Assembly (NCBI GenBank): GCA_963799775.1
Contig: CAWCYD010000003.1
Coordinates: 960,001 to 1,024,000 of the forward strand
Direction of reading: 5' to 3'
DNA: 64,000 nt
DNA from: an uncultured archaeon
GTDB taxonomy: Archaea > Thermoproteota > Nitrososphaeria > Nitrososphaerales > Gagatemarchaeaceae
In this document: one piece after another, positions 1 through 64,000 of the stretch
How positions within the stretch are numbered: the first letter of the stretch is position 1
How the letters are laid out: each line of letters starts with the position of its first letter
The notes under the pieces: model-generated
What the model was told of the DNA's origin: nothing
What the model saw: the letters and a program-made list of their open reading frames with translations, nothing else
Databases searched by the model: none
Program-made: the position numbers and the translations under genes

Positions 1-18
1 CGGGCCTCTTCTTGTTGA

Positions 19-393
19 GCAAGTCACCGGGCCAGTTCCAGGCCACTCCCTCCTGGTTGCGTAAAGCCTCAGGGAGGCTTCCTCATTATCGCGAGCAACC
101 TAGGCTACAACGACAGCATCACGCACGGGGCGCCTGAAAAGAACTGGCCGGTCATCACGGTGAAGGAGGGGCAGACCATCAACATCACTGTGTGCAACAT
201 CGACGTCCAGTCTCACGGCTTCCAGATAACCCACTACTACGATAGCAGTGTGACCACCGTCGAGCCGGGTCAGGTGCTCAAAGTCCCGACGTTCGTCGCC
301 TCCCAAACAGGGACCTTCCAAATCTACTGCGAGATCTTCTGCTCCATACACATCTACATGCAGAGCGGCCAGTTGATAGTCAGCCCTGCGTGA
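19..393 (+). CDS. Cupredoxin-domain protein (5' part outside window or frameshifted)
   Basis: Frame is open from 19; N-x-D-x3-HGF and C-terminal CEIFCSIHIYM copper-ligand motif. Confidence 0.75.
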   Translation, partial: ASHRASSRPLPPGCVKPQGGFLIIASNLGYNDSITHGAPEKNWPVITVKEGQTINITVCNIDVQSHGFQITHYYDSSVTTVEPGQVLKVPTFVASQTGTFQIYCEIFCSIHIYMQSGQLIVSPA

Positions 394-453
394 AGCTTCG
401 TGAAATCTTGAAATCAAGCAGGGCCCTTCGACCTCTTTAGAGGGAAAAGACGC

Positions 454-941
454 ATGTTTTCAACTCGAAAGATTCTATTGATAGCACTCCTTGTCAGTCT
501 CATGGGCGCCCCACCACACTCGGCCCAATCGGCGTCGTCTGTCTTTGTAAGCATTCCAAATGGGACGGCTTCAGGAGGAGTCGGGCCTGGCTATTCACCT
601 TCGGCAATCACCATAGTCATAGGTGTGAACAACACCGTGACTTGGACAAACAACGACGACACAGCGCACACTGTGACGCCTAGCGAGACTCCCTCGCCGG
701 GAAGTTGGTCGTTTGGCTCGGGGAACATGAATCCAGGCGAGGTGTACTCTTTCACTTTCACCGTCCCCGGGAACTACACGTACACGTGCGCTTACCATTC
801 CTTCATGTTCGCGAGCATCACTGTAAAGTCCAGCGGTTCCCCAGCCCCTGAGTTCAGCCAGGCCCGATAGGACTGACTCTCTTGGTCGCAATGGCCTCCG
901 CAGTTCTCCTCAGAAGAGCTCTGCGATTGCCCAGGCCCTAG
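454..941 (+). CDS. Plastocyanin/azurin-like blue copper protein with PEF-CTERM-like anchor (frameshift near 857)
   Basis: Signal peptide; NNDDTAHTVT and YTCAYHSFM type-1 Cu ligands; PAPEF is followed in a shifted frame by a TM helix and basic tail (PGPIGLTLLVAMASAVLLRRALR, stop at 939-941). Confidence 0.8.
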
Positions 942-1033
942 TCGATCTTGCGACTTTGCGGAGTGGCGGGCATCCTCGTGGGGATATTCCAGGAATTCTC
1001 CAAGGGCTGAGCAGTCAGTACAAAAGCCTCCCT

Positions 1034-1070
1034 AGCTCACGCTAGGCTGTTAAAAAAAGGAAAGGGGGAA
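1034..1070 (-). terminator. U-tract terminator region of the S-layer operon
   Basis: Pyrimidine run with a T7 tract on the minus strand just after the stop at 1082. Confidence 0.55.
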
Positions 1071-1081
1071 GCGTCCCTAGC

Positions 1082-2205
1082 TTAGGACAGCTTCCTTACT
1101 AATATTGCTAGTTCGAGGACTAGAGTGATTGCTGCGAGTGCAGCAACTACCAGAACGTATGTCTGGTTGTTGTTGACGGAGTTGGTGAGTGTTGTGAGTT
1201 GGCCGCTGATTCCAGCGACTTGCCCAATGCCTGTAGAGAATGTGCCTAGTGTGTTGGTGATGCCGGTTACTCCAGTGGAGATCCCGTTGACGGTTGTCTG
1301 GACTGCTGAGAGTGTTGTGCTGATGCCGCTGAGCTGTGTTTGGATTGCTGCCAGCGCCGCTGCGTCAGGGCTTGACCCCGAGCTGGTAGCTGTGACGGTC
1401 TGTGTCACTGTAGTTGTTGTTCCTGGGCCCGAGCCGCCTGAAGAGGCCGGCTGGACGGTGAATGTGCCCAAGCCTTCGCCAGTGACGCCGTTGGCGTCAG
1501 TGGTTCCAGCGTGGACTCCGTAGAGCCCTTGGAGCGCTGTTGCTGGTAGGGTGAAGTTCACGTAGTAGTATCCCGTGTGGACTCTCGTGTACGTCCCTAG
1601 GCATACGGCTCCCGCGGCTGTTCCGGGGTTGCAGATGTTGTGTAGTGTGCCATCTGGGTAGTGGATGTGGAAGGGTGACCAAGTCGCGACATCGTCCAAC
1701 GTTCCCGTTGGAGAGGACGTCAGGATGGAAATCCCCACATAGCCAGTACTCGCGATGTAGGTAGCCTGGATGTTGACGGTCATGAAGTAGTTGGATGGGC
1801 CGCCAGATCCCTGGGTTCCGGTCGCTGTGTACTGGAACGTGGATGTGGCTGTTGCTGTCGCGCCGTTGAAGCCCCAGGTCGCGTTGACGGTATAGGCCCG
1901 TGGTCCAACCCGATGCACCACCGGTGACGAAGGCGTAGTTGTACGTCCCCGTTCCGGTTGCGACTGGTTGGCTGCCGATGTCAACGGTTCCTGAATTGAC
2001 CCTTCGTCGTGATGATCACGTTCGAAGAGCCCGAGGGGGCCGGTGTCACCGTTCCCGAGACCTGGACTGTCTGCGTGCCTGCATAGCTTGACGCGCTGGT
2101 CGAGACGGTTATGGTTGAGGCAGCAAAGGCGGCCATTGGCCCTAAGACCAAGACGGCCGCGATTAGGACTGCTGCGATGGTTCTGAGTGTCTTCAAATCA
2201 ATCAC
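1082..2205 (-). CDS. Membrane-anchored S-layer stalk-like (SlaB-like) protein; two frameshifts (~1998, ~1897)
   Basis: ORFs 1981-2205 and 1082-1984 join via an intermediate frame (GTVDIGSQPVATGTGTYNYAFVTGG); signal peptide, beta-rich domains, Thr linker, heptad-like stretch, C-terminal TM plus RKLS. Confidence 0.65.
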
Positions 2206-2212
2206 CTGGTGA

Positions 2213-5200
2213 CTAGATTGTCACCGTTGTCGTGCTTGTCGTCGACACTGCGGTTCCTGATGTTGATGTCGTGAACAGAGTCACGGAGTAGGTGCCGGAT
2301 GGCAAGCCGAACAGCACGTTAGTTGCTGTAGCGCTCGATCCTGCGGACACCGTGATCGTTGCTGTGGAGACGTCGACTGTCTGTCCCGCGCCGTTGTGCA
2401 CGACTGCGAAGACGATGACTGTCTGTGGTGCGTTGGAGTTGTTAGTCCATACCGAGTTGACTGTCTTGTAGCCCGCAACCGAGCCGGTTGAGATAGCGCC
2501 GCTGCTTGTTGTCATGCAGCTCGTTGTCTGGCAACCAGTTGTCGTGGAGCCGACTGTGAGAGTTGGTGGCGATGCGAGTCCGATGTTACCGCTGCCCACA
2601 GGCTGCAGTTCGACTGTGTAGCCCGCACCAGAGCTGACTGGCTGTGCGCCAGAGTTGGTCTGGTAGGTGCTGGGGACTGTGAAGGTGCCGGATCCTGCTC
2701 CCTGTGCGTTGGAGAGGATAGCGCCCACTACAGTTCCGCAAGTCGAGCCGCTAACACCGCATGAGTAGGGTGCGAAGAGTACGTTGTAGCCCTTGTTCGA
2801 GTTGAGTCCGTGTGCGTTGAGGACGACGTTGTGCCCGATTGGGGCGGATGACATGTTGAGGTTCGCGCTTGCCTGCAGTTCGAACTGCGCGACACCGGTT
2901 GCAGGACCTGAGCCAAAGTTGGCTCCGGTCTGAGCGAAGATGCAGTATAGTGTACCTTGCTCAAGGCCAGTAGCCGTTGGCATGTCGTTGATAGCGACGG
3001 AAGTCCCTGATGGGACTGCTCCTCCGCTAGTAGAGGTGAAGGCGCCTGCGACTGTTGATGGCTGTCCAGCGGATGCGATAGTGCATGTCGATGGGGGTGA
3101 GCCGCCTGCCATGACAACACCGAGGTCGTACACGGTGCTGCCTGCTAGGCCAGTGCCTGAGACGGACACGCTTCCTCCTACGTTGGCTACGGTTGGCACC
3201 GCAACGAGGCTTGTGCCCTCGTTGAAGAGCATGTCACCGAAGTTCGTTTGGAGCGTTGTGCTCGTTAGGCCTGGATCAGTGTCGAGATAGTCGCCCTGTA
3301 GGTTGTCGGAGAACATCATGCTCGTTCCGATAGCAGAGGTTCTCTGGAGGTCGATGATGTGTGTGCCGCTGGTGTCAGCGGGGATGGTGAACTGGACTCC
3401 GGGCACTGGGATTCCACCAGTTGCCGTGGAAGTGAAGGTCCCTAGGACGGTCCCGGTTACTCCCGGTGACGTGGTGCCAGCGTTCCATATGATGTCATAT
3501 GCCGTGTTCGGGTAGAGTCCGTGGACTCCGAACGTGGTGCCGGTCCTGAGGATGCTTGTTGAGCCTGCAGTGCCCGCGACGCTACTTAGCGCCTGGGTTG
3601 CTGCAGTGCCTCCACCGTTGATTCTCGGGTCGAAGGTCGTCCCTGCGGTGTTCGTCACAGCTGCGCTGGTGACGCTACCTGTGACAACAATGTTCTGGGG
3701 CCATGCACCGAGGTCGGGAACTTGTCCCGCCGCTGTCGCGCAGAAGCCATTGGTTGTTGCACATGTGCCGCCGGAGACCATCGAGGCTCCGCCGACCGTC
3801 AGTGTGAGACTGTCGGTCGCGCCGAATCCGTGTCCAGATACGGTGAATGTTGAAGTTGAGTAGTCAACTGTTGAGGCGCCGTTCACTACCCATGGTGTGA
3901 TACCGAACGACGGGCTGAGGATGTTTGCAGGAGCTGTTCCTGCTTGGGTGACTGTTGGGGGGTAGCTTGCCGCTGTAGTCGGAGCTCCAGAAGTAGACCA
4001 GGCTGTGTCACCTAGACCTGCTTCGGCCAAGAATGCGCCGTTGCAGTCAGGCGACCCTGAGGTTGGGCTCGATCCTTGGAAGACGACAGGTGAGGTCGAC
4101 CAGGTCACTCCAGTTGGAGTGGCGATACTGATCGCTCCGCCTGCTGCTCCGCCACATGCCGTGGCGGGAACGAACCCGTAACCGAAGAAGCCTATCTGAT
4201 TCTGGACCGGCTTGGGGTTGCTACTTGATGCGCTGAAGCCAGTTCCTGGCTTGTAGTTGCCTGAAGATGAATCGATGTTTGCGATACCGGTGCTAGTGGA
4301 TGTCCCTGCGATAGAGGAGATGAATGCTCCTCCCCACGGGAAGTCCTTTGTAGCGCCGGCTGTGCTGATGGCCACTCCTGTGGTCACAGAGCCGAGGGCG
4401 ATGTTGCCGTTAGCATAGCTGAACGTCGATCCCTGGATCGTTACTGGCTGGTTCCCGAACGGCACGTTTGCCGTTGGCGAGAGGACCACGCCGTAGAAGG
4501 TTCCAGTGGAGCTGACGACTATGGCGTTGTGGCTTGTTCCCACACTGCCGATCGTTATGCTGTTCGACGAAATCGTGCCGGCTGCAAAGCCATGGCCCTC
4601 CACGAGTACGGAGGTTGGCGCTGTGCCGAGGAAGCTGTATGTGGTCTTGTCGGCTCCCGAATTGTAGAAGGTGACCCACGGGTTGACCGTGAACGTTGTC
4701 GTTGCGGTCAGTCCAGAGGTAGCACCTGTTGCAGTGACAGTCTTGGATCCGCCCGAGACGTCGGCAATTGAGGTGCCGACTGCGGCCTGACACGATCCCG
4801 CTCCTGTGGTTGCGCTCCCTCCTAGTGTCGTGCCTGTTGTGCACGTGAAGGAGGTTACCACGAACATGGAGGTCGCGATCGTTACCGACTCGCCTGAGCC
4901 GAATCCGGTCACTGAGATAGTTCCGCCGATTGCTTGTTCAGGGAACCCGAAGTTGGAGGTGCCAGAGGTCTTGGAGAAGGATACGGATGGTGTGATGGTG
5001 AATGGAACGCTCACAGTGTTGGTCCCGTCAGTCACGACGATGGTTTCTGGGCCACCGGGGAGTGCGGGGACTGTGAAGACGCTCTTGAAGCTGCCAACTG
5101 CTGTGGTTGTGACACAGCCGGTTGGTGAAGCAGTGTTGATGAGGCTGTCGACCCCGGTGACTCCGCCGATTGCGTTGGCGAAGGTTCCTCCGCAGTTATT

Positions 5201-5527
5201 CTGGCTTGCGGATGGATACCAAGAGGCCGTTGATGTGCCCACTGTCGTTGAGACAGCTATCGGTGCATTGGTGGCGAATCCCGTACCTGTTAGGGTAAGG
5301 GACGAGCCGACAGTGCCCGCGGTGACGCCCGTTAGTTCGGTGGGGCCACCAAGTGTCGACGACAGAGGTGATATTGTCGACAGGGTTACTGTGGCAGTCG
5401 CTGCGTGCGCGCTTTGAAACGGCAGCAGGAATACCATACCTGCTATTCCAGCGAGGAATAGCAGACCTATCGTTCCTAATGAAGCTAGTCTGTTTGTTTG
5501 TGTGATATGCGTTTGCATATTATTCAC
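2213..5527 (-). CDS. Large secreted S-layer-like (SlaA-like) protein with repeated Ig/IPT-like domains
   Basis: 1104 aa, signal peptide ending SAHA, T/S/G-rich, repeated V-x-G-x-G-F/L motifs, no C-terminal TM, codon usage unlike neighbours. Confidence 0.7.
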   Translation of the reverse strand: MNNMQTHITQTNRLASLGTIGLLFLAGIAGMVFLLPFQSAHAATATVTLSTISPLSSTLGGPTELTGVTAGTVGSSLTLTGTGFATNAPIAVSTTVGTSTASWYPSASQNNCGGTFANAIGGVTGVDSLINTASPTGCVTTTAVGSFKSVFTVPALPGGPETIVVTDGTNTVSVPFTITPSVSFSKTSGTSNFGFPEQAIGGTISVTGFGSGESVTIATSMFVVTSFTCTTGTTLGGSATTGAGSCQAAVGTSIADVSGGSKTVTATGATSGLTATTTFTVNPWVTFYNSGADKTTYSFLGTAPTSVLVEGHGFAAGTISSNSITIGSVGTSHNAIVVSSTGTFYGVVLSPTANVPFGNQPVTIQGSTFSYANGNIALGSVTTGVAISTAGATKDFPWGGAFISSIAGTSTSTGIANIDSSSGNYKPGTGFSASSSNPKPVQNQIGFFGYGFVPATACGGAAGGAISIATPTGVTWSTSPVVFQGSSPTSGSPDCNGAFLAEAGLGDTAWSTSGAPTTAASYPPTVTQAGTAPANILSPSFGITPWVVNGASTVDYSTSTFTVSGHGFGATDSLTLTVGGASMVSGGTCATTNGFCATAAGQVPDLGAWPQNIVVTGSVTSAAVTNTAGTTFDPRINGGGTAATQALSSVAGTAGSTSILRTGTTFGVHGLYPNTAYDIIWNAGTTSPGVTGTVLGTFTSTATGGIPVPGVQFTIPADTSGTHIIDLQRTSAIGTSMMFSDNLQGDYLDTDPGLTSTTLQTNFGDMLFNEGTSLVAVPTVANVGGSVSVSGTGLAGSTVYDLGVVMAGGSPPSTCTIASAGQPSTVAGAFTSTSGGAVPSGTSVAINDMPTATGLEQGTLYCIFAQTGANFGSGPATGVAQFELQASANLNMSSAPIGHNVVLNAHGLNSNKGYNVLFAPYSCGVSGSTCGTVVGAILSNAQGAGSGTFTVPSTYQTNSGAQPVSSGAGYTVELQPVGSGNIGLASPPTLTVGSTTTGCQTTSCMTTSSGAISTGSVAGYKTVNSVWTNNSNAPQTVIVFAVVHNGAGQTVDVSTATITVSAGSSATATNVLFGLPSGTYSVTLFTTSTSGTAVSTTSTTTVTI

Positions 5528-5809
5528 TAATTTTCGTAACTTATTGCCTTGGAAGATTCGCTTATAACACTTGTGGATGATTGGTCACCTAGAAGGAAGA
5601 TACATACTTTGATTCCATAGAATGAGGTTGGAGCTGCTTTTTTGGGCGAAAGGGACGCGTTTTGGGCTAATTTTCACGCACGATTTCGGCCTCCGATGGT
5701 CGTTACCATAAAATTGGTAGACGGGCCTGGGTGAGGCACGCCAGATTCGGCGCGGAAACTCGTCAAGTTCAAGGCTTTCTGGGACCAATGCACCCTGAAA
5801 CGGCCGAAT

Positions 5810-7111
5810 CTAAGTTTGAACGCTTGACACTTCAAGCGGGGGATAGGCCGCGTCGCCCGCAGGGCGCGGCGGAGGATTCTGGAACATCGTGACCGAGTAC
5901 TGGTTGCCAAAGTCAGTCCTCCACTTCCCCCCATAGACGTCGTATGTGCTGACGTGGATCTGGTTGTTGTCGGTGTCGAAGTTCAGGATGGTTATCGTCG
6001 CCCCGCCGACCTTGTCCGTGTCGCTCGTGGCCGCGTCCGAGTCGTCGATGCCCCTCCCCGTCAGGTCTGTCGGAATGTCGCAGCAGTCCTGCCTGTCGAA
6101 CATCAGTTGGTTTCTGCCCCGGACAGGGCTCGGCGTGAAGTATCCCGCGTCGGTCCCAAAGTGGCCGTTCAAGGTGAGGAACACGCTCGGGTGCCTGTTC
6201 ACCATTGGGACAAAATCCCTCAAAAAGTCCGCCATCGTCGGGCCTTGGCTGGGGTCAAAGTCCTGCCCTTCCGCGTTCACGTAGGCGTGCGGCGCGAGTA
6301 TCGCATAGTAGCCTGCGAACCGCGGGTCGCTGAGGATCTCCTCGGCCCACCCTATCACGGGCCCCAAGGCGTTCCACTCGACGTTGATCACGAGGAAGTT
6401 CAGCCCGTTGGCGGCGAAGGCCAGGGCCGTGTCCATCCCGTTGTGAAAGTCCCCCACCCATTCCGCATATTGGATGCCGTTCACGAAGGCGCTCATGGTT
6501 GTCGGGTCGAACGCAGGCGCGCCCCAGACGTTGCCCTTCCACCCGGAGGTGGGGTCGCCCAAGACCAGGTCGTCGTGGTTCCCCGCGCACCAGGTGTAGG
6601 GTATGCCGTTCGAGGTCAGGACGTTCATCGCGTCGTTCGCGTGCTCCCACTCCCGCTCCACGCTGCCGGTCTCCACCATGTCCCCAGTGTGGATCACGAG
6701 CTTCCCGTTGTAGGCGGCCCAGTGCTTGGCTATCCAGTTCGTCATCATCTTGAAGAGGGCGGGGTTCCTCTCCGAGAGGAACTGCGTGTCGGTTATCCAG
6801 AATATCGAGAAGCTGTTGGGCGCCGGCGGCGTCCCGAGCGCGGCGGCATCAGGCAGGAACTCAGAGTCCAACCCGTTAACAGGCCTCGAGCCGCCTCTCT
6901 TGGCCAGCGCTCCGGTCGCGGACGAGGAGATGTTCTTCTCTTGCTTCAACATGCCTCCTGCCAGAGTCCCGACCTGGGAGACCACCGCGCCCGCGACCGC
7001 GACACTTCCGGCGAGTCTTAGGAATCGACGCCTCGAGAGCTTGCTCTCGCTCTCGACGTCGGGAGAGCCCACGCACTGGGCTGAATTCTGTCCACTAGAT
7101 AAGCGGCGCAC
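5810..7111 (-). CDS. Tat-exported calcineurin-like metallophosphoesterase
   Basis: SRRRFLR Tat motif; ITDTQ, HTGD, GNHD, GHF metal-binding motifs. Confidence 0.85.
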   Translation of the reverse strand: MRRLSSGQNSAQCVGSPDVESESKLSRRRFLRLAGSVAVAGAVVSQVGTLAGGMLKQEKNISSSATGALAKRGGSRPVNGLDSEFLPDAAALGTPPAPNSFSIFWITDTQFLSERNPALFKMMTNWIAKHWAAYNGKLVIHTGDMVETGSVEREWEHANDAMNVLTSNGIPYTWCAGNHDDLVLGDPTSGWKGNVWGAPAFDPTTMSAFVNGIQYAEWVGDFHNGMDTALAFAANGLNFLVINVEWNALGPVIGWAEEILSDPRFAGYYAILAPHAYVNAEGQDFDPSQGPTMADFLRDFVPMVNRHPSVFLTLNGHFGTDAGYFTPSPVRGRNQLMFDRQDCCDIPTDLTGRGIDDSDAATSDTDKVGGATITILNFDTDNNQIHVSTYDVYGGKWRTDFGNQYSVTMFQNPPPRPAGDAAYPPLEVSSVQT

Positions 7112-7156
7112 GCTTCGAAATGCGGGGAAAATTGTTTAGCCAATTCACGAAGAAGC

Positions 7157-7209
7157 TCAGGGTTTGAGCTTGAAAATGGCCACTTCGGACTGGTCGTAGA
7201 CCATCTGGA
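7157..7209 (-). repeat. Diverged duplicate of the 3' end of the 9673-11457 gene
   Basis: 47/53 nt identical to 9673-9725; encodes QMVYDQSEVAIFKLKP* vs QMVYNQSGVAIFKLKP*. Confidence 0.9.
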
Positions 7210-7320
7210 GACACCTATGTCCGCGGTGGAAGAGACACGCCCTTCCAGACAAAGTTCGAAGGGGACGCAAACGATCTTCTTGAAAGGGCAGGCAAGGCAC
7301 TTCGCGGAAGATTTCAGACT

Positions 7321-7744
7321 CTAGCTCAGCACTCTTGCCCCGAGCTTCTTCCAATCATCGACGTTGTCCGTCAGAATCGTGTGAAGTCCAGCATTCTGCA
7401 TCTTTAGCCATATCATTGCATCCCCCGAGTCATGGTGGCCAACCTCGACGAGTGCGTAGAGCTTCGTCATATCAGCGGATGAGAAGGACGCCGAGGAAAC
7501 CTCCACTTCCAAGTCCTTGAGAAGCACCGGGAACCTCCGGCGGAGTGCCTCCAACATCTCCAGCCTGGCCCTTTTTCCGCCGGCCCTGGCCTTACCTATC
7601 TCATCTTCCATCACTTTCATGAACTCGAACACCATCAGGTCGAGGGTCGAGAGGGTCCATCCCTCCTTCGACCAAGGCCCTCAGCTTCTTGGTGCCGGAG
7701 AAGAAGGCCGAGGTGTCAAGCACCACGACGTCGCTCGACGACAT
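7321..7744 (-). CDS. PIN-domain (VapC-like) toxin, frameshift near 7660
   Basis: ATG at 7744 gives MSSSDVVVLDTSAFF, joining ORF 7321-7635 with DSGDA and LTDNVDDW. Confidence 0.75.
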
Positions 7745-7752
7745 CCGAAAAT

Positions 7753-8052
7753 TCACCGCCCGGCTTTGACCCTTCTCGCCAGCATCTCATCTATCTCCTT
7801 CGACGACAAGGCCGATAGACCTGCGGAGGAGACGAGCCTCTCCCATTCATCAAGCGCCGTCCGCTTGCGTCGGGCCTCCAGTGTCCGGAGCAGTTCGCCC
7901 AGCTTCCGCGCTATCTCTTCGTTCGCCGCGATGATGGCAGAATCCTCGGAAGCTAGGACCACGACATCATTGCCAGCCTCTAGGTCGACCAAATCGGGTA
8001 TCGTCACTCTTCTCTTCGCGTCTAGCCTTCTTCTCGTGACGTGGATCGGCAT
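7753..8052 (-). CDS. AbrB/MazE-type antitoxin
   Basis: MPIHVTRRRLDAKRRVTIP...LEAGNDV swapped-hairpin motif; directly upstream of a PIN gene. Confidence 0.75.
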   Translation of the reverse strand: MPIHVTRRRLDAKRRVTIPDLVDLEAGNDVVVLASEDSAIIAANEEIARKLGELLRTLEARRKRTALDEWERLVSSAGLSALSSKEIDEMLARRVKAGR

Positions 8053-8060
8053 GGATATTC

Positions 8061-8112
8061 TCCCACTCTTGTCATGGCCAGTGTGGGATTTAAGGCTTGG
8101 CAGGATTCCCAC
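8061..8112. promoter_or_regulatory. Putative antitoxin operator around TATA box
   Basis: TCCCAC (8061-8066), GTGGGA (8083-8088) and TCCCAC (8107-8112) around CTTAAAT on the minus strand. Confidence 0.5.
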
Positions 8113-8272
8113 CGAGAATTATTTTCAGCGCGCGGACTCATGGGCGTCGGATTGAGATCGGACCCGACTTGGCAGCATCGCACAAGGAATAGCCCGACGG
8201 CTCCCGTCCAAGAGATAGAGCTTCCGGGAACGTGGGTCAGCTCAGCGATTGCTCGACACGTCGGCCTCAATC

Positions 8273-8767
8273 TCACCGAGCGCCCTGAAGCCGAACTCGT
8301 GCCGCCTTGCGCTCTCCCTCTGAGAGCAACCCCCAGTAGCCGTTTCCTTTGACAAGTCCGGAGTGCTTGGCGAAGCTCCTCAGGTCGAAGGTCAATAGGT
8401 TCTCGATGCGCAGGCTCTGGAGCAAGAGCGTGGTCACGGCGTCCGTGAGGCTGAGCGACCGCTCACGCTGGAACAGCTTCAATGCCTCGGCGTGGAGCGC
8501 CCCGTCCACGATCTGCTCTTTTATTCCGGACCCGACGATGAGGTCGGGGAGAGCCCTCGCTGTCGCGGGGCCGCGCCTCGCGGCGAGCAGGAGTGTGGTC
8601 TCGAGGACGATGTAGTTCGTCGTGAAGACTGCGCCCCACCTTCCATCCAAGGCGTGGAGGAGGACCGCCAAGGAGTCTTCGTGGTGCGAGTCACTCGTGT
8701 CGTAGATCGCGTACAGCACGCCGGTGTCGACAAGAGCACCCGTCTTGACCTTCCCCCGCTCGCTCCG
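8273..8767 (-). CDS. vapC: PIN-domain VapC toxin (start codon uncertain)
   Basis: ALVDTGVLYA...NYIVLET...SLTDA...LTFD, a full PIN acidic set; frame is open up to the antitoxin stop. Confidence 0.85.
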   Translation of the reverse strand, partial: RSERGKVKTGALVDTGVLYAIYDTSDSHHEDSLAVLLHALDGRWGAVFTTNYIVLETTLLLAARRGPATARALPDLIVGSGIKEQIVDGALHAEALKLFQRERSLSLTDAVTTLLLQSLRIENLLTFDLRSFAKHSGLVKGNGYWGLLSEGERKAARVRLQGAR

Positions 8768-9037
8768 CTACGACCTTTCTTGAGAGATGAACTTTCCTAG
8801 TTCGTCGTCGACATTCTCGGAGACGCTGACCTTCTTCTTGCTCGATGGTCCAGCGAATCGCAAAGTCTCGACTAGGGCGACGGTGTTGCCGCGGAACCTC
8901 TCGTTCTCCTTCTCGGCGCTCTCAAGGGCGAACCTGAAGGCCTCCGTCAGCGTCTTCGAGCTCGTCCTCTTAGCGAGCCTCTCGAGCCTCAGCTTGTCGT
9001 CCCTCGAGATCCGGATTGTCGTGCTCATCTCTTCCAT
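8768..9037 (-). CDS. VapB-like (RHH-type) antitoxin
   Basis: MSTTIRISRDDKLRLERLA N-terminus; C-terminal SVSENVDDEL typical of archaeal VapB; upstream of vapC. Confidence 0.8.
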   Translation of the reverse strand: MEEMSTTIRISRDDKLRLERLAKRTSSKTLTEAFRFALESAEKENERFRGNTVALVETLRFAGPSSKKKVSVSENVDDELGKFISQERS

Positions 9038-9041
9038 GCCC

Positions 9042-9061
9042 TATATCTACATGTAGATATA
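9042..9061. promoter_or_regulatory. Perfect 20-bp palindrome overlapping the vapB TATA box (operator)
   Basis: TATATCTACATGTAGATATA is its own reverse complement and lies 5 bp before the ATG at 9037. Confidence 0.75.
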
Positions 9062-9195
9062 TAAACGCCTCTACAGCCTCTCGGACGCAAATCCGAGCAT
9101 CACGGCTTGACCGTGAATATCGCCGCGCAGGACTGATTGCAGGCCGTCGAGCAGGTGTTGGCGCTTTTATATCGGGATGCCATGTGACTCTCTAG

Positions 9196-9618
9196 ATGTC
9201 CGCCAGAGTCAGGGGAGCTGCCGGCGCCGTGGAGAGGATCCTGCTCCCTCGACTCAACAGCATCGAGGGCGAGTTAAAGTCCATCAACACGCGAATCGAC
9301 TCCGTGAACGCAAGGATCGACGGCGAACTAAAGTCCATCAACGGTCGCATCGACTCCGTGAACGCCAAGATCGATTCATCGACTGGTGAGCTTCGGTCCG
9401 AGATCAAGGTTGTGGACACAAAGCTCGTCGAGATGGACAAGCGCATGGAAGTAAAGTTCGATGCTGCATCCGCCCAGATCGAGTCTGTCAGGAGCGAGGT
9501 ACGCGCCCAGGTCGAATCCGTCCGGAACGAGGTTCGCTCGCTTGGCGAGAAGGTGGACCTCGTGAAGGACATGGAAAAGCTCAAAGTCGAAGTCGCCGAG
9601 CTGAAGAAAGCGCGCTAG
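9196..9618 (+). CDS. Small coiled-coil repeat protein
   Basis: Heptad pattern with an 18-aa tandem repeat. Confidence 0.7.
   Translation: MSARVRGAAGAVERILLPRLNSIEGELKSINTRIDSVNARIDGELKSINGRIDSVNAKIDSSTGELRSEIKVVDTKLVEMDKRMEVKFDAASAQIESVRSEVRAQVESVRNEVRSLGEKVDLVKDMEKLKVEVAELKKAR
9262..9369 (+). repeat. Two 54-bp intragenic tandem repeats
   Basis: IEGELKSINTRIDSVNAR / IDGELKSINGRIDSVNAK. Confidence 0.85.
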
Positions 9619-9672
9619 GCTTGGGCTTCTGAGCACCAAATAGGGCATCTTCGAGCTGTCGGGTTGGAGTCA

Positions 9673-11457
9673 TCACGGCTTTAGCTTGAAAATCGCCACT
9701 CCGGACTGGTTGTAGACCATCTGGAAGCGGGAGTCGTTGGGATAGAGGGAGAACGGGTTCTGGCTCGCATTGGCGAGGACCACCGTCCCGACCCTCGTGA
9801 GCACGACGTAGGTCGGCGAGGTGCTGTTCCCAGAGGCCGCGACGACATCGCTCGGGGCGGCGAGGGGGGCGTATCCGGACGGCCGATTATAGAGGAGCTG
9901 GTAGAAGTTGAAGTAGTCGCTGGTGACCGAGACGACGAGGCTTCCCTGCGGGGTGTTGGCGTTCATCCACCCCATGGCGTCCAGGATCCCATGCTGGGTC
10001 TGGTTGTTCGCGGCCCCGTTCGACGCGGCGTCGCCCAGGAGCTGCCAGCTCCAGGAGTTCACGACGAGAAGCAGGAAGATTATCCCCACGGCGGCGTAGC
10101 GGGCCCGCGTCCAGTCCGTCCTGTAGCGCAGCTTGCTCCTCTGCTTCATCGCCCTCTCCTCGGGCCGAGGGATGAGCGCCTCGAAGGCGATGGAGGCGAA
10201 GACCAGGAGGGGTAGGAGCGTCATGTAGGAGAAGCGCCAGGCCCCTTCAGTGAAGGGGGCGACGGCGAGGAGCGCGACCAGCCAGACGAGGAGCATCCAC
10301 ACGACCGGGTTCTTGCTCCGGATCCCGAGGTAGGCCCCGGCGACGGCGAGCGCGAGCGCGAGCAAGGCCCCAGAGTCGTCGGCTATCTCTATCACCGCGT
10401 AGCGGAGGACCGGCCAGCCCGCGAACAAGCCCGAGATCGAGGTGTCCCCCGGTAGGTTCCCCCCTCCCGAGGACTGGGCGAACTGGAGTAGGAGGGTGAC
10501 GAGGCCGGGCATGACGGCGGCCGCTACAGCCGCGGGCACGAGCACCACCGCCGCGACGGCGACGCTCGGCAGGTTCACCTTCCTTTCGACTAGGAGTAAC
10601 GCCACGGGCAGGGCGACCAGGGCAGGGATCACTGTCACGAAGGAGTAGTGCGACATGTATCCGCTCGCCACGGCCAACACAAGGGCGACCCAGACCCCGG
10701 GGCTCCGCGGCTGCTTGAGCACCATCGGCACGAGCGCGAAGAGGAGGAGTATCGAGAGTATCCCGTAGAAGTTCGCGTAGAGGCCCGCGTCGAAGACGCT
10801 CCCGAACCAGACGAAGCCCGTGAAGACGTAGAGGATCGCGGCGACGAGGCCCACGCGCTTCGACCCCGTGATCGAGTCCACAGCGAAGAAGACGAGGAGG
10901 GGCGAGAGGGCCACGAGTATCCCCATCGCATACTGGGTCGCGAGGAGGACGAGGTCGCCCGAGAGCGCGACGAGCGAGCCCATCAGGAGGTGGGCGCCAT
11001 AGTAGAGGACGCCCCCGGGGAGGAACGAGATGTTGCCGGCCTGGAGGTCCGTCGTTATCTGGACGTGCTGGGTAAAGTCGACGCTCTGGAACTGGGGGAA
11101 TACCGGGTACTTGTAAAAGTGCACCGCGACGAGGACGGCCTGCGCTACGACGAGCCCGAGCACGTAGAGGTCGTAGCGCGAGAGCGTAGCGAAGGAGGCC
11201 GCCTTGCGCCTCAGGGCGACGGGCACGACGAACGCCACGAGGGAGACGGCGAGCAGGGCCCCGAGCGTCGTCGTGTCTATCCCCCTCCCCAGGGTCGTCT
11301 TGACCGCGAGGACGAGCACGTCGACTGCCATGGAGAGGCCGAAGGCGAGGCCCAGGCGCTCCGCGAGGGAGAGCTCAGGCCCGAGATTGAAGACCTCGAC
11401 GACGGCAAGGCCCGGGAGGAATAGGAGGGCGATGAACTCGAGGTAGCCCAGGAGCAT
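9673..11457 (-). CDS. Polytopic membrane protein, GT-C-like glycosyltransferase candidate
   Basis: Many TM helices, SVDFTQH loop, YYGAH, soluble C-terminal domain (AMGWMNANTP). Confidence 0.6.
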   Translation of the reverse strand: MLLGYLEFIALLFLPGLAVVEVFNLGPELSLAERLGLAFGLSMAVDVLVLAVKTTLGRGIDTTTLGALLAVSLVAFVVPVALRRKAASFATLSRYDLYVLGLVVAQAVLVAVHFYKYPVFPQFQSVDFTQHVQITTDLQAGNISFLPGGVLYYGAHLLMGSLVALSGDLVLLATQYAMGILVALSPLLVFFAVDSITGSKRVGLVAAILYVFTGFVWFGSVFDAGLYANFYGILSILLLFALVPMVLKQPRSPGVWVALVLAVASGYMSHYSFVTVIPALVALPVALLLVERKVNLPSVAVAAVVLVPAAVAAAVMPGLVTLLLQFAQSSGGGNLPGDTSISGLFAGWPVLRYAVIEIADDSGALLALALAVAGAYLGIRSKNPVVWMLLVWLVALLAVAPFTEGAWRFSYMTLLPLLVFASIAFEALIPRPEERAMKQRSKLRYRTDWTRARYAAVGIIFLLLVVNSWSWQLLGDAASNGAANNQTQHGILDAMGWMNANTPQGSLVVSVTSDYFNFYQLLYNRPSGYAPLAAPSDVVAASGNSTSPTYVVLTRVGTVVLANASQNPFSLYPNDSRFQMVYNQSGVAIFKLKP

Positions 11458-11514
11458 CAGTCGACCGGTTGGTTTGCACCTCTATAAAGCCGGAACGAAG
11501 GTTCACCGTCTGGT

Positions 11515-11913
11515 TCAGGCGCGTTCCGAGAGCGTAGCCTTGCCGATGCAGAGCCGCTCGCCCCTGTGAAGAAGGGTCGTGAACTCCTTCGCAGTCCTCC
11601 TCCCTATCAGCACCTTGCCCGGGCCGCTCACCGGAGTGACGACCTCGGCGGTCAGGGCAGCTCCCTCCCAGGGCCACCTTCGCGACGCTGGAGCGGAAAA
11701 TGACCGTCCCTCCGAACGTCCTGTACGCCGGGAACTGGCTCTCGGGCCTCTCGGAGAGCCCCAGCTTCAACGCCTCGTAGCTAGCAGAGTCGACCATCAG
11801 CTCGCCGTGGAAACCCGTGTCGAGGGTCGCCTTCAGCGAGATGTGGTCACCAGTGACGACGTTCGTGACCTCCACGCCGATCTCGAGGCCCTCTTCCCCC
11901 TTGAAGCACTCAT
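11515..11913 (-). CDS. Clan AA (retropepsin-like) aspartic protease; frameshift near 11665, start uncertain
   Basis: LDTGFHG catalytic motif; shifted frame gives KVLIGRR and a stop at 11515-11517. Confidence 0.75.
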
Positions 11914-12335
11914 GCTCTTCGAAGGCTACCCGCAAGCCAATCACGCTCCTCGCGCACTTCACCGACCTTCCCGATTATGGCATGCAGGAAGGGCCTTTTC
12001 TTGTATGCCTTGGCCATCTCACCCGCGACTTGGGCCTCGCTGTCCCCCAGGATGACGACCGAGCCTCGCGCGACACCCACCCACCTCCCCTTCATGGAGG
12101 GGTCGGACTCGGCCTTCCGAAAGGCGACGTTGTCCTCATCCTCTATCGTGAGGATGGCTTCCGCCTTCTTCCCCACCGGACCGCTGTTGGCGCCGACCAG
12201 GTACTCGGCCAAGGCTTCGTTGAGGATGCTGTAGACGGGCTGCCCCCTCTCTGCCGCCATCGCCTTGAGCCTCCTGTACGCCTGCCTGTCGATCTTCTTG
12301 AGGTAGATCCCTTCCGCTTGCATGATGTTATCCAA
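11910..12335 (-). CDS. RHH domain fused to a DUF5678-like domain
   Basis: IYLKKIDRQAYRRLKAMAAERGQPVYSILNEAL (RHH-like); KGRWVGVARGSVVILGDS. Confidence 0.65.
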   Translation of the reverse strand: MDNIMQAEGIYLKKIDRQAYRRLKAMAAERGQPVYSILNEALAEYLVGANSGPVGKKAEAILTIEDEDNVAFRKAESDPSMKGRWVGVARGSVVILGDSEAQVAGEMAKAYKKRPFLHAIIGKVGEVREERDWLAGSLRRA

Positions 12336-12378
12336 TATATCTAAGGATATAAATATATTTAAGCGCCCATCTCCCGGA

Positions 12379-13676
12379 GGCTTTGGGACGTAATTATTTT
12401 CAGAACCTCATCTTCTTGATGAGGTCTGGCTCCAGGTAACACAGGTACGAGTACTGCCTGATGTTGTGGACGTCCCTCCTCAGGAACGACTCCACGTCCT
12501 TCCTCCAAGCGAGCCTCTTCTTCAGCTTCCACGGGAACCTCCTCTTGTCCATCGAGTTGGCCGTCTCCGATATCGAGCGCATGTGGTACTGCCTTAGCCA
12601 CTGTTGAGTGTCTTCGACAAACGAGTGCATCATCTCCTTCCAGGACGGGACTCCGTGGCTCAGGTAGATCGAGTTGACCTTGGGGAAGAAGTATGGCCTC
12701 GCACCTGCTGCTGCGACCATCGAGCATGCTGGCCTCGTCGAGTAGAGCCCATCACCGAGCACTTCCTTGATGTCAGGGCAGTTGATCCGCGTCTGCGAGA
12801 GGACCGACGGGAACATCAGGAGCTCGCCCACCGAGTAGCCATCTGTCGAGACGGAGCCTCCGAAGATCTTCGTGTGGACGCCCACCGACGACTCCGAGTA
12901 CTGGAACACGTGCTGCCTCCTCGACGACGACGGCGACGGCCAGGAACCCGTCGGGTCGTCATCACCGTCCTCCTTCCTCTTCTGCTCCGAACGGACCGTC
13001 TCGTAGTTGACCTTCGTCGACGTGGGCTCGCCAGTCCCGTCGAAGGAGAAGGTGTCCTCGTTCGCGTTCCCGTACTCGTTGGTGAGCCTGAAGACCTCCT
13101 GGAGTATCTTGGTGACGGGGCCCGGGTCGTACGCCCTCTCTATCGTCTTGTAGGAGAACGTATCGGCGAGGCGGAGCTTCTCCTTGAAGACTAGCGCGAG
13201 CCCTGCGGCCACCCGGTTCGAGACGCCGAAGTAAGACTGCATCAGGAGGACCTTCGCGACGTCTCCAGGGGAGTAGGTGGGAGGCCTCCCAACGCGCCCT
13301 TTCCTCTCCAGGTCTTCGACGGGTATCCGGTTGACCGCCTCGTCGACCAGTTTCGTGATGTTGTAGAGCATGTCCGCGAGCTCGTATGCCTGCGCCTCCG
13401 TGTAGGAGGACCAGTCGAGCGATCTCCTCGGCCTCTCGTCGTACTCGAACTCTCCCGACCTGACGGATTTGACGAGACCCCTCAGCTCGTCTACGGTGCG
13501 CCGATGATGGTCCTTGTCCTCCTGCTCGCCCAACGCCCCATGGAACGCAAAGGCCTCCTTTTAATCAGCGGTGTAGCAACAGATTCTCAACGCGGTGACG
13601 GAGTCTGGTCCCAGACCCATAATTCAAAGCCTTGACAGCTATCCAACAAGGGTGCGGTTAATTACGTCCCAAAGCC
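12379..13676 (-). mobile_element. Complete insertion sequence (1298 bp; DDE, IS5-like/ISNCY ISA1214-like)
   Basis: 18-bp perfect TIR GGCTTTGGGACGTAATTA (12379-12396 / 13659-13676); 9-bp TSD TCTCCCGGA (12370-12378 / 13677-13685). Confidence 0.95.
12400..13533 (-). CDS. DDE transposase
   Basis: FSFDGTG, LGDGLYS, YHMRSISETANS (YREK-like) motifs; lies inside the TIRs. Confidence 0.9.
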   Translation of the reverse strand: MGEQEDKDHHRRTVDELRGLVKSVRSGEFEYDERPRRSLDWSSYTEAQAYELADMLYNITKLVDEAVNRIPVEDLERKGRVGRPPTYSPGDVAKVLLMQSYFGVSNRVAAGLALVFKEKLRLADTFSYKTIERAYDPGPVTKILQEVFRLTNEYGNANEDTFSFDGTGEPTSTKVNYETVRSEQKRKEDGDDDPTGSWPSPSSSRRQHVFQYSESSVGVHTKIFGGSVSTDGYSVGELLMFPSVLSQTRINCPDIKEVLGDGLYSTRPACSMVAAAGARPYFFPKVNSIYLSHGVPSWKEMMHSFVEDTQQWLRQYHMRSISETANSMDKRRFPWKLKKRLAWRKDVESFLRRDVHNIRQYSYLCYLEPDLIKKMRF

Positions 13677-13887
13677 TCTCCCGGATGCGGCAGCACCAAC
13701 GTCTGGAATCCCAGACGCCTTATCCAGGCGAGAGTCATCGAAAGTAGCGTGCCTCTCTCTGGAGCTTCATGGACGAGCTTCGCAGGAGGAGCGTCGCTCT
13801 CAAGTATTCCATTGCCGACGCAGAGTCTGAGATAGAAAGAGCGCTCGGACGAAATAAAGGACAGACACGATCCAGCTGAGGAGCTCT

Positions 13888-16390
13888 CTAGCCGGGAGGA
13901 CCCCGGCGCTTGAGCAGGGCAGACGCGGCGGCAGCCCCTACGAGGGTAACAATCAGGACCGGCGCGACACCTAGCGGGAACTCGGGCACTGTCGAGGTCG
14001 TCCTCGAAGAGGAGCTCGTGACGGCGGTGGTCGATGTTGACGTCGAGGTCGTTGTGAAGGTGGGCGTCGTCACACTGATGGTGACCGTGCCGCTGTTGCT
14101 CGATGCGCTCGTGCTAGACGCCGTGCTCGAGGTCGTGCTGGTGGTCGAGCCGGACGAGGTCGTCGACGTGGAGCTCGAGGTCACCGAGGTCGTAGTCGAA
14201 GTGGACCCTCCTACACCTGCTTGGTATTCGAGCAGCCTGTTGTTGCTGTTGTCCGCGACCCAGAGGTTCCCCGAAGCGTCGAAGGCCAGCCCGAGAGGGT
14301 TGGCCATCCCCGTGGCGCTCGTCGTGGGCACATTCGAAGTAAAGCCCGACTGGCCGAGGACGAGCGAGGCCGACATCGAGTTGGAGAACGGCTTTGCGAA
14401 CTCGAGGACCCTGTTGTTGGCCTCGTCCCCTACCCAGAGGTTGCCGGAGCGGTCGAAGGCGAGCGAGGAGGGGGTGTCGAGCCCTGTCTGCGTGATCGCA
14501 CGGGCGTTCGACGTGAAGAAGGACTGCCCGATCACGAGCGAGGCGGACTCGCCTATCGTGAAGGGCGGGGCGAAGACGAGCACGCGGTTGTTGAGGGCGT
14601 CGGCCACCCAGAGGTTCCCAGAGGAGTCGAAGGCGAGGTCGACTGGGGCGGCGAGCTCAGAGGCTGACGTGCCCGCGGTCGAGCTCCCGAAGCTCAGCTG
14701 GCCCAAGACCAGCGACGCCGACATCCCGCTGGTGAACGGGGCCTTGAACTCGAGGATCCTGCTGTTGAAGGCGTCCGCGACCCAGAGGTTCCCGGAGGAG
14801 TCGAACGCGAGCCCCGCGGGGTAGTATAGGCCCGAGGGCGTGGTCTGCGCGGCGCCGGTGGAGAGGGTGAGCTGCCCCAGCACGAGGGAGGCGCTCATCC
14901 CCGTCGTGAAGGGAGGGGCGTACTCCAGGGCCCTGTTGTTCCCAGAGTCGCTCACCCAAAGGTCGCCGGAGGCGTCGAACGTCACGTAGAACGGCAGGTC
15001 GAGGCCCGCAGCTGACGTCGCGGATTGGCTCCGTGTCAGGTTGGAGTGTCCCAGGGCTATGGAGGCGCTCATCCCCGTGGCCAAGGGCGGAGAGTACTCG
15101 ACGACGCGGTTGTTGTTGGTGTCCACGGCCCAGAGGTTGCCCGAGGAGTCGAAGGCGACGGACTCTGGCGCGTAGAGAGCGGCTGCGCCCCCGTAGATGC
15201 TCGACGCGTAGCTGGTCTGTCCCAGCTCCTCGTTCGCCCCCGACCCGCTCGCGAACGGAGGGGAGAACTCCAGGAGCCTGTTGTTGTAAGAGTCGGCCAC
15301 CCAGAGGTTGCCGCCAGGCCCGAAGGAGACCTGGCTCGGGTTGTTCATCCCGGACTGCGAAGTGCTCGTTGATCCTGTCGTGAAGTTCTGCTGCCCAAGG
15401 ACCGCGGAGGCCTGCATCCCGGTGGAGAAGGGCGCCGTGAACTCGAGCACCCGGTTGTTTCCGGCGCCGGCGACCCAGAGGTCCCCGGAGGAGTCGAAGG
15501 CGAGGCCGTCGGGGAAGTATAGGCTGGAGCTGGTCGTCCCGGAGGAGCCCGAGGTGAGCGAGGTCTGCCCCAGCGCGATAGAGGCGTTCATCCCGCTCGT
15601 GAAGGGGGCCTTGTACTCGAGGACGCGGCTGTTGCCGCTGTCGGCGACCCAGAGGCTCACCGGAGGAGTCGAAGGTCGCCCACGTGGGATAGCGCAGGCC
15701 GTTCGCCGAGGAGCTGTACGCGTCAGAGGTGAAGGAGCTCTGCCCGAGGACGAGGGACGCGGCCATCCCGCTGCTCAGGGGCGCGGCGTACTCGAGGACC
15801 CTGTTGTTGTTCCCGTCCGTTACCCAGAGGTTCCCCGCGGAGTCGAAGAGGACGTCGCCGGGCGTGTCGAGGCCCGTCGGGGAGATCGCCGAGACGGATG
15901 AGGTGAATATCAGCTGCCCGATGACTGTGGCCGCGGCCTCCCCCGTGGAGAAGGGCTTGGGGTACTCGAGCACCCTGTTGTTGCTCGTGTCGGCGACCCA
16001 GAGGTTCCCGGAGGAGTCGAAGGTCATGCCCGAGGGGTTGTAGATCCCCGTGCGGGTTATCTCCGGGAGGCCGGTGGTGACGCTCGACTGCCCCAGGACG
16101 AGGAGGGGGGTCGGGACGCCGGCGCTGGAGGCGGGCTCCTCGAGAATCCTGTTGTTCCCAGAGTCGGCGACCCAGAGGTTCCCCGAGGAGTCGAATACAA
16201 AGTTGCTCGGGACCTTGAGCGCGTTCGAGGGGTAGACGCTCGAGGCGAGGTCAGGCGCCCCTATCGCGACCGAGGCGCTCTGGCTGGTTGCGAACGCGTG
16301 GGCAGGGCGAAGGCCCGCAGAGAGAAAGCTCATGCTCAGGACTGCCATGATCGCGATTGGCAGCCACCACGCCACACGGCCCGGGCCCAT
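13888..16390 (-). CDS. NHL-repeat beta-propeller surface protein with S/T linker and PEF-CTERM-like tail (frameshift near 15660)
   Basis: About 13 repeats of P-x-x-LAFDSSGNLWVADxxNNRVLE; ends TVPEFP-TM-KRR. Confidence 0.9.
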
Positions 16391-16552
16391 GTTGGCGCAC
16401 CGCTCGGCTCTCGCGATATAAGGCCTCGGGCCGTCGCGTTCCCCGGTTGCCCGCAGGTAGAAACCTATGAGGCCATGTGCTGGAAGTTTCTATCAGAGCA
16501 CGGCTCTGTAAACGTCGCTGGCTACTCATGTTAGCTGACTATCCATCATGTT

Positions 16553-17431
16553 TTGGCCTCTTTGATGCTCCAGAGTAGATTCCGGAATGGGAATTGGTCG
16601 TGGGCGATAGTCCTGCTCGCGACGCTGTGCCTCGTCGCCCTTGGGAGGCCCGTGACAGGCGCCGCGGCATCAGCGGCCGTATCGATATCCCCGACCCACG
16701 GGATCGCGGGGACCGAGGCGAAGCTCAACGGGAGCGGGTTCGCCCCGACGGCGATAATCATAGTTGACTGGGGCGGCTCACCCTACACCTATGGCCAGAC
16801 CAACCCCTCGGGGGTCTTCATCGAGTACTTCGCGGTGCCCGGCGACCCCGCGGGCGCCTACAACGTCACTGTGACCGACAACAAGGGTGACGCAGCATCC
16901 ACGGGCTTCGTCATCGACGCCTCGGCGGCCAGCTCGACGTCGAGCTCGACCTCTACCTCGACCACGGCCACGACGACGAGCACGACGACCTCCTCGACGA
17001 CGAGCCCGTCGACGACCTCTTCTTCGACTTCTTCATCGACCACGGACAACGGGGGCTCCAAGCCGTCCACTCGCACTGTGACGAGCACCGAGTTCTCGAA
17101 TGAGACCACGACAGTCGTCTCCACCGAGACCGTCACCCAGCAAGGCCCGACGACGACATCCACGGCGTCGGTGGTGGTCCCCACCACGGTCCCCGGGACG
17201 ACCCTGACGACTACCACGACGCAGACCGAACCGGCTTCCACCGTCACCGTGACGGCCACGGACCAGAGAGGGGGCGCTGGGGGAGCGACCGCACCCCAGC
17301 TGCTGGGCGGGGCGAGCGACCCCGTTCTCTACGTCCTAGCGGGGATAGGGATACTGGTCTGCGCCATCGTGGCGGGTGTCGCGGCGTTTCGCCGGAGGGC
17401 CAGCGACGACTTTCAGGACTTGAAGCGCTGA
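16553..17431 (+). CDS. Surface protein: IPT/Ig-like domain, Ser/Thr stalk, C-terminal TM
   Basis: Signal peptide, LNGSGFAP motif, Thr-rich region, TM plus RRR. Confidence 0.75.
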   Translation: MASLMLQSRFRNGNWSWAIVLLATLCLVALGRPVTGAAASAAVSISPTHGIAGTEAKLNGSGFAPTAIIIVDWGGSPYTYGQTNPSGVFIEYFAVPGDPAGAYNVTVTDNKGDAASTGFVIDASAASSTSSSTSTSTTATTTSTTTSSTTSPSTTSSSTSSSTTDNGGSKPSTRTVTSTEFSNETTTVVSTETVTQQGPTTTSTASVVVPTTVPGTTLTTTTTQTEPASTVTVTATDQRGGAGGATAPQLLGGASDPVLYVLAGIGILVCAIVAGVAAFRRRASDDFQDLKR

Positions 17432-17439
17432 GGCCCGGC

Positions 17440-18882
17440 TCAGACGGGGGTCTTCTTCCTGAGGACCAGCACAAAGCCGCCGACCACAAGGCCCACAGAA
17501 GCGGCGCCAGCGACCGCCAGCCCGCTGACCACTAGGCCCGGCGGCGAATACTGTAGAGACTCGCCCGAGACCCCCTTTGGCAGAGGCCCCAACACCGTCC
17601 CGTTTGCGTACTGGAGGGGGAACTCGTTCGGGAGGAAATGCCCGGGTAGCACGAGAGGCTGACGCGTCGCCTGGGAAAAGTCAAACGCCTCCAACAGGTC
17701 GCTCGCCTTTGCGTCCCTCGTCCCCATCGACGGGACGTGGAAGACGGTCTCGATGAGCTTCAGGGTGGAGGCGTCCTCGCTCAGGGTGTGGTCAATCATG
17801 CCTTGCTTGGCGTAGGGCGAGATCAACATGGCTGGCGCGCGGAAGCCGAACCCGTATTGGTCGACCTGGGGCGGAGCGGCGTTGTCATACCAGCCCCCGT
17901 AATCGTCCCAAGTGAGGATAATCGCGCTCGAGGACCAGTACTGGCTGTTCATGATGTCGTTTATCTCCGAGACGACGCTCAGCTCCCCAGTGGTCACGTT
18001 GTAGGGCGGGTGCTCGCTCGTCTGGTCTGTCTCGGGCATGAGCCAAGCCACGGAGGGGAAGCCGGGCTTCGCGATGTCCAGCGGGAAGTCGTAGGTCTCC
18101 TTGAGACCCTGGAGGTTCGGGTGGGTCTGCAGGTATGGGATGTCCGCGGGCAGTGGGTTCCAGCCGTTGACGAAGGTGTGGTCGCCCGCGTAGTAGGTCC
18201 ACGAGACGTTCGCGGCGTCGAGCTCGTTAACTATCGTCGGGAAGGTGAACTTGTAGCTGATGTTGTTGTTGACTATGCCGCCGCCCTGCCCCGCGAGGAG
18301 GTAGATGTGGTTCGGGAGGCTGGGACCGAGGTAGGGCGTGAACCAGTTGTCGAAGAGGACGTACTGGTAGGCGTAGTCCCAGTAGTAGGGGATGAGGTCG
18401 GGGTTGAAGTATCCCATCGTGATGTTGCTGTTCTCGCCGTTCTTCGTGAGGAACCCGTCCATCTTCCCGCTGTCGTAGTCCGCCTGCGCGCACTGGGAGA
18501 AGTGGCAGAGAAGGGTGGGCGAGTTGGGGAGCACGGCCGAGTTCAGCTCGAAGGGAGCGACGGGCTGCGAGTCGTTGGGATTGATCTGAGGGACGGCGTG
18601 CGATATCCCGTTGACCCCGGGATATGCGCCGAAGTAGTTGTCGAAGGAGTGGTTCTCCTGGACGATGATGAAGATGTGCTTTATCGCGGAGTATCCCGCC
18701 GACGTGGTGGTGTCCGCGTAGGTGGAAGGGAAGGGCGAGAGGAGCAGCAACGCGAGCAGGAGGATCGGTAGGGCGCGTCGCCGCGGGCTCAAACTTCGAG
18801 GAATGCGAGGCCCGGGTGTATTTAGCGCCTGCCTCCAGAGGGTCAATTCAGGCCCCGGGGACGCTTTTACATAACAAAACAC
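17440..18882 (-). CDS. Membrane-anchored phosphoesterase (phospholipase C/AcpA family)
   Basis: IKHIFIIVQENHSFDNYFG, SLPNH, WDDYGGWYD, GFRAP; signal peptide and C-terminal TM. Confidence 0.9.
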   Translation of the reverse strand: MFCYVKASPGPELTLWRQALNTPGPRIPRSLSPRRRALPILLLALLLLSPFPSTYADTTTSAGYSAIKHIFIIVQENHSFDNYFGAYPGVNGISHAVPQINPNDSQPVAPFELNSAVLPNSPTLLCHFSQCAQADYDSGKMDGFLTKNGENSNITMGYFNPDLIPYYWDYAYQYVLFDNWFTPYLGPSLPNHIYLLAGQGGGIVNNNISYKFTFPTIVNELDAANVSWTYYAGDHTFVNGWNPLPADIPYLQTHPNLQGLKETYDFPLDIAKPGFPSVAWLMPETDQTSEHPPYNVTTGELSVVSEINDIMNSQYWSSSAIILTWDDYGGWYDNAAPPQVDQYGFGFRAPAMLISPYAKQGMIDHTLSEDASTLKLIETVFHVPSMGTRDAKASDLLEAFDFSQATRQPLVLPGHFLPNEFPLQYANGTVLGPLPKGVSGESLQYSPPGLVVSGLAVAGAASVGLVVGGFVLVLRKKTPV

Positions 18883-18941
18883 GTATCAGATTTCCATCAA
18901 GGATAAATATATCATGAAATTATTTCACACAGGTTTTCAAT

Positions 18942-19418
18942 TTGGGGAGACTAGACGAGATTGACATGAAGATACTGGGGGCCCTTCACAGGGACGCCTC
19001 GATATCGATCCCCAAGTTGAGTAGCGACCTGGGCCTCAACCTCTCGGTGACCTACAGCAGGATCAAGCGGCTCATCAGGAGGGGGATCATCCAGCGCTAC
19101 ACCTTGGAGATCAACGAGAGCAAGCTCGGGCTGCCCGCGGGGGTGGTCGTCGGGCTCAACCTCGACCCGAAGCAGAGGGAGCAGGCGATCGGCGAGCTGA
19201 TGAAGCTCCCGCAGGCCAGGGACCTGACGGAGGTGACGGGGAGGTTCGACGCGTTCCTCACGCTGAGGGGCCGCACCATCGAGGAGCTGCACAAGATGAC
19301 GTCGGACGTCATCGGCAGGATCCCCGGGGTCACGCACTCGGAGACCTTCGTCGAGGTCGCGGAGAGGCAGCCAGAGGTCAGCTTCAACCTCGCGCCCGCG
19401 CCAGAGATAAAGGCCTGA
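18942..19418 (+). CDS. Lrp/AsnC family transcriptional regulator
   Basis: LDEIDMKILGALHRDAS HTH; VTGRFD RAM domain. Confidence 0.92.
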   Translation: MGRLDEIDMKILGALHRDASISIPKLSSDLGLNLSVTYSRIKRLIRRGIIQRYTLEINESKLGLPAGVVVGLNLDPKQREQAIGELMKLPQARDLTEVTGRFDAFLTLRGRTIEELHKMTSDVIGRIPGVTHSETFVEVAERQPEVSFNLAPAPEIKA

Positions 19419-19447
19419 CATCCTGTCCGAATCTTCGGACTTCCAGG

Positions 19448-20284
19448 TCATAGCCAATCAGCGGTAGCGGACTGCCAATCCGCGCGCGAAAAAAGGAATC
19501 CGATTATCAGGGTTGGAATAGGCGCGAGCCCAAAGAATAATCCGGTCAAGAATGGAGGTAGCGAGAAAGTAGCCCCTGTCAGGATGAGGGTGACGTTGAT
19601 TGCCCCATAGCTTAGAGCCTCGACGAGACTGAGAATGACCATCTTGCGTCTCGACCTGATACTCGAGGAGAAATAGATGAAGAAGACTAAAGGTGCGACC
19701 CAAAGGCCGTAAAAAAAGAAGAAAGAAATCGATATGAACGCGCCATCTCCGATTGGACCCGGCTGCGTCAACTGACCTGAGGTCAGGACAGGAATCGCGA
19801 CTAGTGGAAGCGCTATGTTGACCCCCAGACATGCATCGCGAACGATTCGCAGTTTGGGTGAAATCGGTTCCAATCTGGTCTTCTCCGCGTACGCGAGGCC
19901 CCAACCGGTGAGGAGACACAGGGAAGGTGAGATTGCGAAGAGTTCGATGAAGAAATCAAAGCCGGGCGACAATCCGACAACACCGATTATTACGAAGAAG
20001 AAGAAGAAAAAAGGGAAGACGTAGTAGACCAAGGTGAGCAAGGCGAGAGATAGTCTGCCGCTCCACTGCTTCAGGCTCGTTTTCCAAAAATAGTAGACAA
20101 AGGCGACGGGTGGAAACAAGAAGTAAGGGTAGATGAGGTAGTGAAACACAAAGGCTCCCCAAAGGTCAAGAGTGTTTCCGATTGAGAGTTCGAATGCCGT
20201 ATACTCCAGTGCCACTATCGTCAAACCGGTGATGCCAAGACCGAGGATGAGGAAGGCTTGCGGAAGCTTCATCTCAAGTACCAT
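19448..20284 (-). CDS. Hypothetical multi-TM protein, AT-richer than host genes
   Basis: Hydrophobic Phe-rich 278-aa ORF. Confidence 0.6.
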   Translation of the reverse strand: MVLEMKLPQAFLILGLGITGLTIVALEYTAFELSIGNTLDLWGAFVFHYLIYPYFLFPPVAFVYYFWKTSLKQWSGRLSLALLTLVYYVFPFFFFFFVIIGVVGLSPGFDFFIELFAISPSLCLLTGWGLAYAEKTRLEPISPKLRIVRDACLGVNIALPLVAIPVLTSGQLTQPGPIGDGAFISISFFFFYGLWVAPLVFFIYFSSSIRSRRKMVILSLVEALSYGAINVTLILTGATFSLPPFLTGLFFGLAPIPTLIIGFLFSRADWQSATADWL

Positions 20285-20505
20285 CTTATCCGCAGGTTTC
20301 TCCGAGGACCGCCCTTGGGTGGGTCATCCTTGAACCTCCGCCTTCATGTGATGCAGCTCTTTCGGTGATCTCAAGGCAACCACTATAATTGCCGCCAGGT
20401 ATGAAGCTCTTCTTGTCGCTTGCAACGTCACACATCTCGTAAATGATGTCGGAGTGCTGAAGACGCCCGCTCGATTTATAGGTCGGACAGCCGGTCGGCG
20501 CGAAC

Positions 20506-21219
20506 GTGGCAGACCCCTTCGTCGTCGTCGACCAGTTCGCCGCGCAGGGGAAGCTGAAGCCCGCTCTGGTCACGAAGCTGAAGGCCCGAGGCCCGTATCT
20601 CTTTGGCGCGATAGGCCGCGTCGAGAAGGCGACAGGCCTCAAGTATCCTCCGTTCTACGTCGACCCGACCCTCCCGCTAGCTCTCACCTCGGTGGAGTAC
20701 GGGAGCATGGGCGCTTTCTTCGCCAGGGTCATCCCGGCCCCCTTCGAGGGGAGGCTCTCTATCATCGTCCAGTTCACTGCACCTCTCATCCTCTTCGGGG
20801 GCAAGCCGACCATCGAGGCGGTCGCGGGGCACGAGTTCACCCACTACGTGGACCTCGTGAGGAGGCTGAGCAGCGGTGACGTCCTCAGCGACGAGAGGGT
20901 CAGCACGCTCTTCGAGGCGGGGCACGCCGACGAGGAGAGGCTCATCAGCCCGAAGAAGGTCTTCGCGGGCGACAAGGCCCTGGCGAAGCTCATCGACAAG
21001 AAGTTCACGCCCAACCTCACCGACCCAAAGCTCGACGAGAAGGTCAGCAAGAGCTGGATAGCAAAGGGCCTGCCCACGAAGACCGTCTCGACGGAGGACA
21101 ACGTCGCCAGGCTGGACATGGGCGTGGTCGCGAGGACGAGCTTCGACCCTTCCCTCCTCGAGAGGATCAGGGCGATGGAAGCGCCGTCCCCGCCGCAGGG
21201 CAAGCGCCCCCGGAAGTGA
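20506..21219 (+). CDS. Conserved hypothetical protein with HEXXH motif
   Basis: AGHEFTHY; host-like codon usage; GTGA overlap with the next gene. Confidence 0.7.
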   Translation: MADPFVVVDQFAAQGKLKPALVTKLKARGPYLFGAIGRVEKATGLKYPPFYVDPTLPLALTSVEYGSMGAFFARVIPAPFEGRLSIIVQFTAPLILFGGKPTIEAVAGHEFTHYVDLVRRLSSGDVLSDERVSTLFEAGHADEERLISPKKVFAGDKALAKLIDKKFTPNLTDPKLDEKVSKSWIAKGLPTKTVSTEDNVARLDMGVVARTSFDPSLLERIRAMEAPSPPQGKRPRK

Positions 21220-22881
21220 TTTGGCCGATGATGCTCAACCGGCTAAAGGCCGAAGAGACCAGCCAGCTTCTCGAGGTGGCTGACTCGGTCGTCGGCAGCG
21301 GGAAGGCACTCTCCGTGGCCGCCTACGGCTCGAAAGTCGCGGGGTATGCGAAGCCTGACTCGGACTACGACCTCATCGTCGTCGCGAAGAAGTTCAGGGG
21401 CGGAATAAAATACCAATACGTCCACGAGCCCGTCACCGCGGCGGCCCTGGTGGTCGAGGCGGAACTCCTCGAGAAGGACGCCGTCAGGGCCTACCTGGGC
21501 GAGTTCGTCTCCGGCAGGCTCCTCAACGTCTACGAGCCGCTCCTCAACGGCGACCTCATCAAGAGCGCGGAGGTGGAGTCGAAGAAGAGGGTCCTCGCGG
21601 AGGAGATACTCGAGATCGCCTCGGTCCAAGGCGAGTTCTCGCACGGACTCATCATCCCCCTCGAGTACTTCCTGTTCAACAAGCTCCACAAGAGGGCGAT
21701 AGTCTACCCGCCGGCCCTCTACAGCTACATCAAGACATACACGTGCCCGTCGGGGGAGGAGAACAAGGCGTTCACGCTCGAGGGGTTCGCGGAGGCCGCA
21801 ATCTCCCTCGAGAAGAGCGGGGTGCTGAGGTTCGAGCCGAGGGCGGGCGCCCCCGTCATCAGGATTCTAGGCGAGGGGCTGAGGAGCAGGGCGTTCGGGA
21901 GCGTCCTCTCCCTCTTCAACCTCACGACGAGGGGCGTGAGGCAGTACGCGGTCCACGGCTACGCGGGGCGCGTAGGGATCAACGTCTTCAAGGACGAGGC
22001 CCTCTCCAAGGTCAAGAGGATGCAGGAGAAGTCGGACCCCCCGACGGAGCTCGAGGAGCCGAAGCTGCTGATAGGGCTCGCAGAGGGGTTCGCCGTCCCG
22101 AAGACGGAGATGATGCTCGAGAGGCTGGCGAGCATCGCAGGCATGGCGGAGTACACGAAGAGGGAGAAGAACCTCGGGGAGATTTACTCGACCGCGAAGC
22201 TCCTCACGCTCAGGGGGGAGGACGGGAAGGAGGCGAGGTTCGTCCTGAAGCACTTCGCGGACATCCGCTCCGTGAAGTGGACCCTCCTGAACTTCTGGTC
22301 GCACTCGCGCAAGTTCAGCACTTCCCCGCAGGCGAGGATGCACAGGGAGTACAGCGCCACCCTGGCGCTGAGGGCGAAGGACGTCAGGGCACCGGCCATA
22401 CTGGGCGCGGTCCTCGACGACAAGGTCCTCTGCGAAGGAGTTCGTCGAGGGGGAGAGGTTCTCGGACATCGTCCAGCGGATACTGATGGGCAGGTCTGAC
22501 GACACGGCGCTCGTCGAGAGGTTCGGCGAGGCGATGGCCGCGGTCCACAAGGCGGGGTATGCGCTGGGGGACTCGAAGGCGACGAATATCATCATCCAAG
22601 AAGACGGCGGGCTGTGCTTCACGGACCTCGAGCAGGCGAGCGAGGGAGGGGACCAGGGCTGGGACATCGCGGCCTTCCTCTACTACCAGGCGAAGCTCTC
22701 CTTCAAGGAGGTCGGGATGAAGAAGGTGGCGGGTGCGTTCCTCAGGGGTTACGGGGAGTCGAACGGGCCCGAGAACATCGCGAAGGCGAAGAGCACGAAA
22801 TACATCACCCCCTTCAGGCCCCTGAGCGCCCCTCAGATGCTAAAGGTCGTCAGGGAGTCGCTCGAAGCGCAGTCGCGCTAG
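21216..22881 (+). CDS. Nucleotidyltransferase / protein-kinase-like fusion (frameshift near 22432)
   Basis: YGSKVAGYAKPDSDYD (Pol-beta NTase); VLKHF, LGDSKATN, FTDLEQA (kinase-like). Confidence 0.75.
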
Positions 22882-22901
22882 ACAGACCCTGGACCCGTCC
22901 A

Positions 22902-23516
22902 TCACTCAAAGCGGGTATAGGCCAGCAGCACAAGCTGTCCGTTGTAGGCAGTCGGGGGCGACTGGACGTATACCGTGAAGGTCCACTGGACCGACCCAGT
23001 GCCGAACCCCGCGGTGTAGTTGCCCATGATGGGGAGGGAAGGGCTCACCTGGACGACAGTGAAGCCGGGAGTGAGGGCCGTGACGTTCGTGACAAAGACC
23101 GGGCAGGACACGCATGCGCTGTAGCCTATCTGGAAGAGGACAGGAACGTCGCTCCCCGGGGTCCCTCCCAACCAGAGCGTGTCACCGAAGATGCTCGTGT
23201 CGTTCGTCGCGAGGCGGTTGTCAGCAGGGCCGTCGACGTCCCCTACCACGTTGAAGATCGCCAGTTGAGGGACGTCACACGGCGATACCGGGCACGTGCT
23301 AGTAGAGTTCGTCGACACCGTCGTCGAGTTTGAGGCCGCAGCGGTCGACGAGCTGGAGTTTGAAGTGGTCTTCACCAGAGTGGAAGAGCTCTCAGTGACC
23401 GGGAGCGTGCTAGTCGTGTTGAGACTTGTGGCGGCCGGTGGATTCCTCAGCGAAACTGAGATCTCGAACGTGACCGCGGCAACTGAGACGAAGACTAGGA
23501 TGGCCACGATCGCCAT
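22902..23516 (-). CDS. Membrane-anchored hypothetical protein with S/T linker
   Basis: N-terminal TM, S/T-rich stretch, beta-rich C domain. Confidence 0.6.
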   Translation of the reverse strand: MAIVAILVFVSVAAVTFEISVSLRNPPAATSLNTTSTLPVTESSSTLVKTTSNSSSSTAAASNSTTVSTNSTSTCPVSPCDVPQLAIFNVVGDVDGPADNRLATNDTSIFGDTLWLGGTPGSDVPVLFQIGYSACVSCPVFVTNVTALTPGFTVVQVSPSLPIMGNYTAGFGTGSVQWTFTVYVQSPPTAYNGQLVLLAYTRFE

Positions 23517-23634
23517 GAAGGTCCTTTCCTACCGCAAACCGCCTGCCTTGGGGCTGCAACACCCGGCAGTGGCGGAAGCGCGATTATTATCTTTTATCGT
23601 AAAGTTATGAATAACTCTACTGTCGGAGGCCGAA

Positions 23635-23922
23635 CTATACCTTCGGATTCTTAAAAGTCGTGTAGCCGCAGTTGCCGCAGGACAGCCTGTCCTTGTGCTC
23701 TGCCATGAAGTACCCCTTGCCGCACCTCGGGCACTCCTTCTTCAGCCTCTGGACCGTCTCCCCGCTGACCTTGTAGAGCTTCCAGACCTGGACGTTTGCG
23801 CGGGGCTTTCGCTCCTTTCGGACCTTCCGGACCTTCGGTGCCTCCGCAGGCTCTGCGCCCGGAGCTGGAGGCGGCGCCGCTGGGGCCGCTGGTGGTGGGG
23901 CCGGAGGAGGTGCCTTGGACAA
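23635..23922 (-). CDS. rps27ae: 30S ribosomal protein S27ae
   Basis: [25 protein letters not shown] zinc ribbon. Confidence 0.95.
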
Positions 23923-24282
23923 TTACTTCTTCTTGGCTCCCTTTTGCTGCTTTGCCTGGACGGCCGCCTGATCTGCCTTCTTCTTTGCCTCCTTGGCTGC
24001 GGCCCTCTCTTCCTTCGTCATCAATCGTTCCCTGAGGTAGGTCGGCGAGACGCTCTTGAGCGCCGCGTCGGAGTCATAGATCCTGAAAGAGCCCAGCACG
24101 TCCCTCTTGCCCGAGCCCGACGCGAGCTTGAGCAGGGCGACCCTGTTCTCCTCGACCTTCATCGACTGGGCGACCTCGTTGACCGCGTCCCTCCTCGAGA
24201 TGCTTCCCGCCTTGTCCGGGAAGAGGACGTCAACGTCGGTCCTCTTCAGGAGCTTCGACTCCTTCTTCTCTAATATCTGCAA
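23923..24282 (-). CDS. rps24e: 30S ribosomal protein S24e
   Basis: Sequence pattern and position upstream of rps27ae. Confidence 0.88.
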   Translation of the reverse strand: MQILEKKESKLLKRTDVDVLFPDKAGSISRRDAVNEVAQSMKVEENRVALLKLASGSGKRDVLGSFRIYDSDAALKSVSPTYLRERLMTKEERAAAKEAKKKADQAAVQAKQQKGAKKK

Positions 24283-24352
24283 GCGATTTTCCTAGCGACC
24301 CGCAAGGAGGGGTGATTAAAGCCCTTTCGGGCGCGAGAGCACGGATTCGAGT

Positions 24353-25721
24353 CTATCTCACCACTGATATCCCTTCAGGCCCCACCCTAAGCTGCGAGGG
24401 GAAGAGGCCGCGTATCGCGATGACGTTCTTGTCGTCGTGCGCCCCCGAGAAGAGGATGAAGATCGCCATGACGCGCCTCCCGCTTATCACCTCGCCAGCC
24501 TCCTTCAGGAACTTGTAGCACGCTGGGAACCCGGAGAAGATCATCATGTCCGATATGCTGTCGAAGATTATGGCCGTGGGCTCGGTGGTGGAGGACAGCG
24601 TCCTATCGAGCACGTCGAGAAGTACCCCGAGTCGAAGAGCGGGACGTTGACCTCGTCGGGGTTGGTGGGGGAGGGCGAGACGTATCTGGCGGACTCTGAC
24701 ATCGTGTAAAGCTTGACCCCAGTGACCGAGGAGAAGGCCGAATGGAGCCGGCTGCCCTTCCCCGAGATCAGGAATACGCCCCGCTTCTCGGCTTGGAAGT
24801 CCTTCACCAACGCCTCGAGAGACGCTTCATATCTCGCCGAGGTGTCGACCTCGATGAGTGTGAGCTCGCCGTCCTCGAGACGGATCACGTCTCCGTCAGT
24901 GGCGCGGGCCTCAGACGCCACGCCTCGCCCGCGCCCGAGGCCGTCGGGGTCGCAGGGTTGACGAAGCCGGAGTAGATCGCGGCGTTCCTAAAGTTCCGGG
25001 CTATCAGCCCGAAGAAGACGCTGAGTATCACGTATGCGATGGCGGTGAGGTCGATCGCGAAGTTGTAGAGGGAGACCGCTGACATGAGGTAGATCGCCGA
25101 GCTCCCGGCCCAGCCGATCGCCAGCCCGTACTGGGCGCGCCTCATCTGCGGGTTCTGCACCTTCCGGGCCGAGACCGCGAGCAACCCCACGGGATAGACG
25201 AGGAAGAGGACGAAGAGGAGGCCCACGGAGATCGCGAAGGTCGTGGAGTAGGAGGCCGCAAGGACCGTCCCACCGGCAAAGTCCTGCGCCGTGATGGTGG
25301 AGAATGGCCTGACGAAAGCCAGGTAGGCCTCCGCGCTGCTCGTCCCGAGGACGAAGATCAGGAACATGACAAAGTGCTTGGGACGGGAGCGCAGGTCGGA
25401 GAGCAGGAGGGAGTAGGTCGACCCGTTGGGCCTCAGATACGTCCCCACCGCCGCCAAGAAGAGGAGGATCGACTCTAGGAAGCCGAGGCCGAAGGGGAGG
25501 AGGGGGTAGACGTAGAGGAGCGCGGGGCTTCCCGTGAGGATCCTCGCAAGGTCTGCCAGCATCAGGAACAAGATGACGATGTAGACCTCGACCAGAAAGT
25601 CCCGGATCAGCTGGTACGAGGTCAGGCGCTGCCTGAAGGTGAGGTATCCGGAGAACAGGGTTATCGAGATGGCGACGAGGTAGAGAGCGACGTTGACGAC
25701 GAGAGAGAGACCTGAGATCAA
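24353..25721 (-). CDS. Multi-TM protein with C-terminal degenerate RecA/KaiC-fold (DUF835-like) domain; frameshifts ~24930, ~24625
   Basis: TTG at 25721 overlaps the upstream stop; ~7 TM segments; AIIFDSISD Walker-B-like motif. Confidence 0.55.
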
Positions 25722-26261
25722 ACAGACATCTGCCGGAGGATCTCTCGCGCGCGCTCCTTGGACCTCTCGTTGACCTCGACGGCCACCACCCCCTCGAGAG
25801 GCTGCCCATAGAAGACCACGGCCCCGGTCGGGGCCTCGATCACCGCGGGGATCGTGAGGAGGTCCATCCTCCCCGTCTATCAGGACCATGGCCGGCTTCA
25901 GGCCCGCGAAGGCCTTTTTCATCACCGTGAGGGAGGCACCCGTGATCCGGCCCGCGGGGTTCTTGGCCTTGAGGGTGGAGGCGTGCGCTATCTGGGGCAC
26001 CTCTCGCACTGCCCTCCTCTCGAGGCCGTCTACCACGAACACATCGGGGGAGCGGCCCATCGTCTCCTGGAGGGTCTCGGTCACCCTGTCGCCCACTGTG
26101 ACCACGAACTTCGCCTGCGCGGCGAGGCCGAGGAACTCCTCCCCCCTCACGTCGACGGCGGGGAACAGCCGTCCGAGGGGCCGCTTCAGTCTTCTGCGGA
26201 GAGCGGGCGTGAGGAGGCGGTCGCCCTTTGTCGGTTTCTTGCCGCCCCTGGCCGCCTTCAA
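25718..26261 (-). CDS. GTP-dependent dephospho-CoA kinase (DUF359), frameshift near 25865
   Basis: LKRPLG, TVGDRVT, NPAGRIT, IDGED; shifted frame gives VFYGQPLEGVV; downstream of spt4. Confidence 0.88.
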
Positions 26262-26265
26262 GACG

Positions 26266-26454
26266 CTAGCTTACCTTGAGAGCGTAACGGCCGGGGACCG
26301 TTATGCCGAGGGTCTGAGCCACGTTGGAGTGGTTTACGTCGAGCACAATCACCAGGCCGGACCACTCGTTGCTCAGCTCGTTCGACTTGTCGTTGGGGCA
26401 GACCTTGTCGTGGGTGAGCATGTGGCACTTTCTGCATGCTTGCTCTCGCGCCAT
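26266..26454 (-). CDS. spt4: Transcription elongation factor Spt4 (RpoE'')
   Basis: ACRKCH...CPND...WSGLVIV...PGRYALKV. Confidence 0.95.
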   Translation of the reverse strand: MAREQACRKCHMLTHDKVCPNDKSNELSNEWSGLVIVLDVNHSNVAQTLGITVPGRYALKVS

Positions 26455-26482
26455 TCTCTATCTCGACTCTCCTCAGACTTCT

Positions 26483-27065
26483 CTAGGCGGCCCTTGCAGC
26501 GGCCTTCGCCTGCTTCTGGACCTTCTGGACCTCTTCCTCGACCCATTCCAGGGCGCCTAGGAACGGCTGCCTGCAGGTCACTCCTATCTTGCCCATCGAG
26601 ATGCCGTGCCCGAGGCTCACCGCGGTTATCCTCACGCGGACCTTGCTCCCGACCTTGAGCGTCCTCTTGCTCTGCGAGGCCGTGATGACTCCCGACTTTA
26701 CGTCGCTGGTCAGGTAGTCGTCCATTATCTGGCTCAGGTGGAGGAGGGCGTCCGTGGGGCCTATCCTCACGAAGGCCCCAAAGTCTGTGATCTCCACTAT
26801 CTCTCCCTCGACTATCTCCTGCTTGAGCGGGAAGAACGAGATGAACCTGGAACCTGACCTTATGGTAGGTCGCCCCGTCTCCCGGGATTATCTTCCCTAT
26901 CTTGTCGACCTTGACGTTCGTCACAAGGACGAGGTAGCCGTTCTCCGGGCTGATGGTGCTCTCGTACTTTTGCTTGAGCAGCTCTAGCGCTACGTTCTCG
27001 AGGTTCCCGCCGAAACGGTCTGGGGGCACCCGCACGACATCTTCAAGTTCGACTAGTTGAAACAT
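26483..27065 (-). CDS. rpoE: RNA polymerase subunit Rpo7 (E'), frameshift near 26845
   Basis: DVVRVPP, GKIIPGDGATY, FGAFVRIGPTDALLHLSQI, CRQPFLG. Confidence 0.95.
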
Positions 27066-27203
27066 GATATACCCTAGGGAGAGTTGCGCCTTTTTGGAAC
27101 CCTAATAAAAGATTTCCCCGAAATTTCAGGGTTCTCCTCCATGGAAACTAGCTTTCGCCCCTTCAGTGAAAACGAAGCATGAAATGGCTGAAACCATCCG
27201 TCT

Positions 27204-27638
27204 TCAGGCCCAAACGCGCCCTCCCCTGAGGGAGACCACGGTCTTCACGTGAGAGGCCCGGAGCCTTTCGGCGAGCTCGGAGTCGATGGTGGCCGCAGCC
27301 GCGCCCTCCTTCAGCGCGAAGGACACGATCTCGTCGTCGGGCTTTCCGCCGCCATCGTCCTGCAGGGAGAAGAATCCGTCGCGGATGAGCTCCAGTGCGA
27401 GCGAGGCGAACCTTGCTTTCTTGACCTTGGTCGCCGCAAGCCGCTCCAACTCCTCGCGGACAGACTCGAGCACCACAGGTGTGAAGGCGCCGAGCTTCTC
27501 GAGCATGTCCTCTCGCCAAGGTGTCGGATGCTCCATGACCGAGATGAGGAAGCTGCTGTCGAAGACGACGGTCTTTCGCGGCTTTGTGAAAGCGGAAGCT
27601 CGGTGGGTTGCCGACTTACTTGATGAGGCCGGACCCAA
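27204..27638 (-). CDS. Housekeeping PIN-domain protein (Fcf1/Utp24-like)
   Basis: VVFDSSFL...VREEL...PDDEI...ATID; conserved position after aIF2gamma. Confidence 0.8.
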   Translation of the reverse strand: MGPASSSKSATHRASAFTKPRKTVVFDSSFLISVMEHPTPWREDMLEKLGAFTPVVLESVREELERLAATKVKKARFASLALELIRDGFFSLQDDGGGKPDDEIVSFALKEGAAAATIDSELAERLRASHVKTVVSLRGGRVWA

Positions 27639-30600
27639 TCAGGCGCCACCTCTCTGCGATTCTCCTGCTGATAGCGACGCGCGCTCCCTCCTCGGCGACG
27701 ACGGGCTTCTTGAGGTCAAGCTCGGCGACTGTCTCCCGGGCGGATGTGACCGTCCCCAGCGTGGAGGCGGTCCCCACGTTGAGCCTCAATGTCTCCTGGA
27801 CCTTGACCTTGTCCACCTTGATCAGGGCGGAGGAGCCCACGGCCTGGTCGAAGAGCTGCAGGTCGAGCGTGATGTGAGTCCTGATCGGCGGCAGGCTACC
27901 GGACTTGCCTACGAGGTTGCCCACGAGGACGTCTCCCTTTGTGAGACGCGGGTCTAGCGTGGTCCCCAGAGCGATCAGGCCGCCAGGCCCCACCTTCTCG
28001 GTCATGCCTGCTCCCGTCCCGAGGCTGGCCACCTTGGTGCTTATCGGCGTGTACTTGCCGCTCCTCTCCTCGACGAGGCCCGGGGAGATCTCTATCTCGT
28101 CGCCGACCCTTATCTCGCCGCTCACAAGGCTGCCTCCAAGGACCCCTCCCACGAGCGACTTTACGTCGGCCCCTGGCCTGTTAACGTCGAAGCTCCTGAG
28201 GATATACATCTTAGGGGCGGCGCTCATGTCGTGCTTCGGGGTGGGGATGTTCTCCTCTATCGCCTCGATCAGGGCGTCGATGTTTATCCTGTTCTGCGCC
28301 GAGACAGGGATGACCGGCGCGTCTGCCCCGACGGTGTTGGCGAGGAACTGCTTGATCGCCTCGTAGTTCTTCCTCGCGCCGTCGGCGTCGACCCTGTCTA
28401 TCTTGTTCTGGACGACGACCATCTTCTTCATCCCGAGCATCTGGAGCGCGAGCATGTGCTCACGGGTCTGAGGCATCGGGACGGGCTCGTTCGCGGTGAT
28501 GACCAGGATCACCCCGTCCATGAGCGCCGCTCCGGCGAGCATGTTGGTCATGAGGCTCTCGTGGCCGGGGCAGTCGACGAAGCTCATGGCCCTGAGAAAG
28601 TGAGTATCCTTCCCGCATACCGGGCAGACGGGGGAGGTGGAGTAGGCTTCGGGCGGAGGGGTGACAGGACACTTGTACAAGGCCGCGTCCGCGTAGCCGA
28701 CCTTTATCGTGATTCCCCGCTTCAGCTCCTCGCTGTGGGCGCTGGCCCAGACGCCCGTGATGGCCTGGACAAGACTGGTGTTGTGGCAGACTGTAGCCCC
28801 CTTCCCTGCAAGAAAGTTGGCGTGGTCCGGTACTGTCATGTCGAACACCGGACCATCGTGGTCTTCCGCCCTGATAGTGACTATTCTATCGAACTCCAGA
28901 GATGGCGAAGCCAGCCTTCTGAACTGCTCAAGGGCCTGATTGCCGTAGCGCAATACTCCCCTTGTTTCTCCCTTGAGTTTCCTAGCTACCATGAGGAGCT
29001 CCTTGCTCGAGCCCGATCGTAAGATGCGGGTCAGCCACTTTCTGCTATGTCCGAACTCTCCGCTGACCTCTTGGAGCGACATTCCGATGAGGGAAGAATG
29101 AGCTCTCAGCTTGGCGCCGTCAGTCCCCATTCTGGACTGTGAAGATTCCACGTCTCGAAGCTGATCTTCGACCGCCCTTATCACTAGAAGGAGCTTTGTC
29201 CGGGATAGGCGACCCTTTCGGATTGCATCCTGATACGCCTTGTACCAATCCGACTCCTTCATGACTTTCTGAGCAGGCAACCTAGGGAAGGCTTCTCTCA
29301 TGACGCCGCTCTCTTTGAACAAGACTTGGAGCACCTTCGCATTGATCGGGATACTTCGGTCGGTCTCTTTCGAGTCGAGCCTTATGCTCTTCAGATATGA
29401 GAGTAACCTGTCTTGGACCCTGGAATCTTCGAACCCGATGCTTTCCGCGAATGCCCTGAGGTCTTTTCTCCCTGAGACGATTATGCGACCGTAGACCTTC
29501 CTTCCCTTCTTCGTTGGGCTCCACTTCGTTCCAAACTTCGGGACGATTCCAAAGGAATGAAGCAAGTAGCCGATAATGGCTATGTTGTGGTCATTGAGCT
29601 GCGTCACACATATTTGTCCGTGGTCGTTGAACTCTCCATCCAGAGTGAAGAACCATCGGAGGAACAGCGCCTTTTGTTTTCTCGGCAGTTTGCAGACCCA
29701 ATCAGCCATTCCGCAGACAGATTCGTTTCCAGGGACAAAGTTGAATCTTGAACTCAGATAGTCGACGAACGCTTTGTTGTGGATAGCGTAGCGGTCGTCG
29801 TAGCACCTGGTCTCTTGCTTCAATCTTTCCTGAGTGATCTTCAGGAATTCAGCGAGCATCCCTTGCTGGACAGACTGCGTGATGTCGACTCTGTGCGGGT
29901 CGCTCGAACCTTCTGACCATACAAATGCGAACCACTTTACAATCTCATCGTCAAGTGACATTTCCACCAATCTTCGGATAATCCTTCTATTGCCGCGCAT
30001 CTGCTCAGCGAGGAATTCATTCGGCCCTAGCGTAATGGGGCAACCGCTCTTGAATGCCTTGATTATTCTGTCCCTTTGACTGATACTTGCCGCCTTCTCT
30101 TGTCTCACGATACGGGCGTATGTCTTTGGATCAATCCTGGCGAGTCGCATGAAGGTAGTCTTGTTCAGTCCCAAGATCATCCTTGTGTTCTCGAATCGGT
30201 CTACGCCGAGAGCGCCATAGTCTGTGAAGTCCGATGTGGCGGACTTGACTGATTGATAATCAGTCCAAGAGACTATCTTGTATGACTTTTGAAGATGGGG
30301 GATTGGGTCAGGAAGAGTAACTTCCTCACCAAGTGGCACCCTCGAAACGAATGAGGCATAATCGCCCAATCTGATGTCCTTCGCCTTGACCCATTGGAGC
30401 ACCCCCTGTCTGTTGATTAGCAGTGGATGCTCGGGTGTTACGCGGAGTTCTCTCCCTGACTTTCCCTTGATGGAAAACATATGTCCCTTGTAATGCTGGA
30501 CGAAGAGTAACGAAGACGCGGTGACAGGCTCGAGAGCCGAATTGAGGCTTAGGACTTTGTTGTAGGTTAGCTGGTATACCTCCTCTCCGTTGACCTGACT

Positions 30601-30801
30601 TAGCAAAACACCCTCAGTCTTGGCCCTATGGAGCAACTGCCATCCGGTCGTGGGCACGCCGTCGACCAAAACGTACGAGGAAGGGTCGAGACATTTACCG
30701 GAGTCTACATGCCCTGCGGTCCCTACGTTGACCTCCGGTTGCTTGGGGATGCGCCTCTGGGCTTCAGGGGGCGGGGCTGTCGCGGTTTGCTGTTGGGCCA
30801 T
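27616..30801 (-). CDS. eif2g: Translation initiation factor aIF2 gamma, intein-containing precursor
   Basis: QPEVNVGTAGHVDSGK | TSLVQAITG, EELKRGITIKVGY, DCPGHE, QNKID, WRLIG. Confidence 0.97.
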   Translation of the reverse strand: MAQQQTATAPPPEAQRRIPKQPEVNVGTAGHVDSGKCLDPSSYVLVDGVPTTGWQLLHRAKTEGVLLSQVNGEEVYQLTYNKVLSLNSALEPVTASSLLFVQHYKGHMFSIKGKSGRELRVTPEHPLLINRQGVLQWVKAKDIRLGDYASFVSRVPLGEEVTLPDPIPHLQKSYKIVSWTDYQSVKSATSDFTDYGALGVDRFENTRMILGLNKTTFMRLARIDPKTYARIVRQEKAASISQRDRIIKAFKSGCPITLGPNEFLAEQMRGNRRIIRRLVEMSLDDEIVKWFAFVWSEGSSDPHRVDITQSVQQGMLAEFLKITQERLKQETRCYDDRYAIHNKAFVDYLSSRFNFVPGNESVCGMADWVCKLPRKQKALFLRWFFTLDGEFNDHGQICVTQLNDHNIAIIGYLLHSFGIVPKFGTKWSPTKKGRKVYGRIIVSGRKDLRAFAESIGFEDSRVQDRLLSYLKSIRLDSKETDRSIPINAKVLQVLFKESGVMREAFPRLPAQKVMKESDWYKAYQDAIRKGRLSRTKLLLVIRAVEDQLRDVESSQSRMGTDGAKLRAHSSLIGMSLQEVSGEFGHSRKWLTRILRSGSSKELLMVARKLKGETRGVLRYGNQALEQFRRLASPSLEFDRIVTIRAEDHDGPVFDMTVPDHANFLAGKGATVCHNTSLVQAITGVWASAHSEELKRGITIKVGYADAALYKCPVTPPPEAYSTSPVCPVCGKDTHFLRAMSFVDCPGHESLMTNMLAGAALMDGVILVITANEPVPMPQTREHMLALQMLGMKKMVVVQNKIDRVDADGARKNYEAIKQFLANTVGADAPVIPVSAQNRINIDALIEAIEENIPTPKHDMSAAPKMYILRSFDVNRPGADVKSLVGGVLGGSLVSGEIRVGDEIEISPGLVEERSGKYTPISTKVASLGTGAGMTEKVGPGGLIALGTTLDPRLTKGDVLVGNLVGKSGSLPPIRTHITLDLQLFDQAVGSSALIKVDKVKVQETLRLNVGTASTLGTVTSARETVAELDLKKPVVAEEGARVAISRRIAERWRLIGSGLIK
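28780..30693 (-). mobile_element. 638-aa intein with LAGLIDADG endonuclease in aIF2gamma
   Basis: Starts CLDPSS, block B VTPEHP, FAFVWSEG / FLRWFFTLDG, block F VFDMTV, ends VCHN before +1 Thr. Confidence 0.95.
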
Positions 30802-30858
30802 TAGCAGAAGAATTCTGACGGCGACTGTGCGTATATTTTAAGATGATGAGGGATTCCG

Positions 30859-31200
30859 CTATTCGACCTTTATCGCATTGAGCTGATAGACCTCGTCGTT
30901 GATGAGGCCTCCCCTCACGAGCTTCCTCCTCTTCTCCCCGCTCACGGAGTTCCTGAACCCCACGCCCTCGGTGAGGAGCACGTATCTTTTCCCGCTGCCC
31001 AGGATGTCTGCGCGCATCGGGAAGCCCGCCTTGTCGCTCCCTCCGGTGATCTTGACCTTGTAGTTCTGACCCACCACGCTGAGGTCGACGGTGTCGCCTA
31101 TCCTCCTTCCCATGAAGAGCTGGGCCGTCGCGTCCTTCGCCTCGAGTACCTCGGACTTGCCCGTCTTGGTGTCGCTCAGGACGATCTTGAACGTGGCCAT
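30859..31200 (-). CDS. rps6e: 30S ribosomal protein S6e
   Basis: KITGGSDKAGFPMR...GEKRRKLVRG. Confidence 0.96.
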   Translation of the reverse strand: MATFKIVLSDTKTGKSEVLEAKDATAQLFMGRRIGDTVDLSVVGQNYKVKITGGSDKAGFPMRADILGSGKRYVLLTEGVGFRNSVSGEKRRKLVRGGLINDEVYQLNAIKVE

Positions 31201-31331
31201 GTTTTCGGAGACCCCACCTCGACTCTATCTTAATAAGCGAATAGTCTTCGTCGGCTCGAAAACCAGCCGAAGCCGCTACCGCGAGGCGTGTCGTTCCGGC
31301 ACCGAGAGCCGGGCCCGCAGGTCGGCGATTT

Positions 31332-34300
31332 CTAGAAGCCGAAGAGCGGGTCCTTGGCGGAACGGATCGCGGTAATCTCCTCGAGGGCACTCCTGATCGT
31401 CGGGCGTGAGCGTCGCCGCGTACTTGCCCTTCAGGATCTTCGCGTCAGCGCTTGTGGGGTACGTGTAGAGGTCTTCGTCCTCCTTAATCGTCCTCCCCAA
31501 GGTGGGGCCCTTCACCGAGATCGCGACCTGCATCCCCTTCCTTGCCTCCGGGATGTTCTTCCCGTTCTCCTGTATCTGCTCCACTACCCCGATCTCCTCT
31601 CCGCCCTGGTTCATGAGCCTCACCTTGGCGTGCAGCCGGCCCCCGAGTATCTCGACCCCAAAGACGGCCGGGTCGTTCCTCCTGAAGAAGTTCCCCTTGA
31701 GTGCCTTGATCTTTGCGGGCATCGTCACGTTCTGGAGGGCGTTCTTCTGGTCCTCCTCCTTCTTCCTCTCGGTCCACTGGACGTAGCCCTCCACCGCGTC
31801 GTAGATCACTTCAGAGGTGATTATCTCGACCTTCTCCGCGCTCTCCTTGGCCTCGGGGAGGAGCCTTGACGTCGAAGCCGATGATGGCCCCGAGGTATGG
31901 GTCGCGTTCTGCCACAGACTGGGCCTCGACTATCTCTGCCTTTGAGATGTCCCCGATGTCTGCCAGGCGGACGGGGATGCTACGCTCCTCGAGCATCTTG
32001 AGCATCGCCTCGAGGCCGCCGATGCTCCCTGCCTTGACTATGACCCCCACGTTGTCGCTTCTGCGCCTGAGGGTCCCGAGGTCTTTCTCCAGTTCGGCTC
32101 TGAGGGCTGGGAGCTCGGAGTCTTCCTGGAAGGACATCACCGCTGTCCCTGGGATCACGCCTTCGAGGTCGGGGCTTACCAGCTTTACGCCGGCCGCGGC
32201 GTAGACCTCGCCCACGGCCGTGAACTTGTCGCGAGGGTCCTTCATCTCGTCGAGGGCCTTTGGCATGAACAGCGCCTTGACCTTGGACTCGGCGATGCCG
32301 TCTCTCTTCACCACCACTATCCTGTCGCCGACGTGCAGCGTCCCGTCGGTGAGGATTATGTTCGCCGTCTCCCCCATGCCGACCTCCTCCTGGAGCTCGA
32401 GCACTATCCCCTTGGACCTCCCGAGACGCTCGCGCCTCCTTGCGAGAGCTTGGCGGTGAGGAACTGCTGCGCGAGGCCTATCAAGACCGCCAGGAGCTCC
32501 GGTATCCCTACGCCGTAGCGCGCGGAGACGGGGATTATCGAGACCTGCTTCCGAAAGTCCTTGATTCGGTAGAACGCCTCCGCCTGGAACCCGGAGCGGG
32601 AGAGGCCCCCGACGACGTTGTAGAGCTTCTCCTCCAGCTCGTCGTTCCACTCTGGAGGCTGCTGCTTCAGGGCGGCCGCGAGGGGTATGCTCTCCTTGCC
32701 GGCCACTGTGTCCTTCCTCCACCCCTTGATCATGTCCACCTTGTTGAGGGCCACCAGGAACGGGACGTGCCTGTCCTTGAGGATCTCGATGCTCTCGAAG
32801 GTCTGGTTCTCAAGGCCCTTCTGGACGTCGACGACGAGTATGGCGATGTCTGCCGCCGAGCCGCCGCGCATCCGGAGGTTGGAGAAGATCTCGTGGCCAG
32901 GGGTGTCGATGACGAGCAGGCCTGGGATCCTCAGCTGGGCTCCAGTCTTTTGGAGTAGCGAGCCGCATATGGCCTCGAGCGTCTCCATCGGGAAGAAGCT
33001 AGCGCCAATCTCTTGGGTGATCCCGCCCGCCTCTCGGGCCTGGACGCCTGTACCCCGAATCTTGTCCAGAAGGGAGGTGTTGTGGATGATGAGACCGTTG
33101 GCCAAGAAATTATGGTGGTCTTCCACCGTGAAGTCAAAGACGTCGCATCCGCCCTCAATCGCCTTGAGGCCCGAGACCTGAACGCTGGCGTAGTTGTTGA
33201 CGGTCTCGAGGAGGACTGGATTCTGATAGGTCGGAGCGACCTCGGGGAGGCGCTTGAGTAGACCTCTGCTGATATGATTCAGCCCTTCGAGAGTGTTCCA
33301 CTGGAAGTGGTTTTCCCAGCTCACCTGGTGCGACCTCCGGATCTCCGCGAGGAACTCTCCTGAAATTGGGGTGATGTCGAAGATCCTGCTGGTCTCGGCC
33401 CTCTCGCCTCTTATCCTTGCAGCAAGCATCTTCTCTTTCTCTCCGAAACCAATCCGAGAGAGGAAGGAGTTCACGTTGTCCTTCCCGCTGATGAAGATCT
33501 CCCTCTGGTGAGAACGCTTGCCAAAGTAGGCGAGGCAGCCGAAACGCGAGAGGAGCATGGGGAGCTGCCTCATCAAGAGGGGGCTCTCGCAGCCGACGCC
33601 GATGTTCCTTCCTTCTTGCACGAAGCCTTCAGCATCGAAGAACCCTCGCAAGAATTTGGCGACAAGGTTATCGGGCATTCCTGCGATTATTTCCGGCACG
33701 TGAAGCGTCCTCGTCTTGTCCTTGGTGGGGTAGTCGAAGACCTCTGCGAAGAACCTGAGGAGCGACTTACCGCCTTTGTGCGAGATGATGTAGCAGGTCC
33801 ATCCTCCAGGCTTTGCTGGCTTGAACGCCGAACGCCTTCTCGAGTCCTAGGAAATAAAGGTCCATCAGATAGGGAGAGTTGTTCGCGAGGTGACCAGATT
33901 CGGCAACCCCGTCCCCATAAAGCAGACCCACGAGATACGTGAGCGCCTCGAACCCGGTCTCATCCTTGGGGAGCGATATCCATATTGAGTTGTGAGACGC
34001 CCTCTTCTTAGGTGAAGCGGATTTTATCCTGTCAATCTCGTCGTAAGCCCTCGCAGGCGGAAGGCCCATGAGTGCTACTACTTTCCTGAAAGTGCTCGCT
34101 CGGTAATATCCCTTGTCTGAGTGAAAGAGAAACTGGGGGTCTCCGACCAGTGCGCCGACCTTCGCCCTGCGACCCTTGGAAAAGGCCAGAATCTTATCGT
34201 TCAAAGACGCGGAGACCTTGATAAGAAAGACATCAGAGAGCCGCGAGAGAATCGATTCTTTAACGGCGGGAAGGCCCTTCGGCATGACTTCGACGCGAAC

Positions 34301-34717
34301 GGGGAGGATCAGGTGATCGCCAAGAGAGAGCTTCTCCGCCTCGACGTATCCTAGATTCCCAGCCTTTGACATCACCATGAACTTGTGCTCCGGAGTACAC
34401 TTTACTGAGTACCCGGCTTTCGTCTGGACCTCAATCATCTTTTCAGCGTGAAGCTTCCACACATGAGTAGCTCGCTTGGGTACCGTCTTGCCTTCTGGAG
34501 CAGTGGAGAGAAGGAACAGGTCGGTCGCCTCATAGGCGACTCCATCGGGACGCTGAATTGGATCTCCCGACTTGAATTTCTCGAAGATACTTGACGCGGT
34601 GCTGATGCGGCCGTCAGCTAACTGGACTAGAGTGTCGCCGCTGACGCATTTTCCGCTGTCTACGTGCCCCAGCACGACGACCACTGGTTGTCGGAGTTTT
34701 TGTTCTGACTGGGACAT
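31332..34717 (-). CDS. infB: Translation initiation factor aIF5B (IF-2), intein-containing; several frameshifts
   Basis: LRQPVVVVLGHVDSGK | TSLLDKIRGT, REAGGITQ, IDTPGHE, NKVD; ends KDPLFGF* at 31332. Confidence 0.95.
33079..34648 (-). mobile_element. ~523-aa intein with LAGLIDADG endonuclease in aIF5B (one frameshift near 33800)
   Basis: Starts CVSGDT, CTPEHKF, YLVGLLYGDG, FLRGFFDAEG, VFDFTV, ends IIHN before +1 Thr. Confidence 0.95.
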
Positions 34718-34788
34718 CGGAAATCAGCATTCATGGATGTAGCGAGCCCACTAGTAATTATCCCTTGCTCGGCCCGATGGGGCACCGC

Positions 34789-35205
34789 TCACGGATAGCC
34801 TATGGTCGTGGAGTTCGAGATGGCGACGCCTCCCTGGGACATCACGAAGATGGTCGCGCTGTATTGACCCGGGTTCACGCCAGAGATCACCAGGTAGACG
34901 GTCCCGTACTGGTCCGGTGTGAGGCTGATCGTCGATGTCGTGATGTAGACGCACTGACCGAGGTTGTTGTGGAGGACCAGCAAGGCCAATCCCAGGACGG
35001 TCGAGTTGAAGTGGTTCTGGAACGTCGCCTGGGCGGCCGTGAATATCCCCACGGATTTGAAGGTCACTGGAAAGGCGAAGGTCCACTGGGTGGTGCCTCC
35101 GACCACCGTCGCGGCGCCGACGGGCCTGGCAAAGAGACATGAGGAGACGAGCAGGGCGACGGCGATGGTCGCCGCGACCCTAGAGGACGGGTTCAACAAA
35201 TTCAA
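34789..35205 (-). CDS. Small secreted protein homologous to the C-terminal domain of the S-layer-like protein
   Basis: Signal peptide; VLHNNLGQCVYITTSTI...GQYSATIF matches VVHNGAGQTVDVSTATI...GTYSVTLF. Confidence 0.7.
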   Translation of the reverse strand: MNLLNPSSRVAATIAVALLVSSCLFARPVGAATVVGGTTQWTFAFPVTFKSVGIFTAAQATFQNHFNSTVLGLALLVLHNNLGQCVYITTSTISLTPDQYGTVYLVISGVNPGQYSATIFVMSQGGVAISNSTTIGYP

Positions 35206-35253
35206 GCCGAACTTTCCGTGCTCTTATCCCTTGTGAGAGATGATGCCAGAAAC

Positions 35254-35300
35254 AGCTTGCGCTAGGCTGTGAAAAATAAAAAAAGAGTGAAGAGAAAAGG
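35254..35300 (-). terminator. U-tract terminator region of ftsZ
   Basis: CTTTTCTCTTCACTCTTTTTTTATTTTT on the minus strand after the stop. Confidence 0.65.
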
Positions 35301-35311
35301 CTGTGATGCCT

Positions 35312-36367
35312 TTAGCTCTTCGGACCGATTTTGATCGGACCCAGTGAGAAGCTGTACTCTTGCTGCTGAGCGAGGAAGGTGCTCTCCACGCCAGTGAGCA
35401 TGACCATCGTCTTCACTCGTCCTTCGAGAGTCGGGTCCACACGTGCGCCCCAGACGATCCTTACTCGTGGAGGCAGCGACTTTGTTACAAGTTCGCCTGC
35501 CCTTGTGACCTCCTCGAGTGTCACGTCTGAGCCGCCTGTCACGTGGACGAGGGCCCCTTGAGACTTGGTCACGTCCCTGATGTCAAGTAGCTGCCCTTCG
35601 ATGGCCTGCCTGATCGCGATCTCTACCCTGTCCGACCCCTTGGCCTCGCCTACACCGATAGCTGCAAGACCCTTGCGCTCACATATGGCGCGGAGGTCTG
35701 CGTAGTCGATGTTGATGAGACTGGCCGTGGTGATGGTCTCGGTGATGCCCTTGACGAACTGGCCTACCAGCTCGTTTGCAACTCCCAGCGCCTGCTGCAG
35801 TGGCAGGTCGCCTGCGACCTTGGACAGTTTGGTGTTGTCGATTGCGACGACGGTGTCACAGTACTGGCGGAGAACCTTGAGAGCGTTCTTCGCGTTGTCG
35901 TACCTGTATCTCTCGACAGAGAACGGCAAAGTCACGACGCCTATTACTAGGCGGCCCTGCTTCGCGAGTTCCTTGGAGAGCACCTCGATCGCTCCTGTGC
36001 CAGTACCCCCTCCGAGGCCTGCGCAAAGGAAGATGATGTTGCTGTTTTGTGTTTCTTTCTGGAAGTCGTCGAGCGACTCCCTTGTGGCTGCCGCACCGCG
36101 CTGAGGGTACCCTCCGGCGCCCTGGCCGTGCGTGAGCTTCTCACCCATGAGGATCCTGCGATCCGCCTTGGTGATGCTCAGGTGTGCTGCGTCTGTGTTG
36201 GCGGCTATGAGTTTGCCGCCGGTGATGCCTCTCTCCTTGATCCAGGAGATGATGTTGCTTCCGGCTCCCCCGACACCTATTACGGTGACGTTGGGTTTGG
36301 CCATCCGCATGACTGCGGCGATTTTTTCGGCTTCTATGAAGTCCATTCCTTCGTTAGATACTTCCAT
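35312..36367 (-). CDS. ftsZ: Cell division protein FtsZ
   Basis: GVGGAGSN, ANTD, GAGG, GLGGGTGTGA signature, INIDYADL T7 loop. Confidence 0.96.
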   Translation of the reverse strand: MEVSNEGMDFIEAEKIAAVMRMAKPNVTVIGVGGAGSNIISWIKERGITGGKLIAANTDAAHLSITKADRRILMGEKLTHGQGAGGYPQRGAAATRESLDDFQKETQNSNIIFLCAGLGGGTGTGAIEVLSKELAKQGRLVIGVVTLPFSVERYRYDNAKNALKVLRQYCDTVVAIDNTKLSKVAGDLPLQQALGVANELVGQFVKGITETITTASLINIDYADLRAICERKGLAAIGVGEAKGSDRVEIAIRQAIEGQLLDIRDVTKSQGALVHVTGGSDVTLEEVTRAGELVTKSLPPRVRIVWGARVDPTLEGRVKTMVMLTGVESTFLAQQQEYSFSLGPIKIGPKS

Positions 36368-36524
36368 CGTAGCCTTGTTAATGTAAATTTTTATAGAAAA
36401 AGGTTATGAATTCTGATAAGTTAACATCTTTCTAACGTTAAGTTAACGGGCCTCCTCGGAACAAGGCGTAAATTAACTTAGTCAAGCTTATATTCGGCGC
36501 TCGAGCGGACTAACTTAACGTGGA
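36368..36524. promoter_or_regulatory. Divergent promoter region with four TAAGTTA boxes
   Basis: TAAGTTA at 36417 and 36439 (+), 36474 and 36511 (-); TATA-like CTATAAAAA (-) before ftsZ and CTTATAT (+) before 36525. Confidence 0.65.
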
Positions 36525-37094
36525 TTGACTAGTCCCGCCCCATCCGCATCACCTACAATCATCGAGTACCTCTCAACCTGGGTCAAGGACAAGGATGTCG
36601 TCAAGCGGAGCCGGATCCCCACCGAAAAGAAAGTCCTCGCAGCGGTGATGTGCGCATCGGGCTACACGTATAGGGACGCTTCCAAGATATTGGGTGGAAT
36701 CTCCCACGTCGCGGTCCACGACGCCTACAAGTCGGTCATCGCCGCCATGGCTCCCCTCGCAAAGAAGGACCGGACGGTGACGATCGAGGAGAATGCTGCT
36801 TATCTTAACAGCGAGACTCCTGGAGTGGTGTGGATGGCCAGGGACTTCGACACCGGCGAGATACTCTCCTTCCGATGCTCGGTGACCAAATCGCCTGCGG
36901 ATAGCAAGAAGTTCATCGAATCCGTCCTGGCTAGCTGCAACGACAGGCCCTTGTTGAGGGTCGGAAGAGGGCCTAACTTCCCACATTCTTTGAAATATTT
37001 GGACCTTTACTTCCGGATAGACACGACGGCCACGACGAAGTTCCGCCAGAGGATCAGCAACTTCTTCCTGGGCGGTTCCGAGCCGAAGAGCTAG
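36525..37094 (+). CDS. IS6-family transposase-derived protein, catalytically inactivated (HTH plus RNase H fold)
   Basis: SGYTYRDASKILGGISHVAV HTH; TIEEN, WMARDFDTGEIL, LRVGRGPNF, RQRISNFF align to IS6 IDET, WAAxDxxTxEIL, VDGGPWY, RNxIERWF. Confidence 0.8.
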   Translation: MTSPAPSASPTIIEYLSTWVKDKDVVKRSRIPTEKKVLAAVMCASGYTYRDASKILGGISHVAVHDAYKSVIAAMAPLAKKDRTVTIEENAAYLNSETPGVVWMARDFDTGEILSFRCSVTKSPADSKKFIESVLASCNDRPLLRVGRGPNFPHSLKYLDLYFRIDTTATTKFRQRISNFFLGGSEPKS

Positions 37095-37218
37095 ACGTCC
37101 CGACCCTGTCTCCCGCGTCAGAAACTCTGGGGAGGGGCCGGCCCCTTGCTCTAGAGGCTGCTGGAGGTGCCTATTCTTCGCCTGTGCCTGGGGCGCAGGG
37201 CTATCGACCGGAAGAACC

Positions 37219-37584
37219 TCACGCGGGTGGACATGCCCTCTGCAACACCTGTGTTATCGCCCTCGTCCTCGCCGTCGCCATCTCTCCATCCGAGCCGCAC
37301 CTCGAGTAGCAGTCGGAGGCCCTCTGCACGAAGAAGAGCGCCTGAGAGACCTTGCGGGGCACGGGAGACGAGTCTGACGCGAGGGTGAGCTGTCCTGCGG
37401 TCTCGTACCAGAGACCTGCGTTGGCGTCCTCGCCCATCTTCTCATAGTCGTCGGCTATCCATTCTGCGACGCTCTCCCACTCCGAGGAAGCCTCGATGTC
37501 GTCCAGGATTCCCATCAACGACTTTACGGCGTTCTTGTAATCGCCCGACTTTTCAAGCGCGAATGCTCGCGAGATTTGACCCAT
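37219..37584 (-). CDS. Small alpha-helical TPR-like protein
   Basis: A-x-A-LEKSGDYKNA and IADDYEKMGEDANAGLWYETA patterns. Confidence 0.55.
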   Translation of the reverse strand: MGQISRAFALEKSGDYKNAVKSLMGILDDIEASSEWESVAEWIADDYEKMGEDANAGLWYETAGQLTLASDSSPVPRKVSQALFFVQRASDCYSRCGSDGEMATARTRAITQVLQRACPPA

Positions 37585-37676
37585 TGGCGAGCAGAGAATG
37601 CCTGCCCGCGTCTAAGATGGCGCCACTCAACTATTTTGGAGCAAGCGGTCAGGAAACCGTCAAGAATGAAGCGGAC

Positions 37677-38096
37677 CTAGCCGAAGTAGGCCTTGCTCTC
37701 TCTCTCGAACGACTCTTTCGAGTCGGAGGCGTGGATTGCGTTGTCCGTCAGGCCTATCGCGAGGTCACCCCTTATCGTCCCAGGCGAAGCCTCCCAGCTC
37801 TTGGTGGCCCCGACCATCCTCCTCACCGTGGCGACCGCGTCCATGCCTTGGATGATGGCTCCCACCGTCATCCCGCCCGAGAAGGACGCGACGAGCTCAC
37901 CGAAGAAAGGCCTCTCCTTGTGGACGCTGTAGAACTCCTCCGCCTTGGCCTTGCTCATGGTCTGGGACTTCACCTGGACCAGCTTCATCCCCCTCTTCTC
38001 GAACCTCCCAAGGATCTCGCCGACCAGGCCTCTCGCGACAGCGGCCGGCTTCACGACGATGAGCGTCTTCTCGCTGGGGTCAGGTTGAGATGACAT
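37677..38096 (-). CDS. ndk: Nucleoside diphosphate kinase
   Basis: EKTLIVVKP, HKERPFF, PGTIRGD, NAIHASDS. Confidence 0.97.
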   Translation of the reverse strand: MSSQPDPSEKTLIVVKPAAVARGLVGEILGRFEKRGMKLVQVKSQTMSKAKAEEFYSVHKERPFFGELVASFSGGMTVGAIIQGMDAVATVRRMVGATKSWEASPGTIRGDLAIGLTDNAIHASDSKESFERESKAYFG

Positions 38097-38107
38097 GGCG
38101 AACTATT

Positions 38108-38292
38108 CTAACGGACTGTGGTTTTTCTGCGAGCCCACTTTAGCTTGCGCGGTCCCTCTTCAGCTTGAGGTCGTTCACCTTGCACTTGTTAGAGCAGAAA
38201 CTCTTCGAGGACCCGTCGTTCATGACCAGGAGTATGCCCGTGCCGAGGTGCACATCCTTCCCACAGAAATGACATCGTTTAGGCGTGTACAA
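38108..38292 (-). CDS. rpl24e: 50S ribosomal protein L24e (absent from ORF track; frameshift near 38150)
   Basis: Manual translation MYTPKRCHFCGKDVHLGTGILLVMNDGSSKSFCSNKC...RKLKW. Confidence 0.92.
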
Positions 38293-38452
38293 GACAAGGT
38301 ATCACCGGGTTTCCTTGATTTGGAAACGAGGCCTCTTCGGATGTCCATATAAAGCTAAAGACGGCATCGAGCTTCTCTTCTAAGGCTCGCGCTGCAGGAA
38401 GCCCAGCGAGCCCGCAAAGATTGCGAGGACTAGCAGGAGCGGAAGAAGGAGA

Positions 38453-39526
38453 CTAAGGGCGCAGGAGAGAGACCGTGGAGTTGCCATAGTTCGTGACAAG
38501 GGCACCCCCGACCGCGGAATCGTAGACGACCTCTCTCGGGTCGTTCCCCACGGGTACGTTCGAAGAGCCAGAGGCAGATACTTCGGTGACAGTCGCGTTC
38601 CCTGAGTTGACGACGTACACTGTCGAGCCGGCGGCATCGGACGCGATGCCGATCGGGTCGTTGAACCCTCCCAGAGACCTCACGATCGTGGAGCCGTTGA
38701 CTACTATGACCGTGCCGTCCGTGTAGCTTGTGACGTACATGCTCTGGTCGTGCGGGTCGAACGCTACCCCGAGGAGATTGGAGCTCGGCCCGCCAAGCTG
38801 GAGCGTGTTGAGAAGGTCGCCGCTCGTGCCGTTGATGATGAAGACCGCGCCGTCGTTGTTCGTGACATACATGTCCCCGTCGGAGGGGTCGTAGGCGACG
38901 GCGAAGGGCAAGCCTGTGAGAGAGATCGTCTTGGTGACCGTCGTCCCCGAGATGACGTAGACGCTGTTCGCCTCTCTGTCGACGGAGTAGACCGTCCTCG
39001 ACGCCGGGTCATAGGCCATCCAGCCCGAGCTCGTTGGGACGCTGATGTGGGAGACGACCTCGCCGGAGGTCGTGTTGATGAGGGCGACCGAGTTGTTGCC
39101 GACGAGCGCGGTGTAGAGAAGCCCGTTCGCCGCATTGTAGGCCAGAAAGTCGGCCGGGCCGCCCGTAGGGATTTCGTTGAGCACATGACCCTGGCTGTCC
39201 AAGACCGCGACGCTATCTGCGTTGGAGACTGCGACGAACGCGTCACCGCTCACCGGGTCGAAGGACGACCCGTACGGTGCGGAGCCCAACGGGATGGTCT
39301 CGACCGTGGGTACTTCGGCGGTCGGTAGACTGGCGACGGACGAAGTTGATTGAGCACCGGTCGAGCCAGTCGTCGAAGCTTGGGGAGTCAGGTAGGCAGA
39401 CTCGATCAGTGCCACTCCAATCACGAACAAGATGGCGCAGACCACGAGGATCAGCTTTGTCTCGGGAGCGGGAGGGCGCTTGGGGCTCTCGATATCGGCG
39501 CGCATGTTGACCTGGTCAGGCCGCAC
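38453..39526 (-). CDS. YncE/YVTN-like beta-propeller with N-terminal TM
   Basis: Repeats P-x-x-VAYDPxxxxMYVTN. Confidence 0.85.
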   Translation of the reverse strand: MRPDQVNMRADIESPKRPPAPETKLILVVCAILFVIGVALIESAYLTPQASTTGSTGAQSTSSVASLPTAEVPTVETIPLGSAPYGSSFDPVSGDAFVAVSNADSVAVLDSQGHVLNEIPTGGPADFLAYNAANGLLYTALVGNNSVALINTTSGEVVSHISVPTSSGWMAYDPASRTVYSVDREANSVYVISGTTVTKTISLTGLPFAVAYDPSDGDMYVTNNDGAVFIINGTSGDLLNTLQLGGPSSNLLGVAFDPHDQSMYVTSYTDGTVIVVNGSTIVRSLGGFNDPIGIASDAAGSTVYVVNSGNATVTEVSASGSSNVPVGNDPREVVYDSAVGGALVTNYGNSTVSLLRP

Positions 39527-39564
39527 CGCTTGGGCGCTTAATTACCTTCGAGCGCTTCTCTCAC

Positions 39565-40845
39565 ATGGGGTCATCTCCTCACGAAATCAACGACAAGATA
39601 GTCCGACATGTGGTGGAAAATGGGGCTGACCTCGGATTTACGAAGTTCTTTTGGAAAGAGTGCGAGCCACTTCCGAGAGACGTCGACAACTACTCCAAGT
39701 TCGCATCAATAATCAAGGATTATGCGCGAGGGATTGACCCGAGACCAATGAAGATGGGAGTCGGGCTCGGGACATCTCAAGCGTGGGCATACATGGATGC
39801 AATGCCCAAACTGGGACACTATCTGAAGGCCTTCGTCGAGCTCGGGCCACCAATGCAAGGCAGACTCTGGCTTACGCTCGAATGTACTCATGGCTACGCC
39901 AATCCAATCGGCCAGTTCGTTCAAGTCCCGACGAAAATCGAATCATGGAGTGACGTACAAGGCGTCTTGGCTCAGATAACGCCGCTCGGACCGGAAACGC
40001 CAACCTTCAGCAGAGAGTATTTGTTTGGCTTCTTCCTAGGCATGCTAATCGGTGACGCGCACAAGCCTAAGCAAGGACGGGGTCACAGGCACGTCAACAT
40101 CACTTTGAGCAAGAAGTATGACACCAACGTTGCTATAGGCGAGTTCTCAAGCCGCTCGGCCCACCAACTCGGTCTTCGGATGGAGAGACGTCCAGACTTG
40201 CCCAAGCCAGAAGACAAGCCGCACGGCTTCTACATTTGGACATCCCAATCATCACCTCTAATCGATTGGATCTTCAACGTGGTACTCGGCTTGAACGATG
40301 GTCAACACACGACGTACGATGCTGTCCGGATGGATTGGGCCTATGAGGCCCCAATTGATTTTCGGCTCGGTCTTCTTCATGGAATCGCCGAGTCGGACGG
40401 GTCGGTGAGTGTGGCAAGTCAAACCGTCGAGTTCTGGGTCATACCCGATTGGGATTTTATGATCAAGCTGCTTGCAACTTTCGGTCTTAGGGGATTTCGG
40501 AACCGGGAGGCAGTTTCCCTATCGAAATCGCAGGCGATAAATTCATTCCAAGTTCCAATCTTCTCTCCCCATCTCCGGACCGTGCGGTATCAATCACACG
40601 AGTTGATGGCGACTACAAGAACTCTGGAGAAGAAGGAAAGGCTGCCCGAAGACGCTAGGGTGGACATCATGCGACTCGCCAAAGAGGGCATGTCGATTCC
40701 TAGAATCGTAGTCGAAATAGCAAAAACGAAGAAGCTTCTCGTTTCGTTTGAGGCTGCTCAGCGATGGGCTAAGAAGAGCGGAGCTTACAAGCCGAAGGGG
40801 ACTCGTGAGCCGAATGAGGAAGACTCTGAGTCGCGTCCCGAGTAA
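39565..40845 (+). CDS. Free-standing double-motif LAGLIDADG endonuclease-like protein
   Basis: FFLGMLIGDAH and GLLHGIAESDGSV; C-terminal HTH-like; no intein termini; atypical codon usage. Confidence 0.75.
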   Translation: MGSSPHEINDKIVRHVVENGADLGFTKFFWKECEPLPRDVDNYSKFASIIKDYARGIDPRPMKMGVGLGTSQAWAYMDAMPKLGHYLKAFVELGPPMQGRLWLTLECTHGYANPIGQFVQVPTKIESWSDVQGVLAQITPLGPETPTFSREYLFGFFLGMLIGDAHKPKQGRGHRHVNITLSKKYDTNVAIGEFSSRSAHQLGLRMERRPDLPKPEDKPHGFYIWTSQSSPLIDWIFNVVLGLNDGQHTTYDAVRMDWAYEAPIDFRLGLLHGIAESDGSVSVASQTVEFWVIPDWDFMIKLLATFGLRGFRNREAVSLSKSQAINSFQVPIFSPHLRTVRYQSHELMATTRTLEKKERLPEDARVDIMRLAKEGMSIPRIVVEIAKTKKLLVSFEAAQRWAKKSGAYKPKGTREPNEEDSESRPE

Positions 40846-40858
40846 AGTAAGACGCGTC

Positions 40859-41089
40859 TTACCTGATTTTTCTTGCCTCGCGCTCTGTGTCTCTCAACAA
40901 CAGGATGTCTGCGAGCCTGATGGGGCCTTTGACGTTCCTTGTGAGGATGCGCCCCTTCTCCTTTCCCTCTAGGATCTTGACTCTGACCTGGGTGATCTCG
41001 CCCGCGACCCCGGTTCGCCCCACGATCTGGACGACCTCGGCAGGGGTGATCGACTCTGCGCTCTGCCTGCTGCTGCTGGCGCCGCTCAA
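40859..41089 (-). CDS. rps28e: 30S ribosomal protein S28e
   Basis: [12 protein letters not shown]...RNVKGP...TEREARK. Confidence 0.96.
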
Positions 41090-41096
41090 CTAGGAC

Positions 41097-41499
41097 TCAC
41101 GCCTTTGGTGCTGCGGCCTGGGCAGCGCTTCTGACCCGCGCCAGCTCCTGGGTGACCTGGTCGAGGATCGCCTGCCCCTCTCCTGCCTCCGTCACAGCCG
41201 CGGCGGCCGTGGAGACGTCGATGCCTATCGCGGGGCCGATCTGGTCCTTTGAGGAGACGAAGACGTAGGGGATGTTCCTCTCGTCGCAGATTATCGGAAG
41301 GTGTGCGACGACCTCTGGGGGCTGGACATCCTCGGCGATTATCACGAGCTTGGCGAGGCCGCGCTCGACCGCCTTGGTGGTCTCGTTGGTCCCTTTCCGG
41401 ACCTTTCCACTTCTCGAGGCCTGTCTGATGAACCTCGTAGGCTGCTTCAGAGACCTCTTTCGGGGTCTCGAACTTTACAAAGTAAGGCTTCGGGGTCAT
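41097..41499 (-). CDS. rpl7ae: 50S ribosomal protein L7Ae (frameshift near 41430)
   Basis: KPYFVKFETP; GKVRKGTNETTKAVERG; IAEDVQPPEVVAHLP. Confidence 0.95.
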
Positions 41500-41574
41500 A
41501 TTTCAAAAATCTCCCAGGCCGGGGCTTTTTGTCCGATACTTAAGGCTTAGTCGCTGGAACCGACCCCCGGGCGA

Positions 41575-43331
41575 TCACGGATGGGCGAGGATGCATCTTC
41601 CCGGCGCGTCCACCCTCACGAACCCGTAGCGGGGGAACTGGAGTATCTCCCCGACGGGGAGCGTGGCGAACGCTGCCTCCGCGACCCCCTTGCGGACCAC
41701 GAGGCTGTGCGGGTTGAGGCTCTCGTCCTCGAGGTATAGCTCGTAGGGCTCCAGCACCTTCACGCTGACCTTCGACTCGTCGTCGACGACCCACTGGACC
41801 TTCCTAGACTCTTGGATCCTCTCGTCTCCTGCGAACTCCGCGGCCCCCTTGCCATCGGACAAGCGGACGTTGTAGAGGTCCATGAGGCGGAAGACCTCGC
41901 CTTCCTTGAGCGTCGAGAGGTCGTTGGAGGGGACGAAGAGGGTCGGGTCTGCCCCCACGGAGACCTCTCTCTTCCCCAGCTTCTCGTCCGTGGGGTGGAA
42001 CGGGATGGATACTTTGCGGGCCGGGGCCCTGTCGACCTTCAGCTTGACCGGGTCGGGGACGAAGAAGACCCTCTTCGAGATGGGGTCGAGTATCTTCCTG
42101 TTCACTGCGAAGAGGAGGCTCCAGTCGAAGACGTGCTCGGACTTTCCGTATCCCACCTGGAGCGTGAACTGGCGTATCGCCTCGGGGACAATGCCCCGGC
42201 GCCTCACCCCCTCGACCGTCGGCATCCTCGGGTCGTCCCACCCCTCCACGACCTTTGTCTCCACGAGAGGACGGAGGAGCCGCTTGGAGACGGGGTGCCC
42301 CTTGAAGTTGAAGCGGGAGAACTGCTCGACCACGATCCGGGGGAACCCGAGGATGCTCCTCGAGCCTCTCCTGGAGTGCGACGTGGAACTCGGAGCTCCG
42401 GAGGACGTGAGTGACCTTGCAGAGGTCGTCCTCGACGACGTTCTCAAAGTCGTAGATGGGCCAGACGACGTAGCGCGTCCCGGTCATGGGGTGCGGGTAG
42501 TCGATCACCCTTAGGAGGTTCGGGTCCCTTCAGGGAGTGGTCGAGGTTCGACATGTCCCCCTTCAGCCTGATGACCCACTCGCCTTCCTTGAACTTCCTC
42601 GAGAGCATCCCCTCCCAGACCTCGAGGCTCTCCTTGACGGAGCTGCCCCGGTGCTCGCAGGCCTTGCCCTCGAAGCGCAGCTTCTTCACTAGGTCGGCGG
42701 GGCAGGAGCACGAGTAGGCGTTCCCCTCCGTGATGAGCCGCCTGGCGTTCGAGTAGAGGAGCTCCATGTCCGAGGAGACGCTCTTCTCGTGGTCCCAGAC
42801 TATCCCCAGCCAGTTGTAGCCGTCCTTGAACGACTCGTAGTATGCCTTCTTCACCTTCTTGGGGTTGGTGTCTTCGAACCTGAGCCAGAGCTCCCCCTCG
42901 TACATGTCCCTGTAGGTCGCGTTGATGATCCCCGCCATCGCGTGCCCGATGGTCATGTATCCGGAGGGCTCGGGCGGGAGACGGAGGACGACCTTCCCCT
43001 TCTCCGCGTTTGGCAGCGGTGGAAGCTGGGTGCTCCTCGCCTCCTCATCCTTCTTCCGCTGGACCTTCCTCTCCTCGGTGGCCTCGACGGCCTCAGGGTA
43101 CTTCTCTTGGAGGAGCTGCTGCTGGGCGGCGAGAGTCATCGAGTTGATCTCCCTCACCCTCTCGATCACGGCCTTCGAGACGTCCTTTGCAGAGCTCCTC
43201 AGCTCCGGGAAGGCTCCCATCATCTTGCCGACGACCGCGCCGACCTCGGCCTTGCCAGCGTGGGACACCGAGTTCAGGAGCGCGTGCATTTCCACGGCCT
43301 TGAGCTGCTGCTCGTCGAGGGTCGTGACCAT
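41575..43331 (-). CDS. gltX: Glutamyl-tRNA synthetase (frameshifts ~42525, ~42365)
   Basis: RLPPEPSGYMTIGH, LRFEDTNP, VTHVLRSSE, GWDDPRMPT, QFPRYGF. Confidence 0.93.
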
Positions 43332-43407
43332 GTGGAAGACGCTTCTGCGGGTCTCCTCGGGTCTGGATATATAGTTCTGAAGTTGGGTTCCGGCTCGTCG
43401 GTCCCGC

Positions 43408-43806
43408 TTACCACATGTTGGGGGCGTTGGGCGCCCCTTCGGGTGCCGCCTGCGTCACGTCCCAGTACTCTGCTATCTTGCCGCCCTTGAGCTTGAAGAT
43501 GTGGACCTGCCTCATGCCCTTGGACTTGTCGGACGCGGAGACGAGGGTGGTGTAGACGACGACGCTGTTGCCCTCGGCTATCGCGTCGGCGATCTTGAAG
43601 ACGCCGTCGCTGGGCAAGGTGGTGTCCCCTCGCTGGGCCTCCGCCATCGACGAGAGGACCGCTTCCATCCCCGGCGGGAGGTAGGGGTTGTGGTGCCTGG
43701 CGCCGGGAGCGAAGAGGACTATCGCTTCCTTCGGCTTGCCCGACATGATGTACTTGAAGTACTGGCGCACGACCGCCTTGTTCTCCTTCTCGGGACTCGC
43801 GGTCAC
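43408..43806 (-). CDS. SnoaL/NTF2-like protein
   Basis: ENKAVV...HHNP...IAEGNSV...GKIAEYWDV. Confidence 0.85.
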   Translation of the reverse strand: MTASPEKENKAVVRQYFKYIMSGKPKEAIVLFAPGARHHNPYLPPGMEAVLSSMAEAQRGDTTLPSDGVFKIADAIAEGNSVVVYTTLVSASDKSKGMRQVHIFKLKGGKIAEYWDVTQAAPEGAPNAPNMW

Positions 43807-43913
43807 TCTTCGCTTTGCCAAACCATCTCGGGCCTGCGGGCCCCTAGAGTGGCCCTGGATAATAAGCGCCCACGCTGGACTTTTCTTGCTCCAGTGCGGA
43901 CGCTGGGATGATG

Positions 43914-44963
43914 TCACCAGTCGCGCTCGACGGCGAACCTGGCGACCGCGTCCAGGCAGTCCACGGCCTCGGCGGCCTCCCGCCCCTCCTTCCATTTCAC
44001 CTCGCTCAGCATCGCCCTTGCTTCGTTGACGAGGCGCGAGGACATGCGCCTCGCGTAGCCGATCGCGTCGTACTTCTGGATCAGGTCCATGACGACCGCG
44101 GCCTCCTTCTTCCTCTGGTCGCGCGGCAGCTTGAAGACCGCCTTGATCTTCTGCCTCTCCGCGTCGGTGCAGAGCGAGAGCAGGCGGATGAGGACGAGCG
44201 TCCTCTTCCCCTCAAGGAGGTCGTCGCCGATCTCCTTCCCGTACTTGGTCTGGTCGCCTGAGAGGTTGAGTATGTCGTCGTGTATCTGGAACCCGACCCC
44301 CAGCTTCTTCCCGGCCTCCACGATCAGCTTCATCGACCCATTGTCAGCCCCGCCTATCACGCCGCCGAGGCGCATGGGGCCTATGACCGTGTACCAAGAG
44401 GTCTTGCTCGTGCACATCGTGACGTAGTCTTCCTCGGTAAGGTCCCACCTGTCGCTCACCACCCAGCCCAGCTCGATGTGCTGGCCTTCGGTCGTCTTGC
44501 TCACCATGTTGTAGAACTCGTCCATCACCCTGAGCGTCTTCTCGTCGGTGAGCCTCCTCCTGTTCCTGAGGAGCGCGCCCCACATCAGGGCGTGCAGCCC
44601 GTCACCTGCGTTGAGCGCGAGGCGCCAGTCGTATTTCTTGTGCAGCGCCGGCGAGCCCCTCCTCATCTCCGAGGAGTCCTCGATGTCGTCGTGGATGAGG
44701 ATCCAGTGCTGGAAGATCTCGATGCAGGCCGCTGTTATCAGGACGTCCTCCTCCTTCCCGCCGAACGCCTTGCAGGCCTCCACGCACATCAGCGCCCGCA
44801 TCCCCTTCGCCGGCCTCGCGGGATAGTCCCTGAGCATCTTGTAGAGGAGGTTCACCTCTTTGATCGGGCTCGACTTTGGGAGGAAGTCGTCCATGATCAG
44901 CTTGTCGACGGACGACTTGATCCTCGTCATCTCAGAGAGCATCTTCTCAGTCTGCATGGTCAT
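43914..44963 (-). CDS. idsA: Geranylgeranyl diphosphate synthase
   Basis: LIHDDIEDSSEMRRG, GQ, FQIHDDILN, GK. Confidence 0.92.
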   Translation of the reverse strand: MTMQTEKMLSEMTRIKSSVDKLIMDDFLPKSSPIKEVNLLYKMLRDYPARPAKGMRALMCVEACKAFGGKEEDVLITAACIEIFQHWILIHDDIEDSSEMRRGSPALHKKYDWRLALNAGDGLHALMWGALLRNRRRLTDEKTLRVMDEFYNMVSKTTEGQHIELGWVVSDRWDLTEEDYVTMCTSKTSWYTVIGPMRLGGVIGGADNGSMKLIVEAGKKLGVGFQIHDDILNLSGDQTKYGKEIGDDLLEGKRTLVLIRLLSLCTDAERQKIKAVFKLPRDQRKKEAAVVMDLIQKYDAIGYARRMSSRLVNEARAMLSEVKWKEGREAAEAVDCLDAVARFAVERDW

Positions 44964-45026
44964 TGTCGTGATTGCCTCCAGGTTCGTTGAGATGTGGCGC
45001 TCACAAGGTCACGCAAGGCGAGTCCT

Positions 45027-45794
45027 CTACCCGATGGAGACATCGTGAGGTACCTTTACCGAGGTTCCGCTGAACGCCACCCCGTTTAAGGCTTTAGAGA
45101 ATTCAGAGGGCGTCAGGCCCGAGACGAGGCGGACCTCGGTCCCTGACGCGGCCATCCTCATCGCCTCGGCGACCTTGAAGGAGACCCCACCTGTCGCGTC
45201 GGTGCCCTTCTTCCACCTGAGGTCGGCCTCTCCCTCCCTGAGCACCTTGATGACCTCGCCTTTCCGGTCCAGCACCCCCGGGACGTCCATGGCCATCACG
45301 CATCTCTCCGCACCCAGCAGCTGCGCCAGCTCGACGCACATCGTGTCGCTTGAGATTATCCTGAAGCCTCTACCGTCGTGGACGACGTCTCCAAACGTAA
45401 TCGGCGTCGCGCCTGCGTCCAGCAGATTCTCCAGGAACGCCCTGCCTCCCTCGCCCTCTCTGTCGAGAAGGGTGAACGGCGAGAAGGGATAGGGGTGCAT
45501 GCCCGCCGAGAGGAGAGAGGCGGAGACCTTCGCGTCGAGCTTGAGCATCGCGTCCCGGGTCTCGCTCACGCCCCTGGGCGATTTGGTCGACCTTCTCGAC
45601 GATAGCCCGTATTCCCGCGCCACCGTGTGGCCGAACGACCCTCCGCCGTGGACTATCACGATCGGCAGCCCCGAGGCCGCCATCGCCTTGCCGAGCGTCC
45701 GCACGACCACCTCCTTGTAGGAGAAAGCGACCTCCTTGTCCGTGATGACGGAGCCGCCTAGCTTGACGACGATTGGCCGCGTCACTCTGACCAC
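45027..45794 (-). CDS. ipk: Isopentenyl phosphate kinase
   Basis: KLGGSVITDK, VHGGGSFGH, DATGG. Confidence 0.92.
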   Translation of the reverse strand: MVRVTRPIVVKLGGSVITDKEVAFSYKEVVVRTLGKAMAASGLPIVIVHGGGSFGHTVAREYGLSSRRSTKSPRGVSETRDAMLKLDAKVSASLLSAGMHPYPFSPFTLLDREGEGGRAFLENLLDAGATPITFGDVVHDGRGFRIISSDTMCVELAQLLGAERCVMAMDVPGVLDRKGEVIKVLREGEADLRWKKGTDATGGVSFKVAEAMRMAASGTEVRLVSGLTPSEFSKALNGVAFSGTSVKVPHDVSIG

Positions 45795-46711
45795 GACCTC
45801 GCCCCCGAGACAGGGATCTTCGTGAAGAACACCTCGTAGCCTCCCTTGGCGACCTTCTTGGCGGCAGCCTGAGCTTCTGACTCCTCAGCGGGCGGGACGG
45901 CGATGACGCTGCCCCCTCCTCCAGCGCCGGTCAGCTTGGCACCCAGGCATCCAGAGCTAAGGCAGAGCTCGACGAGCTGGTCCAAGGTCTTGTTGGACGC
46001 GCCTGCCCGCGTGAGAACGGCATGGCTGTAGGTCATCAGTGACCCGAGCGTCGCCCTGTCGCCCTTCTCGAGCGCCGTGGCGCACAGCTCGGAGACGAGC
46101 GTCGCGCTCTCGCAAAGGCTCGCGAACAAGGAGGGATAGGTCGTCTTCATCTCGCTCACCTTGGCTACGAGCCTGCCCGTGTTCCGCTTCTTGCCGGAGA
46201 AGGCGACCATGAGCGTCAGCGGCGAGGCAGGCTGTACGGCGCGCGGTCTCTCGCCCCTCCTGAACAAGACCACGCCGCCCAGCGCAGAGGTCATCGCGTC
46301 GATGCCCGATGGGTTGCCGTGCACGTGCTTCTCGCCAGCGGCCGCGGCCTCCGCGAGACCGGCGGCGTCGAGCCCCCATCCTTCGAGAGCGCTCACGGCC
46401 CCGGCGACGGCTACCATCGTGGCGGCCGAAGAGCCGAGGCCCGCACCCGCGGCGAGGCCGGAATCGATCGAGAGGGCGACGCGCGGCTTGGCCCCGTTCC
46501 TCTCGTAGAGAGACTCGACGACCTTCTTCGCCGGCGCGAGGGCCCCTTCCTCTCTGAGCTTCGAGCGCACCTCGAGCCGGTCGCTCTTCGTGGCCTCGAC
46601 CCTCACCTTTCTCTCGATGGCCGCGGCGATTGCGGTCGCCCCGTGGACGACGAAGTGCTCACCAGAGATTATGACCTTCCCGGGGGCCTCGCAGACCGCC
46701 TTCTGCGGCAT
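45782..46711 (-). CDS. mvk: Mevalonate kinase
   Basis: APGKVIISGEHFVVHG, GLGSSAA, SGID, KLTGAGGGG. Confidence 0.95.
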   Translation of the reverse strand: MPQKAVCEAPGKVIISGEHFVVHGATAIAAAIERKVRVEATKSDRLEVRSKLREEGALAPAKKVVESLYERNGAKPRVALSIDSGLAAGAGLGSSAATMVAVAGAVSALEGWGLDAAGLAEAAAAGEKHVHGNPSGIDAMTSALGGVVLFRRGERPRAVQPASPLTLMVAFSGKKRNTGRLVAKVSEMKTTYPSLFASLCESATLVSELCATALEKGDRATLGSLMTYSHAVLTRAGASNKTLDQLVELCLSSGCLGAKLTGAGGGGSVIAVPPAEESEAQAAAKKVAKGGYEVFFTKIPVSGARSWSE

Positions 46712-46757
46712 ATGCTCGCCCTCTCCCTTGTCTCGACGAAATAAGCGTGACTGGCTC

Positions 46758-47462
46758 TCAGTAGCGGTCGTGGCGCCTTGGCCTTTCCTCTTCCTCTTCT
46801 TCCATCTCGGACTCTGTTATCTTGGTCTCAAAGTCGTCGATCGTGTACTTTAGCGGCTGGTCGCCGGTGAGCAGCGAGGAGTGGGTGAGGACCGACCTTG
46901 TGAGGAGGTAGAATATCGTCGCCAGGGCACTCCTGCCCCTGTTGTTCCCCGGGATGACGAGGTCGACGTCGTCCGTGATGTTGTCCGTGTCGCAGATGGC
47001 GATCACAGGCGTGCCCATGTTGGCCGCCTCGACTATCGCCTGCGTGTCCGAAGCGGGGTCGGCCACGACTATCAGGTCGACGTCGAGGTGTCCGGGGAAG
47101 AGGGGGTTTGTCAGCGTCCCGGGCATGAAACGCCCTGTGACCGCGATGGCTTTTGTCAGCTCGCAGAACTTTTCGACCGGGACCTTGCCGTAGTCTCGGC
47201 TGGTGTAGACGACCACGTTCTGCGGGCCCACGAAAGAGATGAACTTGCCCGCCACGTCGATCCTGTGGAGCGTCTTTGAGTAGTCGAGGAGGTGGAGACC
47301 GTCAGGCCTGGGCCTGGTGGTGAACTGCTCCATGCTCTTCGTCCTCACCTGGGTGCCTATCCTGATCCCTGTCGCCAGCAGCGCCTTCTCGGACAGCTGG
47401 GGGAAGATGAGCTTCTCTTCCGAGCCGCTGTCGTCTCCGTCTTCAGACATGAGGTTCGCCAT
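46758..47462 (-). CDS. rps2: 30S ribosomal protein S2
   Basis: GRFMPGTLTNP, DTDN, IPGNNRG. Confidence 0.96.
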   Translation of the reverse strand: MANLMSEDGDDSGSEEKLIFPQLSEKALLATGIRIGTQVRTKSMEQFTTRPRPDGLHLLDYSKTLHRIDVAGKFISFVGPQNVVVYTSRDYGKVPVEKFCELTKAIAVTGRFMPGTLTNPLFPGHLDVDLIVVADPASDTQAIVEAANMGTPVIAICDTDNITDDVDLVIPGNNRGRSALATIFYLLTRSVLTHSSLLTGDQPLKYTIDDFETKITESEMEEEEEERPRRHDRY

Positions 47463-47517
47463 TAGCTGCCAACGAGCTTTTCGCCATCTTTTCGAACCTC
47501 ATTTAAGCGTTGGGGGT

Positions 47518-48768
47518 CTACGGGCGGACCACGGCCATCTTTTGGCTCGTGCCAAGCTCCTCCCCTATCCTGATCAGCTCGTTGAGCTTCGAGGTCCTCT
47601 CGCCCCCCATCACGCCCGACTTCATCAAGCCGCAGCCGAAACCGACCGCAAAGTGAGCGAGGTGCCCGCCCTCGTTGTCGCCCGAGCGATGGGAGGCCGC
47701 GACCACGTGGCCAGTCTTCCTCGCGAGGTCGGAGAACTGCTGGGCCTCCCAGAGAGTCCCTATCTGGTTGACCTTCATGATCACCCCGTTCGTGCTCTTC
47801 TTCGCCGCGCCCGTCCTGAGGCGCTCGATGTCGGTGGTGTAGAGGTCGTCGCCCGTGATCAGAGTCCCCTCGAGCCCTGCGTGGAGCTCGGCATACCCCT
47901 CGAAGTCGTCCTCGTAGAGAGGGCCCTCGACGTAGAGGAGGTCGTATCTGTCGCAGAGCTCGGAGATGAAGACGATCTGCTCCTCCCTGGTGAGCGTCTT
48001 CTTCGTGGTCCTGTAGTAGTAGCCGCCCTTCTTCTCGTCGTGGAGGCTGTCTGCGGCGACGTCCACCCCGACCCTCACCTTCCTTCCCGTCTCGTCCTCG
48101 ACCTCGGCGGCCACCCGGGAGACGACGCCCATCGCCTCCACGTCGGTGATCCCCGGGCTCCAGCCCCCTTCGTCGCCCTTGCCCACGGGATAGTTCAGCA
48201 TCTTCGAGAGGGTCTTCCCGACCCCCCTGTGGACCTTGATGTTGAGCTCTATCGCCTCGCGGACGCTCCTGGCCCCCAGAGGGACCACCAGTATCTCCTG
48301 GAACGCCGGCGAGAGGTCGCTGGCGTGCTTCCCGCCCCCGATGACGTTCCCCAGCGGGAAAGGCAGGGCGCCTGAGGCGCTGTCTATGACCCGGCACATC
48401 GGGACCCCGCGCGCCCTCGCCTCGGCCTGCGAAGCCGCGACGCTGACCGCGTATGCGAGAGAGCCGCCTATCTTGGAGAAGTTCTTCGTCCCGTCCATCC
48501 TGCGGAGCGCCTTTGCGATGCCCTCCGAGTCTGCAGCATCGAGGCCGATTATCTTGCTGGCGTTCCTCTTGAACCCGGAGACGGTCTTGTCAGGGTCGTC
48601 GTCCACGAAGGGGACGGCCTCGTTGGTGCCACGGCTGGCGCCCGAAGGGGAGAGTGCGCGCCCCATCTTCCCGTCTACGATCACGTCCGCTTCGATTCCA
48701 GGGTCTCCGCGCCCGTTGAAGCAGACCCTCACTTTGAGGTCTTGGATGAGCATCCGGTGCCTGCTCAC
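47518..48768 (-). CDS. eno: Enolase
   Basis: PSGASRG, GDEGG, GDDL, KVNQIG, SHRSG. Confidence 0.93.
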   Translation of the reverse strand: MSRHRMLIQDLKVRVCFNGRGDPGIEADVIVDGKMGRALSPSGASRGTNEAVPFVDDDPDKTVSGFKRNASKIIGLDAADSEGIAKALRRMDGTKNFSKIGGSLAYAVSVAASQAEARARGVPMCRVIDSASGALPFPLGNVIGGGKHASDLSPAFQEILVVPLGARSVREAIELNIKVHRGVGKTLSKMLNYPVGKGDEGGWSPGITDVEAMGVVSRVAAEVEDETGRKVRVGVDVAADSLHDEKKGGYYYRTTKKTLTREEQIVFISELCDRYDLLYVEGPLYEDDFEGYAELHAGLEGTLITGDDLYTTDIERLRTGAAKKSTNGVIMKVNQIGTLWEAQQFSDLARKTGHVVAASHRSGDNEGGHLAHFAVGFGCGLMKSGVMGGERTSKLNELIRIGEELGTSQKMAVVRP

Positions 48769-48801
48769 TCTCGAAGGGTGCGCTCGCTACGGCTCGCCCT
48801 G

Positions 48802-49014
48802 CTATGGGGCTGGGTTCTTTTGGGCGTAGTATGGGAGCACTTGGTCAATCAGGTCGACGGAGGAGATGAGCATCCTCCGGCAGCAATAGCGCTTGATCTT
48901 CAGGTCGTCGAGGGCCTTGCCGGGGTCTTCGCCGGACTTGACCTTGGACTCAAAGTCTGCGAACTTGTCGCCGATGAGCTTGCCGCAAGTGAAGCAGCGG
49001 ATTGGTATCATCAT
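48802..49014 (-). CDS. rpoN: RNA polymerase subunit Rpo10 (N)
   Basis: IPIRCFTCG...RYCCRRM. Confidence 0.97.
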
Positions 49015-49026
49015 TTTGTTATCGAA

Positions 49027-49449
49027 TCACCTGTATGACTTTTGGCGTCTTCGTCTTGCTCCTGGTCCGCCGAACTTCTTGGGCTCGGTCTGTCTTGGAT
49101 CGCCGGCTAGGAGGTATTTATTGTAGGCGGCCATCCTTTCTCTCAGGCTGGCGCCCTTCACCTGGTCGATGTAGGCCCGCGCGATCGCCATCGCCGCGGC
49201 GTCCGCTTGGCTCATGAACCCGCCTCCGGCGACGCTGACTTCGACGTCGAACTTGTCCCTGAGCTCGCCGACGATGGTCACGGGGGCCAACATGTGGAGC
49301 CGGGCGACCTCGGGCTGATAGAGCTCGAGCGGCACCCCGTTGACCCTGATCCTCCCCTTGCCGAGGATGAGGGCCGCGGTCGCCCTGGAGGTCTTCCTGG
49401 CGCCCGGGTAGAGCTTTGGCCTTGTTGCCGGCTTTGTCTGTGTCACCAT
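49027..49449 (-). CDS. rps9: 30S ribosomal protein S9
   Basis: EPKKFGGPGARRRRQKSYR. Confidence 0.97.
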   Translation of the reverse strand: MVTQTKPATRPKLYPGARKTSRATAALILGKGRIRVNGVPLELYQPEVARLHMLAPVTIVGELRDKFDVEVSVAGGGFMSQADAAAMAIARAYIDQVKGASLRERMAAYNKYLLAGDPRQTEPKKFGGPGARRRRQKSYR

Positions 49450-49456
49450 GCGGGGA

Positions 49457-49990
49457 TCAACCGTTCCATCCTATGTTGTGCGAGAGCTCGGCGATCGTGA
49501 CGTACATTGGGAGGGGCCTGGTCGCCATCGCCTGGTCGACCTTTGACATCGAGACCCCCGAGTATTTTTGGGGCACGCCCATGTAGACGCGGAGGCGCTT
49601 CAGGCCCTCCGTGCCCTTGGCCTTCTCTTTCGGGACCATGCCTCGGACCATCCTCCAGAGGATGTTGTCCGGCCGCCTTGGGTGGAAGGGGCCGTACATG
49701 GGGTTGACCTTGCTCCCTAGCTCGAGCTTCTGCTTCCACTGGTCCATCACAGAGTCGCGGTTCCCTGAGAGGACTGCCTTCTCCGCGTTTAGCACGACTA
49801 TCCGCTTCCCTCTGATTATCTCCGAGGCCACGACCGAGCAGAGCCTTCCGGCGACGTGCCCGGTGGCGTCGATGTAGAGCGTGCCATCACCGGCCCGCTC
49901 CGGCTTTTGCTCCTTCGTTGGAGCCTCCGGCTTTGCCTTGGGTGCGGGGGCGGCCTTGGGCTCCTTCGTCGCCTTTGCCTTAGCTGACAA
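49457..49990 (-). CDS. rpl13: 50S ribosomal protein L13
   Basis: IDATGHVAGRL, GPFHPRRPD, VRGMVP. Confidence 0.96.
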   Translation of the reverse strand: MSAKAKATKEPKAAPAPKAKPEAPTKEQKPERAGDGTLYIDATGHVAGRLCSVVASEIIRGKRIVVLNAEKAVLSGNRDSVMDQWKQKLELGSKVNPMYGPFHPRRPDNILWRMVRGMVPKEKAKGTEGLKRLRVYMGVPQKYSGVSMSKVDQAMATRPLPMYVTIAELSHNIGWNG

Positions 49991-50346
49991 GTGCCACGCC
50001 GCTCCCTTCGGGGTATTTCTTTACGAACTCTTCGATCGTGAAGGCCCTGCCGCCCGCCGCCTCTATCTTCATCCTGGCTGACGCGGAGAACGAGAAGGCG
50101 CCGACGTTGATCTTCTTGTCGACGTTCCCAGCGCCGATGAACTTTTCCGGGGACGAGCACGGCGGCGGCTTCTCCGACGCGTGACAGGTGCCCTACGTTG
50201 ACCTCGGGCCAGGTCACAGCCCCAGAGGCCAGGTGTCTCGCTGCTTCCTTCCATATCCCAGCCTTCCCGTTGCGCCCCTTGCGCTCAAGGAGGACTATCG
50301 CGCTCCTGAGCATCTTGTCGGACTTTCTGATCTTCAAGGCTGTCAT
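49980..50346 (-). CDS. rpl18e: 50S ribosomal protein L18e (frameshift near 50142)
   Basis: EVNVGHL, VPGKV; shifted frame AFSFSASARMKIEAAGG. Confidence 0.92.
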
Positions 50347-50990
50347 TCTGCGGCCTTCTCCTCCACTTCCTTCTGCAGCTCCCTCAGCTTCTCCTCCACC
50401 TTCTCGATAGACCTCGTGACGATCTCCTTCGCTGGCAGGGTGCCGCTGGACTCGACCTTGAGCACGTAGACCCCTTCGCCCTTGCCCTCAAGGAGGACCG
50501 AGGCTGTGGCGGGCTGCCACTTTGCGTGCTCCTTGCCCCTGCCCAGGCGGGCGTACGCCTCTAGCTTTACTGACTGGCCTACGGCGAGCTTGACTATCGG
50601 GATGTTGGGGCTGATGGGGCTGATGTCCCTGTCCTCAGAGACCAGGGCCCCCGAGACGACGGTCCTCAGCTTGTCCTTGGCTGTCGCGTCCAGGACCAAG
50701 ATGACCCTGCACTTTTGGCACCCCAGCGGGGTTCCGCAGTCGCATTTTTCTGGGAGGACATACCTCTCGAGGTCTGTCTTCAGCGGGATCATGCCCAGCC
50801 TGTGGGCGAGTATCTCGTCGTAGAGGACGGACGAGTTCTCGAGTATCACGATGTCGTCGATCGCCATCGACGGGACCTCGGAGATGCAGAAGCGCCTCAC
50901 AGCATTCGCGTAGCTACGGTCGACACCCTCGAGCTGGAGGGAGATCGTCTCGTCGCTCTCTTGCAATACCTTTACCTTGGGCGCTGGCAA
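50343..50990 (-). CDS. rpoD: RNA polymerase subunit Rpo3 (D)
   Basis: ANAVRR, AHRLGMIP, Cys cluster, GKEHAKW. Confidence 0.96.
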   Translation of the reverse strand: MPAPKVKVLQESDETISLQLEGVDRSYANAVRRFCISEVPSMAIDDIVILENSSVLYDEILAHRLGMIPLKTDLERYVLPEKCDCGTPLGCQKCRVILVLDATAKDKLRTVVSGALVSEDRDISPISPNIPIVKLAVGQSVKLEAYARLGRGKEHAKWQPATASVLLEGKGEGVYVLKVESSGTLPAKEIVTRSIEKVEEKLRELQKEVEEKAAE

Positions 50991-51172
50991 TTCCTTGATA
51001 TCACTTGCTACCTTGAACGGGAAAGCCGAAGAATTTTCTGGGGTTTAAAAGCCTTTGAGGACCAAAGCGCTCTTGACAGGGCAGAATCGCGCTATTGGGA
51101 ACATGGCGGCGCCTACCGACCCTATACATCCTATATTCAACCGCTAAATATCAGGCAGCCCACGCAAACGCC

Positions 51173-51598
51173 ATGGTTGTCAAGACGATAACACACTTCG
51201 AGATCCCCGCGAAGGACGTGGAAACTCTGAGCAAGTTCTACGCCGACGTCTTCGGCTGGAAGTTCAAGAAGATGCCGATGGGCGAGATGGACTACTGGAT
51301 GATCACCACCGGCCCGAGGAACAGGAGCGTCGGGGGAGGGATGTACAAGAAGCAGATGGACATGGAGGCGCCGAGGAACTACATCGCTGTCGACAGGATC
51401 GACGAGGCCATCACAACGTTCACGAGCGCGGGCGGGAAGCAGGCCGTGGGGAAGATGGAGGTTCCAGGTTTTGGCTGGTCATACATCGGCGTCGACCCCG
51501 AAGGCAATATGGTCGGCTTGTTCGAGCCGGTCACTCGAAGACAAGCGCACAAGGCCAAGCGGGCGACCAAGAGAGCCGCCCGACGCGCGAAGCGCTGA
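51173..51598 (+). CDS. VOC/glyoxalase family protein with basic C-terminal tail
   Basis: ITHFEIP, FYADVFGW, DPEGN. Confidence 0.88.
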   Translation: MVVKTITHFEIPAKDVETLSKFYADVFGWKFKKMPMGEMDYWMITTGPRNRSVGGGMYKKQMDMEAPRNYIAVDRIDEAITTFTSAGGKQAVGKMEVPGFGWSYIGVDPEGNMVGLFEPVTRRQAHKAKRATKRAARRAKR

Positions 51599-51624
51599 GA
51601 AAGAAAAGAGCCTCTTCTGCGGGG

Positions 51625-52167
51625 CTAGGCTCTGCGGCCCCGCCTTCCACCCTTCTTCCTTGTGGTGTCGTGAGGGATAGGGGTCGCGTCCTCGATGCGC
51701 CCTATCCTGAAGCCCGACCTTGCGATCGCCCTAATCGCAGCTTGAGCACCATGACCCGGCGTCCTCGGGCCTGTGCCGCCGACGGCTCTCACCTTGATGT
51801 GGACGGCCGTGATCCCCTTGCCCTTGGCCACGTCGGAGGCAGCTGAGGCGGAGCGCATCGCCGCGTACGGAGACGCCTCGAACCTGTCAGCCTTGACGTG
51901 CCTCCCGCCGGATGAGAACGATATCGTCTCCGCCCCAGTGAGGTCGGTGATATGCACGATCGTGTTGTTGTAGCTGCTGTAGATGTGGACGACGGCCCAT
52001 TTCTCCTTCAGGGACTCGTCTTCGTCGAGAGACGGGGTGATCTGTCCTGTCGTCCCGCTCGAAGAGATCTCTTCCTCCTCTTCGACCTCCTCCGCTCCCT
52101 CGGCAGAGGCCTCTTCGGTCTTTGGCTCCTTCTCGTCTACCTCGAGCTCTTCTTCTGGGACTCCCAT
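51625..52167 (-). CDS. rps11: 30S ribosomal protein S11
   Basis: [26 protein letters not shown]; acidic N-terminal extension. Confidence 0.97.
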
Positions 52168-52180
52168 CTAGATCACCAAA

Positions 52181-52756
52181 TCATGCGGGCGCGGCCGCTG
52201 CCACCTGGGGTGCCACTGCCTCTGGCGCCGGGGAGGCAGCCGGGGCTTCGACTTGTGCCGGGGCAGGAGCCTTTGGCGTCCCTATCCCGCCGACGACCTG
52301 CATCGAGCCCTCCTCTTGCGCTGTGACGTGATAACCTGGAATGTCCACCGTCCTGCTGCCTATCTTGACGTGGCCATGGACTATCAATTGGCGGGCCTGG
52401 AGCGGCGATACCGCGGCCCCCTTCTTGTAGACCAGGGTCTGCAGCCTCCTTCCCAGCAGGTCCTCGACGCTGAGGTTCAGCACGTCGTCGAGCGCGACAC
52501 CCTCGGCCACGAGTCCCCTCCTGCTCAGGCTGTCCAGGAGCTTCTTTCCGTCCTTGGCGCGCACCTCGGCAGACGCGGCGAGAAGGTGCCTGGCCTGCTT
52601 TCTGATGTTGCTGAGCTCTCCTTGGGTCTTCCACAGCTCTCTCTTGTTCCTTAGGCCGTAGGTCCCGAGAAGGTAGAGCTCCTGGGCGAGCTGCTCACTG
52701 CGCCACGGGTTCTTCGGTCTCGAGAACGACTTCCTCGGCTTTTTCGGATCGCCCAA
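52181..52756 (-). CDS. rps4: 30S ribosomal protein S4
   Basis: MGDPKKPRK, YGLRNKRE, QARQLIVHGH. Confidence 0.97.
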   Translation of the reverse strand: MGDPKKPRKSFSRPKNPWRSEQLAQELYLLGTYGLRNKRELWKTQGELSNIRKQARHLLAASAEVRAKDGKKLLDSLSRRGLVAEGVALDDVLNLSVEDLLGRRLQTLVYKKGAAVSPLQARQLIVHGHVKIGSRTVDIPGYHVTAQEEGSMQVVGGIGTPKAPAPAQVEAPAASPAPEAVAPQVAAAAPA

Positions 52757-52775
52757 CTAGTCTCTTTATCTCCCT

Positions 52776-53282
52776 CTACTTCTTCTCTTCAGCAGGCTTG
52801 GCCGCCGCTGCTGCTGCCGCTTGGAGCGCGGACTTGCGGACGCCGACTGTCTTGCCCTTCCTGCCGGTGGTCCTCGTCCTCTGCCCGCGCACCTTTAACC
52901 CTAACGAGTGCCTGACTCCTCTCCAGCTCTGGATGTTCCGCTCCCTCTCGACGTCCTCCCTGTTCGCAAGGTCGAGGTCTGAGCCGATTAGCTGCTTCGT
53001 CAGTCCGGTGTCAGGGCCCCTCCTCCTGTTGAATGCCCACTGCGGGACGTTTAGTGACGACGTGTCCGAGAGTACCCGCTCTATGTCTTTGATCTGGGCC
53101 TCTGACAATGATCCGAACCTCATCTTTGGGTCGATACCTGCCCCCCTCGCGATGGCCTGCGCAAAGTTGTAACCCACGCCCTTCAGGTCAGCGAGGGCCG
53201 CTACAGCCTTCTTCCGTCCGTCCAGGTCCTTTCCTTTCACCCTGACCAGGTACCTGAACTCGGAAGCTTGGGAAGCCGACAA
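52776..53282 (-). CDS. rps13: 30S ribosomal protein S13
   Basis: WRGVRHSLGLKVRGQRTRTTGR. Confidence 0.97.
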   Translation of the reverse strand: MSASQASEFRYLVRVKGKDLDGRKKAVAALADLKGVGYNFAQAIARGAGIDPKMRFGSLSEAQIKDIERVLSDTSSLNVPQWAFNRRRGPDTGLTKQLIGSDLDLANREDVERERNIQSWRGVRHSLGLKVRGQRTRTTGRKGKTVGVRKSALQAAAAAAAKPAEEKK

Positions 53283-53383
53283 TTTCCAATTTCAGCCCCC
53301 AGCGGTCACATTATAAGAATTGCCTTCATGAACCCTCGTTTCCAAGTCATGGGTGCTTAATAGCCGAGTCCGATTCCTCGTAT

Positions 53384-54556
53384 ATGCTCGTCCTGAAATG
53401 CGTGGCACAGGGATGGGGCCCGCCGCAGGAGATCCTCGATGCCCTTGAAGCTTTTCGCCAGATGATAAACGAATGCATCGCAATCGGAACCAGGGAAAAC
53501 GTAACCTCAATGAGGTCGCTGGGGTCGCGAGCATATCACCGGCTTTCCAGGTACGACGTGCCCGCGTGCTACAGACTCACAGCCATCTCGAAGGCCGCAG
53601 GAATTCTCAGAAACCACCGCAAGTCCCTCAGGAAAAACCCGAATTCTAAGCTTCCACACGCGAAAAAGCCTTGCCCCGTCGACTGTTATGCTTTCAGAGT
53701 CCTCGGAAATCAACTTAGATTGACCGTGAGGCCACATCAATTTGTATTCGTTGTTCTCAATTCTCACACACTCAAGATGATAGCAGGTATGTCACTCCGA
53801 TCCGTCACACTCACGCCGACTCGACTGAGCATAAGCTACGCGAAACTCGCCGAGCCCATCGAACCGGAAGGACTCATAGGCATTGACAGTAACCTCGATA
53901 ATGTTACCATTGCCTCTAGCAATGGAAAAGTTCAAGCGTTCGACCTGTCTCAAGCGACTCAAATCAAGTCGACCTACAGAATGGTAACAGCCCATCTATA
54001 TCGTATCGACCAGAGAATAAGACGGCGCCTTCTTCAAAAATACGGTGCCCTTCAACGAAACAGAGTCGGCTGGATTCTTAACAACGTCTCAAGCTCAATA
54101 GTCAAAATGGCCAAAGCACGGAAATTCGGGATAGTCATGGAGAACCTCAAGGGAATTAGGAGACTTTACGGGAGGAGTTCAGGAAACGGGATGACCCTTA
54201 GATGGCGGATGAACTCGTGGAGCTTCCATGAGCTTCAAAGGCAGATTGAGTATAAGGCGAGGTGGGAGGGAATTCCTGTGACTTACATCGCCTCATGGGG
54301 GACGACTTCGAAGTGCTCGATATGTGGGAAAAGGACAATCCCGAATGAGCACCGCACCTTGTACTGTCCCCAATGTCAAACAAGAGTTGACCGAGATGTA
54401 AATGCAGCACGGAACATCTTGGCAAAGGGAGCGCTGAGGTTCAGCGCTAACGGGTTCGCAAATGAAACGACGAACAGGAACAACGATGAGCCTAGCTTCA
54501 GAGTTGATGCGAATCAGTTGGCATCCGCAGGAACGCGGGATGTTGACGGAACCTAA
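53384..54556 (+). CDS. tnpB: TnpB (IS200/IS605 family) RNA-guided nuclease; no tnpA in window
   Basis: RuvC GID, MENL, DRDVNAARNI; zinc finger CSIC...CPQC. Confidence 0.93.
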   Translation: MLVLKCVAQGWGPPQEILDALEAFRQMINECIAIGTRENVTSMRSLGSRAYHRLSRYDVPACYRLTAISKAAGILRNHRKSLRKNPNSKLPHAKKPCPVDCYAFRVLGNQLRLTVRPHQFVFVVLNSHTLKMIAGMSLRSVTLTPTRLSISYAKLAEPIEPEGLIGIDSNLDNVTIASSNGKVQAFDLSQATQIKSTYRMVTAHLYRIDQRIRRRLLQKYGALQRNRVGWILNNVSSSIVKMAKARKFGIVMENLKGIRRLYGRSSGNGMTLRWRMNSWSFHELQRQIEYKARWEGIPVTYIASWGTTSKCSICGKRTIPNEHRTLYCPQCQTRVDRDVNAARNILAKGALRFSANGFANETTNRNNDEPSFRVDANQLASAGTRDVDGT

Positions 54557-54573
54557 CTTTTTGCGCTTCTATA
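54425..54573 (+). ncRNA. Predicted TnpB omegaRNA (scaffold to ~54553, then guide)
   Basis: Hairpin AGCGCTGA-GGT-TCAGCGCT whose GGTTC can pair with terminal GAACC; TTCGCA/TGCGAA stem; subterminal hairpin CATCCGC/GCGGGATG. Confidence 0.65.
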
Positions 54574-55519
54574 GGATCTCGACGCTGTCGACCTTCCCGT
54601 CCCCGTCCATGTCGAGGCCGTGGAGCACGACGGCGAAGTCCCCGCCCTGCTCAGTGTAACCCTCCAGCACGTGGTCTGCCATGTTGGTGAGCCCTATTAT
54701 CGCCGCCTTCGTCGCGGCGCCCGAGAGGCCGGCGGCGACGACGCACACCTTCGACGGGTCCCACGGGTTCCTGATCTTGGCCAGGACCGAGTCGAACTCC
54801 GAGAGGTATTTGCGGCCCGCCGGGTCCACCAGCGCCCCGAAGAAACCCTCCTCCGTGAAGCGGATGGGCATGTATGAGTTGAGCTCGCCGGAGATGACGT
54901 TCGTGCGAGGGCCGCCGACGACGAGCAGGTTGGAGCCCTGTAGCTTCTCGGCCTTGAGGTCCACGTCCAGCTTCACGGGGAAGACCTTGGGGAGCTTGAC
55001 GTATTGCCCCAGTGCGAAGCCGAGCTGCACCGCGTAGTGGGCGTCCCTCCCCTGCGTCCGGTTGGGGCCGTGGGCTTCAGGGGAGCCGACCACTATCCAG
55101 CCGTCGAGCTGCGAGTCCTCGGAGATGAACTCCTTGAGGAACCTCCCCAGCCTCCCGGAGCGGGACAAGGTCGACGGAGGACCGAACTCCTCGCCTTTGG
55201 TGTCGAACTCGACGGCGTAGCCGTCGGCGGCCAGAGAGTAGAGCTGCGCCTTGCCGCCCCTCACGGTCTTCTGGGTGGTCCGCTCCACGAGGCCCGCCTC
55301 CTCCAGCCTCTTCATGTGGTAGTAGACCGCCTGGTGGTAGAGCTTGAGCTCCCTGGCGATGTTCGAAGGGTAGTTCGGCCCCTTCGCGAGATGGCGGAGG
55401 ATCTTGTGCCCTAGTCCGGCGGCCGCAGGGAAGAAGCCCGACGGGTCCGTATCCGTGAGAACCCGCTTCGCGCGCCCGCTGCGCAGATGGGGGTCGACGA
55501 GCACCTTCTGTTGGCGCAT
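54569..55519 (-). CDS. Winged-HTH (ArsR-like) regulator with C-terminal alpha/beta domain
   Basis: YPSNIARELKLYHQAVYYHMKRLEEAGLV; NLLVVGGPRTN; divergent from glmS. Confidence 0.8.
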   Translation of the reverse strand: MRQQKVLVDPHLRSGRAKRVLTDTDPSGFFPAAAGLGHKILRHLAKGPNYPSNIARELKLYHQAVYYHMKRLEEAGLVERTTQKTVRGGKAQLYSLAADGYAVEFDTKGEEFGPPSTLSRSGRLGRFLKEFISEDSQLDGWIVVGSPEAHGPNRTQGRDAHYAVQLGFALGQYVKLPKVFPVKLDVDLKAEKLQGSNLLVVGGPRTNVISGELNSYMPIRFTEEGFFGALVDPAGRKYLSEFDSVLAKIRNPWDPSKVCVVAAGLSGAATKAAIIGLTNMADHVLEGYTEQGGDFAVVLHGLDMDGDGKVDSVEIL

Positions 55520-55681
55520 GCGACTCGGCGGGGGTTTGACTATTATTAAAGAAATATGCATGGTCTTGTAACAACGGGTCGGGGCTTGCGACCACCATGC
55601 ACAGCCATCTCGGCATACTGGTCTCGGGGAGCAAGGGCTGCTTATTACGTCGCTAGAGCGGGCGGCTCTTCCAGCAGACTC

Positions 55682-57466
55682 ATGTGTGGCATCATCGCGG
55701 CTGTGTCTTCAGAAGAAGAGGTGGCGCCGCTCCTTCTTCAGGGCCTGAAGAGAGAGGAGTACAGGGGCTACGACTCCGCAGGGGTCGCACTGCTCAACGG
55801 GCGAGGCACGATCACAGTCAGAAAGGACGTGGGGCGCGTCGAGCAGCTCCAGAAGAGATACGACGTGGTCAGCCTTCACGGGAAGGCCGGCATCGCCCAC
55901 ACGAGGTGGGCCACTCACGGCGGGGTGTCCCAGAGGAACGCGCATCCGCAGATGTCCTGCAAGGGCGAGGTCGCGGTCGTCCACAATGGGATAATCGGGA
56001 ACTACCTTACGCTCAAGAAGCAGTTGCAGTCAAGGGGCCACAAGTTCGCAAGCGAGACAGACAGCGAGGTGATCCCGCACCTAATCGAGGAGGAATACGC
56101 GAAGCTCGGCGACCCGCTCAAGGCGACGCTCGCTGCGGCGAGGGTGATGAAGGGCCAGTTCGCGTTCGTCGCTCTCTTCAAGGACAGGCCTCAGCTCCTG
56201 ACCGGGGCCAGGTACGACGCGCCGCTGGTCGTCGGGATGGGCGAGAGGACCAAGTTCCTCGCGAGCGACGTGCTCGCGTTCTTGGAGAGGACAGATAGGG
56301 CGGTCTTCCTCGACAACAGGGAGGTGGTCGAGCTCACGCCGGAGGGGCTCCGGGTTTTTGGGATCAACGGGAAGGAGATCCCGTCGAAGCCCAAGGGGGC
56401 GACCCAGGTGGCGTGGGAGCTTGGGAGCCTCTCAAAGGCGAACTACACGCACTACACTCTGAAAGAGATCAACGAGCAGCCAAGGACGGTCCAGAGCGCG
56501 CTCTCTCAGGAGCCCGAGAAGGTGAGGGCGGTCGCGGAGAGGATCAAGAGAGCGAGGTCGGTGGTCTTCACGGCGGCCGGGTCTTCTTACCACGCGGCGC
56601 TCCTCCTGCGGCTAAGGCTCGCCGCTGAGGCGAAGATGAGGTGCGAGGTCGTCATATCGGGAGAGTTCGAGAGGGAGCTCCCTTTCATCGACGAGGGGAC
56701 ACTTGTCGTCGCGCTGAGCCAGAGCGGAGAGACGGCGGACGTCCTCGAGGCGGTGAAGATGGCGAGGAAGCACAATGTGGGAGGCGTGGTCGCCCTGGTG
56801 AACGCGGCGGGCTCGTCGCTCGCAAGGCAGAGCGACGAGACGCTCCTCTTGAACTGCGGCCCCGAGGTCGGTGTAGCGGCGACGAAGAGCTTCACGGCGC
56901 AGGTCATGCTGGGGAACCTGATCCTGGACGAGATGATGGGGAAGGACACGATAGGCGACAGGAGGAAGCTGCAGGGCCTCGTGGAGAAGGCGCTAGAGAC
57001 GGAGAAGCTCATGAAGAAGCTGGCCCGGGAATACAGCGACAGGCCCGACTTTTACTTCATCGCGAGGGGCGGGAACTACCCCGTGGCGCAGGAGGGGGCG
57101 CTCAAGCTCAAGGAGCTCTCGTACATCCACGCCGAGGGGATGCCTGCGAGCGAGCTCAAGCACGGCACGCTCGCCCTCATCGAGAAGGGCACCCCGGTTG
57201 TGGTGATCGCGCCATCTGGTCCGGGATACGAGGACACGATCTCCAACGCGCAGGAGCTCGCGGCGAGGGGGGCGGAGATCATCGGCGTGGGCCAAAGGAA
57301 CCACCCCGTCTTCAAGCACTTTGTGAGGATCCCACCGTCCAACGGGAGCATCGCACCGGTGCTGGAGGTCATCCCCCTCCAGCTCTTGGCGTACTCGATG
57401 GCCACCGAGAGGAAGCACGACCCGGACCATCCGAGGAACCTCGCGAAGTCTGTCACCGTCAAGTAG
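55682..57466 (+). CDS. glmS: Glutamine--fructose-6-phosphate aminotransferase
   Basis: MCGII, EYRGYDSAG, HTRWATHG, SQSGETAD, PRNLAKSVTV. Confidence 0.98.
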   Translation: MCGIIAAVSSEEEVAPLLLQGLKREEYRGYDSAGVALLNGRGTITVRKDVGRVEQLQKRYDVVSLHGKAGIAHTRWATHGGVSQRNAHPQMSCKGEVAVVHNGIIGNYLTLKKQLQSRGHKFASETDSEVIPHLIEEEYAKLGDPLKATLAAARVMKGQFAFVALFKDRPQLLTGARYDAPLVVGMGERTKFLASDVLAFLERTDRAVFLDNREVVELTPEGLRVFGINGKEIPSKPKGATQVAWELGSLSKANYTHYTLKEINEQPRTVQSALSQEPEKVRAVAERIKRARSVVFTAAGSSYHAALLLRLRLAAEAKMRCEVVISGEFERELPFIDEGTLVVALSQSGETADVLEAVKMARKHNVGGVVALVNAAGSSLARQSDETLLLNCGPEVGVAATKSFTAQVMLGNLILDEMMGKDTIGDRRKLQGLVEKALETEKLMKKLAREYSDRPDFYFIARGGNYPVAQEGALKLKELSYIHAEGMPASELKHGTLALIEKGTPVVVIAPSGPGYEDTISNAQELAARGAEIIGVGQRNHPVFKHFVRIPPSNGSIAPVLEVIPLQLLAYSMATERKHDPDHPRNLAKSVTVK

Positions 57467-57470
57467 TGCT

Positions 57471-57552
57471 GGTTCCGCTATGTCATGAGTTCATGACCTA
57501 GCTTCGAGGCTTCGACTCTGAGGATTAGTGGCTCCCCTCCGTGTTTCACCCA
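57471..57552 (-). mobile_element. Orphan IS605-type right end / truncated omegaRNA scaffold
   Basis: Shares TGAAAC, TCAGAGTYGAWGC, a terminal hairpin (GTCATGA-AC-TCATGAC) and CGGAACC with the tnpB 3' end. Confidence 0.7.
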
Positions 57553-57630
57553 AACGCAGCTTGTAACAGTATTTAATCGCCCATGCGACCCTGAATAGTC
57601 CTTAAAGCGGGTTCCCGCCGGTGCGAAGTC

Positions 57631-58677
57631 GTGGGACAAAGTAGCGAAGCCAGAGCCGCCAGGAAGAAATCCAAGAAATATCTGCTGAACCCCGAGAAGG
57701 CCATAGAGGTGACGCCGAAGAGCGTCTCCGAGCTCTTGGACGCCATGAGCCAGACCGGGTTCCAGGGCAAGAGGCTGGGCGAGGCGGCGCGCATCTGGGC
57801 GGAGATGGTCAGGGCCGAGGGACTTACGATCTTCATGGGCTACGCGGGTTCCATGAGCACTACGGGTCAGTGGAAGATAGTGAGGTGGCTCATAGAGAAC
57901 AGGTACATCGACGTGCTGGTGAGCACGGGTGCCAACGTCTCGGAGGACATATTCGAGGCGATGGGCCACAACTACTACCAGGGGACATGGATGGCGAACG
58001 ACGAAGAGCTACTCGACGCCAAGATAGACAGGTTCTACGATATCTACGCCGACGAGTACGACTACCGCGAATTGGAGGGTTTGATCAAGAAGTTCGCTTC
58101 GACCCTGGACGCGAAGCGTGTGTACTCAACGAGGGAGTTCCTGAACAGGTTCGGCAAGTACCAGTGGGAAAAGGGCATCAGGAGCATAACGGCCGCGGCG
58201 TGGAGATACAACGTGCCCGTCTACAGCCCGGGACTGATCGACAGCGGCTACGGCGTCGCGCTGAGCCTCCTCAAGAGGGAAGGCAAGCTCATCAGGCTCG
58301 ACCAGACGCAGGACATGGAGGAGCTGGGGCAGATCGCGGAGAGGACGAAGAAGACGGGAGTCGTCTACATCGGCGGCGGCGTCCCCAAGGACACGATCCA
58401 GCTAGCGACGATAATCAAGTCCCTCGCGGAGGGAGGTGAAGTGGAGACGCCGCACGACTATGCGATCCAGATCACCACAGACTCGCCGCAGTGGGGAGGG
58501 CTCTCGGGGTGCACGCTGGAAGAGGCGATAAGCTGGGGGAAGATCGCCGCGGACTCGAAGAGGAGCGTCGTATACTGTGACGCGACGCTGGCTCTGCCCC
58601 TCATCGCGCACGCGCTCAACGAGAAGGTAAAGTCAAGGAAAGACCCGCCCGACCTGAGGTGGGTCTTCAAGCAGTAA
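57631..58677 (+). CDS. dys: Deoxyhypusine synthase
   Basis: TGFQG, LVSTGAN, GGGVPK, GGLSG, EAISWGK (catalytic Lys present). Confidence 0.93.
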   Translation: MGQSSEARAARKKSKKYLLNPEKAIEVTPKSVSELLDAMSQTGFQGKRLGEAARIWAEMVRAEGLTIFMGYAGSMSTTGQWKIVRWLIENRYIDVLVSTGANVSEDIFEAMGHNYYQGTWMANDEELLDAKIDRFYDIYADEYDYRELEGLIKKFASTLDAKRVYSTREFLNRFGKYQWEKGIRSITAAAWRYNVPVYSPGLIDSGYGVALSLLKREGKLIRLDQTQDMEELGQIAERTKKTGVVYIGGGVPKDTIQLATIIKSLAEGGEVETPHDYAIQITTDSPQWGGLSGCTLEEAISWGKIAADSKRSVVYCDATLALPLIAHALNEKVKSRKDPPDLRWVFKQ

Positions 58678-58693
58678 GACGGCCGTCTCCCCA

Positions 58694-60309
58694 TCAAGGA
58701 GAGTACGCCCCCTGGACCAGGCTCCCGTAGCCCGTGGAGTTCCGGAGCAGGGCGACGTAGCTCGTCGAGTTGAGCACGAGGAAGGAGGGCTGCACCATCT
58801 GCGGCTCCATTTGCTTTGAGTTCGAAGTCGAGTAGAATGTCAAGGGGGAGAAGACGATTGTCTTCTCCAAGGCCATGGAGGAAGAATACACCTGGATCCG
58901 GTTCTCGGATAGCGCGAAGAGCGAGCCGTAGGCCCAGACCAGGCTCGCTGCCGGCATCCCTACGTTGTAGAACGCCCCACCCCCGCTTCCAGACGCGCTG
59001 AGCACCTCTATCTGGTCCGTGGAGGGGATGGAGAGGAAGATGTGCGCCCCGTCTGTGGCAAGGCTGGTGTAGCCGTTCGAGTCGAGGTTCCCGTCTCTGA
59101 GCACGCTCCCCGAGGACGCGGAGAAGACGGCGAGGAACGGGTTGGAGCCCTGGTACGGTCCTCCGTAGTAGTTAGGCTGGGACCAGTAGGTCTCGGAGAA
59201 TACAGCCGCGAAGAGGCCCGACCCGGCAGATGACGCGAGGAGGTCGTCGGGGTAGAGGTTGCACACGTTCAGGAACGCAGTCGAGGCCCAGGGGCTGATC
59301 ACCCCTTGCGCGGTCGCGGAGTAGGCGTAGACTGTCACCTCGTTCCCCCTGGGGTTGGAGCATCCGAACCCTCCGGGGTTGGAGGCCGCCTGGTAGACGT
59401 AGAACTGGTTCGCATCGGACGCGGCGAGGTCGTAGCCGTCCGAGGGGAGCGTGGTCGGGGAGGGTCATGTCGACGAGAGGAACCAGCCGTCGTAGTAGGC
59501 GTACAGCGAGTCGGCACCCTTCTGAACCGGTTGGAGGCCGACGGGGTATGGCGGCTGGCCGTTGTTCGGGTACTGGACCTCGATGGTGGTGTAGAGCCTA
59601 AGCAGCCTCATCGAGTAGGTCGAGGTGACGGACCCTGAGGAGCTGAGCCTGTAGAGGTTCGACGTGAAGATGTCGCCGTAGTAGCCGTCCGAGACGTAGA
59701 CCGTCCCTCCCGTCAAGGGCAGGACGTCCGTGACCTCCCCTTGTCCGGCGTCGAAGGACCACTGCTTGAGCCCGGTCTGCGAAGAGAAGGCGCTGGCCGC
59801 GGTCCCCGCGCTCAAGAAATAGCGCGTAGGGTCGCTCGGGTTCTGGTAGAGCTGGGCGTCCACCCCCGGGCCTCCCACCACGGACACCAAGGTCTTCAGG
59901 ACGCCGCTTGGCTGGGAGGAGCCTCCCACAGAGGCCGGGAAGACGTCGCCCAGCTTGGTCACCACGGCGACCGACGTTGGAGAGGGCCCCACTTGGACGA
60001 GGGTGGTCGCGCCCACGGGGAGCGAGGCGCCCACGCTCAGCGTCCTGGAGCCGGTCTTCTCCTGGATGAGCAGGAGAGTGGCGACGGAGGTGATGAGGCC
60101 GTCGTTCACTATCGTCACGTTCCCGCCCTGCGAGAGGCTCACCTTCAGGTGCTCGAGCGACCGCGACTGCTGCACCTGTGCAGCCTGCTGCGCCGCCGCC
60201 TCCGCGCTCTCTCCAGACGATAGCGTGAGAGACAGGGCCTGGAGGGACGCGATGACCAGCAGATAGATCATGATGAACCCGTAGACGGAGGCGAGGCCGC
60301 GACGCCTCA
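58694..60309 (-). CDS. Large secreted protein with class III (prepilin-like) signal peptide and propeller-like repeats; frameshifts ~59465, ~59340
   Basis: MRRRG/LASVYGFIMIYLLV; ORFs 59465-60400, 59172-59468 and 58694-59338 join. Confidence 0.6.
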
Positions 60310-60524
60310 TGGCCCTGGCCTCTCGGGCCTTCCATCCGCGCCTGCCCCTCACGGGACGATATTGGCGGCCGATATTTAGCCGGCAATGCGCTGTGTTCAA
60401 CGCCTCTCATTCTCTTGTATGCGAGAGCCAATTTTATTCGCCCATGCGCGATTGACGAGCTGACGAAGTAATATCACAGTCGAATGCGCAAAGGGATTTA
60501 TGGGCGCCGGGGAGGCGGGCATCA

Positions 60525-60968
60525 ATGCACTTCGACGGGTCATTCGAGTTCCCTACAGAGAGGCAGAAGGTCTACGATTTCGTGACAGAGCCGATGAAGG
60601 TCACGTCCATCTTCCCGGACGTGCAGGACGTCAAGGTGATCGACGCGAACAATTTCTCGCTAAAGGCGAAGGTGGGGATATCGTTCATCAGAGGGATGAT
60701 GGACGTCAAGATGGCGATAACGGAGAGGAACCCGCCGAACTCCGTCAAGATGCACGCGAAGGGCAACGGCCTCAGCAGCTCCGTCGAGCTGGACACCTCG
60801 TTCACGACGGAGGATTCCCCCACAGGGAAGGGAACGGTGGTAAAGTGGGCAGCGGACGCCAAGATAGCCGGCCTGATGGCGAGCGTCGGCTCAAGGCTGA
60901 TGGACGCCGCCGCTCAAAAGTACGTGACCGAGATCATCGCGTCGCTGAAGGAAAAGCTCTCAGCCTAG
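60525..60968 (+). CDS. coxG: CoxG/SRPBCC family protein
   Basis: MHFDGSFEF..KVYDFVTEP; IAGLMASVGSRLM. Confidence 0.85.
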   Translation: MHFDGSFEFPTERQKVYDFVTEPMKVTSIFPDVQDVKVIDANNFSLKAKVGISFIRGMMDVKMAITERNPPNSVKMHAKGNGLSSSVELDTSFTTEDSPTGKGTVVKWAADAKIAGLMASVGSRLMDAAAQKYVTEIIASLKEKLSA

Positions 60969-63391
60969 GCGGCCCCGCGGACCATCAAGGACTTGACGTA
61001 GTCCGGCGAGGCCGGCATCCTGTCCACGACCACGTGAAAGTCCGAGAGCGCATCCTCGACGGCGTTCATTATCGTGGGGGTCGCGGCGATCGTCCCCGCC
61101 TCGCCCAGCCCTTTGACGCCGAGGAGGTTCGCGGAGGTGGGCGTCTCGGTCCTGTCCAGGACCATCTCGGGGAACATGTCGGCAGACGGGATGAGGTAGT
61201 CGGAGAAGGTCGTGGTGAGCGGCTGACCGTCCTCGTTGAACTCCACCCTCTCTGTCAATGCCTGCCCGATACCCTGGACGATGCCCCCGTGGAGCTGCCC
61301 CTCGACGATGAGGGGGTTGATCACCTTGGCACCGTCGTCGACCGCGAAATACTTCAGAACCTTGACCAGTCCCGAGCCCCGGTCGACCTCGACGAGCGCC
61401 ACGTGGGTGCCGAAGGGGTATGCGTTGTTCTTCGGCACGTAGACGCTGTAAGCGAAGAGGGTGGGCTCCATCCCCGGCGGGATGCCCCACGTCCCATAGG
61501 CGGCGCTCGCGACGTCGGCGAACTTTAGCTTCTTCGAGGGCTGGTCCTCTCTGTAGATCGTCCCCTTGCTGAAGACCATCCCCGAGCCTGAGCGGGACTT
61601 CATCTGGTAGGAGGCGATGACCGACATCTTCTCCCGTATCTTGCGCGCGCAGACGAGGGCCGCACTCCCAGAGAGCGCGGCAGACCTGCTCCCCGCTGTG
61701 AGGCTGCTCCACGGCAGCATCGCGGTGTCCCCGTCCTGGATCGCCACGTCGTCGATGGAGACCCCGAGCTCGTCTGCTACCACCTGTGCGAAAGCCGTCG
61801 CGTGGCCTTGGCCGTGGGAGTGACCCCCGAGGTTCACCAGGACACGCCCTTCTTCGGTGACGGTCATCGAGGCGGCCTGAGGCCAATCCGGGCCGAAGGA
61901 GGAGACCTCGATCCATGTGGCCAGCCCTATGCCCACGAGCCTCCCTTCCGCCCTTGCTCGGGCTCGCTCTCTCACGAGGCCGTCGTAGCCTGAGAGCTTG
62001 AGCGCCTTCGCAAGGTTCGCGCCGTAGTCCCCGCTGTCATAATCATGGTCGCCCGCGCTGTGATACGGGAACCTGTCCTTCGGGATGTAGTTGAGCCGCC
62101 TCACCTTGACCGGGTCGAGCTTCATTTTAGAGGACGCGATGTTGATCGCGCGCTCGATGAGATAAGATGCCTCGGGCCTTCCAGCCCCGCGATAGGCCCC
62201 CTGCGGGACCTTGTTGGTGATCACGACGTCCGCCTCGGCCTTGTAGTTTCGGATGTCGTAGACACCGGGGCACATCTTCAGCGTTATCTCGGCAAGTGCT
62301 GCCTCGCCGCCGTAGGCCCCGCCGTCCTGTATCAACCTGACCTTAAGTCCAAGGATCTTGCCCTCCCTCGAGAGCGCGAGCTCGGCGAACTGCACCTGGC
62401 CTCTCCCTTGCTTCATGGTGACCAGGTTCTCCCTCCTCGACTCCGTCCACTTCACCGGGCGCTTCGTGACCATCGCCGCGTAGCATACGACAGGGTCTTC
62501 CGTGTAGATGCCCGCCTTGCCACCAAAGGCTCCGCCGACGTCGGGTGCGATGAGCCTGACCTTGTCCCTTGGGACGGAGAGGTTGTCTGCGAGCTCGTCT
62601 CTCGCGCCGTGGGGGTCCTGCGTGGAGAGATAGACGGTCAAGACTCCCGTCCCCTCGTCGAACTGGGCCACGATGCCCCTTGGCTCCATCGGAGCGGGAG
62701 AGAGACGCTGGTTGTAGAGCTTGACCTTCACGACCTCGTCGGCCCTCTTGAACGCCTTGTCGACGTCCCCTGCCTCGAATGAGACGTGAGAGGCGACGTT
62801 GCTCTCGAGGTAGTCATGGACCTTGAGAGACCTGGGGCTGATCGCCTTCTCCGGATCAACGACGGCTGGCAGGGGTTCGTAGTCTACCTGGACGAGCTCT
62901 GCCCCGTCCTCTGCCGCGTAGGCGTCCTCCGCCACGACGACCGCGACCGCCTCGCCTACAAAGTTCACCGTGTCCGTGGCCAGCACCTTCCACGTCGTCC
63001 CTGCGGTGTTGGCGCCCCATTCGCCTTCCTCCCCTTCACCCGCCGGTTCGAGGAGGGGTTTGACTTTGCCCTCGAGGTCGGCTCCGGTCAATATCGCAGC
63101 GACGCCCGGGCTGCTCGCTGCCTGAGAGGTGTCCACCTTGAGGACCCGGGCGTGGGCGTGGGGGCTCCTCACGAAGACGGCGCTCAGCATTCCGGGGAGC
63201 TTGATGTCGTCTGCGTATCTCGCCTTGCCTGTGAGGAACTTCCTGTCCTCGACCCTCTTGATGGGCGCGCCGAAGAGGAGGGCAGGCTTGACCGCGACCT
63301 TCGTCGCGGCCCTTTGCCCTCTTGGCCTCCTCGACATGACGGTCCCGCTGGCTTGATGGCTATGAAAGTCTTGTTTCGGAGCCCCGCTCAC
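60965..63391 (-). CDS. Xanthine oxidase family molybdopterin large subunit (form II CoxL-like)
   Basis: RVEDRKFLTG, VGGAFGGK, AYRGAGRPE, GQGH, GVKGLGEAG. Confidence 0.92.
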   Translation of the reverse strand: MSGAPKQDFHSHQASGTVMSRRPRGQRAATKVAVKPALLFGAPIKRVEDRKFLTGKARYADDIKLPGMLSAVFVRSPHAHARVLKVDTSQAASSPGVAAILTGADLEGKVKPLLEPAGEGEEGEWGANTAGTTWKVLATDTVNFVGEAVAVVVAEDAYAAEDGAELVQVDYEPLPAVVDPEKAISPRSLKVHDYLESNVASHVSFEAGDVDKAFKRADEVVKVKLYNQRLSPAPMEPRGIVAQFDEGTGVLTVYLSTQDPHGARDELADNLSVPRDKVRLIAPDVGGAFGGKAGIYTEDPVVCYAAMVTKRPVKWTESRRENLVTMKQGRGQVQFAELALSREGKILGLKVRLIQDGGAYGGEAALAEITLKMCPGVYDIRNYKAEADVVITNKVPQGAYRGAGRPEASYLIERAINIASSKMKLDPVKVRRLNYIPKDRFPYHSAGDHDYDSGDYGANLAKALKLSGYDGLVRERARARAEGRLVGIGLATWIEVSSFGPDWPQAASMTVTEEGRVLVNLGGHSHGQGHATAFAQVVADELGVSIDDVAIQDGDTAMLPWSSLTAGSRSAALSGSAALVCARKIREKMSVIASYQMKSRSGSGMVFSKGTIYREDQPSKKLKFADVASAAYGTWGIPPGMEPTLFAYSVYVPKNNAYPFGTHVALVEVDRGSGLVKVLKYFAVDDGAKVINPLIVEGQLHGGIVQGIGQALTERVEFNEDGQPLTTTFSDYLIPSADMFPEMVLDRTETPTSANLLGVKGLGEAGTIAATPTIMNAVEDALSDFHVVVDRMPASPDYVKSLMVRGAA

Positions 63392-64000
63392 TGCGCGGCC
63401 CTTTGGTGGGTCGCCGTCCTCTCCTCTCCCATGGAGACGATGCTCACGCTCACCTTCATCTCCTCCTCGAGGTACTCTACGAACTTCTCGACCGGTCTGT
63501 GGAGGCGCGCCGTCGTGAGCTCGGCGCCGAACAGGGGAGGGAGGTCCATGTAGACGGGCTTCACAGAGTCGAGCTCAGGGAGCGCACGCGAGAACTCGGC
63601 GGTCTCCCTCCCGTTGACGTTGTAATGGGTGCAGACCTTGAACTCCTTGAGCTTCGTGAGGATGTCGAGCTTTGTGAGCGCGAGGGTCGAGACGCCGTTC
63701 ATCTTCACGGCGTATTTGAGGGCGACGAGGTCGAGCCATCCGACCCGCCTGGGCCTCCCCGTCGTCGCGCCGTACTCTCTGCCCGTCTCTCTGATGAGCG
63801 TCTCGAGCTTGCCGTGGATCTCTGTCGGGAACGGGCCTCCGCCGACGCGCGTCGCGTAGGCCTTTGCGACTCCCATCACGTCTCCTAGGGAGGTGACCGG
63901 GATGCCGAGGCTGGCTGGGGCGTAGCTTGCGAGGGTGTGGTGCCCTGTCACGTACGGGTAGTGCCCCGTGGATTAGGTCGAGCAGGACGCCCTGGGCCCC
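63388..64000 (-). CDS. purA: Adenylosuccinate synthetase (partial, frameshift near 63970)
   Basis: KAYATRVGGGPFPTE, EYGATTGRPRRVGW, TKLD. Confidence 0.95.

Follow-up and report, generated by a model that had tools for sequence, protein, structure and literature searches.

What a gene that descends from a transposase but has lost the catalytic residues is doing beside a cell division gene is the question raised by one locus in the window, the 64,000-nucleotide stretch of an uncultured archaeon's genome analysed here. The gene encodes 189 residues from a TTG start codon and lies head-to-head with ftsZ in a clade-specific inserted block (∼34718–37676), in which the following genes are found.

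34789–35205, minus strand: open reading frame of 138 residues with a signal-peptide-like N-terminus, at the left end of the block; it matched no Pfam family
35312–36367, minus strand: canonical ftsZ, the first of four paralogues
36525–37094, plus strand: dead, truncated IS6-derived gene
37219–37584, minus strand: tpr121, encoding a small TPR-like protein of 121 residues with weak TPR matches

Two genomes (G007 and G014) lack this block between aIF5B and ndk; a G007 locus reached through a 31%-identical TPR match proved not to be orthologous, and ndk-anchored loci were used instead. FtsZ exceeds the TIGR00065 cut-off (317.7 bits against 295.2, E 1.1e-94), contains PF00091 (E 1.5e-39) and PF12327 (E 2.1e-25), and carries the GGGTGTG motif. 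The genome encodes CdvA in addition to the four canonical FtsZ paralogues; a search of it for the Snf7 family gave no match, and a control genome likewise stayed below the cut-off.

The direct match of the dead protein to the transpos_IS6 model (NCBIfam, NF033587) is weak (E 0.0011, 18.7 bits against a cut-off of 125), with residues 26–170 aligned to model positions 1–153 of 202, and its sole Pfam match is HTH_23 (E 0.14). An intact relative of 224 residues (L020:1474–2148) shares 32% identity with it (E 3e-18) and itself matches NF033587 at E 3.7e-35 and PF13610 at E 3.8e-11. A profile built from the dead family retrieves DDE-bearing proteins of 200–230 residues (E 1e-23 to 1e-9). Judged from these comparisons, the IS6 homology is distant yet genuine, made firm by the intact relative and the dead-family profile. 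In the alignment, IDE has become IEE, DGGP has become GRGP, and RNxIE(R)F has become RQRISNFF, so that the DDE triad is not intact and its positions are occupied by E88, G147, and S178. Across the dead family the third catalytic position is never E and the second almost never D. The dead forms all stop ∼10 residues past the lost E; about 45 C-terminal residues are therefore gone, and a search downstream of the open reading frame found no C-terminal transposase remnant. The preliminary description of this DNA had reported both an IS6 pattern along the whole reading frame and changes at all three catalytic positions: the alignments bear out the latter, and the former is borne out weakly by the IS6 profile and firmly by the intact relative.

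Two structural regions were delineated in the protein.

36621–36746, plus strand: H-HTH DNA-binding region (residues 33–74), preceded by an N-terminal helix (residues 12–22)
36774–37067, plus strand: RNase H-like (DDE-fold) remnant (residues 84–181), which includes the three catalytic positions

The AF2 model of the whole protein (pLDDT 85.2, pTM 0.77) consists of an H-HTH followed by an RNase H-like fold. The HTH helices span residues 33–44, 49–56, and 61–74 with pLDDT above 90, and the remnant is composed of β-strands 84–93, 99–107, 113–119, and 143–145 and helices 124–135 and 168–181. Foldseek matched the model best to Mu transposase, the SETMAR transposase domain (3f2k, E 7.8e-4), TnsB, and retroviral integrase cores. 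The modelling thus indicates that the dead protein has kept its H-HTH and the greater part of the RNase H-like fold. R28, K36, R50, and S60 are near-invariant in dead and intact forms alike, and pN/pS is lower in the H-HTH region (0.25) than anywhere else in the protein. The protein thus resembles IS6/IS26 transposases (NF033587, PF13610) in having detectable homology and an N-terminal H-HTH followed by an RNase H-like domain, and differs from them in lacking the DDE triad, the C-terminal residues, and flanking TIRs or TSD, as well as in being a single-copy gene of fixed synteny under purifying selection, as a host gene would be.

A slowly decaying, functionless IS relic kept by chance beside ftsZ would account for the loss of the catalytic residues and the C-terminus. 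It would also fit the pace of change: the gene evolves faster than its neighbours, its orthologues being 65–78% identical compared with 94–96% for those of FtsZ. Apparent frameshifts are present in two of the ten orthologues (G011 and G022); G011 is also frameshifted in ndk and tpr121, which makes an assembly error likely there, while the G022 frameshift is restricted to the dead gene. The selection tests contradict decay: the NG86 dN/dS is 0.168 in the sub-clade (range 0.089–0.296; 28 pairs from 8 genomes, dS 1.19), against 0.085–0.136 for neighbouring genes (ftsZ 0.085), and it is 0.217 in other genera (94 of 210 pairs), both estimates resting on a dS of ∼1.1–1.2. The frame is intact at a steady ∼185 residues in eight of the ten sub-clade genomes and across 112 protein clusters, 32 of 57 other genomes in the taxonomic family hold one copy of the gene, the fold is confidently predicted, and the promoter sites described below are conserved. 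A decaying relic is thus highly improbable.

The gene occurs once in its own genome, and the order ftsZ, dead gene, tpr121, ndk is kept in all nine relatives that have the gene. In a phylogenetic tree, the 37 dead forms sampled were all split from 14 intact IS6-like transposases by a branch with 100/99 support. Single copy, synteny with ftsZ, a dN/dS of ∼0.17, the dead-form branch, and the retained fold together support the conclusion that a catalytically dead IS6 transposase has been exapted, being domesticated rather than decaying. The preliminary description had proposed such an exaptation and had named copy number, ftsZ synteny, and dN/dS as the places to look, and there its proposal holds. 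Its further suggestion, of a factor acting on transcription or division, goes beyond this, and any regulation of ftsZ or of division is hypothetical, so that the preliminary reading is supported in part.

The head-to-head arrangement with ftsZ is confined to a sub-clade consisting of this genome and nine others; in an eleventh genome the same ftsZ sits at a contig end. Every genome of the family that carries the dead gene gives one match, and the gene is retained down to 35% identity. Outside the sub-clade the loci mostly have no canonical ftsZ nearby. Among 25 loci from other genera, an AN1/M50 protease gene lies upstream of the dead gene in 18, and cdvA or ftsZ is found ∼0.5–5 kb away in 12, the dead gene often preceding cdvA. 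One genome (G202) also has a 38%-identical tpr121 homologue after the dead gene. The dead-gene family is thus older and wider than its pairing with ftsZ, as the preliminary description had not noticed; that pairing occurs in close kin (their FtsZ proteins being 94–96% identical) and, from these comparisons, may simply have been inherited. The proximity of cdvA or ftsZ in 12 of the 25 loci nevertheless counts for some link to division.

Clues to function were sought in the intergenic region. The two divergent genes are separated by 157 bp (36368–36524), as the preliminary description had claimed, and the coordinates of both genes agree with it. It had also seen no TIRs or TSD; a repeat search around the open reading frame found no TIR pair or TSD flanking the gene, but a TIR-derived pair with both arms upstream of it had been overlooked. 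The elements of the region, together with a third match inside the gene, are as follows.

36388–36396, minus strand: TATA-like box CTATAAAAA, a putative ftsZ promoter element ∼25 nt before the ATG
36404–36425, no strand assigned: conserved block A, TTATGAATTCTGATAAGTTAAC, 37–58 nt upstream of the ftsZ ATG
36435–36447, plus strand: distal TIR-like site ACGTTAAGTTAAC in left-end orientation, kept in 10 of 10 sub-clade genomes
36484–36494, plus strand: TATA-like box AAGCTTATATT between the two TIR-like sites, conserved as AAGCT[TC]AT[AT]A in the 10-genome alignment
36511–36521, minus strand: proximal inverted TIR-like site, ending 3 nt before the start codon of the dead gene
36799–36809, minus strand: internal third match CTTATCTTAAC, within codons for A-Y-L-N, nucleotide-conserved in six of eight orthologues

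The two TIR-like sites contain a perfect 11-nt inverted repeat, ACGTTAAGTTA (36435–36445) and TAACTTAACGT (36511–36521), which occurs only at these two places in the 2.47-Mb genome. The TATA-like box at 36484–36494 is the probable promoter of the dead gene, judged from its position 31–41 nt before the start. Across the 10 genomes the sites and block A are conserved and the rest of the spacer has diverged; block A is among the best-conserved intergenic blocks, is unique in the genome, and was absent when sought upstream of the three other ftsZ paralogues.

The related intact IS elements end in GATACCGTTAAGAT, GGGATTGTCAAGATAAG, GATGTTGTCACGATAAG, and GATGATGTTAAGATAAG, and one of them has a 14-nt TIR and an 8-bp TSD. 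These archaeal ends fit the GG tips and TGT motif given for the IS6 family in the available text of PMC7986276. The 11-nt repeat, and with it the core of the dead gene's sites, resembles the inner part of such ends. The resemblance is clearer in relatives: in four of them the proximal site has the sequence CTTATCTTAAC, which an IS end carries as its inner 11 nt. In distant loci, sequences matching GTTAAGATAAG, the 11-nt inner segment of related IS ends, recur as an inverted pair that brackets the promoter of the dead gene, as the diverged pair does in the window. Of 24 distant loci, 21 have the forward site (at most two mismatches to GTTAAGATAAG), the counterpart of the distal site, given as ctGTTAAGATAAt, and an inverted copy lies ∼40 nt beyond it in 17 of the 24, 6–10 nt before the ATG; the background of the search is 3 matches in 146,362 positions. 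Within this genome the motif GTTAAG[AT]TA[AG] has seven matches, three of which are at 36437, 36510, and 36800. With a weight matrix of IS ends, the window's sites scored 9.8–12.7 bits, among 697 genome matches above 8 bits and not at the top, so that in this genome the case for a likeness to IS ends depends chiefly on relatives, whose sites are better preserved. For the mechanism, the TIR-derived site pair is the most telling clue.

The reading that we favour, and to which we give about as much credence as doubt, is that the protein is an autoregulating, site-specific binder of TIR-derived operators, which in the sub-clade probably co-regulates the divergent ftsZ. On this reading, an IS6-derived protein unable to cut DNA has kept the H-HTH end-binding domain and the RNase H-like body, and its own promoter lies between two inverted sites that derive from the inner segment of the ancestral ends, where the transposase bound. 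The protein would bind these operators as a multimer and thereby repress its own gene, possibly looping the 65-bp promoter segment. In the sub-clade, the operators and block A lie together in the 157-bp region that the gene shares with the divergent ftsZ, and operator occupancy would then also set ftsZ transcription. Across most of the family there is no divergent partner and the sites lie only in the gene's own promoter, so that autoregulation alone suffices and no target gene is visible. A regulon search of this genome likewise found none. Two other forward/inverted pairs were rejected as weak matches with two mismatches. Only one further intergenic match turned up, a perfect ctGTTAAGATAATtc ahead of an HTH_45 gene (G000:C3:143803); none of six orthologous promoters keeps it, and it was taken as chance. 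In contigs from soil and peat metatranscriptomes, ftsZ-like sequence was covered in all four runs (80–99% likeness); the dead gene was almost uncovered in these contigs, which cannot show absence.

Autoregulation is also part of a serious though rather unlikely rival, in which the dead protein is an IS-immunity factor that binds incoming IS6-type ends or poisons the transpososome; the promoter sites would then be autoregulatory only and the ftsZ neighbourhood an accident of descent. Truncated transposases that inhibit transposition include Tn5 Inh and the P-element repressors. The dead protein would resemble them as a transposase derivative that keeps end-binding and multimerisation surfaces without catalysis, its binding being predicted here; it differs in being a fixed single-copy host gene across a taxonomic family, whereas they are encoded by the elements. 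Immunity would fit the observation that the only conserved chromosomal sites are those of the gene's own promoter. It would also fit sites in several lineages that match extant IS ends exactly, such as GTTAAGATAAG in L097 and L099 when compared with the IS of G036, and purifying selection on a dead RNase H-like body that would be useful for joining a transpososome. Carrier genomes in the family have one match each compared with three to nine, many with internal stops, in some genomes outside it; however, intact elements of this IS clade are seldom found anywhere (matches at E ≤ 1e-20 in 8 of 194 outside genomes), which makes this contrast weak, and it is confounded by relatedness. In one genome (G017) the dead gene coexists with an intact IS and its TSD, and the sub-clade's own sites have drifted from the IS consensus, both of which speak against immunity. 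Retention down to 35% identity would further require sustained pressure from a single IS clade, and immunity would offer no explanation for the recurrent proximity to cdvA or ftsZ.

That proximity is what a third possibility, which we consider improbable, would explain: a chromosomal landmark or division factor, bound to a unique site cluster and in direct contact with FtsZ or the Cdv machinery. It would couple a chromosomal locus to division or segregation, as do ParB/parS, SegB, Noc, and SlmA. Here the sites cluster at a single locus, one of them inside the gene, which is head-to-head with ftsZ and, in 12 of the 25 loci of other genera, near cdvA or ftsZ. One FtsZ paralogue of this genome has an inserted wHTH, which indicates that FtsZ and DNA-binding modules are combinable in this lineage. 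The proposed contact with FtsZ or Cdv is, on the other hand, purely hypothetical; co-folding of FtsZ with the dead protein gave a score of 0.11 against a mark of 0.32, a result that bears neither way on contact. The internal CTTATCTTAAC is sub-clade-specific and may simply follow from the A-Y-L-N codons, and other genera show two promoter sites only.

Returning to the operator-binding reading, the dead gene can be set beside known regulators. CdrS is defined by a ribbon-helix-helix fold and by a gene co-oriented directly upstream of ftsZ2. In the available text of PMC7439475 and PMC8406309, it is a regulator linked to ftsZ2 in Haloarchaea. By that account, the dead gene is like cdrS in being a small gene for a DNA-binding protein, as predicted here, adjoining ftsZ; it differs in encoding an HTH and an RNase H-like domain rather than a ribbon-helix-helix, in being divergent from ftsZ and not co-transcribed with it, and in its origin. 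Among the eukaryotic domesticated transposases that serve as DNA-binding factors are SETMAR/Metnase and FHY3/FAR1, the latter being transposase-derived transcription factors according to the available text of PMC6000157. As in these proteins, a transposase DNA-binding domain has been kept, presumably for binding sites derived from transposon ends; unlike in them, the host is archaeal, the source is IS6, and the sites so far lie at the gene's own promoter rather than being dispersed.

The literature searched contained no account of an IS6-family transposase domesticated in an archaeon or a bacterium. Eukaryotes offer well-documented examples of transposases domesticated as DNA-binding proteins of the host. 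Here both halves of the old system appear to be preserved, a protein predicted to bind ends and two sites of end origin that now serve around a promoter, and with their conservation across an entire family of soil archaea the mechanism lends itself to direct testing. If the landmark reading were true, a function like that of ParB, SegB, or Noc would have been invented in archaea from an insertion sequence, coupling the locus physically to FtsZ here and to CdvA in sister genera. The host lineages, probably Nitrososphaerota, have CdvA alongside as many as four canonical FtsZ paralogues; if the gene beside ftsZ or cdvA encodes a regulator or partner, it would open a way into the division of these organisms.

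The dead gene, a catalytically inactive derivative of an IS6 transposase, lies head-to-head with ftsZ, and both genes and the gap between them are present in the window as first described.

35312-36367, minus strand: ftsZ, 351 aa, divergent from the dead gene
36525-37094, plus strand: dead IS6-derived ORF, 189 aa, TTG start, from the ORF list
37219-37584, minus strand: tpr121, a TPR-like gene of 121 aa, right of the dead gene
37677-38096, minus strand: ndk, right of tpr121

The spacer between the two divergent genes is 157 bp. The tubulin (E 1.5e-39) and FtsZ_C (E 2.1e-25) domains mark this ftsZ as canonical, and it scores 317.7 bits against TIGR00065, above the cut-off of 295.2. The nearby aIF5B/IF2-type GTPase gene (32404-34717, minus strand) is interrupted by an intein with LAGLIDADG-like motifs; its two listed ORFs (33767-34717 and 32404-33699) are not joined in one frame in the ORF list, and the intein part has a match in the related genome G017 and none in G018.

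Curated models barely recognize the dead protein. Pfam returned HTH_23 alone (E 0.14), and NCBIfam transpos_IS6 aligned residues 26–170 with model positions 1–153 of 202 at E 0.0011 (18.7 bits against a cut-off of 125). The IS6 link is secured through relatives. A 224-aa protein from a same-genus genome (L020:1474-2148) matches transpos_IS6 (E 3.7e-35) and PF13610 (E 3.8e-11) and is 32% identical to the dead protein (E 3e-18); the surrounding element spans 767 bp, with 14-nt perfect terminal inverted repeats (TIRs), GATACCGTTAAGAT, and an 8-bp direct repeat, GCTTCTAG. A profile of the dead protein's family, searched against 1.84 billion representatives, matched 247 proteins at E <= 1e-3; the 12 at E <= 1e-30 (96–213 aa) are the dead family or its fragments, and the weaker matches below them are 200–230 aa proteins with an intact DDE triad. 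A protein atlas places the ORF in two hypothetical-protein clusters (commonest phylum Nitrososphaerota), with IS6/PF13610 clusters next. The IS6 homology proposed in the preliminary description is thus weak when sought directly and firm via the L020 protein and the family profile.

Alignment with intact relatives bears out the change of all three catalytic positions: the DDE motifs A-I-D-E-T, V-D-x-G-P-W-Y and R-N-x-I-E-R-F read T-I-E-E-N, V-G-R-G-P-N-F and R-Q-R-I-S-N-F in the ORF. Across the dead family, E, D or Q occupies the first position and G the second (on rare occasions E, D, T or H); E never stands at the third. Every dead form ends ∼10 residues past the third position, so ∼45 C-terminal residues are missing; no trace of this tail was found downstream of the ORF in any frame. 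Built on an alignment of 48 sequences, the AlphaFold2 model is confident (pLDDT 85.2, pTM 0.77) and predicts four N-terminal helices (H-HTH) followed by a β-β-β-α-β-α RNase H-like core. Mu transposase (E 5.1e-4), the SETMAR transposase domain (7.8e-4), TnsB and retroviral integrase cores hold the top ranks in a Foldseek comparison with the PDB; these E-values, although weak, are consistent.

The dead gene is a host gene, neither mobile nor decaying. Single-copy occurrence, synteny with ftsZ and dN/dS far below 1, the marks of domestication named in the preliminary description, are all observed. The window's own genome, G000 (2.47 Mb, 3 contigs, 81.7% complete), carries a single copy, and neither of its two ordinary PF13610 transposase genes elsewhere matches the ORF. 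Orthologues with 65–78% identity occur, one each, in nine of the 22 further genomes that bear the same genus label, and the order ftsZ/ORF/tpr121/ndk is kept in 9/9. Two orthologues are apparently frameshifted: in G022 the dead gene alone is affected, and in G011 an assembly error is likely because ndk and tpr121 are frameshifted there too. With these two excluded, the Nei-Gojobori method (8 genomes, 28 pairs) gave a dN/dS of 0.168 for the dead gene (range 0.089–0.296, median dS 1.19), compared with 0.085 for ftsZ, 0.136 for tpr121 and 0.109 for ndk; no part of the protein escapes purifying constraint, which peaks over the HTH. The value in other genera is 0.217 (94/210 pairs, those with 0.1 < dS < 1.5). 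That the gene is a functionless relic is contradicted by these selection data and hardly credible. The 112 clusters recovered from 5.8 billion proteins are mostly 182–194 aa long and 60–92% identical, some labelled 'transposase-like protein' by one source. We rate transposase domestication as such as already known; for prokaryotes, the literature searched, which is partial, yielded no account of an IS6 transposase turned host gene, and 'domesticat' has 0 occurrences in the available portions of each of two IS surveys (PMC7986276, PMC13343696).

The dead-gene family is older and wider than its pairing with ftsZ. Profile matches (E <= 1e-20) occur in 40/251 genomes of the order. A full-length dead gene is found, one each, in 32 of the 57 further genomes that make up the taxonomic family here; G202 has an extra fragment at a contig end beside its full-length copy. 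Outside that family matches are few (8/194 genomes), often multi-copy and often with internal stops, as expected for IS copies. In a maximum-likelihood tree a branch with 100/99 support splits 37 dead forms from 14 intact transposases, and the eight sequences of the sub-clade with the head-to-head arrangement are monophyletic (100/100); rooted at the midpoint only, the tree fits one old domestication. Among 25 loci from other genera, Pfam identified an AN1 zinc-finger/M50 peptidase gene upstream on the same strand in 18 and a DCC1-like gene after the dead gene in 13, and CdvA (PF18822, E 7.5e-21) lies downstream within the 1.5-kb flank in nine. Wider flanks, with mixed results, placed CdvA 1.6 kb from the dead gene in G089 and canonical ftsZ 0.8 kb past the DCC1-like gene in G041 and 4.4 kb upstream in G188; neither cdvA nor ftsZ was found in ∼8–9 kb on each side in G174 and G098, or on the whole 8.3-kb contig in G024. 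The tally of cdvA or ftsZ within ∼5 kb is 12/25, most remaining loci having been viewed to 1.5 kb only. In G202 (L094, G202:C162:1-2264), the closest outgroup to the sub-clade, whose contig begins 206 nt before the dead gene, a tpr121 homologue (38% identity) follows on the same strand, so the dead gene may have been associated with the TPR-like protein for longer than with ftsZ.

A divergent tubulin/FtsZ (∼65–75 bits, single copy) is present in all but one of the 23 genus genomes. Canonical FtsZ (∼140 bits, 1–4 copies) is found in only 11: G000, its nine dead-gene relatives and G006, in which this ftsZ runs up to a contig edge. Across the order it occurs at E <= 1e-40 in 28/121 genomes, a tally that includes the unpublished G132 and is the sole result to draw on that genome. 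In the sister-group genomes G007 and G014 the surrounding synteny is kept and aIF5B directly adjoins ndk, which marks the ∼3-kb block at ∼34718-37676 (a 138-aa ORF, ftsZ, the dead gene and tpr121) as a sub-clade-specific insertion. The G000 AN1/M50 gene sits apart (C3:562160-562921), 2.6 kb from ftsZ paralogue 2, so the dead gene has parted from the neighbour it commonly has and accompanies a copy of ftsZ instead. Several points argue against a dedicated ftsZ regulator: most family members have no nearby ftsZ, the pairing is common to close kin only, and a second target looked for in the G000 genome was not found. Two further points weigh against it: G000 also encodes CdvA, and the FtsZ of Nitrosopumilus maritimus, the only relative to have been studied, is reported not to polymerise (PMC3684127, in the part available). 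With the genus-wide divergent tubulin/FtsZ, canonical FtsZ in 11 genomes and the G000 CdvA, two division toolkits coexist in one lineage.

Further FtsZ/tubulin copies of G000 lie at C3:558499-559551, 1227323-1228327 and 201098-201562. A fourth canonical paralogue (G000:C3:1909434-1910894, L072:1501-2961; 486 aa, single open frame), 91% and 82% identical to the window FtsZ in its two halves, has its GTPase domain (residues 26–185) separated from its FtsZ C-terminal domain (364–459) by a ∼135-aa insert, which contains an ArsR-type winged HTH matching HTH_20 at E 1.1e-7, better than the cut-off requires; none of the FtsZ matches from the other genus genomes compared has this insert. Two ORFs (G000:C3:560029-561029, L064:3028-4027) occupy the interval from ftsZ paralogue 2 to the AN1/M50 gene, the place of the dead gene in other genera: a MarR-HTH/nucleotidyltransferase (PF01909, E 1.6e-10) and a small one that is HEPN-like by eye only. 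As a pair they resemble a toxin-antitoxin-like system.

The preliminary description saw no IS6-type TIRs; this does not hold for the promoter region, where a TIR-derived inverted pair is found. The ends of related intact IS (GATACCGTTAAGAT, GGGATTGTCAAGATAAG, GATGTTGTCACGATAAG, GATGATGTTAAGATAAG) fit the GG tip and TGT motif given for IS6-family ends in the available text of PMC7986276. In 24 other-genus loci (33–47% protein identity to the ORF), surveyed over 260 nt before the conserved N-terminal anchor, a forward site ctGTTAAGATAAt (<=2 mismatches to GTTAAGATAAG) is present in 21, and an inverted copy (atCTTAAC), ∼40 nt past it and 6–10 nt before the ATG, in 17; elsewhere in those loci (146,362 positions) the same pattern has 3 matches. 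The arms are oriented like the ends of a miniature element, with a short conserved CTAAG-type box between them. The window has the following counterparts.

36404-36425: block A, TTATGAATTCTGATAAGTTAAC, among the best-conserved spacer parts in the 10 genomes
36435-36445: distal arm, ACGTTAAGTTA
36511-36521: proximal arm, TAACTTAACGT, ending 3 nt before the TTG

The window arms, 11/11 complementary and the sole two copies of that 11-mer in the G000 genome, flank a TATA-like AAGCTTATATT; the pair has diverged and keeps the layout of other genera. The proximal arm in four sub-clade relatives is CTTATCTTAAC, the inner 11 nt of an IS end, and three of the seven genome-wide matches to GTTAAG[AT]TA[AG] lie at the dead-gene locus (36437, 36510 and, inside the gene, 36800). 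The internal CTTATCTTAAC (36799-36809, codons A-Y-L-N), its nucleotides kept in 6/8 orthologues, may act as a third binding site or may simply reflect the coding sequence. The outer tips (GAT/GG) are conserved at no TIR-derived site, a loss that would suit binding without cleavage. Block A lies 37–58 nt upstream of the ftsZ ATG, just past a TATA-like box; it occurs once in the G000 genome and precedes none of the three other G000 ftsZ paralogues.

The N-terminal H-HTH of IS6 transposases is regarded as a potential DNA-binding domain (PMC6807381, in the part available). It is the most constrained part of the dead protein, with key residues R28, K36, R50 and S60 common to intact relatives, and its presumed cognate sequence survives on both sides of the promoter. 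From this constraint and these sites we infer a site-specific DNA binder that would repress its own promoter. Alternatively, the protein might confer immunity by occupying or poisoning the ends of incoming IS of its clade, a serious rival in keeping with the lack of further chromosomal sites and with the match still seen to the ends of extant IS; such IS are rare everywhere, however, and G017 has the dead gene and an intact IS together, and this reading is the less likely one. Bolder and considerably less probable is a landmark or FtsZ/CdvA-contacting role, for which gene neighbourhood and site clustering are the sole basis. As a self-repressing binder, the dead protein may pair the two arms through its retained RNase H-like body, like a frozen paired-end complex. 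Within the sub-clade, such a nucleoprotein complex would, along with block A, also cover part of the region that controls the divergent ftsZ and might affect that gene too.
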